From Methanobacteriota archaeon (GTDB lineage Archaea > Thermoplasmatota > Thermoplasmata > SG8-5 > DAIRED01), in the NCBI GenBank assembly GCA_043799545.1, contig JAZDNO010000005.1, positions 64,001 to 128,000 of the forward strand: a stretch of 64,000 bases of DNA, in the 5' to 3' direction. Of this stretch, positions 1 to 64,000 are shown piece after piece. How positions within the stretch are numbered: the first letter of the stretch is position 1; each line of letters starts with the position of its first letter. Position numbers and translations under genes: made by a program. The notes beneath the pieces were generated by a model that saw only the letters and a program-made list of their open reading frames with translations, was not told the DNA's origin and did not search any database.

Positions 1-535
1 GGTCAGCCCTGCCCAGGAGCGGGAGGGAGACGGACCTTCGGGCGTGCAGGAGCCAGCCTCCTCCGAAGGAGCGCCTGACGAGGTCGTCTACGCGCCCGAG
101 GCAGACCAGGGGCGTACGTCAGAGCCCGCCGAAGCTGGAGCGGAGGGGCCCGACCCTTCCGGGCCCGAGTCTCGGGGCCAGGAACCTGTGGCGGCGCCCG
201 AAGCGGCGGAAGCGGATGCTGCGAACGAGGGTGCCGCGGGAGCAGGCCTTTCGGAACAGCCGGAGGAAACCGGGCCCGAGGAGGAGAAACCAGAGCCGCC
301 CGCCAAGCCCGTGGAGCTGACGCAGGTGCAGAAGCGCGTCCTGGAGGCGATAGGCGAGGGGGCGACGATGCCGTCGCTCCGGAGCGCGCTGGACGACTTG
401 AAGTACACGGAGATACTGGTATCCGTGCGCGTGCTCATAGACTGCGGCCTAGTCACCGCAGAGAGCCACGGGCGCGGCACAACGTACATGAGGGTCAAAG
501 GAGCCAATAGAGAGGAGGTGAAAAACGATGCTTGA
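1..535 (+). CDS. 5'-truncated protein: acidic Pro/Glu/Ala-rich linker plus C-terminal winged-helix domain
   Basis: Frame is open from base 2. C-terminus LTQVQKRVLEAIGEGATMPSLRSAL...LIDCGLVTAESHGRGTTY has a wHTH pattern. Stop overlaps the next start. Confidence 0.6.
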   Translation, partial: VSPAQEREGDGPSGVQEPASSEGAPDEVVYAPEADQGRTSEPAEAGAEGPDPSGPESRGQEPVAAPEAAEADAANEGAAGAGLSEQPEETGPEEEKPEPPAKPVELTQVQKRVLEAIGEGATMPSLRSALDDLKYTEILVSVRVLIDCGLVTAESHGRGTTYMRVKGANREEVKNDA

Positions 536-1154
536 CGTATCGCTGGTATCGCTCATCCAGGACATGAGCGAAAAGGCCGGCGTAGAGGGAACAATACAGT
601 ATTGGGCCAGGGTAGGTGAAAGCCTCGCGAAAAGGATGGGAAAGGAAGCGTACATGGGATGGCCGTCTTTCAACGTCGCGCTGAGGGAAGGGCGAACTGC
701 GTTCTCCATAGAGGGGGACGTCAGCGCGCTCACGGACTTGGCGATAACGGACGTTGACGGCGACGTCGTCGGGTACATATACGCACTCAAAGTGTGCGTG
801 TTCAACCCCACGATAGACCGGATACGCTACTCCGTCGGGACGCTCCCGCGGGCGGACAGGGCGGTTGCAGAGGAGTACAACAACAGCGTGCGCGACACGG
901 CTGTGTGCAACTTCTGCGTCATCCACCAGCGCTTCCGCGAGGAGGTCGCCAAGAGCATAGTGATAGCCGACCAGCCGCTGGACTGCCTGCAGCTAGCGAA
1001 CAGGGGCTACTCGGGCGACACCAAGATAGCGGAGGACAGCCTGCGCAAGATCGGGATAGACCCGGAGTACGTGCGCAGCCTGCTGCGCAACTACGCGTGC
1101 GTGTACGCTATACTAATGAAAGGTGCCAGGCTGAAGGGCGAGGAGGCTGATTAA
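528..1154 (+). CDS. hypothetical protein, V4R/HNOB-like fold, paralog of next gene
   Basis: RBS GGAGGTGA upstream. Motifs CVF, VAEEYN, CVIHQRFR, RNYAC are shared with 1156..1770. Confidence 0.7.
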   Translation: MLDVSLVSLIQDMSEKAGVEGTIQYWARVGESLAKRMGKEAYMGWPSFNVALREGRTAFSIEGDVSALTDLAITDVDGDVVGYIYALKVCVFNPTIDRIRYSVGTLPRADRAVAEEYNNSVRDTAVCNFCVIHQRFREEVAKSIVIADQPLDCLQLANRGYSGDTKIAEDSLRKIGIDPEYVRSLLRNYACVYAILMKGARLKGEEAD

Positions 1155-1155
1155 G

Positions 1156-1770
1156 ATGTTGAAATCCGAGCGCAAGATGTTGATAGACGACAACCCGTTC
1201 GTGGACGTGGCGGCGTACCTGTTCCTCGAGGACATAGCTGACAAGCAGGGCGCCAGCGGGATGAACAACTACCTGGTCAGCCTGGCGACGTCTCTCGCCA
1301 AGTCGATGCCCGAGGAAGAGTACGAGACCTGGGAGGAATTCGTCGAGTCGCTTCAGAAGGGCGAGTCCATCATCTCGGCCTTCGAGAACGTGGTGATGGC
1401 GACGCCGCACTGCCTGGTCACGACCGAGTGCCCGTTCCAGAAGGGATGGGAAGAGTACACCCGAAGGATAGGGTCCTTCTCCAAGATACACTACGACGTG
1501 GCTGAGTACTACAACTCAACTGTCAAGCCCGGCGCGGTCGACTCGCAGTGCATCATCCACCAGACATTCAGGTCGGCGGCCTCCGAGCGCATACGCGTCG
1601 CTGGAAAGCCCGTGAAGTACGCCCAGGTCGCGGCCATATCCCCAGGTGGCAACAAGAAGGTCGCCCCCGAGGAATGGCTGCCCATACTGCTCGAGAAATC
1701 CGGGATTTCCCACACGATGCTGAACATGATAATGAGGAACAACGCCTGCCTCTGGATACTGTACCAGTAG
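1156..1770 (+). CDS. hypothetical protein, V4R/HNOB-like fold, paralog of previous gene
   Basis: Starts 1 nt after the previous stop. Motifs CPF, VAEYYN, CIIHQTFR, RNNAC. Confidence 0.7.
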   Translation: MLKSERKMLIDDNPFVDVAAYLFLEDIADKQGASGMNNYLVSLATSLAKSMPEEEYETWEEFVESLQKGESIISAFENVVMATPHCLVTTECPFQKGWEEYTRRIGSFSKIHYDVAEYYNSTVKPGAVDSQCIIHQTFRSAASERIRVAGKPVKYAQVAAISPGGNKKVAPEEWLPILLEKSGISHTMLNMIMRNNACLWILYQ

Positions 1771-1826
1771 GCGCAACGGCGGATCGGAGACGAAGGAGGC
1801 GGAGCGCCGCCCCATGAGGGGTACAT

Positions 1827-2411
1827 TTGAAGGTGCTGAGGAGATGCGGCCCCCAGACATACGTCAAGCTGGAGGAAGCGTCGGAAGTGTCGAGTTACAA
1901 GGTCGTCGGCGAGGACGCGGATACGAGATTCGCTGGCGGCGGCTTCGACTTCTTCCGGGGGCTCGGCATCATCGGCTACGAGAAAACGTTCAAGATATGG
2001 CTCAGGAAGTTCCCCCGGCCAATCTTCATCATAGCCGTTGAAGGCACCAGCATAGTCTCGTGGGTGTTCATCGAGGAATGGCCCGAGACCGCGAGCGACG
2101 GCTCGCCGGTCTACGTCCTGCGGGCCATCGAAACCATACCCGCGATGAGGAAGCGCCGCATCGGGCTCCGCCTCCTGATGCTCGGCCTCCAGCAGACGGT
2201 CGGCTACATGGTCACCAAGCCCCTCACCCACGATGCAGAGCGATTTTTCATGAGATCTGGCTTCATGAACGAGAAGGAGCTGAAGAAGCCGGCGATAGAC
2301 CTGAGCAAGCACCCCGGATACCTGGTCATGCCCCCGTTCAAGAAGACGGTGTTGCTGGAAGATTTCGAAAAATACTTCGAAGCCGAGAGGCACGGAGATA
2401 TCCTTACGTGA
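1827..2411 (+). CDS. GNAT-family N-acetyltransferase
   Basis: LRAIETIPAMRKRRIGLRLL (acetyl-CoA motif A) and AERFFMRSGF (motif B); TTG start after a GAGGGG RBS. Confidence 0.7.
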   Translation: MKVLRRCGPQTYVKLEEASEVSSYKVVGEDADTRFAGGGFDFFRGLGIIGYEKTFKIWLRKFPRPIFIIAVEGTSIVSWVFIEEWPETASDGSPVYVLRAIETIPAMRKRRIGLRLLMLGLQQTVGYMVTKPLTHDAERFFMRSGFMNEKELKKPAIDLSKHPGYLVMPPFKKTVLLEDFEKYFEAERHGDILT

Positions 2412-2581
2412 AAGCGGTTGGGTCGAAGACTCTGGCCGGGGGGCTTTCGCGGCTGTGTCAGCGCCCGCAGGCGCCATAAAGCTCGCGCCGTGATGCAACG
2501 CATCGAGCCGCTTTACCAGGCGAGCATAATGCACGGGCAAAGGTTTATGACCGCTCCCCCTTTTCCCATACCGGTGCTGCC

Positions 2582-3811
2582 ATGGACGCTGCCCGCGTTC
2601 TGAAGTCTGTCGAGGGGATGAAGGGGGACATTGTCGACGCCCTCACCGAGCTATGCAAAATACCCGCGCTGTGCCCAGAGCACGGGGGCCAGGGAGAGGC
2701 GGAGAAATTCGCGCTGCTCGCGGACATGCTGAACGACCTCGGTTTTCCCAAGGGGCGGGATTACCCGTCAAAGGACAAGCGCGTGCCAGGCGGGAAGAGG
2801 CACAACATCGTTGTCAGAATCAAGGGCGATTCGGGGGCCAAGGAGCGCATCTGGATTGTGTCGCACGTCGACGTTGTTCCGCCGGGCGAACCCTCGCTTT
2901 GGAAGACCGACCCATATATGCCGGTCGTCAGGGGCGGAAGGCTGTACGGGCGCGGGACGGAGGACAACGGGCAGGCGATAGTGACCTCCATTTTTGCGGC
3001 AAAGGCGCTCATCGATGGCGATGCCCGCCCGCGGAAGGACGTCATGCTGGCATTCGTTTCGGACGAGGAGGTCGGCAGCAGGCACGGAATCCAGCACATC
3101 ATCGGCGAGGATTTGGTGCGGTGCGAGGACTTGGTCGTCGTTCCAGATGCGGGCTCCGAAGACGGCCGTTACATAGAGGTCGTGGAGAAATCCCACCTCC
3201 AGCTCAAGCTCACGGTCACGGGCAAGCAATGCCACGCATCGAGGCCTCACAAGGGAATCAACGCATATCGGGCGGCGTCGCAATACGTCGTGGAGGCGAC
3301 GGACACGCTATACTCGAAATACGGCGGGCGGGACGAACTGTACGAGCCCCCCTACTCCACCTTCGAGCCGACGAAGAAGCAGGCCAACGTTCCGAACGTC
3401 AACACCATACCGGGGGAGGACGTTTCCTTCTTCGATTACCGCATCCTTCCAGGGCAGGACATGGAATGCATAATGCAGGACCTAAAAAAGCTGGGAGCAC
3501 GCCTTTCAGAGAAGTCCGGGGCGCGCTTCGATATCGAAACCGTCAGCATGTCCGAGGCCGCGCCCGCGACACCAGCCGACAGTCCCGTCGTCAAAGCCTT
3601 GGCGGCGTCCATCAAATCCGTCAGGGGCGTATCGGCGAGGCCCCAGGGGATAGGCGGCGGCACATGCGCGGCGCACTTCAGGCAGGCAGGCATTCCGGCG
3701 GCGGTCTGGGCGACCATAGACGAAACCGCCCATGAGCCGAACGAGTATGCCACAATCAAGAACATGGTCTCGGACGCAAAGGTCTACGCGCACCTTTTCA
3801 TGACCGCCTGA
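2582..3811 (+). CDS. M20 family metallopeptidase (DapE/ArgE-like)
   Basis: SHVDVVP, GRGTEDNG, DEEVG, GKQCHAS and AHEPNE metal-binding motifs. Confidence 0.9.
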   Translation: MDAARVLKSVEGMKGDIVDALTELCKIPALCPEHGGQGEAEKFALLADMLNDLGFPKGRDYPSKDKRVPGGKRHNIVVRIKGDSGAKERIWIVSHVDVVPPGEPSLWKTDPYMPVVRGGRLYGRGTEDNGQAIVTSIFAAKALIDGDARPRKDVMLAFVSDEEVGSRHGIQHIIGEDLVRCEDLVVVPDAGSEDGRYIEVVEKSHLQLKLTVTGKQCHASRPHKGINAYRAASQYVVEATDTLYSKYGGRDELYEPPYSTFEPTKKQANVPNVNTIPGEDVSFFDYRILPGQDMECIMQDLKKLGARLSEKSGARFDIETVSMSEAAPATPADSPVVKALAASIKSVRGVSARPQGIGGGTCAAHFRQAGIPAAVWATIDETAHEPNEYATIKNMVSDAKVYAHLFMTA

Positions 3812-3818
3812 TGGCGGA

Positions 3819-4718
3819 TTAGGAGATAATGCGGCCAAGCCAGTAGACGACATTCCCCACGACCGCGGCGAGCACGAGCCCGGCGGTGATCGGGATGATG
3901 AAAGGGATTTTGTGCGTAACCCAAACATCCTGTATGCCCGCGGATTTCAGGGCTTCGTACTCCTTGCTGAGATACCGCCCCCTCTTCGGGAAAAGCGCCC
4001 GCTGCATTTTGCCGTCCACGAGCCTTTCCATGGGCCAGACGAGCGCCTTTTCCGCCTCCGCGACCTTGACGCGCCTCCCGAAAAAAGCCAAGGGCCAGAC
4101 GAAGTCACCGCGCTTGACGTTTGCCGCGAGATTGTAGAATGGGAGGAACATCACGCTCAGGCTGCCCATCATCAGGACGAGCATCATGAACGGAAACGAG
4201 ATGTCCACTACGTCCGCAATTCCGGCGGGAGTTGCGATTAGCGGGAGGCCCGGAAGGTCGGGGTACCAGGGCAGGACGAGTGCGATGGACATGAGCGCCT
4301 TGGCGTCGGCGCCGCCATGAATGATGTTTGTGAAATACAACGCGTAGACCAGGAGGAACATCGACGGGATAATCAATATGGGCGTCAGGCCCCCGAAATA
4401 CAGGGCGCAGCCAGAGGCCGCACCGGCGGCGGCGAAGGCCGCTACCGCGGGCCAGCAGAACTTGCCCTTTTCGTAGATTGGCTCCCTGTCGATGTACGGG
4501 TCGTAGAAAAGCAAGCCTATCGGAACCAGGAGGAGGTAGTGGGCGGCGTTTGCGCCGTCATTGAGCATCTCGCCGGCCAGCAGGCAAAGCCCCACGGCGC
4601 CGAGAATGTGCCAGTAACGGTCGTCCACCGTTCTGGTCTTCAAATCCTCGCGCGAGGCTGCGAGGAGGAATGCAAGGGTCACGGAGAAGCGCGCCAGGGA
4701 GAGAAAGTCCAAAGCCAT
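3819..4718 (-). CDS. archaeal prepilin/preflagellin peptidase (A24 family, FlaK/PibD-like)
   Basis: Multi-TM protein with ASREDLKTR Asp, GGADAK GxGD-type motif and a C-terminal VWVTHKIPFIIPI motif. Confidence 0.85.
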   Translation of the reverse strand: MALDFLSLARFSVTLAFLLAASREDLKTRTVDDRYWHILGAVGLCLLAGEMLNDGANAAHYLLLVPIGLLFYDPYIDREPIYEKGKFCWPAVAAFAAAGAASGCALYFGGLTPILIIPSMFLLVYALYFTNIIHGGADAKALMSIALVLPWYPDLPGLPLIATPAGIADVVDISFPFMMLVLMMGSLSVMFLPFYNLAANVKRGDFVWPLAFFGRRVKVAEAEKALVWPMERLVDGKMQRALFPKRGRYLSKEYEALKSAGIQDVWVTHKIPFIIPITAGLVLAAVVGNVVYWLGRIIS

Positions 4719-4796
4719 GCAGGGCTTTAATGTCGGGCTTTGTATATATCCTTTCGCCCGTCAAATATATATATCACCGGGGGTTTACTTCAGGCG

Positions 4797-6320
4797 ATGA
4801 ATAAAAACTTAGCTAGGCTTGCGATGCTTCTCCTGGCGTCAATCGTGGTCGGCGCTTGCGCCGTTCCAGGCACAGTCAACGCGGCCCCGGCCGACGTGGT
4901 CGTTCTCAGGTTTGACAATTATTCAGAGGAGGTGGAGATGGGTGCGACGGCCCATTACCACCTTTCCTTTTACAACAACGGGACGACGTCGGTCTTTGTC
5001 CACGCCACGGTACAGAACGGTGAGGCGCATTGGGAGGTGAACGCCACCCCCGAGTTTGTAACGGTATACTCCGGCGGATACCTGGACGTGGCCGTGGAAA
5101 TCACGGCGCCGATGACCAGAGACTACCCGACCGAGACTGCGACCCTGACGGTAAACTTCACCGACCTCGAGACAGGCGAGGAATGGAGTGCGACCCAGTC
5201 GATGACGACGGAGCTGAGGGGCGGGGGAATAATACCCGAGCGCAAGATATTGGGGATTTTCGAAAACCCATTCCATTCGTCGTGGATGAACGGTCATTGG
5301 GGCGTATTCGTGTTGAACGTCATATCCACGGCCATAATCGCGCTGTTCTTGGTATTGATATTCCCGCCGATCGCCCGAAAGCTAACGGCCAAAACGGAGA
5401 CGAAACTCGACGACATGCTCATTGAAATTGTGAGAGGGCCAACGACTTTGATATTCATCCTGCTCATGTGTGTGGAATCGATGCGCTCGCTCCCCATCAC
5501 ATATAAAACGCTGCACTCGATAGAGGTCGGGTTCGACATCATTTTTGTCTTTGCTGGAGCATGGATGATTTATAAGATTTTCAAGGATGTGGTGATTTAC
5601 TACGCCAAGAAGATGTCGCAGGAGACGGAAACCGAGCTTGACGACGTGCTCATTCCGATAGCCGAGAAACTGGGGGCCATACTTATCGCCGTGGGGGCCA
5701 CGGCATTCATCATGAGGGATTTCGGAATCGACATCACAGTTCTTGTGGCGGGAATGGGCGTGCTGGGAGTCGTCATAGGTTTCGCCATGCAGGAGAGCCT
5801 TGGCAACTTTATCGGTGGCATATTCCTGCTGACGGACAGGCCGTTCAAGACCGGCGACGACATCCAGCTGCCGGACGGGACATACTGCAAGGTCATCCAT
5901 GTCGGCATGCGCACAACCAAGCTATACAGGAGCGTCTCGAAGGACATCATCATCCTCCCGAACAGCGACATCGCAAACAAGCCTATAATCAACCTGACCC
6001 AGCCAGACCGTTTGATAGGCGCCAACGTCAAGGTCGGCGTGGCCTACGACTCGGACATGGAGAAAGTGAAGAAAATCATGTTTGAGATTGTCAACGCTCA
6101 CCCGGACATCTCGCACGCGGAAGAGTTCGCCCCCCTGTTCAGACTCTCTGAGTTCGCCGACTCGTCTGTGAACGTCACGATGTTCTTCTCAGTCAAGGAC
6201 CTGAGCAACATGTGGCGCGTCCAGAGCGAAGTGCGCGAGGAGATATTCAAACGCTTCGCGGCCGAGGGCGTGGAGATACCGTTCCCGCAGCGCGTCGTCC
6301 ACCTCAAGAAGGACGCCTAG
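4797..6320 (+). CDS. mscS: MscS-family mechanosensitive channel with N-terminal exported beta-rich domain
   Basis: GFAMQESLGNFIGG, PFKTGDDI, VIHVGMRTT, GVAYDSD and EIPFPQR motifs; N-terminal signal-like segment. Start moved to ATG 4797. Confidence 0.9.
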   Translation: MNKNLARLAMLLLASIVVGACAVPGTVNAAPADVVVLRFDNYSEEVEMGATAHYHLSFYNNGTTSVFVHATVQNGEAHWEVNATPEFVTVYSGGYLDVAVEITAPMTRDYPTETATLTVNFTDLETGEEWSATQSMTTELRGGGIIPERKILGIFENPFHSSWMNGHWGVFVLNVISTAIIALFLVLIFPPIARKLTAKTETKLDDMLIEIVRGPTTLIFILLMCVESMRSLPITYKTLHSIEVGFDIIFVFAGAWMIYKIFKDVVIYYAKKMSQETETELDDVLIPIAEKLGAILIAVGATAFIMRDFGIDITVLVAGMGVLGVVIGFAMQESLGNFIGGIFLLTDRPFKTGDDIQLPDGTYCKVIHVGMRTTKLYRSVSKDIIILPNSDIANKPIINLTQPDRLIGANVKVGVAYDSDMEKVKKIMFEIVNAHPDISHAEEFAPLFRLSEFADSSVNVTMFFSVKDLSNMWRVQSEVREEIFKRFAAEGVEIPFPQRVVHLKKDA

Positions 6321-6357
6321 CCAACCTTTTTAACGCGGCAAGCGCTTTTCGGCGGCA

Positions 6358-7260
6358 ATGAAAGTCGTCGTCCTGGGCGCGGGAGCGCTCGGCAGCCTTT
6401 TCGGCGGAAAGCTGGCACTATCGCATGATGTCGTTCTCGTCGGTCGAGAGGCCCATGTCGCGGCAATCGGGCGGAAAGGGCTCAGAATCGCCGGGGCGAA
6501 GCGAACCCCGGCGAGGATAAAAGCCGTGACGAACGCATCGGGTTTGGAACGTCCAGACCTGCTCCTGGTGACTGTGAAATCGTACGACACGGCGGCTGCC
6601 ATGCGGGGCGCCCGCGGCCTCATAGGCCCCCCCACGACCGTATTATCGCTGCAGAACGGGATAACGACCCTGGACATACTGGACAAGTGCGTGCCAAAAG
6701 GGCGGCTCATCGGCGGGTGGACGAGCCACGGGGCGACCGTGCTGGAGCCGGGCGCAATCCGGCACGCCGGTGCGGGCGACACCGTGATAGGGGAGCTGGA
6801 CGGTCGCCGCAGCGCGCGCACCGAGGAGATTGCCCGAGCGTTCTCCGAATCGGGCATTAAAACGATTCTGAGCCGCGACATCAGACGCGAGATTTGGCTC
6901 AAGGGGCTCGTGAATTCAGCAATCAACCCGCTGACCGGAATCGTCCGATGCGAGAACGGCGAAATCGCGTCGAACAGCGAGCTTTCGTGCGTTGCCAAGA
7001 TGATTTGCGAGGAAGGCTCCGAAGTGGCCAGAGCGTCTGGATTCGACATCGGCGCTGGCGAGGCGTTCCGTCGCACAATGCGCGTCGCCGTGCAGACCGC
7101 CCGCAACCGCTCCAGCATGCTCCAGGACATCGAACTGGGGCGCCGGACGGAGGTTGACTTCCTAAACGGCGCAATTACCGAACTGGCATACAGGTACAAG
7201 ATCGAAGCGCCAGTGAACGGCGCGTTGACTTCGATAATAAAGGCGATATCGAAATCTTGA
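6358..7260 (+). CDS. panE: 2-dehydropantoate 2-reductase
   Basis: GAGALG Rossmann motif, VTVKSYD, LQNG, WLKGLVN, SSMLQD, TEVDFLNG. Confidence 0.9.
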   Translation: MKVVVLGAGALGSLFGGKLALSHDVVLVGREAHVAAIGRKGLRIAGAKRTPARIKAVTNASGLERPDLLLVTVKSYDTAAAMRGARGLIGPPTTVLSLQNGITTLDILDKCVPKGRLIGGWTSHGATVLEPGAIRHAGAGDTVIGELDGRRSARTEEIARAFSESGIKTILSRDIRREIWLKGLVNSAINPLTGIVRCENGEIASNSELSCVAKMICEEGSEVARASGFDIGAGEAFRRTMRVAVQTARNRSSMLQDIELGRRTEVDFLNGAITELAYRYKIEAPVNGALTSIIKAISKS

Positions 7261-7337
7261 GATGTGCGGTCCTTCGTCGGGGCGGTTTGGCCGGTGAAGG
7301 TTTATATAGCCCGATACCCATACCAGACAACGAGACC

Positions 7338-7586
7338 ATGAAGACGTACATGAAGGTCATGTTCAACAGCGAGGGGGCGCGCCCATCCGAAATAGTCTCC
7401 AGGCTGCACATGTTGGGCTTCAGGCCGACCCATGGCAACTACGACTTCATATACGACTGGGACCACAATGCGACCGTGGAGGACGCCTTTTTCCTGGCGG
7501 ACAAGGTGCATGAGGTCCTGAGGGGCATGAACGTCATCTTCAAGCTGGAGACAGAATCCATCCAGGGCTCCAGCGACATGGATTGA
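7338..7586 (+). CDS. small conserved hypothetical protein
   Basis: 82-aa globular-looking ORF; TATA-like TTTATATA about 30 nt upstream of ATG 7338. Confidence 0.6.
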   Translation: MKTYMKVMFNSEGARPSEIVSRLHMLGFRPTHGNYDFIYDWDHNATVEDAFFLADKVHEVLRGMNVIFKLETESIQGSSDMD

Positions 7587-7601
7587 GACGTTATTCGGGT
7601 T

Positions 7602-7637
7602 TTAAAAAAAAATGGTAGGGCGAGCTTGCGCCCTACC
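7602..7637 (-). terminator. hairpin plus poly(T) intrinsic-type terminator
   Basis: Perfect 9-bp stem GGTAGGGCG/CGCCCTACC (7614-7637) followed on the minus strand by an A and a T-run, just downstream of the 7649 stop. Confidence 0.7.
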
Positions 7638-7648
7638 GGCCATCCGGA

Positions 7649-7867
7649 CTACTGGTCCGTGAGCTGGCACACGGACGTCACTGCACGGTCGCCCGAAATG
7701 ACTTCCTGGGCTTTCGCCAGGTTCACTATCAGGTTCACGTACTCCTTGCCGTCCTTCGACGAGTACTTCTGCGCCGCCGCGAACGCTTCGGACGAGATGC
7801 TCATCTTGAGCGCCCCGCCGTTCGTGGACTTCCGCATGTACCCGACCAGGGTAGAGTTTTTCTGCAC
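7649..7867 (-). CDS. small hypothetical protein (72 aa), possible nucleic-acid-binding beta fold
   Basis: GTG start 6 nt after a perfect GGAGGTGA RBS: MQKNSTLVGYMRKSTNGGALKMSIS...GKEYVNLIVNL. The 285-aa ORF-track extension is spurious. Confidence 0.7.
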   Translation of the reverse strand: MQKNSTLVGYMRKSTNGGALKMSISSEAFAAAQKYSSKDGKEYVNLIVNLAKAQEVISGDRAVTSVCQLTDQ

Positions 7868-8059
7868 TTTTTTCACCTCCGTTGGTTTCTGTGGCCGCAG
7901 GCAACGGTTGCCTTGCAGTGATTTCCGACAAACACCACCCCGTGAAAATACCTGTCCGTACATGTACTGGGAACTTGGCGGGTGCCCGCGTGGGCGCAAC
8001 CAAAAGCTTATAAATGGGGCAAAAGCAACTTTATATTCATTCAAAGCAATTACCGGAGC

Positions 8060-8581
8060 ATGGTTGAGAGGAAGGTCCGTGGAAGCGTCATCAACGGATA
8101 CATGAAGTTCATAGAGAAGAACTGGGGGAAGGACGGGGCCGAGCGGTGCAGGAAGGAGACGAACCTGGCGGACATCGAAATAAAGGACGGAATTCACTAT
8201 CCGAATGCGATGCTTCTCGCGGTCATCAAATGGATATCGAAGAATTATGGCATCGCTCACATGCGCAGGGCCGGGAACCACGCGGTAAAGAATCTCGGAT
8301 TGCTGGCATACATAGTGCGCTTCTCGTCGATAGAGCACATGCTGAAGAAGTCCAACGACGCCTACCGCGAGGCATACGGCTTCGGCGAGGTGGATTTGAT
8401 TTTCAAACCGCATCACGCGACCGCGCGCATGAAGGATGTCAGCGAAATACCAGAGAACTGCGAGGGCTGGATAGGGGCGCTGGAGGCCCTGCTCGAACTG
8501 ACGCACACAAAGGGCAAAGTAATAAAGACTAAGTGCCAGCTCAAAGGCGACGAACGGTGCGAGTACGAGATTGAATGGTGA
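8060..8581 (+). CDS. HNOB/V4R-domain protein
   Basis: N-terminal KVRGSVINGYMKFIEKNWG (H-NOX-like) and C-terminal V4R signature CEGWIGALEALL...TKCQLKGDERCEYEIEW. Confidence 0.75.
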   Translation: MVERKVRGSVINGYMKFIEKNWGKDGAERCRKETNLADIEIKDGIHYPNAMLLAVIKWISKNYGIAHMRRAGNHAVKNLGLLAYIVRFSSIEHMLKKSNDAYREAYGFGEVDLIFKPHHATARMKDVSEIPENCEGWIGALEALLELTHTKGKVIKTKCQLKGDERCEYEIEW

Positions 8582-8593
8582 GCGCCAGCGGCA

Positions 8594-9139
8594 TCAGGCA
8601 GGCTTGCATATTATCTCGTTGACCCTGAGGTCGAGGAATCTGTTGGCATGCGCCGGCGTCAGGACGGCGGCGGTGTCCGCTCCGGACCCGGTGCCTCCGA
8701 TCGCAATCACCGGACCGCCCGAGAGCTCCCCCGCGTCCGCAGCCATGACGGAGATTTCGACGCACACCTTGACCCCCTGGCCGAACAAGCGGAGGGTTTC
8801 AGCCACGATTTGCGTTGGATAGATGCCCTGGAACTTCGAGTTGAACGAGCGCTCGATCCCGCTTAGGGCGTGCGTCCCGGTTACTATGATAGCGCCGTGG
8901 TCCGCGAGCCCGTCCATGACGCTCTCCTTCATCTCCTGCTGCCACGGCTTGGCGAATCCGGCGTGGTGCGTGACTACAACAACCTTGGAGCCCTTGAAAG
9001 CCTTCATCGCCATCACGGCGGTCTTTCCGGTTGCGCTCGCGACGACTATTTCCTTTATCCCAAGTTCCGCCGCCCGCTCGACCGCGGCTTCGACGGTCTT
9101 CTCGCTGTTCTCCGGACCCGGCTTTTCCCAGACCTTCAT
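8594..9139 (-). CDS. pyruvate-kinase C-terminal-like domain protein (archaeal conserved)
   Basis: PGPENSEKT, IVVASATGKTA, VVVTHHAGF, GQGVKVCVEI, AIGGTGSGADTA. Confidence 0.85.
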   Translation of the reverse strand: MKVWEKPGPENSEKTVEAAVERAAELGIKEIVVASATGKTAVMAMKAFKGSKVVVVTHHAGFAKPWQQEMKESVMDGLADHGAIIVTGTHALSGIERSFNSKFQGIYPTQIVAETLRLFGQGVKVCVEISVMAADAGELSGGPVIAIGGTGSGADTAAVLTPAHANRFLDLRVNEIICKPA

Positions 9140-9147
9140 CCCTCACC

Positions 9148-10518
9148 TCAGATGTTTATCATCCTGTCCGTCTCCCAAGCAGTAACCTGGGAGCGGTACT
9201 CGTTCCACTCCTTTGACTTGACGGTTATGAAGTGGTCGAAGAGGTGCTTCCCCAGTACGTCCTGGACCAGCTTGCTACCCTCCATGCACGCGATGGCGTG
9301 GCCGAGACTCTCTGGCAGGTTGTCTATGCCCATCTTCTCCCTCTCCTTCGGGGGTATGCGGAAGATGTCCTTTTCCACAGGCTCCGGAGGCGCCATCTTC
9401 TTCTCGATTCCCTTCAGACCTGAGGCTATCATGACCGCGAACTGGAGGTACGGATTTCCCGCCGGATCGGGGTTGCGCATCTCCATCCTCGTGCTCTTCC
9501 CCCTTCCGGCGGGCACGCGAACTAGAGAGCTGCGGTTCTTGTTGGCCCAGCAGATATATACCGGAGCCTCGTAACCGGGCACAAGCCTTTTGTACGAATT
9601 CACCCGCGAGGCCAGGACCGCGCAGGTTTCCTTGGCATGCGCGAGCAGGCCAGCCATGTAACTGCATGACAAGTCGCTGAGCTCGTACTTCCCGGCTGGG
9701 TCGTAGAATAGGTTCTTGCCCGCAGGGTCCGCGAGCGACTGGTGCACGTGCATCCCGCTGCCGTTCCGGCCGAAGAACGGCTTGGGCATGAATGTGGCGT
9801 GTAGTCCGTGGGACTTGGCGGCGGTCTTTATGGCGTCCTTGAGCAGGAAGACCCTGTCGGCGCAGGAGAGCGCGTCCCCGTAGCGCAGGTCTATCTCGTG
9901 CTGCCCGGACGAGACTTCATGATGGGTCGCCTCGACGTCGGCGCCCGACTCTATCAGGAAGTTGACCGTGTCCTTGCGCACCAGCTCCCCGCTGTCCATC
10001 GCCATCATGTCGAAGTAGCCGCCCCTGTCGTTCGGAACGAGCTTCGGGGCGCCGTTTTCCTCGGTTTCCAATAGGAAGAACTCGTATTCAGGGCCGACGT
10101 TGCACTGGTAGCCAAGCTCCCTGGCCGCGTTCAGCACGCGCTCGAGCGCCCAGCGCGGGTCCCCCTCGAACCTCTTGCCAGAGGTGTCGTGGATGTCGCA
10201 GATGAACCTTCCAGTCTTGCGCATCCCGTTCTCCCAGGGCAGCACGACGAACGTAGACAAATCCGGTATGGCCCGCCTGTCGCTCTCGTCTATCGTCGCG
10301 TAGCCCATCACCGACGAGCCGTCGAACGCCACCCCTTCGTCTATGACGCTCTCGAGCCTCTTCGTCGGAACCGAGACCATCTTCGGAACGCCCACTATGT
10401 CCATGAATGCGAACTGGATGAAGCGGACGTTCTCCCGCTTGACCTTGGTCAGAATCTCCTCGCGCGCCTCCGCCCCGTTCTTTCTCCTCTCTGCGCTCAT
10501 GATGGGACGGATGCCCAT
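9148..10518 (-). CDS. glnA: glutamine synthetase type I
   Basis: FDGSS, GPEYEFFL, HHEVSSGQHEI, FMPKPF, NGSGMH, KRLVPGYEAP, EMRNPDP. Confidence 0.95.
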   Translation of the reverse strand: MGIRPIMSAERRKNGAEAREEILTKVKRENVRFIQFAFMDIVGVPKMVSVPTKRLESVIDEGVAFDGSSVMGYATIDESDRRAIPDLSTFVVLPWENGMRKTGRFICDIHDTSGKRFEGDPRWALERVLNAARELGYQCNVGPEYEFFLLETEENGAPKLVPNDRGGYFDMMAMDSGELVRKDTVNFLIESGADVEATHHEVSSGQHEIDLRYGDALSCADRVFLLKDAIKTAAKSHGLHATFMPKPFFGRNGSGMHVHQSLADPAGKNLFYDPAGKYELSDLSCSYMAGLLAHAKETCAVLASRVNSYKRLVPGYEAPVYICWANKNRSSLVRVPAGRGKSTRMEMRNPDPAGNPYLQFAVMIASGLKGIEKKMAPPEPVEKDIFRIPPKEREKMGIDNLPESLGHAIACMEGSKLVQDVLGKHLFDHFITVKSKEWNEYRSQVTAWETDRMINI

Positions 10519-10542
10519 TAATCGTTTAAAATTACCGATTCC

Positions 10543-10698
10543 TCACTTTAAAACGAAATAGACCATCATCGCGTAGCCTGCCAGCGCCATCCCGAACGAT
10601 ATCGCCGCAGAGAGCCAGAGAACCCGGCGCCTCCGGTTGAAATCCTTCTCCGTGGGCGGAGGCGTGTAATCCAGAACGTTGTTTATGGGTGGTTCCAT
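10543..10698 (-). CDS. 51-aa single-TM membrane protein, not in the ORF track
   Basis: Manual translation MEPPINNVLDYTPPPTEKDFNRRRRVLWLSAAISFGMALAGYAMMVYFVLK. ATG is 2 nt after the atpD stop; Arg cluster precedes the hydrophobic helix. Confidence 0.65.
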   Translation of the reverse strand: MEPPINNVLDYTPPPTEKDFNRRRRVLWLSAAISFGMALAGYAMMVYFVLK

Positions 10699-10700
10699 TG

Positions 10701-11330
10701 TCACGCCTTGGCCTTGTTCTTTATCCGCTTCAGCCTGAAGGTGTTCTCCCGCTCCATCTCCTCGAGCCTCATCTCGATGAACTTCTCGCCCGCTTCCAGC
10801 CCGGGGATTATCTTGTATTCGAGCGCGTTCACGCGGCGCTTCGTGCGCTCGATCTCCGTCACCAGTTTCTTCATCGTCGTCTCCAATTCCGCAGCCTTTA
10901 TGACGTCCTCGACCAGGTCCTCGAACGATTTTGCAGCGTCGTTGACGTAAGCCGAGGTTCCGACCAGACCGTATCCGCGCTCCTCTATGCGGTTGCGCAC
11001 CCTGTCCGCTGTGACCACGGGCACGACCACGCCCATCACGTTCCGCGAGCTCAAACCGATTTCCGGATGCCTGTTCAGGGCGAAAGCCGCGGACTTGACA
11101 GCGAGAGAGCCCTCGACAGCCGCCGCGACGGCGATGTCCTGCCTGGCGCTCTCGTATTTCGCGGAGAGCTTTGACCTCATCTCCTTGGCGCTCTCCATTA
11201 TCTCGAAGAAGTTCAGTATCAGACCCTCCATCTTCATCTTGAGTATCTTGTGACCCTTTCGGGACACGACAATCTTCCTCTTTATCGCGAGCAATTCGGA
11301 ACGGGTGGGCTTGACGTCTGTCTGTGCCAT
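10701..11330 (-). CDS. atpD: A/V-type ATP synthase subunit D
   Basis: VKPTRSELL, GHKILKMK, EIERTKRRVNALE. Confidence 0.95.
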   Translation of the reverse strand: MAQTDVKPTRSELLAIKRKIVVSRKGHKILKMKMEGLILNFFEIMESAKEMRSKLSAKYESARQDIAVAAAVEGSLAVKSAAFALNRHPEIGLSSRNVMGVVVPVVTADRVRNRIEERGYGLVGTSAYVNDAAKSFEDLVEDVIKAAELETTMKKLVTEIERTKRRVNALEYKIIPGLEAGEKFIEMRLEEMERENTFRLKRIKNKAKA

Positions 11331-11337
11331 CTTTACC

Positions 11338-12738
11338 TCACTTCGCCGGCGCCGCCACCGCGGCAGCGGCTTTGTTTTTCGGGTGGTACTTCTTCACGTA
11401 CTTCTCGTCAATCCTCACAAGGTCCTCGACGGGCAGGGTCGACAGCAGTTCCCAGGAAAGATCAAGGTCCTCTTTTATGGTCCTATCCTCGCCAAGGCCT
11501 TGCCTCACGAACCTGTCCTCGAAAAGCTCGGCGAAATCGAGGAACTTCCTGTCGCGCTCGGAAAGCGCGTCCTTGCCTATGATGGCGACGATGCCCCGTA
11601 TGTCCTTCCCCTCCGCGTAGGCCGCGTACAGCTGGTCCGAAACGACCTTGTGGTCCTCCCGGGTCCTGCCGGGGCCGATGCCGGCGTTCATCAGCCTCGA
11701 CAGAGACGACGATACGTCTATCGGGGGGTAAATCCCCTTCCTATGCAGGTCCCTCGATGCGACTATCTGACCCTCGGTGATGTATCCCGTGAGGTCGGGT
11801 ATGGGATGGGTGATGTCGTCACCAGGCATCGTGAGGATGGGTATCTGGGTGATCGAACCGGATTTGCCCTTAATCCTCCCGGCCCTCTCGTACAGCGAAG
11901 CCAGGTCCGTCTACATGTAACCGGGATAGCCGCGCCTGCCCGGCACCTCTTCGCGCGCGGCCCCTATCTGCCGCAGCGCCTCGCAGTAGTTGGTCAGGTC
12001 TGTCAGGATGACGAGCACGTGCATCCCCAGCTCGAAAGCCAGGTACTCGGCCGTTGTCAGGGCCAGCCTGGGGGTGATTATTCGCTCGATTGCCGGGTCG
12101 TCCGCCAGGTTCAGGAAGACCACCGCCCTCGCGAGCGCACCCGTCCTCTCGAAACTGTCCATGAAGTGCCCGGCCTCCTCATGGGTGATTCCCATTGCAG
12201 CAAAGACGACTGCGAAGTCCTCTCCCTTGCCCAGAACCTTTGCCTGCCGCGCAATCTGGAGGGCAATCTCGTTGTGAGGCAGTCCCGAGCCGGAGAAGAT
12301 TGGCAACTTCTGTCCACGGACCAAAGTGTTCATGCAGTCCAAGGATGAGATTCCCGTCTGTATGAACTCCTTGGGCGAGTCGCGGGCGTACGGGTTGATG
12401 GCTGCGCCGACAATGTCCAGCTTCTTGTCGGGAATGACCGGCGGCCCACCGTCGAGGGGGACGCCCGAGCCGGAGAGTATCCTGCCGAGCACCTCCTTCG
12501 AGACAGGCATCTTGAGGGTCTCGCCGAGGAACCTGACGCCGCAGCTGCGGTCTATCCCGGTCGTGCCCTCGAATATCTGCACGACGACGAGGTCTTTGGA
12601 TGTGTCCAGCACCTGGCCGCGCTTGGTCGAGCCGTCGCCGAGCTGCACGCTGACGAGCTCGCCGTACATCACCGGGTCTGTCTTCTCCACGAAAACCAGC
12701 GGCCCCGCAATCTGCGCGATGGTCCTGTAGTCCTTCAT
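11338..12738 (-). CDS. atpB: A/V-type ATP synthase subunit B, interrupted by one in-frame TAG at 11911-11913
   Basis: ORFs 11911..12738 and 11338..11829 are in the same frame. The intervening DNA reads [38 protein letters not shown]. Confidence 0.95.
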
Positions 12739-14474
12739 ATCGCTCCCCCCTTCAGCTTGGCCATCTCCGGAGCCAGGGCGCCCGTCACCCTCTCCAAGAT
12801 GGCGTCGACGTCCTTTTCGAACTTGGCCTTCGCCAGCTCGACCTTGAGCGGGTGGGAGACCAGGTCCTGCAGCGGCACGCCGCGCTGGAGCGCCTCCGAC
12901 GCGGTGTCTGAGAAGGTCTTGATGGCTCTCATCATGTTGAACTGCCTCTTCAACGGGCTGTAGGTGTCAACGTCGTGGTACGCGTTCTGCTGGAGGAACA
13001 TCTCCCTTATCATCCTCGCAATCTCCAGCGTCAGGCGCTGGTCCTCCGGGAGCGCGTCGGAGCCGACTATCTGGACAATCTCCTGGAGTTCCGACTCCCT
13101 CTGCAACGTCGCCATCGCCCAGCCCCTCTGCGCGCTCCACTCAGGAGCGACGTTGTTCTCGTACCAGCCGTCCAGTAGGCCCGTGTAGAGCGAATAGGAC
13201 GTGAGCCAGTTGATGGCCGGGAAATGCCTCCTCTCCCTGAGCTTCGTGTCAAGGGCCCAGAAGCACTTGACGATTCTCCAGGTGCTCTGGGTGACTGGCT
13301 CGCTGAAATCCCCACCCGCGGGCGAGACCGCGCCTATGACGGAGATAGATCCGGTGCCGCTGCCGAGGGTGGTCGCCCTGCCCGCCCTCTCGTAGAACTC
13401 GGCCAGCTTCGCCGACAGGTAGGCCGGATAGCCCTCTTCGCCGGGCATCTCCTCGAGTCTTGACGAAATCTCCCTCATCGCCTCCGCCCATCTGGAGGTG
13501 GAGTCTGCCATGAGCGACACGTCGAAGCCCATGTCCCTGTAATACTCGGCGATGGTCATGCCAGTGTAAACAGAGACCTCCCTCGCGGCGACCGGCATGT
13601 TGGACGTGTTGGCGATGAGCACTGTCCTGTTGATGAGGGGCTTGCCATTTTTCGGGTCGGTCAGGCGGGGGAATTCCGTCAGCACTTCGGTCATCTCGTT
13701 CCCGCGCTCCCCGCATCCCACGTAGACGACGATGTCGGCGTCGCTCCATTTTGCGAACTGATGCTGGGTGACCGTCTTGCCGGTTCCGAAGCCGCCCGGT
13801 ATGGCCGCGGTTCCGCCCTTGGCTATCGGAAACAACGTGTCGAGGACGCGCTGCCCCGTGATGAGCGGCAGGTCTGGCCGCATCCTTTCTGTAACCGGTC
13901 GTGGTTTCCTTGCGGGCCAGCGGTGCATCGCCGCGATGGTCGTCCCGTTGTCGAGTTTGAGTATCGGCTCCTCGACCGTGCGCTCCCCCGGATTAACCTC
14001 GGAGACTGTCCCCGAGACCTTGGGCGGCGCCAGTATCCTGTGCGGCAGCCCGTTCTCCACGGTCGTCGCCACGACCTGTCCGCCTGCAACCTTGGCTCCT
14101 GGCGCCACCGTGACTTTGATCGGCCATCTTTTCGAGCGGTCGAGGCCGTTGGCCGTGATACCTCTCTCTATGAAATTGCCCTTCTTCTCCATGAGCACCT
14201 GGAGCGGGCGCTGTATCCCGTCGTAGATGCTGCTGAGCAGCCCGGGGCCTAGCTCGACGGAAAGTGGCTCCCCAGTATTGAAGGCCGGCTCCCCCGGCTT
14301 GATTCCGGTCGTGTCCTCGTAGACCTGGACGATGGAGCGGTCGCCGCGAATCTGAATCACCTCGCCCATCAGGCGCTCGCTCCCCGCGAACACCACGTCG
14401 TACATCCTGGGCATTATGCCCTTTATCGTCACGACCGGTCCCGCAATCCTGTATATCTCCCCTTGCTGGTTCAT
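12735..14474 (-). CDS. atpA: A/V-type ATP synthase catalytic subunit A
   Basis: Walker [37 protein letters not shown]. Confidence 0.97.
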
Positions 14475-14478
14475 CCGC

Positions 14479-14784
14479 TCATCCCTCCGTTCTGTAAAGG
14501 TCTATTCCTATTGCCCTCTTCACCTTCTCCCTGAGGTCGTCGTCCTTCCCCCCTATGGCGATGAAGACTGGGTGGATGCTGTCCAGCATCCTCGCCCTGA
14601 TGGACGACGGCAGGGCGGAGACCTCGTCCGCGTGGACGACGACGATGCCGAGCTTGGCGCTCCTCATCGCTTTGTGTATCTCGTCCTCTATTTCGCCCTT
14701 TTCGACCTGAATTATGTTTCGTATTCCAGCGAGCCTGAATCCTAGGACGAACTGCTCGCTCCCCAGCGCGGCGATGTCCGTCAT
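14479..14784 (-). CDS. atpF: A/V-type ATP synthase subunit F
   Basis: VLGFRLAGI motif, LREKVKRAIGIDL, operon position. Confidence 0.9.
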   Translation of the reverse strand: MTDIAALGSEQFVLGFRLAGIRNIIQVEKGEIEDEIHKAMRSAKLGIVVVHADEVSALPSSIRARMLDSIHPVFIAIGGKDDDLREKVKRAIGIDLYRTEG

Positions 14785-15824
14785 GTCAAAATCATCTCCT
14801 GTATCTTCTCGTCGGGGATGCCCCCGCTTTTCCCGCGGACGATCAGCCGAACGAAGTCGACCTCGTCCTTCTTTTGTATGATGAAGTTCAGAACAGGGAG
14901 TATCGAGAGCGGATAGATGTGCGACTGGTGCTCCGCTATTCTGAGCAGGTACCTGTCCAGTTCGAGAGCTATGGCGCTCGCCCTGTCCGTCGCCTTCACC
15001 CCCCCCAGGTCGTCGTCCAGCGCCTTCTTGATTTCCTCCAGCGCCTCCTCAGCGGTCCCCGTCGCGAGCGTCTCGAGCTTCTCCGTGTGGACCGCCCTGC
15101 CGCCCGGTATCATGGATGCGGTAATCCTGGCTGGCGCCACCCCCTCCAGCTTGAGCTTCATCAGATTCTTCGAGTTCGTGATGCCTATCTCGGTCCTGAC
15201 AAACCATCTGTAAATCTTTATTGGTTTTGAATTGCCTTGGATAGACTCGAGCAGGCGCGCGTAATACTTCGTGTCGTAGAAATCCTCGACGGGGCCCAGG
15301 TTCCCGTCCTTGGCGAACTGTTCCAATGTCGCCGCCGGAGGAGAATCCAGCCCCCATTGGCGCACGTGCTCGATTATGTCCAGCGCGCTCTCCATTTTCA
15401 GCAGGGTCGCGAAATCGTCCCGCGAAAGGGAGCCGCCGGCGATGACGCCTTCGAGGACCTCGTCCGCTGGTATCCCGTGGTGCACGCCGCGGATGACGGT
15501 CTTGAGGTTCCAGACGTTCCACCGGTCCAGGTAAGCCTTCACAAGGCCGTGCAGTTCGCCCTTGCAGAATCCCAGAACGTCGCGATAAGTTCTGGATAGA
15601 TTCGCATTCAGCGCCATCTCCAGCAACTCGTCCCCCTCGTAGCTCGAGGCCAGCCTCAGCATCTCCTCTCTGTAAGCCGTCTCGCCAAGAAGGCGCGCTA
15701 TCTGCCCCGGCCCCATCTTCATCAGCTTGGGATAGGCGTCGCCTGTCAGCAGGTTGCGCCGGCGGGCCTTCACCCTGGCGTTCACATAGGCGTAGTTGCC
15801 GCTGGGCGGGAGCAGGCGCGGCAT
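14781..15824 (-). CDS. atpC: A/V-type ATP synthase subunit C
   Basis: YAYVNARVKAR, RWNVWNLKTVIRG, VRLIVRGK. Start is approximate. Confidence 0.9.
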   Translation of the reverse strand: MPRLLPPSGNYAYVNARVKARRRNLLTGDAYPKLMKMGPGQIARLLGETAYREEMLRLASSYEGDELLEMALNANLSRTYRDVLGFCKGELHGLVKAYLDRWNVWNLKTVIRGVHHGIPADEVLEGVIAGGSLSRDDFATLLKMESALDIIEHVRQWGLDSPPAATLEQFAKDGNLGPVEDFYDTKYYARLLESIQGNSKPIKIYRWFVRTEIGITNSKNLMKLKLEGVAPARITASMIPGGRAVHTEKLETLATGTAEEALEEIKKALDDDLGGVKATDRASAIALELDRYLLRIAEHQSHIYPLSILPVLNFIIQKKDEVDFVRLIVRGKSGGIPDEKIQEMILT

Positions 15825-15846
15825 CTTCGGGAGTCCGATTATTTGC

Positions 15847-16410
15847 TCACCCCTTGCCGAAGAGCGTGCCGTACGCTTCCGCAATCCGCCGCTCCCATGC
15901 CGTTGCCAGCAGTGACTCGAACCTCATGTCTGCCGCAAGTGCTCCGTCGTGGCTCTCCGCCACGAAGCCGCCAGCGGCAATGAGGTCGCCCTTCACGGAC
16001 ATGCCCTTGGCGCCGGTGAAATTTCCCTCTTCGCCTTTTCTGCAGTGGATTACCCCGCCGGAGAACTCCGGCCCGAGCCTTGCGAGCAGCGAGGCGGCGT
16101 ATCGCCTCGTTTCTGCGGCGGGCAGGCGCCTCATCGATTCCAGCACGGCCTCGAAAGCCTCGTCCAGAACTGCCTTTCTGCAAGCCAATAACGCCTTCTT
16201 CGCCTCGACCTCGGTCCTCGCGGCCTCCCTCGCCCGGAGCAACCTGACCTCCTCATCTGCCTTGGCCCTGTAGCCAGCGAGAGTCACCTCCCTCTTCGCC
16301 CGGGCTTCAGCCAGGTACGCCTCCGCGTCCTCGCGCGCCTTGGCCTGCAGCTGTCCGTCAACTACCAGGCTGTCCGCCTCTATCCTCTCCAGGACCTTCT
16401 CCAGACCCAT
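15847..16410 (-). CDS. atpE: A/V-type ATP synthase subunit E
   Basis: MGLEKVLERI N-terminus, charged helix, GGFVAESHDG...DMRFE; operon position. Confidence 0.85.
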   Translation of the reverse strand: MGLEKVLERIEADSLVVDGQLQAKAREDAEAYLAEARAKREVTLAGYRAKADEEVRLLRAREAARTEVEAKKALLACRKAVLDEAFEAVLESMRRLPAAETRRYAASLLARLGPEFSGGVIHCRKGEEGNFTGAKGMSVKGDLIAAGGFVAESHDGALAADMRFESLLATAWERRIAEAYGTLFGKG

Positions 16411-16420
16411 TGTGTTCACT

Positions 16421-16651
16421 TCAGCCCATCTTTCCGGTTAGAAGGAACGCGATCAGGAAACCGAATATGATGATAGTTTCAGGGATGACGACCATAATCA
16501 GCGCCTTCCCGAATATCTTATCATTCTCGGCCATGGCTCCTATCGCCGCTGACCCGATTTCCTTTTCCGCCCACGCAGTCGCCAGCGCGGCCAGGCCTAT
16601 TGCCAGTCCTGCGGCGATTGCGATCGCTCCCGTGTCGTCAAACAATACCAT
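16421..16651 (-). CDS. atpK: A-type ATP synthase proteolipid subunit K (c)
   Basis: Two TM helices with IGSAAIGAMAE and the IPET ion-binding Glu. Confidence 0.93.
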   Translation of the reverse strand: MVLFDDTGAIAIAAGLAIGLAALATAWAEKEIGSAAIGAMAENDKIFGKALIMVVIPETIIIFGFLIAFLLTGKMG

Positions 16652-16654
16652 TTT

Positions 16655-18589
16655 TCACACCTCCTTCGTGTACTTTCTCCTAACGCTCAAAGGATTGAAC
16701 CTGACCCCTCCGCCTTTGTAGAACTTCGTGAAGAATTCCACGTAGTGCAGCCTCAGTGACTGGATGAGCGGCCCAATGATGCCCAGCGCGATGTTGAGGC
16801 CGTGCCCCATGACGAGGATGAGAATCCCAAGTATTATTCCGATTCCTCCACCCTCTATCGCCGGCATCGCCATTTCCTCGTTGAATGCAAGGGCTATCCC
16901 TATGGATGAGAGGCCTATGGCGAATATCCTCGTGTAAGAGAGCAGGTTGCTCGCCAGTCCGGGGAGTTCCAGTATGCCGTTTATCTTCTCGACCACGGCT
17001 GTCATGACGATTCCAACGGCCATTAACACAATTCCAGAAAGAAACGCGACATTGTCCATCGGAAGGCCGCCTCCCGACAGGAGCCCGGGCAGGGCGGTGA
17101 CAGCGAACATCACAAGCCCGACGAGCGTGAATATCCAGCCTCCCTTCTCCAGTATCGCGGTCCTGAGCCCATGCTCCGCCCTGACGTTGTATATCCCTAT
17201 GGCGTATCCCATTAGCAGGTGCACGACGCCGACGTACACGCAGAACATCAGCATCGTGCCGACCATCTCCGGTTCCGCCCGGTGGACCGGCAGGGCGATG
17301 CCCAGAAGCTGCGCTCCGATGTCCCAGTGCGCGAACGGCTCGAAGCCGAAGAACTCGTCGTAGACAAGGCCGAAGACGATTGAGCTGATGCCGCAGTAAA
17401 GCAGAATCTTGCTCAACCCTGGAGCCCCGCCGGACATGCCCAGCTTGTCCATCAGCTTTTTGAATGCGCCGGAGAGCGAAAGCACCACAAGCACGATGCC
17501 GTAACCCCAGTCGCCGAGCATCAGGCCGTAGAAAATCGGGAAGGTCGCCAGCATCAGCACAGTAGGGTCTATCTCTCCGTACTTGGGGAGGGAAAACATC
17601 TCGATGAGCATCTCCATCGGCTTGGCCGTTTTGGGGTTGTCGAGCCTTATGGGCGGTTCGTCGCTTCCCTCAATCCATGACACCTCTATGAGCTCGACGG
17701 CCCCATCGCCAACGTCCGCGAGCCCGCTTCTAACGCGGTCCAGCTCCTTTTCCGGGAACCAGCCGTCTATGAGAAACGCATGCTTCCCGGCGCCAAACCT
17801 CAGCGGAGTCTCTGCCGTGTTTGCCTGGATCGAGAGCTCCTCAATTGATGCCAGTATGAACAGCTCGTTCTTCTCGCGCAGCCTGGCTATCCTTCCATCC
17901 ACCTCGCGGAGCCTGCGTTCCAGCTCGGATATCTCGCCCTCCAGGCGATGGGCCTCGTCGAGAGGTTTACCGGAGCTGGATGGCAGCGGCACCTCAACAA
18001 AGCCGCACCGGGCGAGCAGCTCCGAAACCTCGCGCTCCAAGGCCTTGTCCACGATTATTATGCTGCTGTCCCCGCGCAAGATTTCGTAGGCGCTGGTCAG
18101 GGTCGCCAGCTCTTTCTCCGGGTCCGTCCGCAAGCGCCCGCAGAAGACCGCGAGCGCCCTCTGGCGCCTGAGGAGCGACAGCGGAAAATCGACATGCGCG
18201 TATGAAGCCAACGCGGCCAACTCCGACCTTTTTTCCGACAGGAGCGACTCCGTTTCCTTTCTTGCGTGGACCTCCGCGCCAAGTTCCAGTTCGAGATGCG
18301 ATATCGCGGCGTCAAGCTCGCGTTTAAGCTTGTCCGTCGGGAGCCTGCCAGACACCCGGTTTCCCGCGTCGGCAAGTCCGAGGTTCTGGGATATGGACAT
18401 CATCTTAAGGAGCTTTCCCGAGGCTTTCTCGGACCCCGGCAACGACGTTCCTATGTCCAGCGTGCCGTCCGTCTCCTTGAAATCGACGACATGGAAGTGA
18501 CCGAGCCTGTAGAGGTAGTCGACTGTGCCGGGGAGCGCTTCCTGCGTGCCCACGACCAGGGCGCGCCGCATCCTCTCAGCTTTTAGCAT
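16655..18589 (-). CDS. atpI: A/V-type ATP synthase subunit I (a)
   Basis: FSLPKYGEIDPT, FYGLMLGDWGYG, SNLLSYTRIFA, LRLHYVEFFTKFY. Start set at ATG 18589. Confidence 0.95.
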   Translation of the reverse strand: MLKAERMRRALVVGTQEALPGTVDYLYRLGHFHVVDFKETDGTLDIGTSLPGSEKASGKLLKMMSISQNLGLADAGNRVSGRLPTDKLKRELDAAISHLELELGAEVHARKETESLLSEKRSELAALASYAHVDFPLSLLRRQRALAVFCGRLRTDPEKELATLTSAYEILRGDSSIIIVDKALEREVSELLARCGFVEVPLPSSSGKPLDEAHRLEGEISELERRLREVDGRIARLREKNELFILASIEELSIQANTAETPLRFGAGKHAFLIDGWFPEKELDRVRSGLADVGDGAVELIEVSWIEGSDEPPIRLDNPKTAKPMEMLIEMFSLPKYGEIDPTVLMLATFPIFYGLMLGDWGYGIVLVVLSLSGAFKKLMDKLGMSGGAPGLSKILLYCGISSIVFGLVYDEFFGFEPFAHWDIGAQLLGIALPVHRAEPEMVGTMLMFCVYVGVVHLLMGYAIGIYNVRAEHGLRTAILEKGGWIFTLVGLVMFAVTALPGLLSGGGLPMDNVAFLSGIVLMAVGIVMTAVVEKINGILELPGLASNLLSYTRIFAIGLSSIGIALAFNEEMAMPAIEGGGIGIILGILILVMGHGLNIALGIIGPLIQSLRLHYVEFFTKFYKGGGVRFNPLSVRRKYTKEV

Positions 18590-19022
18590 CGTCCCCCCTC
18601 TCAAGACCCTGGAGGATTTTCTTGGCGAGTTCTGGGAACTTGATTCTCGAGGATTCGGCGATGGCGGCCGCCTGGGCATGCGCCTTTGCGAGCCTATCCT
18701 TTCTGGCGTGCTCGCATTCCATGGCCGCCTTCTCCAATGCCTGTCTCAGCAAGCCGCGGCCCTCCGCTTCGGCTTGCTCTGCCAGCCTGATAGCGGCCTT
18801 GCGTCCCTCCGCCCTCGCCGCCTCTGCCCGTTTCTCCGCCTCTTCTTTTTTCTTCGCAGCGCTGACCTCGGCCTGCCTGATTGCGATTAGAAGGTTGGAC
18901 CTGTCCGCACCCGGGTGCGTCACAGTATGATGGGCTTGTCCGCTACCCGGTTTAATATTGGCCGGGGCGGGGTCGGGCTTGTCGGTGGATGATGCCATCT
19001 TCGGTCCTTTCTCTACCAGCAT
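18576..19022 (-). CDS. atpH: A-type ATP synthase subunit H (G-like stalk) with Pro-rich N-extension
   Basis: First gene of the operon; Ala/Glu/Lys-rich coiled coil IRQAEVSAAKKKEEAEKRAE. Start may be 18998. Confidence 0.7.
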   Translation of the reverse strand: MLVEKGPKMASSTDKPDPAPANIKPGSGQAHHTVTHPGADRSNLLIAIRQAEVSAAKKKEEAEKRAEAARAEGRKAAIRLAEQAEAEGRGLLRQALEKAAMECEHARKDRLAKAHAQAAAIAESSRIKFPELAKKILQGLERGDDAKS

Positions 19023-19161
19023 AGCCGGCCATTCTCCAATGTGAAGGAGGTTGATATACTTTTATCACGCGCATCTAAGACGCGCCCGCCCGTCCACGCA
19101 TAATTTTGTCACAGATGCGAAATCGGATTGCTTATTTACCACCAACGCAGATGAGGGTCCG

Positions 19162-19989
19162 ATGGATGCGGGCGGAGTGCGCGAGGCGCTGGAGGCCATG
19201 GGGATGCGCCCTTCCAAGGGGTTGGGCCAGCATTTCCTCGTCGACGGTCGAATGGCGGACAGGCACGTTGCCGTGGCGGGAGTCGCCGGAGACCACTCGG
19301 TCCTTGAGATTGGCCCGGGGCTCGGGGTGCTGACGGAGCGGCTGCTTCCCGTTGCCAAGAGGGTCATCGCCGTAGAAACGGACCGCAGGATGTGCGCGCG
19401 CCTGGAGGAGCGCTTCGGAACCGCTGCGAACTTCGAGCTGATAAACGCAGACGCGCTGGACATCGAGCTGCCCAAATTCGACCTTTGCGTCTCGAACCTT
19501 CCGTACCAGATATCGTCGCCGATTACATTCAAGCTCCTGGAACAAAGCTTCGGACGCGCGACGCTGATGTATCAGATGGAGTTCGCCCAAAGGATGGTCG
19601 CCAGGCCAGGAACCGAGGATTACTCCCGCCTGAGCGTGGGGGCGCAGCACCGCGCCGCCTGCAAGATAGAGTTCAAGGTGCCCAGAAGCGCTTTCTGGCC
19701 GCAGCCCCGGGTCGATTCAGCAGTCGTGAGCATAGCGCCCCGCCTGCCGGCCTACCATGTTGCCGACGAGCGCCTGTTCCACGATGTGGTCAGGGTTCTA
19801 TTTTCGCATCGCCGGAAGAAGATACGGACGACGCTGGGGGACAACGCCACATCAATCGGGATGGAGCGCGGCGGCGTGCTCGCCGCCTTGGAGGGCACGC
19901 GCTTCGGCGACGAGCGGGTGGAGAGACTGGCACCGGCCGAGATAGCGGAGCTGGCGAACCTGCTAAATTCGTTGAAACGGACGGTTTGA
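19162..19989 (+). CDS. rsmA: 16S rRNA dimethyladenosine transferase
   Basis: PSKGLGQHFL, VLEIGPGLG, SNLPYQISS, FWPQPRVDS. Confidence 0.95.
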   Translation: MDAGGVREALEAMGMRPSKGLGQHFLVDGRMADRHVAVAGVAGDHSVLEIGPGLGVLTERLLPVAKRVIAVETDRRMCARLEERFGTAANFELINADALDIELPKFDLCVSNLPYQISSPITFKLLEQSFGRATLMYQMEFAQRMVARPGTEDYSRLSVGAQHRAACKIEFKVPRSAFWPQPRVDSAVVSIAPRLPAYHVADERLFHDVVRVLFSHRRKKIRTTLGDNATSIGMERGGVLAALEGTRFGDERVERLAPAEIAELANLLNSLKRTV

Positions 19990-19998
19990 AATTATTGC

Positions 19999-20280
19999 CT
20001 AAGCTTTTGTGGAAGCGAAGGTCTCAACTGCGTTTGAGGCGGCCCATATTGCGAAGATGACTCCGGTTATGGCAAAGCCAAGTGCGATGTCCAGCGCCCA
20101 GTTCTCGCCCCAGCCCCAAAGCTCTCCGTTCCATGCGTGGTCCACAACGCCGAACGTCGCCCCTCCGGCCAGCATAAAACCGAGCCTTGAGTGCTGTCGG
20201 CTGTCTTTCCAGCCGTGAACCTTTCTCCTCAGACCCGTGTGCGCCGCCCAGAAGATGAGCGGTATCGTGTAGCAACCCAT
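19999..20280 (-). CDS. small multi-TM membrane protein divergent from nikR
   Basis: MGCYTIP N-terminus, GGATFGVVDHAWNGEL motif, about 3 hydrophobic segments; GGTGA RBS. Confidence 0.7.
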   Translation of the reverse strand: MGCYTIPLIFWAAHTGLRRKVHGWKDSRQHSRLGFMLAGGATFGVVDHAWNGELWGWGENWALDIALGFAITGVIFAIWAASNAVETFASTKA

Positions 20281-20307
20281 TGCCAATCACCTGTGGCCCT
20301 CGACCCA

Positions 20308-20377
20308 GTTGCGATATAAATATCTGCCGTAGCAACCATTTAATAATCGTAGCACTTTCAAATGCTGGAAGTGCTAC
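20308..20377. promoter_or_regulatory. two 29-bp dyads, putative NikR operators
   Basis: GTAGCACT-N13-AGTGCTAC (20349-20377, perfect) and GTTGCGA-N15-TAGCAAC (20308-20336). Both fit GTWGC-N19-GCWAC and lie over or beside the divergent TATA boxes. Confidence 0.65.
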
Positions 20378-20378
20378 C

Positions 20379-20786
20379 TTGGCCGTAGAGCGCGTTGGAG
20401 TTTCGTTCGAGCCGGAGCTGCTGTCGAGGTTCGACGCTCTAATCCGGGAAAAGGGATACGCGAGCAGGTCGGAGGCGCTCCGAGACCTCGCGAGGGAATC
20501 GATAGCCAAAGCCGAGATGGATTCGGGAAGCGGGACCGTCATGGGGACGCTGACGATACTTTACGACCACGACGCGAGCGGCCTGTCTCACAGGCTCGTC
20601 CACGTCCAGCACGAACACCATGCGGATGTGATGTCCACATTGCACGTCCACGTCGACGAGAGAAACTGCCTCGAGGTGCTGCTGATAAAGGGTGAGCGCT
20701 CTGATGTGAAATTGCTGGCAGACAGGATAAGAGCGTTGAAAGGCGTGGCCCTGGGCGAGCTTGCCCTAGTCAAGGCGGACGCCTAG
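20379..20786 (+). CDS. nikR: nickel-responsive regulator NikR
   Basis: RHH ERVGVSF...SRSEALRD, and Ni-site HEHH...STLHVHVDERNCLE; TTG start. Confidence 0.92.
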   Translation: MAVERVGVSFEPELLSRFDALIREKGYASRSEALRDLARESIAKAEMDSGSGTVMGTLTILYDHDASGLSHRLVHVQHEHHADVMSTLHVHVDERNCLEVLLIKGERSDVKLLADRIRALKGVALGELALVKADA

Positions 20787-21109
20787 TCCTTGAACTCGAG
20801 GAATTTCCTTCCCTTTTCGGTCATCATGTCTGGGTGCCAGGGGGTTTCCCTGTCCACGACTATCTCGACGCCAGTGACCCCGTTGATGCCGCAGACCGCC
20901 TTGTGTATTCTCTGCGCCACTATCGTGTGGAACGGGCAGCACTTGGTGCCGAATATCATGTGGAGCCGGACCTCGCTTCCCCTGACCTCCACTTCCCTCA
21001 CGAAGCCGAGGTCGACGACGCTTACGCCCAGTTCCGGGTCGCAGCAGCCCTCAAGGGCCTTCTTTACGGTTTCACCGGTGATTTTACTGGAAGACATGAG
21101 AGCATCCAC
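20783..21109 (-). CDS. DUF59/SufT/PaaD-like Fe-S cluster assembly protein
   Basis: DPELGVSVVDLGFV, TKCCPF, PWHPDMM. Confidence 0.88.
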   Translation of the reverse strand: MDALMSSSKITGETVKKALEGCCDPELGVSVVDLGFVREVEVRGSEVRLHMIFGTKCCPFHTIVAQRIHKAVCGINGVTGVEIVVDRETPWHPDMMTEKGRKFLEFKD

Positions 21110-21148
21110 CCCGGATTTCGATGATATGGCTTGTCCCTAACATGTTCG

Positions 21149-21790
21149 TCACTTCCTCGATTGCTGCCTGAAGTAGTCCTCGATGATCTTTCTCTGGCCG
21201 CGCCTGAGTATCTCGGAGAGGGTCGCGGTCGATATGCTGAACATCTCCGAAAGCTCCTTGATTCCGATGCGTTTGGGGAAGTCGTAGTAGCCGCGCTCGA
21301 ACGCCACCTGGATAATCTTCTCCTGCTTCTCCGTCAGCATCTCGTCCTCGTTGATGTTGGAAATCTTGAGGAGCTGGACCTCTGCCTCGGCGTTCTGAAA
21401 ATCCCATATGAGCTGCTGGAGCACTTTACGGTCTGAGAAGATTATCTTGTAGTTCACGTGGCCCTTCTGGGTCGATACTGCCGATAGGACGAAGCAGTCC
21501 TTGTCCGCGAAGAGCTTGCAGCCTATGCAGTCCTTGGTCGAGACTATGGCGTAGAATTTTTCCCGCTCGACGGCGCTAATCTCCACGCCCTCCACGCACG
21601 AACAGGTCTTGATGGCTTTGACTATCTCCTCGACTGTGGCGTCCCTGAATTTAATCTCCACAAGGTCGTTGACGATATTGTTCTGCAGGGGCGTGCAATC
21701 CAGCATCTTGACCTCCACGTTGTACCTTTCGGAGAGCTGGCTCGCCCAGGAGAAGGGCGACTTGATGGATAAGATGGCCTCCATTATCAT
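21149..21790 (-). CDS. HTH_10 (Bat-like) transcriptional regulator
   Basis: C-terminal LTEKQEKIIQVAFERGYYDFPKRIGIKELSEMFSISTATLSEILRRG. Confidence 0.88.
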   Translation of the reverse strand: MIMEAILSIKSPFSWASQLSERYNVEVKMLDCTPLQNNIVNDLVEIKFRDATVEEIVKAIKTCSCVEGVEISAVEREKFYAIVSTKDCIGCKLFADKDCFVLSAVSTQKGHVNYKIIFSDRKVLQQLIWDFQNAEAEVQLLKISNINEDEMLTEKQEKIIQVAFERGYYDFPKRIGIKELSEMFSISTATLSEILRRGQRKIIEDYFRQQSRK

Positions 21791-21926
21791 GCTCGCACCG
21801 TATGAGCATCTCGGTACGGGTATATAACGCTTTTTCGCAGCGGGGCCAGCAGGCGGGGGCGCCACCCGAAAGGGTTATCTACACCCCCCATCTATACCTC
21901 GGACGGTCTTTTGTCAGGGTGCTAGA

Positions 21927-22790
21927 ATGCAGAAAAAGAAGCTGACGGAAACAGAGAGCGCGGAGTTGAAGCTAAAGGCTCTGTTCGACAAGAGGAACGA
22001 GTACAACGCCCAGGCCATCGCCTTCAGGGAGCAGAGGAACCTCCTCAACGCCGAGAAGGGAAAGAAGATAGACGAGATGGTGGAGCTTCGCAACGTAAGG
22101 GCTGATAACGTGCGCCTGATGAGGGAGCACAAGCGGCTGCGGAACGAGTACCAGGACAAGGCGAAATCGCTCCTCGACGTCAAGATGAAGCGCAGGAAGG
22201 ACATCCACACCGATCTGCCTGGCGAGCTCGCGGCGAAGAAGACCAACGTCAGGAAGATGGACCTCAAGCAGCAGACCCAGGTGATGACGATTGCGGAAGA
22301 GAACGACCTCATTGACGAGATAAAGGTCGAGATGAAGGAGATAAACCGCCTTGAGAAAATCAAGGCGCAGCAGGACTCGGTCAAGGGCGAGGTCAAGAAG
22401 GTCAGCGAGGATATCTCCGAGCTTTTCCAGATGGCTGATGACGAGCACAAGCTCGTGGTGGAATTCGCCAACAAGGCGAACGAAGCCCATGAGAAGATAA
22501 CGATGATGATGGAAGAAGTCACGAACATGATACGCGAGGCCAACAAGCAGCACGCCGCCTACGTCGCATGCAGGGAGAAGGCGGACGAGTTCCACCAGAA
22601 AGGGCAGGAGATGCGCGAGAAGGTCATGGCCAGCAAGCGTGAGAAGTACGACGAGCAGCGCGCCGCCCGCCAGGACATAGTGAGCCAGAACAAGTCCGCC
22701 CGGGCCGCGCTTCTTGACAAGGACAAGCTCGACAGGGCCGCCGAGGACGCGCTCCAGACCCTGCTGAAGAAGGGGAAGGTCGAAATCTGA
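21927..22790 (+). CDS. archaeal coiled-coil protein (COG1340-like)
   Basis: Long heptad K/E-rich helix; DLKQQTQVMTIAEENDLID and ADEFHQK; ends in KKGKVEI. Confidence 0.75.
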   Translation: MQKKKLTETESAELKLKALFDKRNEYNAQAIAFREQRNLLNAEKGKKIDEMVELRNVRADNVRLMREHKRLRNEYQDKAKSLLDVKMKRRKDIHTDLPGELAAKKTNVRKMDLKQQTQVMTIAEENDLIDEIKVEMKEINRLEKIKAQQDSVKGEVKKVSEDISELFQMADDEHKLVVEFANKANEAHEKITMMMEEVTNMIREANKQHAAYVACREKADEFHQKGQEMREKVMASKREKYDEQRAARQDIVSQNKSARAALLDKDKLDRAAEDALQTLLKKGKVEI

Positions 22791-23887
22791 TGATGGAGGC
22801 TGTCATACTAGCCGGCGGTGCGGGGAAGCGCCTCCAGCCGCTGACGGAGCACAGGCCGAAACCGCTCATCCCAGTCGCCGGCAAGCCGTGCATCGACTAC
22901 GTCATCAAATCCCTGGTCTCCGCCGATTTCAAGAAGATAATCATCACCACGGGCCATCTTTCGGACAAGGTCATAAAAGGGATTGCCGACGGCGGCCAGT
23001 TCGGCGCGCACATCCTATACTCCTTCGAGGAGGTGCCGGTCGGCACCGCCGGTGCTGTCAAGAGGGCGGAAGGCTTCCTGACTGGCACGTTCGTCGTCGC
23101 GAGCGGCGACGTTCTGGCAGACGTGAACATCAAGGAGCTCCTCGACTTCCACAGAAAGTCCGGGGCGCTCGCGACGATGGCCCTGACAGAGGTGAAGGAC
23201 CCTACCGATTTTGGAATCGTCGGAATGGACAAGGGCGGCAGGATAAACCGGTTCCTCGAGAAGCCCAAGAAGGAAGAGGCCTTCTCAAACCTCATCAACG
23301 CGGGCATCTACGTACTGGAACCGGAGGTTCTGTCGTACATTCCGGCGGACACTCTGTTCGACTTCGCGAAGAACCTTTTCCCCATCCTCCTCGAGAAAGG
23401 GCTCCCTCTGTACGGGAAAACCATTCACGGGATATGGAGGGACATTGGGCGTCCGAGCGACTTGCTCAGGGCGAGCCTGGACGTCATAGAGCGCAGCGGC
23501 TCTGCAATATCCCTGCCAGGAGTCAAGACGAGCGGTCCCATAATACTCGGAAAGAACGCCGTCATCGAGAAGGGCGTGAGGATTGTGGGTCCTGCGTACA
23601 TAGGCGACGATGCGTTCCTGTCGAGGGGATGCGTCATTGAGCGCTCGTGCATCTACAAGAAGGTGTTCGTCGACAAGGGTACGGTCATCAGGGACAGCAT
23701 AGTCTTGGACGGAAGCCATATCTCCTGGCAGAGCGAGGTGGACAGCAGCGTCGTCTCCCAGGGCTGCAACATAGAAGAGGACGTCAGAATAGTGCGCTCC
23801 GTCATCGGGGACAACATGGCGGTCAAGATTCACTCCAGGCTCGAGGACGCGAACATCAGCCCGCCGAACGGCGAGCCCCAGAAATAG
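22790..23887 (+). CDS. NDP-sugar pyrophosphorylase (nucleotidyltransferase plus hexapeptide repeats)
   Basis: LAGGAGKRLQPLT..RPKPLIPVAGKP, GTAGAV, FLEKP, INAGIY, WRDIGRP. Confidence 0.9.
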   Translation: MMEAVILAGGAGKRLQPLTEHRPKPLIPVAGKPCIDYVIKSLVSADFKKIIITTGHLSDKVIKGIADGGQFGAHILYSFEEVPVGTAGAVKRAEGFLTGTFVVASGDVLADVNIKELLDFHRKSGALATMALTEVKDPTDFGIVGMDKGGRINRFLEKPKKEEAFSNLINAGIYVLEPEVLSYIPADTLFDFAKNLFPILLEKGLPLYGKTIHGIWRDIGRPSDLLRASLDVIERSGSAISLPGVKTSGPIILGKNAVIEKGVRIVGPAYIGDDAFLSRGCVIERSCIYKKVFVDKGTVIRDSIVLDGSHISWQSEVDSSVVSQGCNIEEDVRIVRSVIGDNMAVKIHSRLEDANISPPNGEPQK

Positions 23888-23897
23888 CCTGCGCCGG

Positions 23898-24185
23898 TCA
23901 CATCATCAGATTGAGAAATTCGCGCCCGGTCATGCCCTCTTTCGCGCCGAGTTCCGCGGCTTTTGTTGAGACTTCTACGACCTTTGCTGCCAGGACGTCT
24001 TCGACCGTCCGCACGCCAAAAACCTTCGCCGCAACGTCCCCCATCTTATTGGCCGCCGCCATATTGAGGTACCCGCACATGGCATACCCCTTCTTCGCCC
24101 TGACGATGACGAGCGGGAAATTTGGCATTTCAACAACGATTCCGACTGCCGTCCCGCGCTCCAAATCTACGTGCTTGGTGTGCAT
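23898..24185 (-). CDS. YunC/DUF1805 family protein
   Basis: GYAMCGYLNM, AAKVFGVRTVEDVL, GMTGREFL. Start set at ATG 24185. Confidence 0.85.
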   Translation of the reverse strand: MHTKHVDLERGTAVGIVVEMPNFPLVIVRAKKGYAMCGYLNMAAANKMGDVAAKVFGVRTVEDVLAAKVVEVSTKAAELGAKEGMTGREFLNLMM

Positions 24186-24250
24186 GAACGAGTAATCGCC
24201 AACGGAGGTAAATACCTTCTCTCGACGGACCTCCGCATCCGAATGCGCCG

Positions 24251-25909
24251 TCATGATAAACCTACGATATTCCCCTTCTCGTCGAAGTCTATCAACTCGG
24301 CGGCAGGACGCTTCGGCAGGCCCGGCATCCGGGTTATCTCCCCGGCTATGGGTATGAGGAATCCAGCGCCTGTGGATATCTTGACCTCGCTGACGTGGAC
24401 CTCGAACCCCTTCGGGGCGCCCAGGAGCTTGGGGTCGTCGGAGAAGGAATATTGGGTCTTTGCAACGCACAGCGGCAAGCCCCCGCAGCCCAGCTCCTCC
24501 CAGGTCTCAATGTCCTTCTTGGCTTCCGGCGAATAGACCACCCTGCCCGCATGGTATATTTTCGATGCCAGCGCGTCCATCTTATCCGCGATGCCATCGT
24601 CCAGGGGATAGGCGAACCTTGGCTCCAGTTCGTTCACCGACGACATCACGGCTCGGGCCAGGTCGAGGGAGCCTTCGGAGCCCCTTGCATGGGCCTCGGT
24701 CGCGACGCATTCAGCATCGAACGACCGGCACAGCTCGCTCACCAGCTTAATTTCGTTCGGCGTGTCGTTCCTGTTTACGTTTAAGGCTATCACGGGCTTC
24801 CAGCCGAACGCCCGTACGTTCTCGATGTGGCGCTGGAGGTTCACGAATCCCGATTCGAGCGCTTTCAGATTCTCAGTGCCCAGGGCATTCTTGCCGACGC
24901 CCCCGTGATACTTGAGTGCCTTCACTGTGGCGACAATGACGACGGCGGCAACCGGCAGACCTGACTTCCTGCAGAAGATGTCGAAGAACTTCTCCCCTCC
25001 CAGGTCGGAGCCGAATCCCGCTTCGGTGACATAGTAATCAGCGAAGCTCAGGCCCAGTCTGGCGCCAATCAGGGACGACGTGCCGTGCGCGATGTTTGCG
25101 AACGGGCCCCCGTGGATAATCGCCGGCGTCCCCTCAATGGTCTGGACCAGGTTCGGTTTTATGGCGTCCTTGAGCAGGACGGCCATCGCCCCAGAGGCCT
25201 TCAGATCCCGGCAGAAGACTGGCTTATCGTCGGTTGTGAAACCCACGAGGGCGTTGCCGAGCATCTCCTTGAGCTCAGCAGGGTTCCTGCACAGGCAAAG
25301 TATGGCCATGACCTCGGACGCGGCGGTGATGTCGAACTGGGTCTCGTCCACCATGCCGCCCTCCTTCCCGCCCAGGCCGACGACAATCCTGCGCAGCGAG
25401 CGGTCGTTCACGTCCATGACTCTCGGCCATTCGATTCTCCGCGAGTCCAGATTCAGCTTGTTGGAGAAATGCAGGCTGTTGTTTACCAGGGCGGAGAGCA
25501 GGTTGTGGGCCGATGTAATCGCGTGAAGGTCCCCCGTGAAATGCAGATTGATGTCTTCCATGGGGAGCACTTGGGAATACCCGCCGCCGGCCGCGCCGCC
25601 CTTCATCCCGAACACGGGGCCGAGGGACGGCTCTCTCAGTCCGACCACGGCATTCTTCCCCAGCTTGCAGAGCGCCATAGCCAGGCCGATGGCCATAGTT
25701 GTCTTCCCCTCCCCCGCGGGGGTGGGGCTCATGGCCGTCACGAGGATAATCTTCCCTTTCTTCCGGGAAAGGTCGATTCCATCCACGGCGACCTTGGCCT
25801 TGTCGCATCCAAAGGGCAACAGAAGTTCGGGGTCTAGACCCAACCTCCCCGCGATGGCGTGCATGGGCTCCGGGGGCCTCCCTCGCGCAATCTCGATGTC
25901 TGCGAGCAA
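24251..25909 (-). CDS. fhs: formate--tetrahydrofolate ligase
   Basis: TPAGEGKTT, GMKGGAAGGG, HGGPFANIAHG, TEAGFGSDLG, TRMPGLP. Confidence 0.97.
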   Translation of the reverse strand: MLADIEIARGRPPEPMHAIAGRLGLDPELLLPFGCDKAKVAVDGIDLSRKKGKIILVTAMSPTPAGEGKTTMAIGLAMALCKLGKNAVVGLREPSLGPVFGMKGGAAGGGYSQVLPMEDINLHFTGDLHAITSAHNLLSALVNNSLHFSNKLNLDSRRIEWPRVMDVNDRSLRRIVVGLGGKEGGMVDETQFDITAASEVMAILCLCRNPAELKEMLGNALVGFTTDDKPVFCRDLKASGAMAVLLKDAIKPNLVQTIEGTPAIIHGGPFANIAHGTSSLIGARLGLSFADYYVTEAGFGSDLGGEKFFDIFCRKSGLPVAAVVIVATVKALKYHGGVGKNALGTENLKALESGFVNLQRHIENVRAFGWKPVIALNVNRNDTPNEIKLVSELCRSFDAECVATEAHARGSEGSLDLARAVMSSVNELEPRFAYPLDDGIADKMDALASKIYHAGRVVYSPEAKKDIETWEELGCGGLPLCVAKTQYSFSDDPKLLGAPKGFEVHVSEVKISTGAGFLIPIAGEITRMPGLPKRPAAELIDFDEKGNIVGLS

Positions 25910-25913
25910 TGGC

Positions 25914-27584
25914 TCACCCTGCCAGGCTCGCGTCCATAGTTGCCATCACAGAGTCGCGGACGCCCGCGGCGTCTTTCTTCAGCTTGTTAACTGCCGATAT
26001 CATTGCGTTCTTGTAGGTCTCGTCCTTGACCTCTTTCAAATTGATGAGCACGTTCATGAGCGCACCCTCCACCCCGGTCCAGGCCGCCAGCGCAGCCACT
26101 CCAGCATCGGAGGCCGAGTTTTTATTGCCTTTTTCTGCCACTTCCTTCGCGAGCTCAAGGGCGCGCAAGCACAGCTTCGCCGTTCCCAGCGGCACGCCTA
26201 TCGCTTTTTTATAACCATCCTGGATAGCCGCGTCCCGAGCCGAGATTTGCTCCGGCGTCTTTTTTGGCAGGCGCATCGCCTCCATCAAGGAGTTGAAGGC
26301 GCTGGTGTCGTCGTCCACGCACCTGCATAATCTGTCCTTCACAGATTGCGCCTCGCGCGATAGCTCGTCCATCCTCGCGAAGTCTTGCTCGTACCCTTTC
26401 TTGCCCACTGTGAGGTTCGCCACCATCGCGGCCAGGGCGGCCCCGAGCGCTCCAGACAGGGCGGCAACGCTGCCGCCTCCGGGCGCTGGGGAATCTGAAG
26501 AGACTTCGTCGACGAAACGCTTCGCGGTCATGGACATGAGCGGAGCATGGGGCGAGAACTGGTATTCGATTACCTTCTTCGAAGGGTCGAACTCGGAGAG
26601 CTGGTCTAGGCCGAGCGATTTCACGGCCATGGCTATGAGCTCGTAGTCTGGAACCCCCGTCGATTTGCCCTGCCTTTTGAAATAGTATCTCCCAGCCTCC
26701 AGAAGGGGCTCGAGGGGGATGAGCCCGACCAGCTCGCTGCCCGTTACCCGCAGGCCAAGTTTGTGGGCTCCCTCGCAGGCAGCCTCGAAGACGGCGTGGG
26801 GCGGGGTCATTTTCCAATTGGTCAGGTTGATGGAAATCTGTGCCTGGCCGTACTGCTCGATGTACCATCCTACGGCCTTGACCGCTTTGAACTTCCCCGG
26901 AATTTTGACAGTGTTGCCGTCGGCGTCCTTCAGGGTCTTCCCGTCAGGACCCTTCTTGGGTCTTCCAGCCTCGCGGATGTCCAGCGCGATTTCGTGCGCC
27001 AGCTTCTTGTCCTTTGTGTTCAGGTTGACGTTGTACGCTATGAGAAAATCGCGCGCCCCGATTATAACCGCCCCGGTCTTAGGCTTGAATTCCGAGGGGC
27101 CGAAATCTGGCTTCCATTCGGATTTCTTCAGCTTCTCCAGGAGACCCTCGTACTCACCCGCTCGTACTTCAGCTAGGTTGCGGCGCTCCGGTTTTGTAGC
27201 CGCATGCTCGTAGAGATATACGGGTATCTCCAGCTCCCTGCCTACGCGTTCCCCGACCTCCCGCGCGAGCGCCACGCAGTCATCCATGGTCACCCCGGAG
27301 ACTGGAATGAACGGGCAGACGTCGGTGGCGCCCATGCGCGCGTGCGCGCCGTGGTGCTTGCCCATGTCAATGACCTCGGAGGCTTTTCTAATCGCCTGGA
27401 AGGCAGCTTCCTTGACCCCCTCGGGCGAACCGACAAAGGTCACTACTGTGCGGTTCGTATCGGCTCCGGGGTCGACGTCCAGAAGCTTCACGTCCGGCAC
27501 CTCCTTGATGGCATCGGTTATGGCTTCTATCTTCTTCAGGTCCCGCCCCTCGCTGAAGTTCGGAACGCACTCGACGATTCTCAT
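25914..27584 (-). CDS. ftcD: bifunctional glutamate formimidoyltransferase / formiminoTHF cyclodeaminase
   Basis: ECVPNFSEG, HHGAHARMGATDV, RDFLIAYNVNL, then the cyclodeaminase motif SDSPAPGGGSVAAL and NKNSASD. Confidence 0.95.
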   Translation of the reverse strand: MRIVECVPNFSEGRDLKKIEAITDAIKEVPDVKLLDVDPGADTNRTVVTFVGSPEGVKEAAFQAIRKASEVIDMGKHHGAHARMGATDVCPFIPVSGVTMDDCVALAREVGERVGRELEIPVYLYEHAATKPERRNLAEVRAGEYEGLLEKLKKSEWKPDFGPSEFKPKTGAVIIGARDFLIAYNVNLNTKDKKLAHEIALDIREAGRPKKGPDGKTLKDADGNTVKIPGKFKAVKAVGWYIEQYGQAQISINLTNWKMTPPHAVFEAACEGAHKLGLRVTGSELVGLIPLEPLLEAGRYYFKRQGKSTGVPDYELIAMAVKSLGLDQLSEFDPSKKVIEYQFSPHAPLMSMTAKRFVDEVSSDSPAPGGGSVAALSGALGAALAAMVANLTVGKKGYEQDFARMDELSREAQSVKDRLCRCVDDDTSAFNSLMEAMRLPKKTPEQISARDAAIQDGYKKAIGVPLGTAKLCLRALELAKEVAEKGNKNSASDAGVAALAAWTGVEGALMNVLINLKEVKDETYKNAMISAVNKLKKDAAGVRDSVMATMDASLAG

Positions 27585-27708
27585 GGCGACCACTGCCCCT
27601 AAATTGAACTAATACTATAAGTGTTTGACCCGCCGCGCTCATGTTTTGGCTTTCTGGGCATGCAAAACCCTTATAAACGGGCTCCGTTTCACCAACCCTG
27701 CGATTTAC

Positions 27709-27876
27709 ATGAACGACGAAGTGGCATGCAACTCCTGTGGCATCAGGCTGATAGGAAACAAGGACACCAAGTTCAACTGTCCAGACTGCGGCGCGGTCAT
27801 AATGGGCCGATGCGAGCAGTGCAGGGACCAGAGCATAGTATACAAGTGCCCCAAGTGCGGGTTTGCGGGACCGTGA
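27709..27876 (+). CDS. zinc-ribbon protein (DUF1610/HVO_2753 family)
   Basis: Four CxxC motifs, ending [11 protein letters not shown], directly upstream of EF-1beta (conserved synteny). Confidence 0.9.
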
Positions 27877-27880
27877 GCCA

Positions 27881-28150
27881 ATGGGCGACGTGTTGATATT
27901 CTTCCAGGCGGCGCCAGAGGGACTGGAGACTGACCTGGGCAAGATGCGCGCCGGCCTCGAAGCCGTTGCCAAAAAGCACGGCAGGCTCCCAGGTCCAATC
28001 GAGCAGAAGCCGCTGGCATTCGGCCTCGAGGCGCTGATAGTCAAGGTCATCATCCCCGACAAGGCGGGCCTCATGGACAAGCTGGAGGCGGAGCTGAGGG
28101 CGGTCGAGGGCGTCAGCAACGTAGAGACGCTGGATATGAGCCTGATTTGA
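27881..28150 (+). CDS. ef1b: translation elongation factor 1-beta
   Basis: MGDV, PLAFGLEAL, VEGVSNVETL. Confidence 0.9.
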   Translation: MGDVLIFFQAAPEGLETDLGKMRAGLEAVAKKHGRLPGPIEQKPLAFGLEALIVKVIIPDKAGLMDKLEAELRAVEGVSNVETLDMSLI

Positions 28151-28282
28151 GGCTATTCAAAGAGTCACGTTAATTATAAAATAGGTATCCGTCAGACAAG
28201 AAATATTGGACGATTTTGATAGCTAACTGGTTGGACGCGTCTCTCGGCGTTTGTTAATTGTTAGTTCTGTCAGATTGGCTCG

Positions 28283-28645
28283 CTATTTTGAATTCATTCT
28301 CTCAATTAAATCCGTTTTTGTATATTTAGTGGTTATATTATTATATGAACGTTTTCGTACTTCTGCAGCATGTACAAATACTGCGCGCTGAAGCAATTCG
28401 ACGTAGGCACTTCTTTTCAATCGATATAGCTTTATTCTTCCTTTCCCAACAGGCCTAGATTCAACGATTATTGCAACTCGCTCTAGATATAAAAGAGAAT
28501 CTCTAATGGCTGGAAGTGATCGATCCAATGCTTCAGCAATTTCACTCACGACGTAATCGAATCTAGGATGCGCCAAAAGAAAATCAAATACTTCTATATC
28601 GAGTTTGGATCGAAACATATCTTCAATCATGTTTCTCTCCTCCAA
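28283..28645 (-). CDS. winged-helix DNA-binding protein (low-GC island)
   Basis: EVFDFLLAHP..DYVVSEIAEALDRSLPAIRDSLLYLE...GRIKLYRL; GGAG RBS. Confidence 0.7.
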   Translation of the reverse strand: MEERNMIEDMFRSKLDIEVFDFLLAHPRFDYVVSEIAEALDRSLPAIRDSLLYLERVAIIVESRPVGKGRIKLYRLKRSAYVELLQRAVFVHAAEVRKRSYNNITTKYTKTDLIERMNSK

Positions 28646-29822
28646 TTAAATTGTATGTTTTGCATATAATAATACAAATTTTTCTATGCCCTGATATAAT
28701 AAATGTTAGTGATATGAGTAACGCATAATTGTTTAATTTATTATATAAAGAATCTAACTTATTTGTATTATAAAAAATAGATAAATTTCTATCGACACTT
28801 TTATAAAAATAACAATAAAACTCATTTTCCACATCGCATTTTACAATGAAGCCCAACCTTGAAATCTTATTATTATCATTAAGTTGTAAAAGGCAAAGTA
28901 ATAAGATTGCCAGTTGTAAATACTGGTGAAGATCATTTTTGTTATTTATTGCGATGGTAAGATTCGTTGATGCACTCATTCTATTGAAGACATCAAGTGC
29001 GTTCGTGTTCTTAGAGGCATCAACTTCGAAAGGGAGTATTAAGATTCCAATTGTTGAAATTCCCATTGATTTTGCAACTTCAGTTACATATGGGGCGGCA
29101 CCAGAGCCAACTCCTCTGCTGAGATCTGCGAGGACGATGGTTTTGTCGGCGCCTTCTAGCACGTCATGGATCTCTTTATCACACCTGGCAGAGCACGCCT
29201 CTCCAATCTCGGGGTAGGTATCGGACTTACCAAACGTCGGGTCCATATCCTTGCAGAAACCCAGTCCCTTGGCCCGGTGGAGGTTCTCGTTGTCCATGGC
29301 GATGGTCAGGTTAGTCGAGCCCTTCATTCTTTTGAGATACTCCATGGCGGCCGCGCGCCTCGGCGCCTCGGCCGCGAACGGCAGGACGACTATGTCGAAG
29401 GTGAAAATCCCCATGGACTTCGCCACGTCCGCAACGTAAGGCGCGGCGCCGGAGCCGACACCTCCTCCGAGGCCGGCCACGACAATGGCCATGTCCGCCC
29501 CGTTGAGGGCCTTGCGGATTTCCGCGTCGCATCTGGCCGTGCACGCCTCCCCCACCCCGGGATAGACCGCCGATTTGCCGAAGGTGCGGTCTCTGCCGAC
29601 CTGCACGACTTTGCCCGATTTGGCTTTCGTCAGGCTTGCCCAATCCGAGTTGAGGTAAGTTGCGGTGATGTTTGGCAGAGCGCTGGTGATATGTTTGTCA
29701 GGTTTGTAGCCTGCGTCGCAGCAGGCGATTATTCGCAAGCCGTGGTTCCAGGTCAGCTCTCGTTTACACTCATCGCGCTCTCTGGACATCACGTCTGATT
29801 CGCAGATTATGGCTGGTGTCAT
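28623..29822 (-). CDS. degenerate FtsZ/tubulin-like protein with tandemly duplicated GTPase core
   Basis: Tubulin-signature-like VAGLGGGVGSGAAPYV plus a second copy LADLSRGVGSGAAPYV. GGAGG RBS before ATG 29822. No T1 GGG loop and no recognisable C-terminal (T7) domain. Confidence 0.75.
   Translation of the reverse strand: MTPAIICESDVMSRERDECKRELTWNHGLRIIACCDAGYKPDKHITSALPNITATYLNSDWASLTKAKSGKVVQVGRDRTFGKSAVYPGVGEACTARCDAEIRKALNGADMAIVVAGLGGGVGSGAAPYVADVAKSMGIFTFDIVVLPFAAEAPRRAAAMEYLKRMKGSTNLTIAMDNENLHRAKGLGFCKDMDPTFGKSDTYPEIGEACSARCDKEIHDVLEGADKTIVLADLSRGVGSGAAPYVTEVAKSMGISTIGILILPFEVDASKNTNALDVFNRMSASTNLTIAINNKNDLHQYLQLAILLLCLLQLNDNNKISRLGFIVKCDVENEFYCYFYKSVDRNLSIFYNTNKLDSLYNKLNNYALLISLTFIISGHRKICIIICKTYNLIGGEKHD
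28926..29585 (-). repeat. internal tandem duplication of about 103 codons (29277-29585 and 28926-29237)
   Basis: TFGKS...NLTIA..N.N.LH occurs twice; about 60% aa identity by manual alignment. Confidence 0.9.
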
Positions 29823-29956
29823 CTTCTTTCCTCCACTTTCGCTAGCTCTTTGCGACGTGCTGTCGTCGTGCATCCCATCCTTCCGCCCGGCTGGCATGGC
29901 TTACCCCGCCTGCTCGCGAGAGCCGGGCGACCGAGAGTCTAAACATCGTTGAGGTC

Positions 29957-30349
29957 TCATCTAGAGGCTATCAACTGCTTGTTCTCGGTTACACTGAGGG
30001 CTACTTCCTGTCCCGAGGACCGCGCCATGACCCTGAACCGCTCCTCTAGCCGCTTGACCTGGTCGGCCTCGAAGAAGATGTCAATCATTCGCCTGAGAGC
30101 CTTCTCCCTGCCCGAAAACCATCCGTTCTTCACGATGCTATCGAGGTAGTTTATCTCGGCCGGAGACAACTCAACGCAGATTGGCACGTCCTGACCCGGC
30201 GACGGTTCCTCCATCGCTTGGTCCAGGGCGATTCTGACCAGCTCGGACCTCGTGAGCCCGAGCCTCTTGGCCCTCTCCGTCACGCTGTTCACGTACTCGG
30301 GAGAGAGTCGTATGGTCATTCGCTCGTTTACTTTTTCCGCCTGATCCAT
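29957..30349 (-). CDS. ribbon-helix-helix (CopG/CdrS-like) regulator, probably tandem RHH
   Basis: ERMTIRLSPEYVNSV...LGLTRSELVRIAL, then a second ICVELS...GWFSGREKALRRMI unit; directly upstream of the FtsZ-like gene. Confidence 0.75.
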   Translation of the reverse strand: MDQAEKVNERMTIRLSPEYVNSVTERAKRLGLTRSELVRIALDQAMEEPSPGQDVPICVELSPAEINYLDSIVKNGWFSGREKALRRMIDIFFEADQVKRLEERFRVMARSSGQEVALSVTENKQLIASR

Positions 30350-30378
30350 TGTTCACCCTTTGCGTCGGTTATTCATCA

Positions 30379-30471
30379 TAGGACGCTGTAGGACATATAT
30401 ATCCTTCTTAATATAATATGTTTTCGCTTAAATTTATATATTTACCACTTTCAATTTTTAGGTGTAGGACA
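30379..30471. promoter_or_regulatory. TAGGAC direct repeats upstream of the RHH gene
   Basis: TAGGAC at 30379 and 30389 (10-bp spacing); TGTAGGACA at 30387 and 30463; flank AT-rich TATA-like tracts. Confidence 0.45.
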
Positions 30472-30670
30472 GAAATAATTACTAATATTATATAATATTT
30501 TAGAAAATTATATATATGAATTTACAGAAGATAACTTTATATAGCGATATAATCATAATAGTCACAATGAAAAATAGGCTTGTTGTTAGAGTGCATCCCA
30601 TCCTTTGTGCTGGGGCAAAGAATCCTCTCATCATGTTACTTACATTCACCATCTCCTGGGGAGGGTTATT

Positions 30671-30994
30671 ATGAAGAAAAAAGGGGCGATTTTGACCGAT
30701 TTTGATTTAATGTGTGCAATTATATACCTATTATGTATGTATAACACCCCTACAAGTGAAACCGAGATTCTCATGGGATCTCCACTTTCAATAAGGCTGC
30801 GTGTAAAAAAGCTTCTGTGTCTCCATTCGCAGGGCAATATTCCAATATTTCGCAAGGAACGCCGAAATGGTGTTTGGTATTATTGGATAAATCCAGAGGT
30901 TTATTCCGCTTGTATAGATTTACTGGCAGAAGAGAACTTTATTAAATTTGAGGATGCGTGTAAAATATTACAAAGGAAGAAGCCAGTAAAATAA
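30671..30994 (+). CDS. hypothetical protein, possible winged helix (low GC)
   Basis: GGAGGG RBS before ATG 30671; helix-turn-helix followed by a beta-wing FRKERRNGVWYYWIN. Confidence 0.55.
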   Translation: MKKKGAILTDFDLMCAIIYLLCMYNTPTSETEILMGSPLSIRLRVKKLLCLHSQGNIPIFRKERRNGVWYYWINPEVYSACIDLLAEENFIKFEDACKILQRKKPVK

Positions 30995-31022
30995 ATCTAT
31001 GATTATTTAATACACAAACCTA

Positions 31023-31158
31023 GCCCTAATTCCCCGACCTTCAGGTTGGGGATGTAGGGCGGGTAAGCATCGGCTAACCCGGAGCATCTTTTTAGCCATA
31101 CAAGGGTGTACCGCTTTACCAAACACGGGAGGAAACCATGTTCGAAACCTCCGTGTTT
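31023..31158. mobile_element. IS200/IS605-like terminal hairpin and adjacent stem-loops (non-autonomous remnant)
   Basis: GCCCTA-ATTCCCCGACCTTCAGGTTGGGGATG-TAGGGC resembles the CCCCRNCCTTCAGGNYGGGG end hairpins of this family; further stems at 31061-31080 and 31121-31158; no transposase present. Confidence 0.45.
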
Positions 31159-31246
31159 CTCATTCCTCACGGACGGGGGTACCCCTCTCGGGCGACCATG
31201 GCGCGTTTTTCGATAGTTTAATTACCCCCAATGGGTTGAGCAAATC

Positions 31247-31573
31247 ATGGCCAAGAGCCACAAGTTCGACCGCATGAAGCGCCAGCGCCAAGAAATCGCC
31301 GCCTCGCGCATCGAAACCCTGATGTCCCTGGCCGACGACCGGGGAAAGTCGCACGACCTCAAGTACGCTTCAAGGTACGTCACGCTCGCAAGGTCGATAG
31401 GGATGCGCTACAACGTGCGGCTTCGGTCTGCCGAGAAGCTGAAGGTCTGCAAGGGCTGCGGGGCATATCTGCTGCCGGGGATAACCCTGAGGGTTCGCAC
31501 GGGCAGGAAAACCTTAGTGAGGACTTGCCTCGAATGCGGCCTCGTCAGAAGGATGCCGCTGGAGAAAAGGTGA
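31247..31573 (+). CDS. rnp4: ribonuclease P protein component 4 (Rpp21)
   Basis: IAASRIETL, RYVTLARSIGMRY, CKGC and CLECG..RR Zn motifs. Confidence 0.92.
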   Translation: MAKSHKFDRMKRQRQEIAASRIETLMSLADDRGKSHDLKYASRYVTLARSIGMRYNVRLRSAEKLKVCKGCGAYLLPGITLRVRTGRKTLVRTCLECGLVRRMPLEKR

Positions 31574-31577
31574 AACC

Positions 31578-31826
31578 ATGGATTCGAAAACCCGCGCCAT
31601 GTTCAAGGGAAAGGCTCAGTCGCTGAAGGTCACGCTCCGCGCCGGAAAGGCAGGATTGACGGAGACGCTGGCAAAGGAGCTGGACTACCAGCTAAAGGAG
31701 AACAAGCTCGTGAAAGCTAGGATACTGAAAGGCGATGTCGAGGACATAGCCCGAAAGCTCGCGGAGGCCGCGAGGGCTGAGCTGGTCGAGGTCCGCGGAA
31801 AGACCGCGGTTTTCTGGAGAAAGTAG
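31578..31826 (+). CDS. YhbY/CRM-domain RNA-binding protein
   Basis: GKAGLT, QLKENKLVKARIL, VEVRGKTAVFW. Confidence 0.88.
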   Translation: MDSKTRAMFKGKAQSLKVTLRAGKAGLTETLAKELDYQLKENKLVKARILKGDVEDIARKLAEAARAELVEVRGKTAVFWRK

Positions 31827-31919
31827 CCCTCGATTGCGCAAAGGTTAAGTCCGCGGTCGCGCATACGAGCGCCGGGATTGCACTCGCTTAGAAGCGGCGC
31901 TTTCATTCGGGGGTAGCTG

Positions 31920-34900
31920 ATGGGTTCGGGGGACGCCTCTCTCGCGATTCGCTCTTATTTCGAGGGCATCGAGAGTGAGCTGGACCGGGCATACGCGGCA
32001 GCGCGGGCGGCGAGGTCGAGGGGCTTCGACCCGGCGCCGGACGTGGAGGTCAAGCGCACGCGCGACATGGCCGACAGGGTCGAGAGGCTGCTGGAGGTCG
32101 AGGGCGTCGCCAGGGAGATACGCGAGCTCGCCGGGAAGATGAACCGCGAGGAGCTGTCGATTGAGATTGCCAAGCGCACGGCGCGGATGGGAGGCTTCGA
32201 GGTCGAGGACGCGCTGGAGAAGAGCGTCCGGGTCGGGCTGGCGATACTCACCGAGGGGATTCTCGTCGCGCCGATAGAGGGGATTGCCAAGGTCAGGATT
32301 CGCCACGAATCGGACGGCTCGAACTATGTGGCAGTCTATTTCGCCGGCCCGATTCGCTCGGCGGGAGGGACCGGGCAGGCGATGAGCGTGCTGCTGGCGG
32401 ACATCGTGCGAAGGGAGCTGCGAATCGGGGCATACAAAGCCACCCAGAGCGAGATTGAGAGGTGGAAGGAGGAGATACCGCTTTACAAGCAAGCCCAGCA
32501 CCTTCAATACTCCCCGACGAACGATGAGATAGACCTCATCATAGGGAACTGCCCGATTTGCATCGACGGGGAGGGGACCGAAGACGTCGAAATCTCCGGT
32601 TTCCGCGACCTCCCCCGAATTGAGACCAACAGGGTCAGGGGGGGCGCGTGCCTCATCATCGCCGAGGGCCTTTCACAGAAGGCGGCGAAGATACAGAAGC
32701 ACGTGAAGAAGCTCAAAATCGACGGCTGGGAGTTCATAGACCATCTGCTGAAAAAGAAGGGCGGCACGGATTCCGAGAGCTCCGAATACAAGCCGAGCTG
32801 GAAGTACATGAAGGACCTCGTGGCCGGCAGGCCGGTGCTGAGCCACCCGAGCGCGGTCGGCGGCTTCAGGCTCAGGTACGGCAAGTCGCGCACGAACGGG
32901 CTGGCTGGTCTCTCGATGCACCCGGCTCTGATGCCATTGCTCGGCGACATCCTTGCAATCGGCACCCAGATAAAGATCGAGCGCCCGGGCAAGGCCGGGA
33001 TAGTCACCCCCTGCGACGAGCTCGAACCGCCGATTGTCCTGCTCAAGAACGGCTCGCTGGTCGAAGTCGCGACGGTCGAGGACGCGAAGCGCCTGTATTC
33101 CCAGGTCGACAAGATACTGGACATAGGCGAAATCCTGGTGCCGTTCGGCGAATTCCTGGAGAACAACCAGCCCCTCGCGGCGGGGGCGTTCGACGTAAAC
33201 TGGTACGAGGCCCTGTGGGTCGCTGGCGGCGGGAAAGTTCCGGCAAACATCGGAGACCCGACGTTCGAGGAGGCGCTGGCATGGTCTAAGGAGCGCAGCC
33301 TGCCCTTGCACCCGAACTTCAACCTTTTCTGGCACGACCTCCGCTCCGAAGACATAGTCAAACTCTCCGAGCTGGTCGAAAAGACCGGTATTTTTGAGGG
33401 CAGGTCTCTCAAGGTTTCGCGCACCGCCGAGACGAAAGCCCTGCTGGAGGCGCTTTGCGTCCTCCACGAGGTGAGGGGGAACGAGATAATCGTCGGGAGG
33501 CATTCTGCGGCTCTGGCATACTGTCTGGGGCTCGATGTCACAAAAGATGGAAAGCTGCGGCGGCGCGCTCAGGCTAAGGTTGGAAAGGACGGGCTGGCGA
33601 CGGTTTCCGCCTTGGCCGGAATCGCGGTGAAGGCGCGCGGCCCGACGCGCATCGGGGCAAGGATGGCCAGGCCCGAGAAGGCGAAGGAGCGGGAGATGAA
33701 AGTCCTCGTGCACGCGCTCTTCCCTGTTGGCGAGGCCGGCGGCTCGCAGAGGCTCTTCAGCGAGGCTTCGAAGGCCATGCGCCCTGTCGACGTCGAGCTG
33801 GAAGAGAGGGGCTGCAAGGGCTGCCACACGATAACGCCGTTGAAGGCCTGCCCCAATTGCGGGGCGCAGACGCGCTCGACGGGGCAGATGCGGAAGATGC
33901 CGTTGGACATCAGGGCGATGTTCGAACCCGCGGCCAAGAGCATGGAGATGCCCCAGGGCACGAAGGTCAAGGGCGTGAAGGGGATGCTGTCGGAATCCAA
34001 GATTCCGGAGCCAATCGAGAAGGGCATCCTCAGGGCGAAGCACGGGCTTTCCGTTTTCAAGGACGGCACGATCAGGTTCGACATCACCGACGCGCCGCTC
34101 ACGCATTTCAAGCCCAGGGAGATAGGGCTGACCGTGGAGAGGGCGAGGGAGCTGGGCTACGACACGGACTGCCTGGGGCGGCCGCTGGAGTCCGCCGAGC
34201 AGGCCGTGGAGCTGAGGCCGCAGGACGTTATCATCAGCGAATCCGGGGTCGAGTACCTCCTGCGCATCGCCCAGTTCCTCGACGAGCTTCTCGTCAGATT
34301 CTATAATGTCGAGCCTTACTACAACGTGAAGCGCCCGGAGGACATGATCGGCCAGGCATTGCTAGGCCTGTCCCCGCACACGTCCGGCGGCGTGTGCTGC
34401 AGGCTCATCGGCCACACGGGGGCGAGCGTGTGCTACGCTCACCCGTACTTCCACGCGGCAAAGCGCAGGAACTGCGACGGCGACGAGGATTGCGTGATGC
34501 TCCTCATGGACGCCCTCTTGAATTTCTCTTTCGCGTACCTGCCGGTGAGCCGCGGCGGGCGGATGGACGCGCCCATGATTCTCTCCTCCAGAATCGATCC
34601 GGCCGAGATAGACAAGGAGGCGCTGAACATAGACGCGGTCTCAAGCTATCCAGCCGAGTTCTATGCCATGGCCGAGGCGAGGCGCCCGCCCAAGGACGCG
34701 GAGCGGCTCATAGACAACGCGGGGAAGCGCCTGGGAAGCCTGCTTCAATACGAAGGGCTGATGTTCACCCACGATACGCACGACATCGCAGCCGGGACGA
34801 TGGTCTCGGCATACAAGACGATCGAGGACATGAACGGAAAGATGGAACTGCAGATGAGCCTCGCAAAAAAGCTGGCCGCGGTGGACGAGAACGACGTCGC

Positions 34901-35276
34901 CGAGCGCCTCATCAACGCCCACCTGCTGCCCGACATGATAGGGAACCTGAAGAAGTTCACCACGCAGGGTTTCAGGTGCACGTCCTGCGGGGCGAAGTTC
35001 CGCCGCATGCCAGTCACTGGGAAGTGCAAGTGCAAGAACGGGGTCATCCTCACGGTCCATCCCGGAAGCGTCACGAAGTACCTGGAGAAGACTAAAAGGC
35101 TCTCCACCGATTACGAGGTGAACAACTACACAAGGCAGAGGATAGCATTGATCGAGCTTTCCATGGCCTCCCTGTTCCACGATGACCGAGGGAAGACGTT
35201 GATGGATTTCGGAAAGCCCCTTGAGCCGAAGGAAGGTCCGGAAATCCCCGTGGTTGGATTAGAAGAGGTGGAATGA
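31920..35276 (+). CDS. polC: DNA polymerase D large subunit (DP2), no intein
   Basis: AGPIRSAGGT, GGFRLRYG, EPIEKGILRAKH, AAKRRNCDGDED and C-terminal Zn fingers. Confidence 0.97.
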   Translation: MGSGDASLAIRSYFEGIESELDRAYAAARAARSRGFDPAPDVEVKRTRDMADRVERLLEVEGVAREIRELAGKMNREELSIEIAKRTARMGGFEVEDALEKSVRVGLAILTEGILVAPIEGIAKVRIRHESDGSNYVAVYFAGPIRSAGGTGQAMSVLLADIVRRELRIGAYKATQSEIERWKEEIPLYKQAQHLQYSPTNDEIDLIIGNCPICIDGEGTEDVEISGFRDLPRIETNRVRGGACLIIAEGLSQKAAKIQKHVKKLKIDGWEFIDHLLKKKGGTDSESSEYKPSWKYMKDLVAGRPVLSHPSAVGGFRLRYGKSRTNGLAGLSMHPALMPLLGDILAIGTQIKIERPGKAGIVTPCDELEPPIVLLKNGSLVEVATVEDAKRLYSQVDKILDIGEILVPFGEFLENNQPLAAGAFDVNWYEALWVAGGGKVPANIGDPTFEEALAWSKERSLPLHPNFNLFWHDLRSEDIVKLSELVEKTGIFEGRSLKVSRTAETKALLEALCVLHEVRGNEIIVGRHSAALAYCLGLDVTKDGKLRRRAQAKVGKDGLATVSALAGIAVKARGPTRIGARMARPEKAKEREMKVLVHALFPVGEAGGSQRLFSEASKAMRPVDVELEERGCKGCHTITPLKACPNCGAQTRSTGQMRKMPLDIRAMFEPAAKSMEMPQGTKVKGVKGMLSESKIPEPIEKGILRAKHGLSVFKDGTIRFDITDAPLTHFKPREIGLTVERARELGYDTDCLGRPLESAEQAVELRPQDVIISESGVEYLLRIAQFLDELLVRFYNVEPYYNVKRPEDMIGQALLGLSPHTSGGVCCRLIGHTGASVCYAHPYFHAAKRRNCDGDEDCVMLLMDALLNFSFAYLPVSRGGRMDAPMILSSRIDPAEIDKEALNIDAVSSYPAEFYAMAEARRPPKDAERLIDNAGKRLGSLLQYEGLMFTHDTHDIAAGTMVSAYKTIEDMNGKMELQMSLAKKLAAVDENDVAERLINAHLLPDMIGNLKKFTTQGFRCTSCGAKFRRMPVTGKCKCKNGVILTVHPGSVTKYLEKTKRLSTDYEVNNYTRQRIALIELSMASLFHDDRGKTLMDFGKPLEPKEGPEIPVVGLEEVE

Positions 35277-36019
35277 TGAAAGTCCCGAGGAGCCATCCCC
35301 GATACAAATCCCTTAAAACCCGCGAGGCGCTGTCGAGGCTCTCCGACGGCGGCGTCGTCGCCAGAACCGGACTCATAGCCCACGGCCGTGGCGAGGCGTT
35401 CGACTACATGCTGGGGGAGCGGACCCACCCGTTCGCCCTGGAAGCCGCGAAGGCCGCAGCGGCGCACCTGCTGCTGGCGAAAACCCCGGTCCTATCGGTC
35501 AACGGCAACGTCGCGGCGCTCGCTGGAAGGGAGATGATTGCCCTGTCCAAGGCGGTCCCGGCGAAGCTGGAGGTAAACCTGTTTCACAGGTCGCCTGCGC
35601 GGATAGCGCGCGTCGTCGCGCACATGGAGGGGCTCGGAGCGAAGGGCGTGTTGGGAAAAGGGGCGACCGAGCTGATACCCGGGCTGGCTCAGCCTCGCGC
35701 TCGCTGCACCACCGAGGGAATATTCTCCGCCGACGTCGTGTTCGTCCCCTTGGAGGACGGAGACAGGGCGGAGGCGCTGGTGCGCATGGGCAAGACCGTC
35801 ATCGCAGTGGACCTGAATCCTCTCTCGCGGACGGCCAAGGCCGCGACCGTGACGATAGTGGACGAGCTGACTCGCGCGGTGCCGAACGTGACCCGCGCCG
35901 TGCTTGGGATGAAGGCGTGGCCAGAGGCTAGAATCCGAAGGCTCGCGGAAGGCTTTGACAATGAGAGAAACCTCAAGGACGCGGGAAAGGCGATGGCGAG
36001 GCACGTTCTCGGCGGCTGA
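35273..36019 (+). CDS. 4-phosphopantoate--beta-alanine ligase (archaeal PPS)
   Basis: PRSHPRYKSL, GLIAHGRGEAFDY, SVNGN, VPLEDGDR, DLNPLSRT. Confidence 0.93.
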   Translation: MMKVPRSHPRYKSLKTREALSRLSDGGVVARTGLIAHGRGEAFDYMLGERTHPFALEAAKAAAAHLLLAKTPVLSVNGNVAALAGREMIALSKAVPAKLEVNLFHRSPARIARVVAHMEGLGAKGVLGKGATELIPGLAQPRARCTTEGIFSADVVFVPLEDGDRAEALVRMGKTVIAVDLNPLSRTAKAATVTIVDELTRAVPNVTRAVLGMKAWPEARIRRLAEGFDNERNLKDAGKAMARHVLGG

Positions 36020-36071
36020 AACCCACGAAAACCATTTAACAGGCTTGGCTCATTGCCCCGCGGTGTCTCCA

Positions 36072-37310
36072 ATGGACGACCTTTTGCAAAAGGGCATACT
36101 GCGCCTCGAGTGGGCGAAGGAGCACATGGGCGTGCTGGCCCAGGTGCGCGGCGAGATGGTCAGGAACAAGTCGCTCAAGGGCAAGCGCGTGGGCATGGCG
36201 CTTCACGTCGAGGCGAAGACGGGCATACTAGCGCTGACGCTGAAGGAGGCCGGCGCGACAGTCCGCCTGACGAGCTGCAACCCCCTCTCGACGGACGATT
36301 GCGTCGCGGTCGCTCTTAACAAGCACCACAAGCTCGAGACGTACGCCAAGAAATGGCAGACCAACAAGCAGTACTACGAGAGCCTCCAGAAAGTGCTGGA
36401 CATGAAGCCCGACATCGTGGTGGACGACGGCGGCGACCTGATTTTCCTCCTCCACACGGAGCGGAAGGAGCTGCTCGACGGCATCATGGGGGCCAACGAG
36501 GAGACGACGACGGGAATCATCAGGCTCAAGGCGATGGCCAAGGAGGGAGCGCTCAAATTCCCAGTCATGGCCGTGAACAACGCAAAGATGAAGCACCTGT
36601 TCGACAACCGATATGGTACGGGCCAGTCCACATTCGACGGCATCCTCAACGCGACGAACCTGCTCATAGCGGGAAAGAGGTTCGTGGTCGCAGGCTACGG
36701 ATGGTGCGGCCGCGGCATCGCAATGCGCGCCAGGGGGATGGGCGCCATAGTGACAGTTTGCGAGGTGGACCCGGTCAGCGCGATTGAGGCGCATCTCGAC
36801 GGCTTCGACGTCATGCCAATGGCCAAGGCCATCGCCGGGGCGGACTTCCTGGTGTCGGTGACGGGATGCAAGGACATCGTCACGGCCGAGCATTTGAAGC
36901 TGGCCAAGGACGGCATAGTCCTGGCCAACTCCGGTCATTTCGACAACGAAGTTTCCAAGACCGATTTGATGAGGCTATCCAAATCCGTGAGAAAGGTGCG
37001 CGAGCTAGTGGACGAGTACACATTCAAGGACGGCAAGCGCGTCTATCTGCTGGCCGAGGGGCGCCTGGTCAACCTGGCCGCGGGCCAAGGACACCCCGTA
37101 GAGATAATGGACATGAGCTTCGCGATACAGGCGCTGTGCGCGCAGCACCTCGCGGTGAACGGCCGGAAGATGAAGCCCGGCGTCTACGATGTACCAAAGG
37201 ACATGGACGACAGGGTCGCCGAGCTGGCGCTGAAGACGAGCGGAATCGAGCTGGACTCGCTGAGCAAGAACCAGAAGGCGTACCTGGGAAGCTGGAGGGA
37301 AGGGACCTGA
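36072..37310 (+). CDS. ahcY: adenosylhomocysteinase
   Basis: SCNPLSTDD, EETTTG, KHLFDNRYGTGQS, GYGWCGRG, GRLVNL, GHP. Confidence 0.97.
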   Translation: MDDLLQKGILRLEWAKEHMGVLAQVRGEMVRNKSLKGKRVGMALHVEAKTGILALTLKEAGATVRLTSCNPLSTDDCVAVALNKHHKLETYAKKWQTNKQYYESLQKVLDMKPDIVVDDGGDLIFLLHTERKELLDGIMGANEETTTGIIRLKAMAKEGALKFPVMAVNNAKMKHLFDNRYGTGQSTFDGILNATNLLIAGKRFVVAGYGWCGRGIAMRARGMGAIVTVCEVDPVSAIEAHLDGFDVMPMAKAIAGADFLVSVTGCKDIVTAEHLKLAKDGIVLANSGHFDNEVSKTDLMRLSKSVRKVRELVDEYTFKDGKRVYLLAEGRLVNLAAGQGHPVEIMDMSFAIQALCAQHLAVNGRKMKPGVYDVPKDMDDRVAELALKTSGIELDSLSKNQKAYLGSWREGT

Positions 37311-37324
37311 GCGCAGGAAAGAAA

Positions 37325-38284
37325 ATGGCGGCTTCTGGCGCGATGCTTCCCCGGAAGGAAAATTTCCTCGGCGTGTTCGGCCACACGACCATCGACCATA
37401 TCATCGAAGTCCCGAAATTCCCCGAGCCGAACACGTCCATCGAGGTCGCGAGCCACACGACGTACAGGGGGGGAACGGGAGCGAACATAGCCTTCATCGC
37501 GGGGGGGCTAGGTGTCCCTGTCGCGCTCGCCTCGTTCGTGGGCGATGATTTTCCTTCGGATTTCAGGGAGGCGCTGGGCAAGGCGGGTGTGGACTCGACG
37601 GACCTCAAGGTGGTGAAAGGTTACACGACTCCGACGTGCTGGATAATGACCGAACCAGGCCAGGACCAGGTGGCGGTCATCAACCAGGGGCCCATGAGAG
37701 ACGCCGCGAAGTTTCCCGTGGCGAGGCATTCGGTCGATTCTTCCCGGTACGTGCACATCTGCACCGGCAGGCCGGAATACTATGCCAAGGTCGTCGCCTA
37801 CGCAAAGCGGAAGGGCAAGATGGTCTCCTTCGACCCGGGCCAGGAACTACATTATGTTTACACGCCGGAATCTTTCAGGGCAATTCTGAGGCAATCGGAC
37901 ATCTTCTTCGCCAACGAAAGCGAAGCCAGGCGGGCGCTCAAATACCTCAAGCTCAAACAAACCGGGGAGCTGCTGGAACACGTCGATACGCTTGTTCTCA
38001 CCAGGGGCAAAAAGGGGAGCGAGGTTCTTACCTGCGATGAAAAGTTCAGCATCCCCATAGTCGAGGCGGACCGTTTCGAGGACCCAACGGGAGCCGGGGA
38101 CGGTTACCGCGCTGGCTTCTACGCGGGCTTGCACAGGGGGTTTGGGCTCCGCGACGCGGCCATGGCGGGCGCGGCTGCGGCGAGTTTCATCATCGAGGCG
38201 AAGGGTTGCCAGACCAATCCTCCGACATGGGCTAAGCTTGAATCGAGGCTTCGGAAAAGAGGCATGAAGCTCGAAGGATGCTAG
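37325..38284 (+). CDS. PfkB-family sugar/nucleoside kinase
   Basis: GGTGANIA, FDPGQ, FANESE, DPTGAGDGYRAG. Confidence 0.92.
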   Translation: MAASGAMLPRKENFLGVFGHTTIDHIIEVPKFPEPNTSIEVASHTTYRGGTGANIAFIAGGLGVPVALASFVGDDFPSDFREALGKAGVDSTDLKVVKGYTTPTCWIMTEPGQDQVAVINQGPMRDAAKFPVARHSVDSSRYVHICTGRPEYYAKVVAYAKRKGKMVSFDPGQELHYVYTPESFRAILRQSDIFFANESEARRALKYLKLKQTGELLEHVDTLVLTRGKKGSEVLTCDEKFSIPIVEADRFEDPTGAGDGYRAGFYAGLHRGFGLRDAAMAGAAAASFIIEAKGCQTNPPTWAKLESRLRKRGMKLEGC

Positions 38285-38285
38285 T

Positions 38286-39104
38286 TCACGGGCACTTGTC
38301 GATTAGCGCCTTGCGCCGCACGAGGTTACGCGATATCTCCTCTGGAGACTTGAAATTCTGCTCCGCCTCGGCCAGCAGGCGCACAGCTTCGTGGAGCCCC
38401 GCCTTCGTGGGGTTCGAGATGTCGAGCCCTGCCTTGGAGAACTGAGTCCTCACCATCGCCATCGCGAGCTCCGGGTCGCCGAACGATTCCGTGAAGTCGA
38501 TTATCATCATGTCGGCCACGTCCGTCAGGTTGTGCGCTTCCTTCTTCGCGACGGCTTCCGAGCCCTTTGGCATGGCGTCCAAGGATGCAGCCATCTCCGC
38601 GATGTTGGAGAAAAGCCCCTCAACGTTCTCGCCGGTCTTCGCGCTTGAAAGGTAGTGCTGCGCGTGCATGGTGCCAGCAAGGCGGTTTATCTCCTCGTCT
38701 GAAACCTGGCGCTCGCCGAGAAGGTCCACCTTGTTCCCGACGAGGACCGAGGGCACGTTCCCCGCGACCTTCGCAAGTTCGGGGCGCCAGTATTTCTCGA
38801 TGCTGGCGAGCGTTTCCTTCCTTGTCAGGTCGAAGACGAAAATCGCTCCCTGGGTTCCGAGATAGCTCTTCGACTGGGTTCCGGTGTACCCCTGCTGGCC
38901 AAGGATGTCCCATATCATCATCGACATCGAGATTTGGCCTTTTGACCCCTTGACCACGGTCTCCTTCTTCGTTATTTTCGTCCCTATGGTCGTGATGTAG
39001 CTGTCGTCGAACGAGTCCAGCACGAAACGCCTTATGAGGCTTGTCTTGCCTACTGCGCTGTCGCCGAGCAGCACGATCTTCCTCTTCAGGTCAGGTTGTC
39101 CCAT
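38286..39104 (-). CDS. Rab/Ras-like small GTPase with C-terminal helical domain
   Basis: G1 GDSAVGKT, G2 YITTIG, G3 WDILGQ, G4 NKVD, G5 SAKTG, plus a tail of about 85 aa shared with 50632..51453. Confidence 0.9.
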   Translation of the reverse strand: MGQPDLKRKIVLLGDSAVGKTSLIRRFVLDSFDDSYITTIGTKITKKETVVKGSKGQISMSMMIWDILGQQGYTGTQSKSYLGTQGAIFVFDLTRKETLASIEKYWRPELAKVAGNVPSVLVGNKVDLLGERQVSDEEINRLAGTMHAQHYLSSAKTGENVEGLFSNIAEMAASLDAMPKGSEAVAKKEAHNLTDVADMMIIDFTESFGDPELAMAMVRTQFSKAGLDISNPTKAGLHEAVRLLAEAEQNFKSPEEISRNLVRRKALIDKCP

Positions 39105-39291
39105 TCTTCACATGCTCCGGGGACAATATCGCCGTCAGGATACAAATAGGTATTGCGGGAAATGCACAGATTCCATGTTCATCGGCAAACCGTACCGGCG
39201 AAGCGGGGCACCCCAAAATATAATGACGAGCATGCCCATTCCCCCTTGGGCGGGTTAATTCCCCGGGGAGGCTCCCGTCCGAGGTGAGTCC

Positions 39292-40560
39292 ATGGCAGAC
39301 GGTTTCGAGCATCTGTTTTCGGAGAGGGCCAGGGGGATGAAGGCATCGATGATAAGGGAGCTTCTCAAACTCACTCATCAGAGAGATATTGTCCTGTTTG
39401 CAGGAGGGCTTCCTAATCCGGCCGCGTTCCCCGTGGAGGACGTCAAGGGCATATGCAAGGACCTTCTAGCCAAAAGCAGCGAGAAAACGCTCCAGTACGG
39501 CACGACCGAGGGGGTCACCGAGCTGAGGGAGCAGCTGGTCGAGAGGATGAAGCGCAAGTCCATTGACTGCGACATCAAGAACACGATAATCACCAGCGGT
39601 TCCCAGCAGGGGCTGGACCTCGTGAGCAAGGTCTTCATCGACCCGAAGGACATGGTCGTGGTTGGCGCCCCGACGTTTTTGGGAGGGGCGGGGGTCTTCA
39701 CGTCGTACCAGGCGCAGATGGAGGCTATACCAATAGACGAAGAGGGCATGCCCCCGGATGTTCTTGAGGACAGGCTCTGGAAGCTCCACAGGCACGGGCG
39801 CAACTTCAAGATGCTCTACATGCTGCCGACGTTCCAGAATCCGTCTGGGGTCACGTCCCCGGAGAGCCGCAGGAAGAAAATCATAGACATCTGCGCGGAG
39901 CTGGACATGATAATAATCGAGGACGACCCGTACAGCGACATCAGATACTCGGGCGATGACCTGAGGCCAGTGAAGTCCTTCGACAAAGAGGGCCGCGTGA
40001 TTTACATGAGCACCTTCTCCAAGATACTCGCCCCCGGACTGAGGGTCGCATGGCTCACGGCCAGCGAGGACATAGTGTCCAAATTGGTCATTGCGAAGCA
40101 ATCCACGGACCTGTGCACGAACACCTTCGGCCAGTACATCGCCCACGAGTACATGGCGCGTGGACTAGTCGATAAACACATCGAGGTCATAAAGAAATTA
40201 TACAAGGCGAAGCGCGACATCATGCTGAAGTCCATGAAGGACCATTTCCCCGAAGGCGTCAAGTGGACCCGGCCAGACGGCGGGATGTTCTGCTGGGTCA
40301 CCGTTCCGGATTACATAGACACGCCGGGAATGTTCGACAAGGCGATAGAGAACAACGTCGCCTACGTTCCCGGGAACGCCTTTTACACCAACGACGGGGG
40401 GCGCGACTCGATGCGCCTGAACTTCACACACCCAACGGATGAGATGATTGGCGTCGGAATCGAGCGCCTCGCCAAGGTAATCAAGGACGAGATGCGCCAC
40501 CACGCGAAGCACGAAATTGCCGCGCCCAGGGACAAGGACGGCATGATAGAGGGCGTGTAA
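39292..40560 (+). CDS. PLP-dependent class I/II aminotransferase (LysN-like)
   Basis: FAGGLPNP, LQYGTTEG, ITSGSQQGLDL, FQNPSG, IEDDPY, TFSKILAPGLR. Confidence 0.92.
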   Translation: MADGFEHLFSERARGMKASMIRELLKLTHQRDIVLFAGGLPNPAAFPVEDVKGICKDLLAKSSEKTLQYGTTEGVTELREQLVERMKRKSIDCDIKNTIITSGSQQGLDLVSKVFIDPKDMVVVGAPTFLGGAGVFTSYQAQMEAIPIDEEGMPPDVLEDRLWKLHRHGRNFKMLYMLPTFQNPSGVTSPESRRKKIIDICAELDMIIIEDDPYSDIRYSGDDLRPVKSFDKEGRVIYMSTFSKILAPGLRVAWLTASEDIVSKLVIAKQSTDLCTNTFGQYIAHEYMARGLVDKHIEVIKKLYKAKRDIMLKSMKDHFPEGVKWTRPDGGMFCWVTVPDYIDTPGMFDKAIENNVAYVPGNAFYTNDGGRDSMRLNFTHPTDEMIGVGIERLAKVIKDEMRHHAKHEIAAPRDKDGMIEGV

Positions 40561-40621
40561 TACCATCGTGAAGGGCGAACCGTTTAAATCTCCGAAGGCG
40601 ATGTCGCTTCAGGGTGAGCGC

Positions 40622-41566
40622 ATGAGGATACTCGTTTCCGACTCGATAGCGAAGGAAGGCGTGGAACTGTTGAAGACCGCGGGCGAAGTCAACGCGACCG
40701 AGCTGACGCCGGAGGAACTGCTCGCGCAGATTGGCGAATACGACGCGCTGGTTGTTCGGTCACGCACGAAGGTGACTAAGGAGGTCATAGAGAAGGCGGC
40801 CAACCTGAAGGTCATCGGGCGCGCTGGCATAGGCGTCGACAACATCGACGTAAAGACCGCGACGGCAAAGGGAATCGTTGTGGTGAACGCACCGAGATCG
40901 AGCACGACCTCAGTCGCCGAGCTGGCCATCGGCCACATGCTTTCCATCGCCAGGTCCCTGCCCAGAGCCGACCGCGGGATACGCGAGGGCAAGTGGGAGA
41001 AGAAGCAGCTCAAGGGAGCAGAGCTATTCGGCAAGACCCTGGGCTTCATCGGCTCAGGCCGCATAGGCGCCGAGGTGGCCGTCAGGGCGCGCGCCTTCGG
41101 CATGAAGACGCTAGCATACGATCCGTACCTCTCGCCCGACGCTGCGAAGAACGCAGGGGTCGAACTGTGCAACCTTGACCGGATTCTCAAAGAATCGGAC
41201 TTCGTCACCATCCATGCCATGCTGACTGACGAGACGCGCGGGATGGTCGGCGTCGCCGAGTTTGCGAAGATGAAGCCGACGGCTTACATCGTGAACTGCG
41301 CCCGCGGCGGGATTATCGACGAGACCGCGCTCTACAACGCGCTTAAGGACAAAAAAATCGCCGGAGCAGCGCTCGACGTCTTCGCCAAGGAGCCGCTCGT
41401 CGACAGCCCCCTGGTGAAGCTGGACAACATCGTCTTCACGCCCCACATAGGCGCATCCACGAAGGAGGGGCAGGAGCGGGCGGGAATGCAGGTGGCGGAG
41501 CAGGTAATCAAGGCGATAACGAAGACGAAGCCGGACTCGATGGTCAACCCAGAGGCGTGGAAGTGA
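40622..41566 (+). CDS. serA: D-3-phosphoglycerate dehydrogenase (short form, no ACT domain)
   Basis: VRSRTKVT, GRAGIGVDNID, GSGRIG, NCARGGIIDE, TPHIGAST. Confidence 0.8.
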   Translation: MRILVSDSIAKEGVELLKTAGEVNATELTPEELLAQIGEYDALVVRSRTKVTKEVIEKAANLKVIGRAGIGVDNIDVKTATAKGIVVVNAPRSSTTSVAELAIGHMLSIARSLPRADRGIREGKWEKKQLKGAELFGKTLGFIGSGRIGAEVAVRARAFGMKTLAYDPYLSPDAAKNAGVELCNLDRILKESDFVTIHAMLTDETRGMVGVAEFAKMKPTAYIVNCARGGIIDETALYNALKDKKIAGAALDVFAKEPLVDSPLVKLDNIVFTPHIGASTKEGQERAGMQVAEQVIKAITKTKPDSMVNPEAWK

Positions 41567-41907
41567 AGCACCGGCACTACACGGACATAGAGGCGGAGGA
41601 CCCCGGTCAGGGCTCCAAGGACATCACGATACGCTGGCTGATAACCAAGAAAGACGGCGCGCAGCATTTCGCCATGCGCCTATTCGAGATGCAGCCCGGA
41701 GGATACACGCCGTATCACAGCCACGACTGGGAGCACGAAGTTTTCATAGTCGAGGGGGACGGTGTGCTCAAAACCGCCAAGGGCGACGAGCCGTTCAAGC
41801 AGGGCGACTTCATCTTCGTGCCCGCAAACGACATGCACCAGTTCAGGCAGGCAGGGAATGGAGCGACGAAGTTCCTGTGCCTGATACCGAACAAGGACAA
41901 TTACTGA
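41557..41907 (+). CDS. cupin domain protein
   Basis: PGGYTPYHSHDWEHEVFIVEG and VPANDMHQF. Confidence 0.9.
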   Translation: MEVKHRHYTDIEAEDPGQGSKDITIRWLITKKDGAQHFAMRLFEMQPGGYTPYHSHDWEHEVFIVEGDGVLKTAKGDEPFKQGDFIFVPANDMHQFRQAGNGATKFLCLIPNKDNY

Positions 41908-41944
41908 GGTGTCGGCGCTACAACTGGAAAAAACAATCTTCGCA

Positions 41945-42496
41945 TCACGCTGCTGGCGGAGGCGGGACCATGTCGTAGCGGTCTGCCAATGTGAGCAGCT
42001 TGCCAGCGTATCTCTCGGGGTCCGCATATGCTCTTTCCAGGAAGCGCAGGATTCCGCGGGCTTTCTCCATCCCATCCTTCTCGATGACGCGCGCCAGGAG
42101 CCCCATGATGGCCGTCGGGCATGCCAATCGTTTCAGGCTCGCCGCCACGACGGCGTCACATTGCGGGGCTCCGGTAATCGAGCCTCGCACTGGCTCCCCG
42201 CAGTATGCCCGAAGCTTCTTTGACATCGCAAATAAGTAATATTTTGACTGTATTAAATGGTAAATTTCAGCCTTGCTGGTTTCGGCCTTTTTCGCTGCTG
42301 ATTTGTAAGTGAACTTATTCCGCACCAAGTGCCATCGGTTCTCGTCGACGAACGACAACAGGCTCCTGCGCCTGGGAATCTCCCACAGCTCATGTGTCCT
42401 TCCGGTCTTGATTGCGCGCCTGGCTCGGTCGCGGCCTGGACGAGCATCTCTGTGCTCCGTCGACGGTTTGCTTTTCAGGAAATCGAACAGTCCCAT
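41945..42496 (-). CDS. hypothetical protein
   Basis: Long ORF fills the intergenic space; MGLFDFLK start after a GGTGGA RBS. Confidence 0.55.
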   Translation of the reverse strand: MGLFDFLKSKPSTEHRDARPGRDRARRAIKTGRTHELWEIPRRRSLLSFVDENRWHLVRNKFTYKSAAKKAETSKAEIYHLIQSKYYLFAMSKKLRAYCGEPVRGSITGAPQCDAVVAASLKRLACPTAIMGLLARVIEKDGMEKARGILRFLERAYADPERYAGKLLTLADRYDMVPPPPAA

Positions 42497-42514
42497 GTCA
42501 TCCACCGCTTAGGG

Positions 42515-42611
42515 ACCTGGGCGCCCGTGAAGGCGCCCAGGTGGGTTATTCAGGCCATCTGGGGGCGAAGCCCCTGGATGACCTGTGACTAACGTTGCTT
42601 GCCAACGTTAG
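42515..42611. other. three consecutive stem-loops
   Basis: ACCTGGGCGCC-CGTGAA-GGCGCCCAGGT (perfect 11 bp); a 16-bp imperfect stem closing a GAA loop (42551-42585); CTAACGTTG-CTTGC-CAACGTTAG (perfect 9 bp). Confidence 0.7.
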
Positions 42612-42669
42612 GCATGGTATCATGGTCATCGCGGTCTTCCGCTCACGAGCAGTGAATGCCCGTGGGAGT

Positions 42670-43728
42670 TTAAAAAGGATTTGATGTGAACGAGTCGGCA
42701 AGTGCGATTCTGGTCACGCCCTCAGCGATCAAGCACCCAGTCGCCGCATCGACCGTGCTAGGGACTTTGATAATCCTATGCATGTCCAGGCAGCGGGTGC
42801 CTATCCGCTCGAATGAGAAATCGTCGACGATAGCGCTGATTTCGTTCAGCGCTTCAGCGGTTGCCAGGTATTCAGCGGCGCTCACCTCTTTATCTAGGTG
42901 AAGGTGGAATCCCTTTGTACCGGAGAACAGAAGCCTCGCCACGGGGAATTCGCCGAGTGCCTTGTCTGCTTTAGAACGCGCGTTTTTGAAGCATTTCGAG
43001 CATACGCCATCCGCCCCGATTAGGTGCTCAGAATGGTCCTTGTCCGCATCGATGTCGAAGATTGCCAGCATTCGGTCCAATGGCCTGCCGCGCCCTCGCG
43101 CCTCCATCCTCGGGTCGAGCATCCTCGCCAGGCTGACGTAGCACTTGGCCACGTTCCCGGGCCGCCCCAGATCGAAGACCAGCTTGCTCGATGGGCTGTG
43201 CTTGGAATCCGAATACCTTCTGGACTGGAAGCGGAAAGTGCCGTCGAGCGCCTGGAACCTGAAGTGGCGCATCTTGACGAAAGGCGCGAAAAAAGGAGGG
43301 AACCTGTAATTTTTATAGAACTCGTCCAGCGCCTTCATGTCCAGCCTGAAGGACGGCGCGAGAGGCGTCCTCGCGAGCGCAATGACCTGCGCGCCATGGG
43401 TCCCCTCGTAGTACTCCAGCTCACCTTCATCGGCTAACGACGGGACGAAGCGGAACCTATGGCCTCCAGCGGCGACGTCCATCCCCCGCATCTTAGCATC
43501 ATTTCCAGAGATGGAGGCGAGAAGTGTGGCGGCGCGCCTCACGAGCAATTCTCTGGAAAATCGCGTCCGCCGGTTGTCCTGGTACACGACAAAATCATCG
43601 CCGCGCAGGAGTTCGTAGGGCCCCTTCAGGGGGCGCTTGGCATCAGCCCGGAGCTCTCCATTCATGCGGGCGAGGTCGTACTCGCCTATCGAATAAGTCC
43701 TTCTCTCCCTGAAATGAACGAGCTTCAA
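42670..43728 (-). CDS. archaeo-eukaryotic primase (PriS-like) with N-terminal extension
   Basis: Motif I FDID, Zn-like H..H...VC..C, motif II FSGTKGFH, motif III DMHRIIKVPST. Confidence 0.75.
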   Translation of the reverse strand: MKLVHFRERRTYSIGEYDLARMNGELRADAKRPLKGPYELLRGDDFVVYQDNRRTRFSRELLVRRAATLLASISGNDAKMRGMDVAAGGHRFRFVPSLADEGELEYYEGTHGAQVIALARTPLAPSFRLDMKALDEFYKNYRFPPFFAPFVKMRHFRFQALDGTFRFQSRRYSDSKHSPSSKLVFDLGRPGNVAKCYVSLARMLDPRMEARGRGRPLDRMLAIFDIDADKDHSEHLIGADGVCSKCFKNARSKADKALGEFPVARLLFSGTKGFHLHLDKEVSAAEYLATAEALNEISAIVDDFSFERIGTRCLDMHRIIKVPSTVDAATGCLIAEGVTRIALADSFTSNPF

Positions 43729-43766
43729 CGCACCCCGAGTCTCATGCGTGGATTTCTCTCTTTCGC

Positions 43767-44705
43767 TCAGGCGATAATCCTCGTCCCCGCCTTCCCCCGC
43801 ACAGCCTCCACAAGGTTGTCGTGGCTGGCGATTATCGCTCGCCTCCCGCCGTTCTCTATGAATTCTATCGCCGCTTCTATTTTCGGACCCATCGAACCGG
43901 GCGGGAAATGGCCATCGGCGAGATGCCGCTTCGCATCAAGGACTGACAGCACATCGAGGTCGACCTGGTCCGGTTTGCCAAAGTTGACGGAGACCTTGTC
44001 CACCCCCGTCAGGATTATAAGCTCGTCGATGTCCAGCTGCTGCGCCAGCTTGGAAGATGCGTAGTCCTTGTCCACGACAGCCTCGACGCCGTCTAGCAGT
44101 CCGTTCTCGAGCTGTACTACCGGCAGTCCTCCTCCGCCGCAGGCAATGACAATCTTGCCCTTCTCCAGCAAATCCCTGATGGTGTCCCTCTCAACTATCC
44201 TGGTAGGCTTGGGCGAGGGGACCACGCGTCGCCATCCGCGGCCGCTGTCCTCCACAACCGTCCACTTCTCGGTCTTGGCGATATCCTCAATGTCCTGCTT
44301 CGAGAAGAACTGGCCGATGGGCTTTGTCGGATTGTCGAAAGACGGGTCGCTGCTGTCGACCACGACCTGGGTGATGATGGTCACCACGTCCTTGCGGATA
44401 TTTGACTTCTTCAAGGCGTTCTGCATCGTCTGCTGGAGCATGTACCCCATGCTTCCGACGGTCTCGGCGACGCACACGCCCAGCGGGTACGGTGGAATTG
44501 TCTTCCTCGAATTCTCGTGCCGCCTGATGGAATCGCCGACCTGCGGACCGTTGCCGTGCGTCAGAATGATGTCGTAGCCCATCTCCACGACCTTGATGAG
44601 CTTGGCACAGGTCTCGCGGGCGTTCGCGAACTGCTGGTAGATGTTACCTTCCTCGCCCTTTTTTATAAGCGCGTTCCCGCCTATTGCCACGACTGCCGTT
44701 TTCAT
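43767..44705 (-). CDS. arcC: carbamate kinase
   Basis: VAIGGNAL, THGNGPQVG, NPTKPIG, GWRRVVPSP, VVDKD, GSMGPK. Confidence 0.96.
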   Translation of the reverse strand: MKTAVVAIGGNALIKKGEEGNIYQQFANARETCAKLIKVVEMGYDIILTHGNGPQVGDSIRRHENSRKTIPPYPLGVCVAETVGSMGYMLQQTMQNALKKSNIRKDVVTIITQVVVDSSDPSFDNPTKPIGQFFSKQDIEDIAKTEKWTVVEDSGRGWRRVVPSPKPTRIVERDTIRDLLEKGKIVIACGGGGLPVVQLENGLLDGVEAVVDKDYASSKLAQQLDIDELIILTGVDKVSVNFGKPDQVDLDVLSVLDAKRHLADGHFPPGSMGPKIEAAIEFIENGGRRAIIASHDNLVEAVRGKAGTRIIA

Positions 44706-44821
44706 GCGACGCTCCGAAGGGAATGAGTGAACGGGTACTGATATATAATTGTTGCCAGAAACCGGATAGTTTATTATGGCAAAATCCGATGTGGATGCGC
44801 GCCAGGAAAGAGAGGGATAGG

Positions 44822-45454
44822 ATGCCGACAACGACGATAGACGACCTCACGAGCGACCACAGGCTGCAGGGCCATTGGTTGTCCCGATTCATAGCCGGGA
44901 TAATCGACGGTTTGTTAACCGGGATGGTGGCTCTCGTCGGCTGCATCCCGCTCTTCATCATCGCCAACCTTGCTCTGGTGGGGTGGTTATCCGGCACGAT
45001 TTTTCCCCTGGCATGGGGTCTTGTGTACGTAGCCTACTCCTCTGTTATGGAGTCGTCGCGAGGCTCCACCCTAGGCAAGCGCATGATGAACCTTCGGGTG
45101 ATGGCCATCGACGGCGTCATGACCTTCGACAAGGCGCTCAAGCGCAACATCTCCAAGATATACTGGGTCGCGCTCCTCCTGGACCTGATAATCGGCTTCT
45201 TCACAGAGGGAGACCCGAGGCAGAGGTATCTTGACCGCGTGGCAGGAACGACGGTTGTGTTCACGGAGCCTGCCCCAACTGTTCCGTACACCCCCCAGCC
45301 TCCGGCGCCACCGCAATACACACCCTCTCGGGAGGAGGCGCCTCCTGTGCCGCCGCCCGCCCCGGCGCCGTCCGAATGCGCAGCCTGCGGGGGAAGGTTG
45401 ATTAATACGGGCGACAGCAGGCGCCAGTGCATCAGGTGCGGAAAAGTGTTATGA
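44822..45454 (+). CDS. RDD-family membrane protein with C-terminal Zn ribbon
   Basis: RFIAGIID, TLGKRMMNLRV, QRYLDRVAGT, Pro-rich linker, CAAC/CIRC. Confidence 0.85.
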   Translation: MPTTTIDDLTSDHRLQGHWLSRFIAGIIDGLLTGMVALVGCIPLFIIANLALVGWLSGTIFPLAWGLVYVAYSSVMESSRGSTLGKRMMNLRVMAIDGVMTFDKALKRNISKIYWVALLLDLIIGFFTEGDPRQRYLDRVAGTTVVFTEPAPTVPYTPQPPAPPQYTPSREEAPPVPPPAPAPSECAACGGRLINTGDSRRQCIRCGKVL

Positions 45455-45486
45455 CTATCATTGACATGAGGGGCAAGGTGGAATAA

Positions 45487-46269
45487 ATGACAGGCATCGA
45501 CGACATCGAGGTGACGAGGGCGATTGTGGAGCGGTTCAACCAGGAGTTCACAGACAGGCTCCATTCGGACGTGGTTGTAGCCGGGGCGGGGCCGTCGGGA
45601 TTAGTAGCCGCCATGAGGCTCGCCCAGGATGGGCACAAGGTCACGGTTTTCGAGCGCAAGCTCTCGCCTGGCGGTGGCATGTGGGGCGGAGGCATGACCT
45701 TTCCGGTCATAGTAGTCCAGAAAGAATCGAAGCGAATCCTGGATGAGGTGGGGGCCAAAAGCCAGAAGACTCCCCAAGGCTACTACACCGTTGATTCGAT
45801 AGAGTCGGTTTGCAAGCTCTGCTCGTCGGCGATAGACGCCGGAGCGCGTATCTTCAACACCATCTCCATAGAGGACGTGATGATGAAAGGTGGCAAGCGG
45901 ATAAACGGGGCCGTGATAAACTGGTCGGCCGTGGAAATTGCAGGCCTGCATGTAGACCCGTTGACCGTTGGAACCAAGGCAATAATAGACGCGACCGGCC
46001 ACGCTGCCGAGGTTTGCAAGATAGTCCAGCGCAAGGCTGGCGTGCTGAACACGCCGTCGGGAGGAATTGAGGGCGAGCGCTCGATGTGGGCCGAGGCGGG
46101 CGAGAGGACCGTTGTGGAGAACACCAAAGAAGTTTTTCCAGGCCTTTTCGTCGCTGGGATGGCCGCGAATGCGGTATACGGCGCGCCGAGGATGGGGCCG
46201 ATATTCGGAGGAATGCTCCTGTCCGGGGAAAAAGTAGCCAGAATGGTCTCAAAATCTATCCGGAAATAA
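45487..46269 (+). CDS. thi4: sulfide-dependent thiazole synthase (Thi4, His-type)
   Basis: [20 protein letters not shown] (His at the Cys position of suicidal Thi4), [15 protein letters not shown]. Confidence 0.93.
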
Positions 46270-46361
46270 ACATGGGGCAAATTGGGCAACCGAGTCAACC
46301 ACAAAGCCCGGCCGCAGCACCAACCTAAAGGTTTATGTGCCCCCAGTACTATCAATGGCCG

Positions 46362-46694
46362 ATGGTGGACCCGGAAAAACTGCTCAAGGAGTACGCCTCC
46401 AAGCACATGGACGAACCCTTCACGGCATCCCAGGTCAGGGGGGCGCTCAAGATTGGCGAGCCAGCCTTGCAGGCGCTACTTTGCGACATGGTGAAGAGCG
46501 GAGAGCTGGTGGGGCTTCAGTCCGGTAGGTTCCTTTACACGACCAACGCGGACGTCGCAGCCTTTCACATCATGCGCGAGATTGCGCCAAACATCACATT
46601 CCAGGAGTTCATGCTCCATAGGGACGAACCGCACCTTCTGGCGCGCGCCTCGAGGGACCGCGATATCGTAAAGGACCCCCGAGGTGGGATTTGA
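46362..46694 (+). CDS. hypothetical protein, N-terminal winged-helix-like
   Basis: FTASQVRGALKIGEPALQALLCDMVKSGEL pattern; stop overlaps the next start. Confidence 0.55.
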   Translation: MVDPEKLLKEYASKHMDEPFTASQVRGALKIGEPALQALLCDMVKSGELVGLQSGRFLYTTNADVAAFHIMREIAPNITFQEFMLHRDEPHLLARASRDRDIVKDPRGGI

Positions 46695-47029
46695 CAATCC
46701 GCAGGGGTCCCCGGAAGCCATTCAAGAGCGGCGGAAGGGGTGGCGCGAGACGGGGGGGATACCCTCAGAAGAAGGTCCAATCCGTCAGGAAGCGCAGGCT
46801 CAATCTCAAGCGCATGACCGAGTTCAAGTGGGAGATAAACCAGCTGATGATGGACCTCCCTGAGAACCAGCGCGGCACAGTCAAAGGTTCTTTGATTGCC
46901 AAGGCCGACAAGCTGGACATCAATGCGGCGCTCGATTTCGTCCAGACGAAAATCGACGAAGGCGTGCTGAACAAGGAGATGGCGGACCGCATCGCCGACC
47001 TGCTTCTGAAGTTCTCCACATACCGCTGA
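46691..47029 (+). CDS. hypothetical protein with RGG/basic N-terminus
   Basis: GGRGGARRGG arm followed by a compact helical domain; TTG start after GAGGTGG. Confidence 0.65.
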   Translation: MTIRRGPRKPFKSGGRGGARRGGYPQKKVQSVRKRRLNLKRMTEFKWEINQLMMDLPENQRGTVKGSLIAKADKLDINAALDFVQTKIDEGVLNKEMADRIADLLLKFSTYR

Positions 47030-47064
47030 GAGAATTTATTAACGCCCAAAGCATTGGACTTATC

Positions 47065-48114
47065 GTGATTCAAGTATATGGCCCATGGCTATTCGACGGC
47101 GAAGAGTTCGTCGAGGGCGGAATTGCGGTCGAGGGCGGCGTCATCGTCGACGTCTGCGGCTCGCCGCCGGAGGACATCACCCGCCGAGGCATAGTTTTTC
47201 CAGCGCTGGTCAACGCCCACACCCACATCGGCGACGCCTTCATAAGGCGCGTACCCAAGGGCTCTATAGAATCCATCGTCGCGCCGCCGGACGGATACAA
47301 ATTCAAGATGCTGGCAAAGGCCTCGGAAAGGACAATCGTGAATGGCATCTACAAGGCCGCCACGGAGATGGCGGGAACAGGGACTGGGGCGTTCGTGGAC
47401 TTCAGGGAGGGCGGCCTTTCGGGGGTCAGGGCTTTGCGCGAAGCGCTGAGCGGGCGGTCTCCAAAAGCCACGGTTCTTGGCCGACCGAAAGGGATGAACT
47501 ACAATGAAGGCGAGGTCGCCTCAATCCTCAATGCCGCAGACGGCATAGGAATCTCCAGCGTCAGCGAATGGCGGAAGAGCGACCTCGAAGGAATGTCCTG
47601 CCAGGCCCGCAAGGCGCGCAAGCTGTTTGCGATTCATGCGAGCGAAAGGGTCCGTGAGCCTTTCGAACGGGTCGCAACGCTCGAACCGGATTTCGTCGTC
47701 CACATGCTCAAGGCCAGCCAAAAGGATTTGAAGGATTGCGCCAAAGCCGGAATTCCTGCCGTGGTTTGCCCGCGCAGCAACGCCTTCTTCGGGATGAAGC
47801 CATCCGTTCGGAAGATGCTCGACGCCGGGATAGACGTCGCACTGGGGACGGACAACGCGATGCTGGCAAGGCCCGACATGCTCGCTGAAGCGAGGTTCCT
47901 CGCCAGGACGCAGCGGGACCTCGGTCCGATCGAGATTGCGCGCATTGCGATTTCGGCCCCGAGGAAAGTTTTAAATCTGGAACCTGGGTTAAGGTTGAAG
48001 AGGGGAAATCCCGCCGAATTCGCAGTGCTGGCCGCGGGGCGGGGCGACCCGGCGAGGGCTTTTCTGGCGCCCGGAAAACTCCCGCTCATCGTGCGCGGCG
48101 CGAGTGTGAGGTGA
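47065..48114 (+). CDS. amidohydrolase family protein
   Basis: NAHTHIGD, IHASE, VVHM, VCPRSN, LGTDN. Confidence 0.9.
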   Translation: MIQVYGPWLFDGEEFVEGGIAVEGGVIVDVCGSPPEDITRRGIVFPALVNAHTHIGDAFIRRVPKGSIESIVAPPDGYKFKMLAKASERTIVNGIYKAATEMAGTGTGAFVDFREGGLSGVRALREALSGRSPKATVLGRPKGMNYNEGEVASILNAADGIGISSVSEWRKSDLEGMSCQARKARKLFAIHASERVREPFERVATLEPDFVVHMLKASQKDLKDCAKAGIPAVVCPRSNAFFGMKPSVRKMLDAGIDVALGTDNAMLARPDMLAEARFLARTQRDLGPIEIARIAISAPRKVLNLEPGLRLKRGNPAEFAVLAAGRGDPARAFLAPGKLPLIVRGASVR

Positions 48115-48118
48115 GAAC

Positions 48119-49813
48119 GTGGAGGAGAACAAGCTGATGGCGCTGGCCAAGCGCAGGGGTTTTTTCTACCCGGCATTCGAGATATACGGCGGCGTGGCCG
48201 GGATGTACGACTACGGGCCTCTCGGCGCCTTGCTGAAGCGGAACGTTGCCGACCACTGGCGCAGCCTCTACATCCTGGGCGAGGGTTGCGGCGAGATAGA
48301 TTCTCCGAACGTCTCGCCTGAGGCGGTATTCGTGGCATCCGGCCACGTGGCAGAATTCTCCGACTTCGGGGTCCAGTGCGACGGGTGCAAGGAATCCTTC
48401 AGAGCCGACCATCTGCTAGAAGGCCTGGTGCCGAACCCGGATTCGCTCGATGCGGAGGCACTTTTCGCAGGGCTCCGCGCGCACGGTGTGAAATGCCCCT
48501 CCTGCGGGGGATCGCTCGGCGAACCGCAGTCGTTCAACCTAATGTTCCAGACAAAAATCGGACCTGGAGATGGAAGGGCTGGCTACCTAAGGCCCGAGAC
48601 GGCCCAGGCGATGTTCTTCAATTTCGGGACGCTCTACCGCCACTTCAGAGAGGCGCTGCCGTTCGGAGTCGTGCAGGTTGGCAAGGGTTTCAGGAACGAG
48701 ATATCCCCCAGGCAGGGCATGATACGCCTGCGCGAGTTCAATATGATGGAGGCGGAGATATTTGTCAGACCAGATGACAAATCATGGCCCCGCTTCGACG
48801 ACGTAAAGGGCGACGTTCTCCGCCTGGTCCCCCAAAGCGGCCAAGAGATTTCAGTCACCGCAGCGGAAGCCGCTGAGAGGGGGGTAATCAAGAACGAGGC
48901 ATTGACATACTTCGTCGCCCTGACGAGGCGATTCCTTCTGGACGTAGGCGTGGACGACAAGCGCCTCAGGTTCAGGCAGCACCTCAGCGAAGAGATGGCT
49001 CACTACGCCTCCGATTGCTGGGACGCCGAAATCGAGCTCTCCATCGGTTGGACCGAGGCGGTCGGCATTGCAGACCGGGGCAGCTACGACCTGGAGCAGC
49101 ACATAAAGCATTCCGGCGCCGACCTGAGGGCGTTCGAGCGCTTCGACCAGCCCGTCGAGACCGAGCGCGATTCGCTCGTTCCGGTCTCCGCAAAGCTCGG
49201 TCCGCTTTTTAAAAAGCGCGCGGCCGAGGTCAAGGAGGCGCTCGCAACGGCAGAGCCATCGGCTATCCAGCCTGACGGCTCGGCAAGACTGAACCTCGGC
49301 GGAGACGCAGTCACGGTTCCGGCGGACTGCTTCGAGCTCAAGGGGGTCAAGGAGAAGGTCCACGGCCGCAGGTTCGTGCCGCACGTCATCGAGCCGTCAT
49401 ATGGCCTGGACCGCATCCTGTATTCTGTGCTGGAGCACGCATTCTTCGAGAAGGACGATTACGCAGTGTTGAGGCTGAAGGCGAAGGTTGCGCCTGTGAA
49501 GTTCGGTGTCTTTCCCCTGATGACCAGGGACGGTCTCGATGCGGAGGCTAGAAAAATCGACGCCACGCTGCGCGCGCAGGGCATGGTCACGTATTACGAC
49601 GACGGCGGCTCGATCGGGCGCCGCTACGCGAGGATGGACGAAATCGGGACGCCGTTCTGCATTACATTCGATTACGATTCTTTCCAGGACAAGGCCGTCA
49701 CCATCCGGGACAGGGACTCGCAGAAGCAGGCCAGGGTCCCCATAGTTTCTCTGGGCCGGGTTGCGCAGGACCTCCTAGAAAGGGGGCCGGACACCCTACA
49801 TGGCTGGAAATGA
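48119..49813 (+). CDS. glyS: glycyl-tRNA synthetase
   Basis: RRGFFYPAFEIYGG, YLRPETAQ, FRNEISPRQG, IEPSYGLDR, anticodon domain IGRRYARMDEIGTP. Confidence 0.97.
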   Translation: MEENKLMALAKRRGFFYPAFEIYGGVAGMYDYGPLGALLKRNVADHWRSLYILGEGCGEIDSPNVSPEAVFVASGHVAEFSDFGVQCDGCKESFRADHLLEGLVPNPDSLDAEALFAGLRAHGVKCPSCGGSLGEPQSFNLMFQTKIGPGDGRAGYLRPETAQAMFFNFGTLYRHFREALPFGVVQVGKGFRNEISPRQGMIRLREFNMMEAEIFVRPDDKSWPRFDDVKGDVLRLVPQSGQEISVTAAEAAERGVIKNEALTYFVALTRRFLLDVGVDDKRLRFRQHLSEEMAHYASDCWDAEIELSIGWTEAVGIADRGSYDLEQHIKHSGADLRAFERFDQPVETERDSLVPVSAKLGPLFKKRAAEVKEALATAEPSAIQPDGSARLNLGGDAVTVPADCFELKGVKEKVHGRRFVPHVIEPSYGLDRILYSVLEHAFFEKDDYAVLRLKAKVAPVKFGVFPLMTRDGLDAEARKIDATLRAQGMVTYYDDGGSIGRRYARMDEIGTPFCITFDYDSFQDKAVTIRDRDSQKQARVPIVSLGRVAQDLLERGPDTLHGWK

Positions 49814-50573
49814 ATCCGTAGAAGATTATCCGTACCGGGCGGAAGCGCACAGGATGGGTATCGCCATTTCCAAGGCGTGCGAGACGGCAACGGGTGGTCG
49901 CGATAAAGTCGCCGTGGCATTTTCCGGCGGGCTCGACAGCGCCCTTCTGGCGTTCATATGCGCGAATCACACCGAAGTTAAGCTCTATGTCGCCGGAAAG
50001 CCCGGATGCCACGATTTCAGGGCCGCGGAGAGCGCGGCGCGGGCGCTCTCCCTACCGCTTGCCAGGATTGAAATCGAACGGGGCGGTTTGCAGGCCGTCG
50101 CCGAGCGGGTCGCTTCGGCGGTTGATAATCCCGCCCCAATCGAAATCGCCGTCGCGGTGCCTCTCGCATACGTTTGCGGCGCGGCGGTCGAAAGCGCGGT
50201 CGTGACCGGGACAGGCGCGGACGAGCTTTTCGGCGGGTATGCAAGGTATTCAAGGATGCCCTCCGGGGAGCGGCTCGGCGCCATGCGGTGTGATTACGGA
50301 AGATTAAAGGTTCGAGGGGTCGCGACAGAGGCTAATCTTGCTTCGTCGTATGGGAAAGTGGCGATCCAGCCTTACATGGACCCGGTGGTGGAGCTAGCAT
50401 TTCGGGAGGTCGGCATCGGCGCCCATTTCTGGAACGGCCGCCCGAAGGCGTTGCTCAGGTACGCGGCGGTTTCCTGCGGGCTACCGATGGAGCTGGCCAT
50501 GCGTCCGAAGAAGGCCGCGCAATACGGCAGCGGAGTGGCACGGATGCTGTCCAAGGCGCGCGGCAATTCATGA
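49800..50573 (+). CDS. asparagine-synthase-like adenylation domain only
   Basis: FSGGLDS PP-loop, TGTGADELFGGY, RPKKAAQYGSG; no N-terminal Cys glutaminase domain. Confidence 0.8.
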   Translation: MAGNESVEDYPYRAEAHRMGIAISKACETATGGRDKVAVAFSGGLDSALLAFICANHTEVKLYVAGKPGCHDFRAAESAARALSLPLARIEIERGGLQAVAERVASAVDNPAPIEIAVAVPLAYVCGAAVESAVVTGTGADELFGGYARYSRMPSGERLGAMRCDYGRLKVRGVATEANLASSYGKVAIQPYMDPVVELAFREVGIGAHFWNGRPKALLRYAAVSCGLPMELAMRPKKAAQYGSGVARMLSKARGNS

Positions 50574-50631
50574 TGATTCTCTCATGCGGAAAGAATATTA
50601 AAGAGCGAGACGTTATCTTGAACACAAGGAA

Positions 50632-51453
50632 TTGGCCATGGAATTGAAGCGGATAAAGCGCAAGGCCCTTCTTCTCGGGGACGGGGCCGTTGGGAAGACC
50701 AGCCTAATTCGCAAGTTCGTCACTGACAAGTTCGATGACAAGTACATCACCACCATCGGCACGAAGATAACCAAGAAGGAGATGGCCTTCAAGGAGCTGA
50801 ACGTTGAGCTGACTCTGATGATGTGGGACGTTCTAGGCCAGAAAGGGTACACTTCGATCCAGTCATCCAGCTACCGCGGGGCGGAGGGGGCGATAATGGT
50901 GTGCGACCTGACACGCGCTGAGACCTTGCGCAGCCTGGAAGAGTACTGGATGCCGGAACTCGCGAAGGTCGTCGGCGACGTTCCGCTGGTATTCGTGGGG
51001 AACAAGGTCGACCTAATCGAGCAGAGGCAGGTCGAGGAGGACGAACTGGCTGCCTTCGCTGGACGCCATTCGGCACCGTTTTACATGAGCAGCGCCCGCA
51101 CGGGCGAACGCGTCGAGGACCTCTTCAAAAAGCTCGGCGAACTTGTTCTAGCTGACAGGATGGATGTGAGCGTCGAGGGTGGAGACATAAAGGAAATAAA
51201 GACAATTGTGGACGCCACGGATTTCGTGATAATGGATTTCTGCAAGTCTTACGCCGACCAGGAGACAGCCATGGCCATCGTCCGAACCCAGTTCGCGAAG
51301 GCGGAACTGGACGTCAAGGCTCCGACCAGGCAGGGCTTGCTGAAGGCTATCGATTTGCTGGCGGAAGCGGAAAAAGGGTTCAAGGACGAGCCCGCCATTT
51401 TTCAGAACCGCATGCGCCGCAGACAGACCGTAGACCACGCAGGGGGCCATTGA
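50632..51453 (+). CDS. Rab/Ras-like small GTPase with C-terminal helical domain
   Basis: GDGAVGKT, YITTIG, WDVLGQ, SYRGAEGA, NKVD, SARTG, plus a tail paralogous to 38286..39104. Confidence 0.9.
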   Translation: MAMELKRIKRKALLLGDGAVGKTSLIRKFVTDKFDDKYITTIGTKITKKEMAFKELNVELTLMMWDVLGQKGYTSIQSSSYRGAEGAIMVCDLTRAETLRSLEEYWMPELAKVVGDVPLVFVGNKVDLIEQRQVEEDELAAFAGRHSAPFYMSSARTGERVEDLFKKLGELVLADRMDVSVEGGDIKEIKTIVDATDFVIMDFCKSYADQETAMAIVRTQFAKAELDVKAPTRQGLLKAIDLLAEAEKGFKDEPAIFQNRMRRRQTVDHAGGH

Positions 51454-51996
51454 ATGACAGGCAGGAAGATAATGAAGAAGATTTGCCTTCTGGGCGACGG
51501 CGCCGTCGGGAAGACCACGCTCATCAAGAAGTTCGTGTACGACAAGTTCGACGACAAATACATCATGACCTTCGGGACAAAGGTGACGAAGAAGGGCGTG
51601 TGTCTGACCACCGGCGGTGTCGATTTCGACCTCACCATGATGATTTGGGACATCCTCGGCCAGCGCGTTCACGATGCCCTCCACGCGACATATTACCAGG
51701 GCGCCGCTGGGGCGCTGCTGGTCTGCGACGTGACGCGCCGCGAGACCCTGGCAGGGCTTGAGGAGTGGGCCCGTGTGTTCAGGGGCGTCTGCCCCGAGGC
51801 GCCGATAATATTCCTCGGGAACAAGTCCGACCTGAAGGAGCAGATCCAGGTGACCGAGGCGGACCTGGGCGCGCTGGCGTCCAAATATGGCACAATACAT
51901 TTCATGACGAGCGCAAAGACGGGCGACCACGTCGAGGAGTCGTTCCTGCGGCTCGGCAACCTGATTGCCGAGAGCATGCTCCGAAGGGAGGTGTAG
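51454..51996 (+). CDS. Rab/Ras-like small GTPase (single domain)
   Basis: GDGAVGKT, YIMTFG, WDILGQ, YYQGAAGA, NKSD, SAKTG; starts immediately after the previous stop. Confidence 0.9.
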   Translation: MTGRKIMKKICLLGDGAVGKTTLIKKFVYDKFDDKYIMTFGTKVTKKGVCLTTGGVDFDLTMMIWDILGQRVHDALHATYYQGAAGALLVCDVTRRETLAGLEEWARVFRGVCPEAPIIFLGNKSDLKEQIQVTEADLGALASKYGTIHFMTSAKTGDHVEESFLRLGNLIAESMLRREV

Positions 51997-52026
51997 GAGC
52001 TGCCGGACCAGATAAGCTTCTTCGTT

Positions 52027-52983
52027 ATGTCCGGCGAGGCGCTCAAGAGCCTCGGGGACGAGCTGCAGATATTGGCGGGCGAAACGTCCGCAAGGGAGAC
52101 TATCGAACGGTACGGATTCAGGTGCGGGGAGGGCCTGGCGCAGAAGCTCGGCCTTGGCATAGTGAACTCGGTCGAACTCCGAGACCTCATTCCTGACCTG
52201 CTGATCGAGACTGGCCTGGGTCGGTCGCGCGCCGTGGACGTTTCAGAAGACAGGGTCGTCATAGATTTCGAGGACTCGGTCGAGGCCGGGGCGGTGGGAA
52301 AAGTAGCGGTGCCCTCATGCAGGTTCACCAGCGGATACCTTTCAGGGCTGCTGTCCTCGTTGTTAGACAGGCGCTTCGAAGGCACGGAGGAGACTTGTAT
52401 AGCTGCCGGAGAGTCTTCATGCAGGCACGTTTTCACGCCTTCGAAGGCGGTTTTCAAACCCGCCAACGAGGCCCCCGTAGCGAGCGAATGCAAGTATTGT
52501 TTGAACGAGGCCACCGGGTACCTCGTCAAGGAGGAGACGGGGGAGAAGAGCTACGATGTGTTCACGGAGAATGTCACCCACGGCCACCAGGGGCTCTGCA
52601 TCACGAGGGATTTTCCGACGAAGATAAGGAAGAGGTACGGGCTGGAGAGGACCCCGATAATATGGCTGTCGACGGCCGAGACGACGGAGGCGACGGTCGC
52701 CCCGCAGAACCTTTCCGCGCTCTACTACCAGATAGAGAGTTTCCTGAAGAAGAGCGAAAAAGGAATAGTTCTATTGTCGGGCATGGAATACATGATTTCG
52801 CAGAACTCCTATCAGAGCGTCCTTAAGTTCATACAGCTCCTAAACGAGCTCATAGCGGTGAGGGGCGCAATCCTGCTCGTGTCCCTGAGCCCCCTGACTC
52901 TCGACGAGAAGGACCTCAAGACCCTGGAGAGGGAGCTGGAGGCTTTCGTCCCCAACCAAAAGGTAGTCAACATGATGGAGTGA
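52027..52983 (+). CDS. V4R domain plus DUF835 domain protein
   Basis: V4R: GLGR...PSCRFTSGYLSG...EETCIAAGESSCRHVF. DUF835: YLVKEE, GLCITR, IIWLS, LLSGMEYMI..N, LERELE. Confidence 0.85.
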   Translation: MSGEALKSLGDELQILAGETSARETIERYGFRCGEGLAQKLGLGIVNSVELRDLIPDLLIETGLGRSRAVDVSEDRVVIDFEDSVEAGAVGKVAVPSCRFTSGYLSGLLSSLLDRRFEGTEETCIAAGESSCRHVFTPSKAVFKPANEAPVASECKYCLNEATGYLVKEETGEKSYDVFTENVTHGHQGLCITRDFPTKIRKRYGLERTPIIWLSTAETTEATVAPQNLSALYYQIESFLKKSEKGIVLLSGMEYMISQNSYQSVLKFIQLLNELIAVRGAILLVSLSPLTLDEKDLKTLERELEAFVPNQKVVNMME

Positions 52984-53048
52984 GGCGGCTCACAAAGAGT
53001 TTCGGAAGGAATGAAGGCTCGCTGGGTTGGCAATGCGAGTGCGCGCAA

Positions 53049-53315
53049 TCAAACCGCTATCGTGTCGTAAATGTCCTTTGCGGCCTTCTCAGCTATCGCA
53101 GATTCCACAGTTTTAACAAGAATCCTGCCGCTCGAATAAAGCGTGGCCTCGACGCCCTCCTTCTCGACGACGCACATGATTCCGGCGTCGGCGACCTCCC
53201 GCCAGGATTTGGCCTTGAGGGATGACAGCGCCTTTCCGATGTCGACCTTCACCAGCGCCTGAGGTATGGCATCGTACGCCTCAGCCGAGCAGCATTTGAC
53301 GACCGCGAAGTTCAT
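53049..53315 (-). CDS. small alpha/beta hypothetical protein with N-terminal CC
   Basis: Start overlaps the ThiI-like stop; VEATLYSSGRILVK resembles TBP-like / ThiF C-terminal modules. Confidence 0.65.
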   Translation of the reverse strand: MNFAVVKCCSAEAYDAIPQALVKVDIGKALSSLKAKSWREVADAGIMCVVEKEGVEATLYSSGRILVKTVESAIAEKAAKDIYDTIAV

Positions 53316-53944
53316 CAGGCCAGCCTCCTCATGCCGGCCATCTCGGCCTCCACTATCGCGGCGACGTCGAGCTTCCTCTCCTCTGCAAGTATTCTGGTCA
53401 ACGACGCCGCCGTCGCTGGCTTTTCCGGAACGATTGTGCAGCAGAGCCCGGGCGCGGTCGACACCTCGAACGTGCCGAGCTTGCGGGCGCGTTCCACGAC
53501 TTCCGACTTGTCCAGCCCTATGAGCGGCCTCAACACCGGCAAGGCCGTCGCCCCGTCCTCCGCCATTATGTTCTTGAGCGTCTGGGAAGCGACCTGTCCG
53601 AGAGATTCGCCGGTCACGACGAAGTCAGCCCCGACCTTGCGGGCCAGGGCATCGGCGGTGCGGAGCATGAACCTCCTGCAGAGGACGCAGTGAAAATGCC
53701 GGTCGCAATTCTTTGCCACCATGGCCTGAGCCGCCAGGCCGTGCGGCGCCGCGTAGGCTTCCAGCTCGCGCCCGGCCAAGTCCCTGAGCATCTTCACGAG
53801 GCCGAGGAGCTTCCCGTATTCCCTGTCATCCGTGAACGGCCTGTTGTCCATGTGCAGGAGTGCCAGGTCGAGCCCGCGCTCCAGCATCATGGCTCCTGCG
53901 ATTGGCGAGTCGATGCCACCCGACAGCAGCAGGATGCCTTTCAC
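53315..53944 (-). CDS. ThiI-like PP-loop sulfurtransferase lacking THUMP domain
   Basis: LLSGGIDSP at residue 5, HCVLCRR, TGESLGQVASQT, LRPLIGLDK, GLCC. Confidence 0.85.
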   Translation of the reverse strand: MKGILLLSGGIDSPIAGAMMLERGLDLALLHMDNRPFTDDREYGKLLGLVKMLRDLAGRELEAYAAPHGLAAQAMVAKNCDRHFHCVLCRRFMLRTADALARKVGADFVVTGESLGQVASQTLKNIMAEDGATALPVLRPLIGLDKSEVVERARKLGTFEVSTAPGLCCTIVPEKPATAASLTRILAEERKLDVAAIVEAEMAGMRRLA

Positions 53945-53945
53945 G

Positions 53946-54152
53946 CTACCCTCCCGAAAAAACTTCGACGACCTCGATTACATCGTCGTGCGAAAGCTTC
54001 TCGTCCGACGGTATCGGCCTGCCCTCGCGCAGCACGAGATGGTGGGTCAGGGCCAGCTCCAGCGACTTGAGAGCGTCCGACGCGCATGAACCCTTGGGCA
54101 ACCGCACGCGGCGCTCTATCATGGACGTTTTGACAGTTATCTGCATCGCCAT
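53946..54152 (-). CDS. ThiS/MoaD/SAMP ubiquitin-like sulfur carrier
   Basis: 68 aa, beta-grasp pattern, C-terminal VFSGG. Confidence 0.88.
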   Translation of the reverse strand: MAMQITVKTSMIERRVRLPKGSCASDALKSLELALTHHLVLREGRPIPSDEKLSHDDVIEVVEVFSGG

Positions 54153-54333
54153 CCAATCCGCGCCCGGATATTTAATCTTTCCAGCGGATTGTCCGATATT
54201 GGCATCGATTTTAGAGTCTTTTCATCGGCTCACCATGGGGGCTCCTTGGCGGATTGCTTGTGCCGTCGACGAATCGTCTCGTGCGCGGGCCTCCCCGCAA
54301 AGTTGATGCACCCGTTGGAGATGGTGGGGTCCG

Positions 54334-54810
54334 ATGAAATACGTCCTGGATTCGTCCGCGCTGCTCTCGGGTAAGCCCACGCCTCCAATCTGCGACTGTA
54401 TTGTCTCTCCATCTGTCGTGGCAGAGGTGCGCAAAGGGCGGGCCGGACGAAACCTGGATTTTCTCCTGGAAGCCGGGCTGGAGGTCAGGGAGCCAAGCGC
54501 CGAGCGTGTTAGCGCGGTGCATGCGGCGGCGATAAAAACCGGGGACTCGCTGCGAGTCTCGCCGGCGGACGTTGAAGCGCTGGCGCTGGCGTTCGAAACC
54601 GGCTGGACTCTGCTCACGGACGATTACTCGATGCAGAACCTGGCGACGGTCATGAACGTTCAATTCCAGGCAGTCTCGCAGCGGGGAATCTCGCAGGTGT
54701 GGGGATGGGTGCGCAGGTGCAGGGGCTGCAGGAAGGAGTGGCCCGAGGGAGTGGCGGAATGCCCGGACTGCGGGTCTGAAATCATCACCAAACGGAAGAA
54801 AAGTTCCTAG
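54334..54810 (+). CDS. nob1: NOB1-family PIN endonuclease
   Basis: VLDSSALL, SPADVEALALA, TDDYSMQN, CRGC/CPDCG Zn ribbon. Confidence 0.92.
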   Translation: MKYVLDSSALLSGKPTPPICDCIVSPSVVAEVRKGRAGRNLDFLLEAGLEVREPSAERVSAVHAAAIKTGDSLRVSPADVEALALAFETGWTLLTDDYSMQNLATVMNVQFQAVSQRGISQVWGWVRRCRGCRKEWPEGVAECPDCGSEIITKRKKSS

Positions 54811-55586
54811 GCGCCCTTCCTTCTCTTCCTCTGCTGGTACGAGCGTATCGCCCTTAAAAAATCGATTTTACGCAAGCCCGGCCAATAAACGTCAGTGAAG
54901 TACAGCTCCGAGTACGCCAGCTGCCAAAGCAGGAAGTTCGATATGCGCTCCTCGCCGGATGTGCGCAGAATGAGGTCGGGGTCCGGCAGGTCTGCGGTGT
55001 AAAGGTGCTGGGTGAAGAGCTTCTCGTCTATGTCCTCGGGGCTCAGCTCGCCGCTCTTGACCTTCGCCGCCACGGCCCGAAGGGCATTCAATATCTCCTC
55101 GCGCCCGCCGTATGCGACGCAAACGTTGAAGCTGTAGTTGGAATGCTCCTTGGTCTTATCCTCGGCGTAGGCGATTGCATTCTGGACCTCTTGAGGCAGC
55201 AGGTCGCGCTGGCCCAGGACGCGTATGCGAATTTTATGCTTGTGGACGCGCTCGTCGTCTCCTACCTCGCGGAAGCTCTTCTCGAAGAGGGCCATGAGCC
55301 CCTTCACCTCGCCGTCGGTCCTGGCGAAGTTCTCGGTGGAAAAAGCGTACACAGTCAGGTTCTTTATCCCGAGCTCAAGGCACCATTCCAGGAGTTCCTC
55401 CAGCTTGTTGCGCCCTTCCCTGTGCCCATCTCCATGGTCCATACCCAGCTCTTCGGCGAACCTGCGGTTTCCGTCCATTATGACCGCGACGTGGGCGGGG
55501 ACATCGTCGGCCTTCACCGCCTTCGCCAGCCGCCTCCCGTATACTCTGTAGACCCTCCATAGAATGGGGCTCTTTATGCCTGCCAC
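54807..55586 (-). CDS. uppS: cis-prenyltransferase (undecaprenyl diphosphate synthase)
   Basis: HVAVIMDGNRR, YAFSTENF, YGGREE, IRTSGEER-like ILRTSGEERISNFL. Confidence 0.96.
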   Translation of the reverse strand: MAGIKSPILWRVYRVYGRRLAKAVKADDVPAHVAVIMDGNRRFAEELGMDHGDGHREGRNKLEELLEWCLELGIKNLTVYAFSTENFARTDGEVKGLMALFEKSFREVGDDERVHKHKIRIRVLGQRDLLPQEVQNAIAYAEDKTKEHSNYSFNVCVAYGGREEILNALRAVAAKVKSGELSPEDIDEKLFTQHLYTADLPDPDLILRTSGEERISNFLLWQLAYSELYFTDVYWPGLRKIDFLRAIRSYQQRKRRKGA

Positions 55587-55633
55587 GTTTCACCCAAGGG
55601 AAGGGGGATATAAAGATTATTCGCCATGGCGTC

Positions 55634-56086
55634 TCACATCAGCTCGTCCAGAGGTACCCTTTCCCTGGAGAACTTGGTCTTGAACCTGTGCCTGGTAGTC
55701 TTAGCCGGGAAAACCCCCCTACCAAGGCCCATCTTGATTACATCCCTTTTGCTAAGCTTGCAGACGGACGATGCAGGCCAAAGGTCGAGGGTGACGCTGG
55801 TTGAGAAGTAGTCTACGAGATAGACTGGCACGCGCTTGCATCCCAGCTTCTTCAGCGCGTTGAATCTGTGGTGCCCGTTCAATATGACGAGATATTCTCT
55901 ATCGGCAACGATGGGAACTACGCTGCCGTATTCCGCGATGTCCCTCTCGCGCAGCAACAAGTTGTCTGGATTGATGGCCTCATGCTCGTGAAGGCTTTCG
56001 ACGGATACGAGCACGTACTCCTTGGGATATGGGGCCGCAATCCCGGGTTTGTTCGCTTTTATACAGTCATTCTCGTGAGCGCCCAT
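55634..56086 (-). CDS. ParB/sulfiredoxin-fold protein, resembles N-terminal part of archaeal serine kinase SerK
   Basis: LHEHE, PIVAD, ILNGHHRFNAL..LG.KRVP..LVDYFS; start 2 nt after the DUF1015 stop. Confidence 0.7.
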   Translation of the reverse strand: MGAHENDCIKANKPGIAAPYPKEYVLVSVESLHEHEAINPDNLLLRERDIAEYGSVVPIVADREYLVILNGHHRFNALKKLGCKRVPVYLVDYFSTSVTLDLWPASSVCKLSKRDVIKMGLGRGVFPAKTTRHRFKTKFSRERVPLDELM

Positions 56087-56088
56087 GG

Positions 56089-57363
56089 TCACAGCGTCTC
56101 GCCCGGCTGGATGTCCATCATCGTGACGCCTGAGACCATCTTCGGATAGAAGTCGGTGCTCTTCTCGGGCATGCGCTCCCCGTTCTTCGCGCACTTTAGG
56201 ACCTGCTCTGGCCTGGTGGCGTTGAGCAGGAACGCGACCTTTGCCTGGCCATCGTCCACAGCCTTTATGGCGTCGTCCGCCCAGCGGAAGTAATCGATCG
56301 TTTCATGAATTTTCAGGTCCTTGAGCCCCAACAGGGCCTCGAAGACGGCGTCCCTCAGGACGACGACGTCCAGCCCCTTGTAGTCCGGGCTGTATTCTGG
56401 CTTGAGGAACTTGTCGACCGCGCCCTTCCTCTTCATGGTCATCCCTGTGAATAGCTTGCCGTCGTAGGCGACGAAGCAGATGGCGTCCCGGTTCTTTTTC
56501 AAGTAAGCATCGACCTCGGCCCTCTTCAACTCCTTCAGGTCGAAGTACTCGGCGGCCTTCTTCAAGTGCGCCCCCGTGAGGCCGTCCTTTAGCAGCGCGC
56601 GGTGCCCTGGCAGGACGACGAGCCCCTTGTCGTCCACGGCAACCATCAGGGTCATGGAAAAGTTGAAGGCAGAATCGGCTGGAGCTCCTGGATTGGCAGC
56701 GCGCATCTCGTCCCTGAAGCTCACCCCGGTCTCGTACCTGTGGTGCCCGTCAGCGATGACGACCTGCTCTCCCTTTAGCGCGTCGCCAAGCATCCTCGTC
56801 TTCGCGGGGTTGTCCATCCTCCAGAGCCTGTTTCTCACATTGTACTCGTCGACTACGTCGATTATCGGGACGCCCTTGGACGCGTCGTCGAGGAGCGCCA
56901 GTATCTCCTTCTTCGGGTCGGGGTAGAGCATGAAGCCCATCTCCAGGTTCTTCTGAGTTGCCTGGTACATCTTGAGCCTGTCCACCTTTGGCCCGGCGTG
57001 CGTCTTCTCGTGCGGGAGGACGACCTTCTCGACGAAGGGAGTCAGTTTCACGGCGCCGACGAACCCTTTGCGGGTGTGCTTGGCACCCAGTACCTCGAAG
57101 TCTTGGAAATAGACGTATATCGCCGGGGTGGAATCCTGCGCGAGGGCCGCGTCATTCAGCCAATTGCCCGTGCGCTCCTTTGCGATGTCGTATCTGTTCT
57201 CCTCTATAGGGAGGATGAGCCTGCAGTAGTTATGCTCGCTCTGGGCATAGTACTTTTTCTGCATCTCGGGCGTTATCTTGTCGTACGGTTGCGTTATGAG
57301 TTTGGCGATGTCCCCCGGCTTCTGGGTGTAGCGGATTGCCTTGAAAGGCCTGACTTCGACCAT
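56089..57363 (-). CDS. DUF1015 family protein
   Basis: RPFKAIRY, QPYD, VLPHEKT, IADGHHRYET, MPEKSTDFYPK. Confidence 0.92.
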   Translation of the reverse strand: MVEVRPFKAIRYTQKPGDIAKLITQPYDKITPEMQKKYYAQSEHNYCRLILPIEENRYDIAKERTGNWLNDAALAQDSTPAIYVYFQDFEVLGAKHTRKGFVGAVKLTPFVEKVVLPHEKTHAGPKVDRLKMYQATQKNLEMGFMLYPDPKKEILALLDDASKGVPIIDVVDEYNVRNRLWRMDNPAKTRMLGDALKGEQVVIADGHHRYETGVSFRDEMRAANPGAPADSAFNFSMTLMVAVDDKGLVVLPGHRALLKDGLTGAHLKKAAEYFDLKELKRAEVDAYLKKNRDAICFVAYDGKLFTGMTMKRKGAVDKFLKPEYSPDYKGLDVVVLRDAVFEALLGLKDLKIHETIDYFRWADDAIKAVDDGQAKVAFLLNATRPEQVLKCAKNGERMPEKSTDFYPKMVSGVTMMDIQPGETL

Positions 57364-57385
57364 TTGTTTTCCCCCTTTCAGCAGC

Positions 57386-58462
57386 CTATTCTTTCCAGAT
57401 CTCGTCGATATGCCAGAGGAGGGATTTAATCTCGTCCAGGTTCCACTCGCCCATGTGCCCTATCCTGAAGGTCTTGTCCTTGAGGTCGCCGTAGCCGTTC
57501 GCAATCTGGTATCCCTTCTTTCCGAGCGCCTTGTTGAGGTCGCCGATGTTCCTGCCTTTCGTGTTTTTTATAGTCGATACGGTGATTGATTCGTAACCCG
57601 GCTCCGGGAACATCTCAAAGCCCGCTTCGACGGCCCACTTGCGGGTGTATTCGGCCATCGCCAGGTGGCGCTCGTACCTCTTATGGGCGGTCTCAAGGAG
57701 CATCCTGTCGAGCTGGTAGTCGAGAGCATACAGAAGCGAGATGTTCGGCGTCGTCGGGTTCTGCTGCTTCTTTACGAAATAGTCGTGGATGGCTATCAGG
57801 TCCGTGTAGTGCCCCCTCGATTTCACGGTGCGCGCCCGCGCGACGGCGGCTTCGGAATAGATGCCGATCGAGAGCCCGGGCGGGAGGGCGAAGCACTTCT
57901 GTGTCGAAGTGAACAAGACGTCGGTGTTGAGCTTCTCCGGCACGAGCAAATCCCCTCCGGCGGACGAGACGGAGTCGACGACGAAGATGATGTCCGGGTA
58001 CTCTTTCTTGACAGCCTTGCCGATATCCTCAATGGGGTTGCGCACACCCGTCGCCGTCTCGTTGTGGACGATGATGAGCGTGTCGTAGTCGTCTTTCTTG
58101 AGCGCGTCCATGACCATCTCCGGTTTTATGGCCTTGCCTAGTTCGACCGAGAGTGGCGTCGCCTCCTTGCCCGAGTCCAATACGGTCTTATACATCCTCT
58201 CGGAGAACGCGCCGCAGACGCCTGCCAGCGCCTTCTTCTTGACTATGCTCCGCCCCGTGATGTCCATCCACAACGTTCCGGACGCGGTCGTGACCGTGGC
58301 GTGCTGCTTCGTGTCGAAGTATTTTTTAATCTTGTCTAAAATGCCCGTGTAGAGGGCCGTGTAATCTGAGCCTCTGTGCCCTATCATCCATCTCGTCTGC
58401 TGCTGGAGAACCTCCGCCGAGACCTCCGTGGGGCCCGGTATGAGCAATCTCTTGTGGGTCAT
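57386..58462 (-). CDS. class V PLP aminotransferase (serine-pyruvate / archaeal phosphoserine type)
   Basis: LLIPGPT, MIGHRG, VHNETATG, VDSVSS, TSTQKCFALPPG, FRIGHMG. Confidence 0.9.
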   Translation of the reverse strand: MTHKRLLIPGPTEVSAEVLQQQTRWMIGHRGSDYTALYTGILDKIKKYFDTKQHATVTTASGTLWMDITGRSIVKKKALAGVCGAFSERMYKTVLDSGKEATPLSVELGKAIKPEMVMDALKKDDYDTLIIVHNETATGVRNPIEDIGKAVKKEYPDIIFVVDSVSSAGGDLLVPEKLNTDVLFTSTQKCFALPPGLSIGIYSEAAVARARTVKSRGHYTDLIAIHDYFVKKQQNPTTPNISLLYALDYQLDRMLLETAHKRYERHLAMAEYTRKWAVEAGFEMFPEPGYESITVSTIKNTKGRNIGDLNKALGKKGYQIANGYGDLKDKTFRIGHMGEWNLDEIKSLLWHIDEIWKE

Positions 58463-58539
58463 GGTAACACCGGAGGTCAATCAAGAAAGGGGGCTATAAA
58501 CCTATTTGACGGCGTGACCCATACGTCGACGCAATCGTT

Positions 58540-59052
58540 TCAAGGAGGATTGGAATATTGCCTATAAACGCCTTCTTTGTGCCTCTTCGCCAGCTCCCTG
58601 TACGTTGCAGCGTTCTCGGCAGCGTGTCCCCGCAGCGAGGCATCCCCCTCCCGGATGGCCTTTCCAGGCACCCCGACCACGAGGCTTCCGGGCGCGATTT
58701 TCATGCCTTCCTTCACCAGGGCGTTGGCGCCGATGATTGAACCAGCCCCGACGACGCTTCCGTTCAGGACGGTGGCGTTCATGCCGATTATCACGTCGTC
58801 TTCGATGGTGGCTCCGTGGACTATCGCGCCGTGGCCGAGCGACACGCTCCTCCCGATTGCAACTGGAAAACCGTGTGAGCAGTGGACCACGCAGCAATCC
58901 TGTACGTTCGACCCGTCGCCAATCCTTACGGTATTCTCATCGCCCCGGACAACCGCGTGGGGCCATATGCCGCAATTCTGGCCTATTTCGACGTCGCCGA
59001 TGATGATGGCAGTTCCGTGAACGTAGCTGCTGGCGTGGACCTTGGGCATCAT
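58540..59052 (-). CDS. gamma-carbonic-anhydrase family protein
   Basis: IIGDVEIG, VVRGD, SNVQDCCVVH, LGHGAIVHG hexapeptide repeats. Confidence 0.92.
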   Translation of the reverse strand: MMPKVHASSYVHGTAIIIGDVEIGQNCGIWPHAVVRGDENTVRIGDGSNVQDCCVVHCSHGFPVAIGRSVSLGHGAIVHGATIEDDVIIGMNATVLNGSVVGAGSIIGANALVKEGMKIAPGSLVVGVPGKAIREGDASLRGHAAENAATYRELAKRHKEGVYRQYSNPP

Positions 59053-60503
59053 TTCGACCACTTCTTCGCGAGGTCTTCGTCTATGGCCTTCGCCGCCAGC
59101 CGTCCCGCGCCCATTGCCAGTATGACCGTCGCCGCCCCGGTGACTATGTCCCCGCCTGCGTACACGTACGGGATGCTGGTCCTGCCGAACTCGTCCGCCT
59201 CGATGTATCCCCATTTGTTCAGCTTGAGGTTTGGGATGGTTGCCGTGAGCAGGGGGTTGGCGTTGGTGCCTATTGCTATGATGACCGTGTCGACGGCCAG
59301 CTCGAATTCCGAACCTGGCGTGGGCACTGGCTTGCGCCTGCCATCCGGCCCCGGCTCCCCTAGGTGCATCTTGATGCACTTCATGGCGCGGACCTTGCCC
59401 TTGTCGTCGCCTAGAATCTCCACGGGGTTGTTGAGGAGCAAGAACTGGACCCCCTCCTCCTCGGCGTGGTGAATCTCCTCCGCCCTCGCGGGCATCTCCT
59501 CCCGCGAGCGGCGGTAGACGAGGTAGGCGTTCTCAGCGCCAAGCCTCAGGGCAGTCCTGACGCTGTCCATGGCCACGTTCCCTCCGCCCACGACCGCCAC
59601 GTTCTTGCCTTTAATGATGGGGGTGTCGTATTTGGGGAACAAGTAGGCCTTCATCAGGTTCGAGCGCGTGAGATACTCGTTCGCGCTGTAGACGCCGTTG
59701 AGGTTCTCGCCAGGAATGTTCATGAAGCTGGGCAGGCCCGCGCCAATCCCTATGAAGACGGCGTCGAACCCCATGTTGCCCATGAGATCGTCGATTGTGA
59801 ACGTCCTGCCTATCACCGTGTTCATGTGCATCTCGACCCCCATCTTCTTCATGGCGTCGATTTCGTACTGGACTATCGCTTTCGGAAGCCTGAACTCGGG
59901 GATTCCGTATATCAGCACGCCGCCGGGCTTGTGCAATGCCTCGAAGATGTGCACCTCGTGGCCGGACCTGGCGCAATCGGCTGCGACCGCGAGCCCCGCA
60001 GGGCCCGAGCCTATTATTGCCACGCGCTTTCCCGTCGGGGGGGCGCACTCCATGCAGCATTTCTCGACTGCCGAGCGCTCAAGGTCAGCGACGAACCTTT
60101 CCAACCTGCCGATGCCGACCGCCTCCCCGCTCGTTTTGCAGTGGGTGCAAGGCCCCTCGCACTGGACCTCCTGGGGGCATACGCGACCCGTTATCGCGGG
60201 CAAAGCGTCGTCCTCCTTGATTACGGTGAGCGCCTTCGCGAATTCTCCCCGCGCCACCAGATCTATGAATTCAGGTATCTTCACATGTACTGGGCAGCCC
60301 GCGGAGCAAGGGAACTTCGGGCAAAGGAGGCAGCGCTTCGCCTCGGCGATGGCAGTTTCAGCGGTGAATCCAAGGTTGACCTCATCGAAGTTGCGCGCGC
60401 GCGCCTTCGGGTCCTGTTCAGGCATGCCGTGCCGCTTGAGCTTCGTGCGCTCCTTGAACTCGGCCGGCGGGAGCCTCCTTACGTTCATCTTCCGCTCAGC
60501 CAT
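59049..60503 (-). CDS. NfnB/SudA-like NADPH oxidoreductase (glutamate synthase small chain homolog)
   Basis: RCLLC, GCPV, GRVCPQE.QCE, GSGPAG, GGGNVAMD, YRR, GGDIVTG. Confidence 0.92.
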   Translation of the reverse strand: MAERKMNVRRLPPAEFKERTKLKRHGMPEQDPKARARNFDEVNLGFTAETAIAEAKRCLLCPKFPCSAGCPVHVKIPEFIDLVARGEFAKALTVIKEDDALPAITGRVCPQEVQCEGPCTHCKTSGEAVGIGRLERFVADLERSAVEKCCMECAPPTGKRVAIIGSGPAGLAVAADCARSGHEVHIFEALHKPGGVLIYGIPEFRLPKAIVQYEIDAMKKMGVEMHMNTVIGRTFTIDDLMGNMGFDAVFIGIGAGLPSFMNIPGENLNGVYSANEYLTRSNLMKAYLFPKYDTPIIKGKNVAVVGGGNVAMDSVRTALRLGAENAYLVYRRSREEMPARAEEIHHAEEEGVQFLLLNNPVEILGDDKGKVRAMKCIKMHLGEPGPDGRRKPVPTPGSEFELAVDTVIIAIGTNANPLLTATIPNLKLNKWGYIEADEFGRTSIPYVYAGGDIVTGAATVILAMGAGRLAAKAIDEDLAKKWSK

Positions 60504-61417
60504 CAGAGCACCCCCTTCGCGTACCATTCCATCGCCTGCTTCTCCTGCTCAAGGTAGGTGCGCTGCCTCAGGACCAGCAGGTCCCAGTCGACCTGATGGC
60601 CGTCGAACTCCGGGCCGTCGACGCACCCGAACTTGGTCTTTCCGCCGATGCTCACGCGGCAAACGCCGCACATCCCCGTGGCATCGACCATTATCGGGTT
60701 GAGGCTCACGACGGTCTTGACGCCGAACGGCTGCGTCGTCTTGGCGCAGAACTTCATCATGATGCCAGGGCCTATGGAATAAACGCATTTCACCGCACCT
60801 TTCTCCCGTTCGAGAATCTCTTTAAGGGGTTCCGTGACCAGGCCCTTCCGACCGAACGTGCCGTCGTCGGTCGTGATGACATGCTCCCTGCTGACGGAAG
60901 CGAGTTTGTCCTGCCAAAAGAGCAGGTCTTTCGTGCGCGCGCCTTGTATGGAAATGACCTTCACCCCCCTCTCGCGGAAAGCCTTCGCGATGGGGTATAT
61001 CGGGGCGGTCCCGACGCCTCCCGCGACCATCACGACCGTTCCGTGGTCCTCGATTTCCGATGGGTGGCCCAGCGGCCCCGTGACTGCGAACAGGTTTTGC
61101 CCGACACACATCTTCGAGAGCTTCGCGGTCGAAGCCCCGACGACCATGAAAATCAATGTCAGGGTGCCTTTTCCGCAGTCCCAGTCCGCGAGCGTCAGGG
61201 GTATCCGCTCCCCTATTTCGTCCGGAATCACGACGACGAACTGGCCCGCCTTGGCCTTCGTTGCGATGTTCGGGGCTGACACGACCATTTCGAATATACC
61301 CTTGACAAGCTCGCGCTTCTCCAAAATCGTCGGTACGAGCTCTTTTCCAAGTTCGTCCGCTTGAGACAGGCTCCTGCAGGACTGTCCTCCCCCGCCGCTG
61401 TGATGTTCTCCAGTCAT
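60503..61417 (-). CDS. NfnA/SudB-like FAD/[2Fe-2S] subunit
   Basis: GERIPLT, GPLGHP, GGVGTAP, MVDATGMCGVCRV, CVDGPEFD; TGATG-coupled to the NfnB-like gene. Start uncertain. Confidence 0.92.
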   Translation of the reverse strand: MTGEHHSGGGGQSCRSLSQADELGKELVPTILEKRELVKGIFEMVVSAPNIATKAKAGQFVVVIPDEIGERIPLTLADWDCGKGTLTLIFMVVGASTAKLSKMCVGQNLFAVTGPLGHPSEIEDHGTVVMVAGGVGTAPIYPIAKAFRERGVKVISIQGARTKDLLFWQDKLASVSREHVITTDDGTFGRKGLVTEPLKEILEREKGAVKCVYSIGPGIMMKFCAKTTQPFGVKTVVSLNPIMVDATGMCGVCRVSIGGKTKFGCVDGPEFDGHQVDWDLLVLRQRTYLEQEKQAMEWYAKGVL

Positions 61418-61490
61418 AACGCACCTTCGTGCCAGGCCGGAAAAGGTGACGAATTATTAATAGGATTGGCGTTGCGATTCGTTACAACGG

Positions 61491-62006
61491 TCATTTTTCA
61501 GAGACAATCTGAACGATTTTATCGGATATTTCCCCGATTGCTCGAAGAACCGGTTCGGAAACACCCACCACCACGCCGCATTTGCCCGTCTGAACACCGA
61601 CGAACCCGGTTTTGCATCCGCAGCTCTCCTCAAGATGTTCCGCCAGCGCCGCGAGGGGGATCCGGTGTGTGGAGGTCATTGTCCTGTCCAGCTCTCCCCT
61701 CCCGAGCATCCCCCAGCCTCCGGGGCTCAGCCCCATCTCCGCGGCGTCGACGATCAGGACGTGCGACGGTTTGAGCTTGATTATCTTCCCGGCCATGGAC
61801 TCGGGCGAGGTGTGGCCTTCCAGGGCGACAAGCCCGATGGACGACCCATCTCCTGCATTTCCCGCCTGACGCGCTGGGAACGATTCCGCCAGCCTCCGGG
61901 CCACCAGAATCCCCGCGGCGTCGTCGCCGCGCAACTCGCTGCCGACTCCCAGGACGACCGCCAGTGACGCGCCTTGCAGAAAACCGGCCAACTGGTCATT
62001 CGCCAT
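61491..62006 (-). CDS. hydrogenase maturation protease (HycI-like)
   Basis: GVGSELRGDDAAG, IVDAA, STHRIPL. Confidence 0.9.
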   Translation of the reverse strand: MANDQLAGFLQGASLAVVLGVGSELRGDDAAGILVARRLAESFPARQAGNAGDGSSIGLVALEGHTSPESMAGKIIKLKPSHVLIVDAAEMGLSPGGWGMLGRGELDRTMTSTHRIPLAALAEHLEESCGCKTGFVGVQTGKCGVVVGVSEPVLRAIGEISDKIVQIVSEK

Positions 62007-62026
62007 CGGAACTGGTGCCTTCCTGC

Positions 62027-62368
62027 TCACCTGACGATGACCTCTCCTTTCACATAATGTGCAAGCTCGAACTCCGTCGTCATCTCTATGGCATCCTTGG
62101 GGCAGCTCTCCACGCACTGCTCGCAGAAGAGGCACCTCTCTATGTAGAAGACCGGGCGGTTTTTATCGTGAATCTTCTCCATGACGCAGGCGTTCGACGG
62201 GCAGTTGCGGGCGCAGGCCGAGCAGCTTATGCATTTCTCAAGGTTGAAGGCCAGCTTGCCCCGCAACCGGTCGGGCACGGGCGTCCTCTGCGCCGGATAC
62301 AGGACAGTCACAGGCTTGCTGACGAGATACTTGAGGATGCTTGGCAGCATGGTTCCAGAGTACCTCAT
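62027..62368 (-). CDS. 2x[4Fe-4S] subunit (NuoI/EchF-like) of membrane hydrogenase
   Basis: TVLYP, CISCSACARNCP and CLFCEQCVESCP. Confidence 0.9.
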   Translation of the reverse strand: MRYSGTMLPSILKYLVSKPVTVLYPAQRTPVPDRLRGKLAFNLEKCISCSACARNCPSNACVMEKIHDKNRPVFYIERCLFCEQCVESCPKDAIEMTTEFELAHYVKGEVIVR

Positions 62369-63351
62369 CAGAACACCTCCATGGCACGGAGCACCAGGAC
62401 AAGGAGTATCTGCACCACCCCGAGCTGGATGAGCCATTTGTACGAAACCTTTACCATCTGGTCGATGCGTATCCTTGCGACCACTGACTTCATCAGTATC
62501 AATAGCAGTATCACGAACAGGGTCTTTACCAGGAAGATGGCGAAGCCTACAGTCCATCTGAGAATCGCCGGGTCGAGCGAGGACAGGTCGAAGAATACGG
62601 CGGAGGGGCCGCCCAGGAATACGGCCGCCAGCAGTCCGGCCCCGACCACCATCTCCACGTCGCGGAGCAGCCGGAAGAGGGCGAGCCTGCGCCCCGAGTA
62701 CTCAGTCAACGGACCGCCGACTATCTCCGTCTCCGCGTCGGGTATGTCGAACGGCAGCCTCTCCAGCTTCCCTTGAAGCGCAATCACTGCCACGAAGAAT
62801 CCCAGCAGAGTCACGAAGAGAGCGAGAGGGTTGTCAGAAACGAAACGAATGATTTCGGCCATGTTCCACGAGCCCGCCATGAGCGCCGGCGCCAGGAGCG
62901 CCAGGAAGAACGGGACCTCGTAGGAGAAGAGCTGAGTCGCCACGCGCATCGCGCCGACCTGGCCGAACTGGTTCCCCGAGTGCCAGCCCGCCAGGAAAAG
63001 GGCGAGCGACGGAATTGTCAGGAGGTAGAGGACCATTATCAGGTCGCCCTGGAACGAGAAGAGCGATGTCATTGCGACGACGGGTATGTACAAGGCCGCG
63101 CAAAGCACGGCCGCGAGCGCGAACACGGGCACCGCTGAGAACATCCCCGAATCGGCCTGCTCGGGCACAATGTCCTCCTTGGCCATGAGCTTGATGAAAT
63201 CGGCGATGGGCTGGATGAACGGCGGCCCCACGCGCCTCTGCATGCGGGCGTACCCTTTCCTGTCAATCCATTCGACCACGGTGGAGAACCCCAAGACGAA
63301 CAGGAACCCAGGGAAGACGAAGATGTACACGAGGGATAGGAGCCAGTTCAT
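62368..63351 (-). CDS. NuoH/EchB-like membrane subunit
   Basis: DRKGYARMQRRVGP, QPIADFIKL, SYEVP, RLPFDIPDAETE, ARIRIDQ. Confidence 0.92.
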   Translation of the reverse strand: MNWLLSLVYIFVFPGFLFVLGFSTVVEWIDRKGYARMQRRVGPPFIQPIADFIKLMAKEDIVPEQADSGMFSAVPVFALAAVLCAALYIPVVAMTSLFSFQGDLIMVLYLLTIPSLALFLAGWHSGNQFGQVGAMRVATQLFSYEVPFFLALLAPALMAGSWNMAEIIRFVSDNPLALFVTLLGFFVAVIALQGKLERLPFDIPDAETEIVGGPLTEYSGRRLALFRLLRDVEMVVGAGLLAAVFLGGPSAVFFDLSSLDPAILRWTVGFAIFLVKTLFVILLLILMKSVVARIRIDQMVKVSYKWLIQLGVVQILLVLVLRAMEVF

Positions 63352-64000
63352 GGCTTATACCCCCTTTCCGCGTACCAATCAATCCCGTGCTGCCTCAGCC
63401 GTTCCCAGTCCATGACCTTTGCGGCCTCGCCAGGCCGGTTCACCTTCTTCACCAGGGCGCGGTCCATGCAGCCCATGCACGGGTCTATTGCCGCGACGAT
63501 GATGGGAACGTCCGCCAGGTTGCACCCCTTCAGCATCTCCGCAGTCGCGGGCAAATTCGCCATCGTCGGTGTGCGAATCCGGACCCTGTCCGGTTTGTCG
63601 GTTCCGTTGGACCTCATGTAGTGTATGTCCTCTCCCCTCGGTGCCTCGGTGTGGCTCGAAGCCTCGCCTTCTGGTACCTTCTTCGGAGCCTTGACCGTGA
63701 GCGGACCCGCGGGCATGTCGTTGAGCAGCTGCCTGCACATTTTGATGGACTCGAGCAGCTCCAGCGCCCTGACGATCACGCGCCCGTATACGTCGCAGGT
63801 GTCTGTGGTGATGACCTTGAAATCCAAGTCCGCGTACGAGGCGTGCGGGTCATCTTTTCTGATGTCGGCTGTGATTCCTGAAGCGCGTATCGTCGGCCCT
63901 ACCGCGCACAGTCTCCTGCCGACCTCCGGCTTCAGTATGCCCACGCCCTCGACCCTCTTCAGGAACGTCTTCTCCCTCGGCACCACGTCAATGTAGTAAT
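63348..64000 (-). CDS. group 4 [NiFe]-hydrogenase large subunit, C-terminal part (5'-truncated by window)
   Basis: GPTIRASG, DVYGR, EAPRGE, RIRTPT and the intact L2 motif DPCMGCMDR followed by a cleavable tail. Confidence 0.9.
   Translation of the reverse strand, partial: YYIDVVPREKTFLKRVEGVGILKPEVGRRLCAVGPTIRASGITADIRKDDPHASYADLDFKVITTDTCDVYGRVIVRALELLESIKMCRQLLNDMPAGPLTVKAPKKVPEGEASSHTEAPRGEDIHYMRSNGTDKPDRVRIRTPTMANLPATAEMLKGCNLADVPIIVAAIDPCMGCMDRALVKKVNRPGEAAKVMDWERLRQHGIDWYAERGYKP

Follow-up and report, generated by a model that had tools for sequence, protein, structure and literature searches.

The open reading frame considered here, P0001, lies within a mosaic island in the window, by which we mean the whole stretch of 64,000 nucleotides that was analysed (Table 1). 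In a sister species (G001, contig C246), the stop codon of the EF-1beta gene and the region upstream of rnp4, which flank the island, are just 14 bp apart; therefore, the entire island in the window is extra DNA. The only part of it that is homologous to a native cassette carried elsewhere by the same genome is the segment from 29237 to 30430, which is 76% identical to that cassette and ends exactly at the junction between two copies of a repeat in P0001. The remainder of the island is AT-rich.

Table 1. Features of the island, of the chimeric ORF and of the DNA that splits it (window positions; aa, residues of P0001)
Feature	Position	Strand	Remarks
Mosaic island	28153-31202		3.05 kb, between the EF-1beta stop codon (28150) and the start of rnp4/Rpp21 (31247)
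Stranded 3' remnant of the copy-1 gene	28170-28241	-	14 H7 codons (DASNQLAIKIVQYF), then 9 codons and a TAA stop
AT-rich insertion	28242-29237	-	ca. 1 kb; interrupts the gene at Asp220; made up of copy 2, tail, winged-helix gene and 41 nt
Orphan winged-helix gene (ArsR/MarR-like)	28283-28630	-	115 aa; in the AT-rich insertion
Chimeric ORF (P0001)	28623-29897	-	open across 424 codons
Tail	28623-28934 (aa 322-424)	-	103 codons, 24.6% GC, hydrophobic
Copy 2	28935-29237 (aa 221-321)	-	T3-to-S6 of a strongly diverged third homolog, 5' end missing
Copy-1 part	29238-29897	-	codons 1-220 of the island half-FtsZ, N-terminal GTPase domain to the start of H7
Copy 1 repeat unit	29283-29585 (aa 105-205)	-	T3-to-S6 of the FtsZ GTPase domain
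Double RHH gene, island copy (P0004)	29957-30349	-	CopG/ParD/CdrS-like; Pfam RHH_1, E = 2.5e-7
Putative promoter/operator region	30379-30470	-	GTCCTA repeats at -35 and -45 from the RHH ATG, a third at ca. -121
AT-rich orphan ORF	30671-30994	+	107 aa; no family
Orphan IS200-like element end	31006-31110		subterminal hairpin

Genes and repeats of the island

The gene immediately upstream of P0001, on the same strand, is P0004, whose double-RHH product is 89% identical in amino acid sequence to the native RHH protein of the genome, P0003 (dS 0.47, dN/dS 0.13). A pair of GTCCTA hexamers at -35 and -45 is found in four genus-level loci, with the positions shifted to -32 and -43 in one of them. Judged by its sequence, P0004 still looks functional and, because this gene and the operator-like repeats are well kept, the RHH/chimera locus is probably transcribed. 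Identity to the native locus is uneven, ranging from 82 to 95% in the RHH gene and from 58 to 88% in the FtsZ part; either the FtsZ part has been released from constraint or the RHH part has been homogenised by gene conversion.

At the other end of P0001, the stop codon is overlapped by 8 nt by the ATG of the orphan winged-helix gene, which has a GGAGG motif ahead of it. Neither for this gene nor for the 107-aa orphan ORF did we find a sequence homolog, a PHROG family or a second copy in the genome; ArsR/MarR-type look-alikes of the winged-helix protein were obtained through language-model and structure comparison only. The IS200-like element end is ca. 90% identical to a sequence on contig C12 of the same genome, where the full copy adjoins a Y1_Tnp (IS200-like) transposase gene whose start is some 60 nt away; the element end is also present in G001. 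Searches for tRNA genes and Rfam families returned nothing in the window, the island or the repeat locus; thus, there is no tRNA-type attachment site.

The ORF and its internal repeat

P0001 encodes a protein of 399-424 aa, depending on the start codon. Alignment with its relatives points to Met26 (window position 29822) as the likely start, which gives the same coordinates as the first-pass annotation of this DNA. The Tubulin/FtsZ GTPase domain (PF00091, E = 1.9e-38) is the only Pfam family matched and is found in two stretches, and the FtsZ_C domain (PF12327) was matched neither in P0001 nor in its native paralog, P0002. Against TIGR00065, the two proteins score 156.9 and 125.8 bits, respectively, both under the cut-off of 295.2, and the solved structures closest to the chimeric ORF are FtsZ N-domains.

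The annotation had described two copies of the tubulin signature in one open frame, with about 60% identity, and this description holds: the copies align without gaps over 101 residues, with 59% amino acid and 62% nucleotide identity. As it also stated, copy 1 is GC-rich (65% GC, GC3 0.84) and copy 2 is richer in AT (45% and 0.44), and many of the differences between them are synonymous (pS 0.83, which is saturated, vs pN 0.23; pN/pS ca. 0.27). The motifs were likewise read correctly: the T4 signature is GGGVGSG in copy 1 and SRGVGSG in copy 2, and the T1 loop is altered to CDAGYK, compared to GGAGCN in the family. Measured against the canonical FtsZ patterns (GGxGxN for T1 and GGGTG[ST]G for T4), neither T1 nor the T4 loop of copy 2 is intact.

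The AT-rich, hydrophobic tail is also as annotated. An open frame of this length and composition is improbable (P ca. 2e-4 against Markov shuffles), and the other frames contain 5-14 stops. The tail had no homolog in collections of 5.8 billion and 1.84 billion proteins. A BLASTP extension that made the tail colinear with helix H7 and the C-terminal helix of the family was dropped after its profile score of -2.3 was matched by 718 of 1000 shuffles.

Structure prediction was carried out, as the annotation had proposed, along with a search for homologs with the same architecture. AlphaFold2 modelled only residues 50-212 of the chimeric ORF with confidence (pLDDT 83-95), with values below 50 from residue 213 onward; the low confidence at copy 2 may partly reflect alignment rows that cover copy 1 only. 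The chimeric architecture was found nowhere else among 5.8 billion or 1.84 billion proteins.

Half-FtsZ proteins encoded next to RHH genes

The native paralog P0002 is a protein of 275 aa, encoded on contig C31 of the same genome, that shares 72% identity with P0001 over residues 31-219 of the latter and ends shortly past helix H7. Its AlphaFold2 model (mean pLDDT 80) comprises an N-terminal helix, the GTPase domain, H7, one further helix and a disordered tail, and Foldseek places this model on the FtsZ N-domain plus H7 over ca. 185 residues at 1.5 A. PF00091 is the only domain both in some ten close relatives, of 254-276 aa and 63-86% identity, and in a set of remoter ones (266-276 aa, ca. 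33% identity). These half-FtsZ proteins, of ca. 260 aa, consist of a GTP-binding N-domain, helix H7 and a short tail, without the T7 loop and without the C-domain. The absence of a C-domain from P0001, to which the annotation had drawn attention, is thus real, as no FtsZ_C match was obtained, but it is not special to the chimeric ORF: every family member is without this domain, and its absence is a trait of the whole half-FtsZ family. Family members, which measure 254-276 aa in the genus-level clade, have a single N-domain that leads into H7 and a short tail; P0001 departs from this layout in its greater length and in having its H7 ca. 1 kb away.

By the names of the public genomes that encode them, the half-FtsZ relatives belong to the Methanomassiliicoccales and Thermoplasmata. 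In this genome and in three metagenome contigs, the native cassette has the order purS-purL-purQ, RHH (127-131 aa), half-FtsZ and a gene for a 437-aa protein; it therefore adjoins purQ, and it is on a different contig from the island. Across the class, an FtsZ-like gene lies directly downstream of the RHH gene in all of the RHH loci that were fetched (24/24). Most of these FtsZ-like genes are short, with the C-domain undetected, and those of one family, f12, are full length with a C-domain. FtsZ_C domains occur three times in this genome, each time in one of its three canonical ftsZ genes. The short forms do not make up one clade in a wider N-domain tree that contained no named FtsZ1 or FtsZ2 references. 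We found no description of a cassette of a double-RHH gene and a C-domain-less half-FtsZ in the literature searched.

An insertion splits the half-FtsZ gene of the island

The copy-1 part of P0001, which has 72-74% amino acid identity to P0002 and P0005, breaks off at Asp220, the first residue of helix H7. The gene resumes exactly at this residue ca. 1 kb downstream, in the stranded H7 remnant, on which tblastn searches with three family members converge. The local DNA alignment of the remnant with the native gene scores 29, compared to 15.1 +/- 2.0 for shuffles (0/500 reach 29), and all six conserved residues share the GC-ending codons of the native gene. Since the H7 codons of copy 1 survive at this place, the DNA between them and the rest of the gene is an insertion, on both sides of which stands the Asp codon GAC. 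Along the ORF, GC3 is 0.85-0.95 before the junction, 0.5-0.65 at the junction and 0.1-0.4 thereafter. A second copy of the insertion was not found in this genome or in G001.

Decay and constraint in the two copies

Decay was gauged from sites that do not vary among nine family members, with 95 such sites in copy 1 and 55 in copy 2. Twelve of the 95 have changed in copy 1, half of these in T1/H1 (residues 60-68), and 17 of the 55 have changed in copy 2, among them three T4 glycines; most family members have changed at 0-4 sites. In the N-domain tree, the branch leading to copy 1 has a length of 0.31, vs 0.03 for the native paralog, and the branch dN obtained by arithmetic from pairwise values is ca. 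0.13 for copy 1 and ca. 0.03 for the paralog. The dN/dS between copy 1 and its paralog is 0.14.

Origin of copy 2

The identity over the repeat segment is 59% between copies 1 and 2, 62% between copy 2 and the native paralog and 81% between copy 1 and the native paralog. Synonymous sites are saturated in the comparisons with copy 2 (pS 0.83-0.87), and the dS between copy 1 and the native paralog is ca. 0.95. In a tree of the segment, the short-FtsZ clade has a support of 99. Copy 1 clusters with P0005 and P0002 (support 86 and 99), and copy 2 is nested within the genus-level clade (support 88), where its branch has about four times the length of the others. No homolog of copy 2 closer than 62% was found among 5.8 billion clustered proteins. 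Searches with copy 2 plus the tail also gave nothing beyond 62% to copy 2, the tail was unmatched among 1.84 billion representatives, and viral contigs scanned with the family alignment yielded no relative.

The pN/pS of ca. 0.27 and a tail of 103 codons that is open at 25% GC suggest that copy 2 and the tail were a functional gene in an AT-rich setting before they were joined to copy 1, and the 8-nt overlap of stop and ATG behind a GGAGG would fit a donor operon. The data point to a third, AT-rich lineage of half-FtsZ that is absent from very large protein collections and that may reside on a mobile element. The more specific proposal that the insert is a fragment of an unsampled Methanomassiliicoccales mobile element (plasmid or virus), which would have its own diverged half-FtsZ with a hydrophobic C-terminus and a winged-helix regulator, strikes us as rather improbable. 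If it were true, mobile elements would have taken over a half-FtsZ of the host as a means of disturbing its cell division, and expression of the chimeric ORF might yield an FtsZ decoy that is tethered to the membrane and free of nucleotide.

Discussion

We consider it probable, at roughly 0.65, that the chimeric ORF is a disrupted and decaying half-FtsZ paralog that received a fragment of a third homolog through an in-frame insertion, in other words a pseudogene that is still in frame. Its history would begin with the conserved Thermoplasmata cassette, a double-RHH regulator followed by a half-FtsZ, which this Methanomassiliicoccales-like genome also has. A second copy of the cassette would have come to reside in the 3-kb island that the sister species lacks, and there the half-FtsZ would have evolved fast, losing the T1 phosphate loop, and then been cut at Asp220 by ca. 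1 kb of AT-rich DNA, presumably through microhomology-mediated insertion or template switching. The insert would have brought with it the part of a much more diverged third homolog from T3 to the 3' end, together with the winged-helix gene downstream of that homolog, and with an in-frame join translation would run from copy 1 through copy 2 into the tail. It is because the join happens to be in frame that the locus looks like a tandem duplication. Most likely, then, the ORF is an accidental in-frame chimera rather than a purpose-built double-GTPase protein; the product, if made at all, would have no FtsZ-type nucleotide-dependent function, and the gene would be heading for loss. Against decay, all 424 codons are open, even in the very AT-rich tail, the 8-nt overlap behind the GGAGG is operon-like, dN/dS between copy 1 and its paralog is still low, and the upstream RHH gene and operator-like repeats are well kept.

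The annotation took the excess of synonymous differences as selection after duplication. A better reading is purifying selection in the past, acting on two genes that were still separate. The annotation had also left a choice between a mimic, cap or inhibitor of FtsZ and a pseudogene still in frame, and here the ca. 1-kb split, the broken T1 and T4 loops and the lack of a confident fold past residue 212 favour the pseudogene. That the chimera is expressed with a new function, for example as a decoy that needs no nucleotide, still binds the canonical FtsZ of the host at the T7 face and, anchored to the membrane through the hydrophobic tail, caps or inhibits filaments, seems to us unlikely, although it is not without arguments. 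An FtsZ that keeps its top face intact but has no bottom face would be expected to cap filaments, and the copy-1 N-domain is modelled confidently; the putative promoter/operator and the RHH gene are conserved, the layout with the winged-helix gene is operon-like, and dN/dS is below 1 in a frame of 424 open codons, of which the tail alone has a P of ca. 2e-4. In addition, over-expression of the truncated FtsZ1 of Agrobacterium inhibits division (PMC13732431). However, the recent join of two once-functional genes explains the open frame and the low dN/dS equally well, and the architecture, which is unique to this genome, has a broken T1, a broken second T4, its own H7 cut off and no part past residue 212 that folds with confidence.

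The tandem duplication in situ that the annotation proposed would have copied 116 codons (T3 to Asp220), after which copy 2 would have diverged and the tail and winged-helix gene would have been inserted before H7. Such an event would account for a repeat that is gapless, in frame and directly adjacent, for the place of copy 2 inside the genus-level clade, and for the few derived residues common to copy 1 and the stretch that follows copy 2 (e.g., LH after S6); in principle, copy 2 might be the part that the H7 remnant once followed. Yet copy 2 is no nearer to copy 1 than to the native paralog, with synonymous sites saturated, and copy 1 and the native gene are 81% identical over the segment with a dS of ca. 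0.95; copy 2 also differs from copy 1 in GC3 and arrived in foreign AT-rich DNA. Side-by-side evolution leaves the GC3 jump at the junction and the fall to 0.2-0.4 within copy 2 unexplained, two further events and the loss of a copy-2 linker would be needed, and a redundant copy drifting freely should not keep a pN/pS near 0.27. We thus do not retain this claim, which we now hold to be very unlikely. Least probable of all is that AT-rich DNA of another organism, or of a strain variant, was wrongly joined during assembly. The assembly is a draft of 31 contigs with 94% completeness that probably stems from metagenomic binning, and there are abrupt shifts in composition at 29237 and 30430. Nevertheless, the AT-rich pieces are enclosed in a contig of 152 kb and flanked on either side by host genes, and the longest exact word common to the copy-1 and copy-2 parts is 9 nt, which is far too short to mislead a k-mer assembler. 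The H7 remnant past the insert fits a biological insertion, and copy 2 falls in the genus-level clade of the host gene.

Our preferred reading, a half-FtsZ paralog split by an insertion, directs attention away from the chimera and toward the intact family. Half-FtsZ proteins resemble canonical FtsZ (TIGR00065; M. jannaschii FtsZ1, PDB 1W5E/1FSZ) in their N-terminal GTPase fold and motifs, with ca. 30-35% identity, and differ from it in having neither FtsZ_C nor the T7 loop and in scoring under the TIGR00065 cut-off. An FtsZ with an intact top (GTP) face and no bottom (T7) face is expected to block filament ends. It is a reasonable hypothesis that the intact family (P0002 and its relatives), and not specifically the chimeric ORF, acts as a cap or inhibitor of FtsZ filaments, and the cassette is a natural candidate for a filament cap or regulator. 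Extra FtsZ paralogs that are missing parts, beside an essential FtsZ, are likewise known from the Hyphomicrobiales, namely FtsZ1 and FtsZ3 of Agrobacterium; these are proposed to tune division, and continuous expression of FtsZ1 inhibits it (PMC13732431). Unlike the Thermoplasmata half-FtsZ proteins, they are bacterial, of independent origin, lack different parts and have no RHH partner, and none has been reported with an internal repeat or an insertion (PMC13732431).

In its gene order, the cassette looks like a derived version of the cdrS-ftsZ2 (parD-ftsZ2) module of Euryarchaeota, described in Halobacterium and Haloferax (PMC7439475, PMC8406309, PMC8178401), and RHH-ftsZ2 synteny is reported to be widespread in archaea (PMC7439475, PMC8178401). 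In both cases a small RHH gene lies directly upstream of an FtsZ-family gene in the same orientation, and in f12 the FtsZ partner is still full length with a C-domain. The two differ in that the RHH protein of cdrS-ftsZ2 is single and small, whereas that of the Thermoplasmata is a tandem double RHH of 127-131 aa, and in that the FtsZ partner in the Thermoplasmata lacks both the C-terminal domain and the T7 loop; the window copy is, moreover, split by an insertion. Against the aCcr1/CdrS-type model NF053762 (aCcr1 family), the RHH protein reaches only 16 bits (E = 0.008), under the cut-off of 60; Pfam RHH_1 does match.

Two Tubulin/FtsZ GTPase matches in one polypeptide are also a feature of four public proteins (P0044, P0045, P0046 and P0185). 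These long proteins were considered as instances of the same architecture and rejected, as they are full FtsZ-FtsZ fusions: each has two complete units of N- and C-domain in 730-840 aa, unlike the window ORF with its one N-domain, partial second N-domain and no C-domain. The chimeric ORF is most likely evolutionary debris, and we advise against regarding it as a novel FtsZ architecture with two GTPase domains; it would be a clean example of how the in-frame insertion of a homologous fragment can mimic an internal domain duplication.

The RHH protein and its putative operator

The island's ribbon-helix-helix (RHH) protein (window 29957-30349) seems to carry two RHH units per chain, at residues ~6-46 and ~58-100, of which Pfam detects only the first; a single chain could therefore adopt the usual RHH dimer fold by itself. 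Upstream of the gene, a pair of GTCCTA hexamers spaced 10 bp apart sits immediately 3' of a TATA-like box, at -35/-45 relative to the RHH start (-32/-43 in locus L007), with a third GTCCTA ~100-120 bp upstream. The pair is kept in four genus-level loci (the window, L002, L007 and L009), and the repeats are probably the RHH operator.

Features of the island and of the native gene pair
Feature	Location	Positions
AT-rich orphan ORF, winged-helix-like	window	28283-28630
GTCCTA repeats upstream of RHH gene	window	30379-30394 and 30465-30470
AT-rich orphan ORF	window	30671-30994
Orphan end of IS200-like element, ~100 nt, with GC hairpin	window	31006-31110
Native cassette	own genome, contig C31	L002:1306-2589

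Other sequences in the island

Neither AT-rich ORF has sequence homologs in large protein collections; only by language-model and structure comparison does the first look like an ArsR/MarR-type winged-helix protein. The IS200-like end has matching copies in the same genome (contig C12, L115:1501-1585) and on contig C3 of the sister species. On C12, a Y1_Tnp transposase gene begins ~60 nt away from the copy, and this gene adjoins a TIR-domain gene.

The RHH and half-FtsZ cassette

The 2-Mb genome carries three canonical ftsZ genes and two half-FtsZ copies. Two of the canonical, full-length genes form a tandem pair on contig C6 (L004/L005, ~27.5-30 kb), and the third is on contig C1.

A double-RHH gene and a half-FtsZ gene lacking the C-domain make up a conserved two-gene cassette in Thermoplasmata (L002, L012-L029 and L119-L141), of which we found no published description in the literature searched. 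The half-FtsZ is ~260-300 aa long in these Thermoplasmata loci; one family, f12, retains a full-length FtsZ linked to the RHH gene. The cassette looks like a derived cdrS-ftsZ2 module.

Follow-up and report, generated by a model that had tools for sequence, protein, structure and literature searches.

A conserved gene cassette of Ras/Rab-like GTPases and a V4R-DUF835 protein in Thermoplasmatota: a candidate archaeal small-GTPase signalling module

Introduction

Apart from MglA, we know of no prokaryotic small Ras-like GTPase whose partners or functions have been established. In the best-known prokaryotic small-GTPase module, MglA-MglB, a Ras-superfamily GTPase is encoded beside a cognate non-enzymatic partner, an arrangement retained from genome to genome (PMC4316618), as is also the case at the archaeal locus described here. 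Nevertheless, the G3 aspartate is missing from the MglA family (PMC4316618) but kept, in a DxxGQ motif, by the GTPases of this locus, which are paired with a V4R sensor, either fused to DUF835 or not, instead of a Roadblock GAP/GEF. The Rup GTPases share with those reported here a prokaryotic origin, Ras-like sequences in all of the G motifs and the uncoupling from MglB (PMC4316618). The genes of Rup Group 1 are likewise embedded in a conserved signalling neighbourhood of several genes, although the partners there are an OmpA-type and a coiled-coil protein together with either a GGDEF/EAL or a histidine-kinase protein (PMC4316618) and not V4R and DUF835; moreover, this group is bacterial and devoid of the catalytic Gln, while the present GTPases are from Thermoplasmatota and retain it. 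Rup Group 2 differs in being crenarchaeal and without conserved neighbours (PMC4316618).

The Rab-like GTPases of Asgard archaea offer a further comparison, given that, among solved structures, a Thorarchaeota Rab (PDB 7EZB) came closest to both GTPases studied here. Asgard genomes also encode zinc-binding proteins of the V4R/TRAPPC3 fold, presumed to be ligand binders (Tran et al., 2024; PMC10933270). The GTPase genes of Asgard strain MK-D1 generally lie outside the operons carrying RB, longin and TRAPPC3 genes, and hence partners cannot be matched from the genome layout (PMC10933270). In contrast, the pairing described below is fixed by gene adjacency and by domain fusion, and its V4R domain is of the MopR type, not of the TRAPPC3 type.

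Results

Organization of the Operon

Positions 50638–52983 of the plus strand of the window (the whole 64,000-nucleotide stretch that was analysed), which comes from an uncultured member of the Thermoplasmatota, were occupied by three closely spaced genes, two encoding Ras-family GTPases (271 and 180 aa) and one encoding a V4R+DUF835 protein (318 aa). The open reading frames, all co-directional, spanned 50632/50638–51453, 51454–51996 and 52027–52983; together with the Pfam matches given below, they bore out the tandem GTPase pair followed by a V4R-DUF835 gene that an initial annotation of this DNA had described. A TATA-like element (AAAGAATATTAAAG, 50591–50604, plus strand), read from the sequence in the 64-nt gap 5' of the operon and located about 35–45 nt ahead of the ATG at 50638, is a candidate archaeal promoter. 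This ATG is most likely the start of the long GTPase gene (50638–51453, plus strand), because it agrees with the 271-aa database gene call and is preceded, approximately 8 nt upstream, by AGGA.

The long and short GTPase genes were joined by TGAATG with no spacer, and the gap between the short GTPase gene (51454–51996, plus strand) and the V4R-DUF835 gene amounted to 3 or 30 nt, depending on the start chosen for the latter. In the relatives, this gene starts with a TTG placed 1–6 nt past the short-GTPase stop and after GGAGGT. Since the window carries a CTG (52000) at the position of this TTG, the gene (52000–52983, plus strand) would start either at CTG 52000, yielding 327 aa, or at ATG 52027, yielding 318 aa. 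The stop codon of the short GTPase is a TAG in frame with the V4R-DUF835 reading frame. Read-through or pyrrolysine decoding of this TAG was rejected, as no PylS above the cut-off was found, TAG terminates 22% of the confident genes and the TTG start of the relatives falls there in other frames. None of the three operon proteins matched the PADLOC defence models and, hence, the operon does not correspond to a known anti-phage defence system.

The Two GTPases

The long GTPase matched the Pfam profiles Ras (3e-39) and Roc (1.5e-26), and the short one did so with values of 1.5e-35 and 2e-27, respectively. The scores against Ras (PF00071) were 134.6 and 122.6 bits for a cut-off of 21.6, and both proteins belong to the Ras superfamily by this profile match and by their complete G1–G5 boxes, including a G3 DxxGQ. 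The G domain of the long GTPase (50662–51156, plus strand) contained G1 GDGAVGKT, G3 WDVLGQ, G4 NKVD and G5 SAR, and intact G4 NK(V/S)D and G5 SA(R/K) motifs were present in both GTPases. All of the motifs quoted initially were recovered, namely GDGAVGKT, WDVLGQ/WDILGQ with the catalytic Gln, NKVD/NKSD, SAR/SAK, YRGA/YQGA and CDLT/CDVT.

For the comparisons that follow, alignment A1 comprised orthologues and paralogues of the long GTPase, A4 the short GTPase and A2 the V4R-DUF835 family. In the long GTPase, a disordered linker connected the G domain to a helical domain at the C-terminus, and the AF2 model of the full protein had a mean pLDDT of 83. This conserved C-terminal domain of about 85 aa (Cext; 51199–51441, plus strand) had gone unmentioned in the initial annotation and was predicted, when modelled alone with AF2, to consist of four helices (pLDDT 91.7, pTM 0.82). 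The search of Cext against Pfam gave no matches, and that of its model against the PDB with Foldseek returned nothing at E ≤ 0.001. The best hit by VIA-align (Z 8.1) was among unrelated helical proteins and within the noise for bundles, so that the modelled domain appears to resemble no clear known fold. In the ESM Atlas, Cext was also found on archaeal Ras GTPases of about 270 aa and as stand-alone 79-aa proteins. The Roc matches raised the possibility of a Roc-COR (ROCO) protein, which was discarded, as the extension is an 85-residue four-helix bundle with no Pfam match and not a COR domain.

Regarding their family, the best solved relative was the Thorarchaeota Rab 7EZB for both the long-GTPase G domain (1.4e-32) and the short GTPase (1.6e-28), and Rabs led among all 60 best PDB matches of the GTPases, a ranking of similarity and not a phylogeny. 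Comparison by eye revealed RabF4-like YRGA/YYQGA and a partial RabF5, VCD(L/V)T, whereas the switch I/II stretches differed from RabF (IGTKI/FGTKV and GQKGYTSIQ/GQRVHDALH). The RabF1–F5 consensus used here is the one that Pereira-Leal and Seabra reportedly defined in 2000. No cysteine was found near the C-terminus of either GTPase and, consequently, both lack a prenylation motif (CC, CXC or CAAX); by this feature, they are not Rabs in the strict sense, which carry prenylation cysteines. The term "Rab-like" used in the initial annotation therefore holds as to the closest solved structures, 7EZB at the top, but not as to the cysteines of a true Rab. Rab-like proteins outside Asgard archaea, of which that annotation also spoke, are no novelty as such, since Surkont and Pereira-Leal (2016; PMC4915359) had already listed one for Aciduliprofundum and one for a Thermoplasmatales archaeon; for Thermoplasmatales, this earlier record consists of isolated cases only.

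Neither GTPase fitted the MglA family: the G3 aspartate was kept, and the Roadblock/MglB profile matched none of the three proteins nor the flanking genes, in agreement with the lack of an MglB/roadblock partner reported initially. The short GTPase fits an unclassified Rup, that is, a prokaryotic Ras-like G domain of less than 240 aa uncoupled from MglB, while the long one exceeds the 240-aa limit through its extra domain. By the published definitions, neither of them is a Rup of Group 1 (without Gln) or Group 2 (from Crenarchaeota) (PMC4316618). In a G-domain tree of 64 family members the labels clustered, with an unresolved backbone (31 of 61 inner branches open). As a separate observation, Ras-like GTPases numbered 5–13 per genome, and as many as about 35, in part of this non-Asgard archaeal phylum, an expansion that is not mentioned in the searchable literature.

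The tandem arrangement of two paralogous small-GTPase genes recalls Rag/Gtr and by analogy suggests a heterodimeric switch. Unlike Rag/Gtr, the long GTPase bears the four-helix bundle and not a C-terminal roadblock domain.

The V4R-DUF835 Protein

The N-terminal half of the third protein (sensor domain at 52027–52476, plus strand) matched V4R (PF02830) at residues 78–137 with an E-value of 6.7e-10 and 39.4 bits, above the Pfam cut-off of 31. The A2 profile matched the sensor domains of MopR (1.7e-5) and PoxR (5.5e-4) over residues 44–194 and 41–191, and a scan of 18 family members detected V4R in 17 and XylR_N in 16 of them. The conserved zinc ligands C98, E121, C124 and C132 aligned with the MopR segment ACW...QETHC...EHC. 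On these profile matches, the N-terminal half is an XylR_N+V4R ligand-binding sensor of the MopR/PoxR type. It shares with the "A" domain of XylR, DmpR, MopR and PoxR the two-Pfam-domain architecture and the Cys-Glu-Cys-Cys zinc site. These bacterial regulators use the sensor to control an AAA+ sigma-54 activator on the same chain; the archaeal sensor is instead joined to a DUF835 domain lacking Walker A and has a separate P-loop GTPase as its partner.

The TRAPP_Bet3 profile (PF04051) matched none of the 18 sensor domains at E ≤ 1 and, by this measure of sequence, the domain is not a member of the Bet3/TRAPP family. The TRAPP argument made initially thus stands as to the homology of V4R and Bet3 at the superfamily level (Podar et al., 2008; PMC2253512) and fails as to the type of the domain, which by sequence is XylR_N+V4R.

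The C-terminal half (52537–52938, plus strand) matched DUF835 (PF05763) at residues 171–304, with an E-value of 5.6e-33 and 114 bits for a cut-off of 33.1. It lacked a Walker A motif, since no GK[ST] was present in the V4R-DUF835 sequence, and contained an invariant Arg in the motif ITRDFP. DUF835 has been stated to be a degenerate KaiC domain, "iKaiC" (PMC5847659). The hhalign comparison of DUF835 with a single KaiC, or with the 40-row KaiC alignment from this genome, was collinear and non-significant (E 0.075). In Atlas clusters, DUF835 was located C-terminal to REC, PAS, 7TM and HTH domains, and the same position behind input domains has been described in archaeal proteins (PMC5847659). Archaeal REC-DUF835 response regulators share this arrangement, and their DUF835 domain is also found in Thermoplasmata (Galperin et al., 2018, citing Makarova et al., 2017; PMC5847659), although at the loci studied here the place of REC is taken by a V4R sensor, a Ras-like GTPase or both. 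A coupling between GTPases and DUF835 is not mentioned in the searchable literature, which excludes Makarova, Galperin and Koonin (2017; mBio, on KaiC hubs).

About 30 genes of the KaiC superfamily were present in the genome of the window; several adjoined DUF835 genes, and one immediately preceded a paralogous pair of short and long GTPase genes. Approximately 12 of the 15 DUF835 proteins of this genome had no Ras-like GTPase neighbour, indicating that DUF835 is not reserved for pairing with GTPases.

Conservation of the Gene Adjacency

At some 50 loci, spread over many families of Thermoplasmatota, a GTPase gene adjoined a V4R(-DUF835) gene in spite of inverted orders and altered flanks; these adjacency counts, like those of co-occurrence, overstate the statistical weight, since related genomes are not independent. 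Among the genomes of the same order with an orthologue, the full long-short-V4R-DUF835 triad was present in identical order in 16 of 18, and in the remaining two it was interrupted by contig ends. A Ras-family gene was located directly upstream of the distant family members (36–46% identity) in all three cases. At all of the 20 loci fetched from other families or classes, a co-directional GTPase gene abutted the V4R-DUF835 gene, and this abutment survived an inverted gene order or an additional V4R-only gene. The simplest arrangement, a sole GTPase gene followed by a V4R-only gene, was found in 3/3 genomes of family f44 (1.0–1.4 Mb, with GC contents of 37% and 64%), and stand-alone V4R-sensor representatives from a library of 1.84 billion proteins had a Ras gene directly upstream in 4/4.

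The flanking genes were conserved within the genus only. This indicates that the cassette moves as a unit and also means that its context gives no clue to the process regulated. In the genome of the window, all three complete V4R-sensor genes adjoined GTPase genes. Two second-copy V4R-DUF835 genes (L088 and L089) had no GTPase gene within 3 kb, and a closed 5.2-Mb genome contained three V4R-sensor genes, one of them with no adjoining GTPase gene.

Co-occurrence and Natural Fusions

In a sample of 401 genomes of the phylum, full-length V4R-DUF835 was found in 30, all of which (30/30) also contained the GTPase; the GTPase alone was present in 19 and neither protein in 352. When a genome had exactly one GTPase match, its gene adjoined V4R-DUF835 in every case (13/13), including a closed genome of 1.8 Mb.

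Furthermore, the domains were found joined in single proteins: Ras + DUF835 in one 408-aa open reading frame, GTPase-V4R-DUF835 in P0074 (605 aa) and, as a partial sequence, in P0078, GTPase-Cext-DUF835 in P0077, GTPase-DUF835 in P0080 and P0083, and, in one case, the GTPase and the V4R sensor in one open frame. These fusions are independent support for the module, apart from adjacency. The three genes are functionally coupled, and the claim that they form one module, made initially for this locus, was decisively upheld by the conserved co-location across related genomes, the absence of which would have spoken against it, and was further strengthened by the fusions. The complex prediction for the short GTPase and V4R-DUF835 (alignments A4 and A2) reached 0.11 against a mark of 0.32, which the tool reports as "no answer", and argues neither for nor against the interaction.

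Discussion

The invariant core of the system appears from these sequences to be a Ras/Rab-like GTPase with full catalytic motifs together with a MopR/PoxR-type XylR_N+V4R sensor, usually fused to DUF835, and its conserved adjacency and fusion across the phylum point to an archaeal signalling module not previously described. We consider it probable, with some reservation, that the operon is one dedicated small-GTPase signalling module, conserved across Thermoplasmatota, with V4R as the input, the GTPase as the switch and DUF835 as the output. The role of V4R as sensor input is proposed because its zinc ligands align with those of MopR, and that of DUF835 as output because it is C-terminal behind REC, PAS and 7TM inputs in other archaeal proteins; we infer the direction of the signal flow from the domain order and from the domain combinations that occur. 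According to this mechanism, the zinc-stabilised V4R would bind a small hydrophobic or aromatic ligand, or sense the redox state, and would then touch its cognate GTPase and set its nucleotide state. The GTP-bound GTPase would act on DUF835, which would pass the signal to the large KaiC-type ATPase network of the cell. The long GTPase may be a duplicated second switch, whose private four-helix domain could provide an extra interaction surface.

The opposite assignment, in which V4R-DUF835 is a GEF or GAP and the GTPases are the output, acting on effectors elsewhere in the cell, has a real but clearly smaller chance of being correct. It would fit the minimal systems, which consist of a GTPase and a stand-alone V4R protein only, as expected for a regulator-plus-switch pair, and GTPases with canonical Ras-type catalytic residues are expected to need a GEF or GAP; the invariant Arg of ITRDFP could, speculatively, even serve as an arginine finger. 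Nevertheless, neither V4R nor DUF835 is similar to a known GEF or GAP fold, and in the fusions the GTPase holds the N-terminal place that REC and PAS inputs have in other DUF835 proteins, suggesting that the GTPase controls DUF835 and not the reverse. That the three genes merely share a transcript, for instance as independent regulators of one physiological response, is very improbable: some V4R-DUF835 and V4R genes do lack a GTPase neighbour, but the adjacency outlasts gene-order inversion, flank changes and large differences in GC content, it holds for every single-copy pair, and there are at least five distinct fusion architectures.

We regard as unlikely a proto-TRAPP system, with a V4R that binds the Rab-like GTPase homologously to the Bet3-family TRAPP subunits and a role in membrane remodelling or trafficking. 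The homology of V4R and Bet3 (Podar et al., 2008; PMC2253512), the best scores of the GTPases against Rabs, with that of Thorarchaeota on top, and the V4R-GTPase adjacency, the most constant feature of the module, are all consistent with it. Against this, the sensor is MopR-like XylR_N+V4R, with TRAPP_Bet3 unmatched in the 18 members, the GTPases are devoid of prenylation motifs and of any other anchor to the membrane, and no transmembrane segment was seen in any of the three proteins. The operon also lacks a longin/roadblock subunit, the catalytic core of TRAPP. A broader and equally doubtful idea is that the direct binding and regulation of a Ras/Rab-like GTPase by the V4R fold is ancient, and that the Bet3-TRAPP/Rab pairing descends from a prokaryotic sensor-switch pair of this kind. 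If this were true, the Thermoplasmatota operons and fusions would offer the first prokaryotic model in which a GTPase regulator of the TRAPP kind is tractable.

The dedicated signalling module proposed here is not described in the searchable literature; Makarova et al. (2017), which lies outside it, may mention GTPase neighbours of iKaiC. It would provide prokaryotic GTPases with a new kind of partner, in fixed pairs of which some genomes have exactly one. These fixed pairs, together with the natural single-chain fusions, make binding, nucleotide-exchange and structural experiments directly designable. V4R is, moreover, the fold from which the Bet3 subunits of TRAPP are thought to derive. The module would thus join three archaeal themes that have been handled separately: Ras-like switches, V4R ligand sensors and the DUF835/iKaiC branch of the proposed KaiC hub.

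Organization of the Operon and Gene Starts

Three co-directional ORFs on the forward strand encode a long GTPase (50632/50638-51453, +), a short GTPase (51454-51996, +) and a V4R-DUF835 protein (52027-52983, +). For the long GTPase, ATG 50638 is the probable start, giving 271 aa. Its gene abuts that of the short GTPase in a TGAATG junction, the TATA-like AAAGAATATTAAAG lies within the 64-nt gap 5' of the first gene, and the gene 3' of the operon is convergent. In Pfam searches, above the curated cut-offs, the long and short GTPases matched Ras (3e-39 and 1.5e-35, respectively), with Roc second-best for both, and the third protein matched V4R (6.7e-10, residues 78-137) and DUF835 (5.6e-33, residues 171-304). 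For these three proteins, NCBIfam added just small_GTP, a generic model, and a weak match to MsvR V4R. The GTPase motifs quoted in the initial annotation were all found in the two translated proteins, which contain the P-loop, the switch I threonine, DxxGQ, NKxD and SAK/SAR. These ORF, domain, motif, junction and flanking observations confirmed the operon-like layout of three genes.

In relatives, the V4R-DUF835 gene has a TTG start 1-6 nt past the short GTPase stop, with GGAGGT ahead; the window has CTG at that position (52000) and no further ATG until 52027. The V4R-DUF835 ORF and the TAG stop of the short GTPase share a reading frame (window 51994-52029), and the 30-nt spacer between them encodes ELPDQISFFV, matching an N-terminal extension conserved among relatives. 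Since the spacer encodes this extension and CTG replaces TTG, the protein may start at a near-cognate codon or be made without the conserved first strand.

The long GTPase also has a conserved C-terminal domain (Cext), overlooked in the initial annotation, a four-helix bundle (confident model, pLDDT 91.7) that follows a disordered linker. It matched no Pfam family and gave no convincing match in fold searches. Cext was also found on archaeal Ras GTPases of ~270 aa and as stand-alone proteins of ~80-107 aa, one of them encoded beside a cassette of a different genome. The window contains one more long-type Ras-like GTPase with Cext (38286-39104, -; 272 aa), a solo gene flanked by aminotransferase and AdoHcy hydrolase genes and with no V4R or DUF835 neighbor. 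Elsewhere in the window, positions 28001-32000 have a GC content of 0.47-0.50, against ~0.59 in the rest, and may represent a foreign or special region.

Family Assignment of the GTPases

The top solved structure for both GTPases was the Thorarchaeota Rab 7EZB (long, 1.4e-32; short, 1.6e-28), and the best 60 solved-structure matches of each were almost all Rabs, those of the short GTPase also including Ran/GSP1. The proposed kinship with Rabs was upheld to this extent; C-terminal cysteines are absent from both proteins, and the only RabF motifs present are RabF4/5-like. Judged by sequence similarity, both are Rab-like but not Rabs. Both retain the G3 aspartate and, as the initial annotation had noted, lack a Roadblock partner, so that they are not MglA; nor are they ROCO, having no COR domain. 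The two GTPases fit the catch-all definition of Rup but neither of its described groups (PMC4316618).

The V4R-DUF835 Protein

Over its full length, the sensor half of this protein aligns with the phenol-sensing domains of MopR and PoxR, the Cys-Glu-Cys-Cys zinc site corresponding to C98, E121, C124 and C132. When 18 members of the sensor-domain family were scanned, XylR_N was found in 16, V4R in 17 and TRAPP_Bet3 in none. DUF835 has been described as an inactive KaiC, or iKaiC (PMC5847659). A Walker A motif is absent from the domain, and the published relationship was not confirmed by hhalign against KaiC. Elsewhere in archaeal proteins, DUF835 is C-terminal, behind REC, PAS, 7TM or HTH modules (also PMC5847659). 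All close relatives of the whole protein belonged to MAGs of Thermoplasmatota or Thermoplasmata, where their annotation goes no further than "DUF835 domain-containing protein" or "predicted hydrocarbon binding protein".

Conservation of the Neighborhood

Conserved co-location, by which the initial annotation had proposed to check the module, was found both within and beyond the order. An orthologous V4R-DUF835 gene (56-71% identity) was present in 18 of 21 same-order genomes, 16 of which had the full triad in the same order (long, short, V4R-DUF835), the other two being cut by contig ends; a co-directional GTPase gene abutted the V4R-DUF835 gene in all 20 loci fetched from other families or classes, and since these counts draw on related genomes and not on independent samples, no P-value is given. 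Down to 36% identity, family members were still immediately preceded by a Ras gene, and one has both GTPases. Gene order was inverted in two families (f56 and f63), and a V4R-only gene was added in several lineages; the arrangement in family f28 is GTPase / V4R-DUF835 / GTPase / V4R. In small genomes of family f44, at 37% and 64% GC, a stand-alone V4R gene comes after the sole GTPase, and stand-alone V4R-sensor representatives obtained by searching 1.84 billion proteins with a profile had a Ras gene immediately upstream (4/4). Flanking genes were common to cassettes within the genus only; hence, the cassette itself is the conserved unit.

The GTPase family was present in just 49 of 401 sampled genomes of the phylum. 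All 30 genomes with a full-length V4R-DUF835 protein also had a GTPase, 19 had a GTPase only and 352 had neither. Where a genome had exactly one GTPase match, this gene neighbored the V4R-DUF835 gene (13/13), and in one such closed genome of 1.8 Mb the two are 15 bp apart. The three complete V4R-sensor genes of the window's own genome all lie beside GTPase genes: in the operon (50638-52983, +), in a paralogous cassette of long GTPase, short GTPase and a V4R-only protein of 153 aa (contig 28, 18574-20336; L054), and in a GTPase and V4R-like-DUF835 pair on contig 6. The exceptions were two second-copy V4R-DUF835 genes without a GTPase within 3 kb, and one of the three V4R genes of a closed 5.2-Mb genome, which had no adjacent GTPase. 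Additionally, L054 lies just upstream of a gene whose 1588-aa surface-type product has DUF11/Ig-like domains, and in one relative a GTPase / V4R-DUF835 / V4R cassette (L061:6073-9051) is followed by DUF8166 and then by a DUF87 (HerA-like ATPase) gene.

Gene Fusions and Family Expansion

The same domains were also found fused. In a closed genome of 3.6 Mb, a single ORF of 408 aa comprises Ras and DUF835, and a GTPase is joined to a V4R sensor in one open frame at one locus. Among database proteins, P0074 (605 aa) and P0078 (partial) are GTPase-V4R-DUF835, P0077 is GTPase-Cext-DUF835, and P0080 and P0083 are GTPase-DUF835. The three kinds of gene form a conserved unit whose domains can work within a single polypeptide.

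The window's genome (2.06 Mb) encodes ten Ras-family paralogues, five of the long type, ~15 DUF835 proteins and ~30 KaiC-superfamily genes, several of which adjoin DUF835 genes (e.g., C2 48975-50139, C11 6187-9597 and C18 60401-62145). Same-order genomes have 5-13 GTPases of this family each, one 3.7-Mb relative has 34, and the closed 5.2-Mb genome G436 (CP070751.1, L103) has 35, some of them in groups of 3-6 near 3.13 Mb and 3.70 Mb. At each of two loci, L090 (G034:C9) and L091 (G037:C53), four Ras-like GTPase genes stand in tandem, and one of the arrays ends in a V4R-only gene. TPR-repeat::Ras-like GTPase fusions of ~340 aa, of the same family, were seen in low-GC Thermoplasmatota (L094:2843-3865, L095:2892-3908 and L096:2737-3765).

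Discussion

The operon is a genuine feature that is conserved throughout the phylum. Chance can hardly explain genes that stay adjacent through rearrangements, a lone GTPase gene that is always paired with V4R-DUF835, and fusions of several architectures; the genes of the operon are very probably functionally coupled. From the combinations found (GTPase with V4R, with DUF835 or with both, and a V4R-DUF835 fusion almost always beside a GTPase), we infer that the GTPase is the hub. To our knowledge, V4R domains are inputs in every characterized case; DUF835 occupies the position of an output domain, and in the fusions the GTPase holds the N-terminal place of REC in REC-DUF835 proteins. In the simplest scheme, V4R would pass a ligand or redox input to the GTPase switch, which would act on DUF835 as a transmitter, plausibly toward KaiC-type ATPases. 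Immediately upstream of a paralogous short and long GTPase pair, which a DUF192 gene follows, is a gene for a KaiC-family ATPase (contig 30 of the window's genome, 72322-74523; L056). This sensor-switch-transmitter reading is favored, with some reserve.

A narrower proposal makes the V4R-DUF835 protein a GEF or GAP of the GTPases, and the initial annotation had argued for it from the kinship of V4R with Bet3 and TRAPP. Structures of Thor-Rab and of a Thor TRAPPC3/V4R protein are available (Tran et al., 2024, PMC10933270). The alignment of the sensor with MopR and PoxR and the lack of TRAPP_Bet3 matches among the 18 members scanned undercut this argument; the TRAPP analogy is so far weak and a GEF or GAP role appears unlikely, the TRAPP-like reading being nonetheless the most interesting of those remaining.

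The nearest concept to the sensor-switch-transmitter module is MglA-MglB, from which the operon differs in the type of GTPase and in the partner. Rup Group 1 also has a conserved neighborhood, but with entirely different partners (PMC4316618). Asgard GTPase genes generally lie outside operons with RB, longin or TRAPPC3 genes (Tran et al., 2024, PMC10933270); the Thermoplasmatota module is the opposite case, its partner genes being adjoining. In the searchable literature, no paper was found combining DUF835 with a GTPase, or treating small GTPases of Thermoplasmatota in the sense of this operon. Since one Rab-like protein each had been listed for a Thermoplasmatales archaeon and for Aciduliprofundum (Surkont and Pereira-Leal, 2016, PMC4915359), the presence of such GTPases in the phylum was already known; their expansion and their partner are new. 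The operon is best viewed as a small-GTPase switch paired with a partner of its own, a ligand-sensor and iKaiC protein not previously linked to GTPases.
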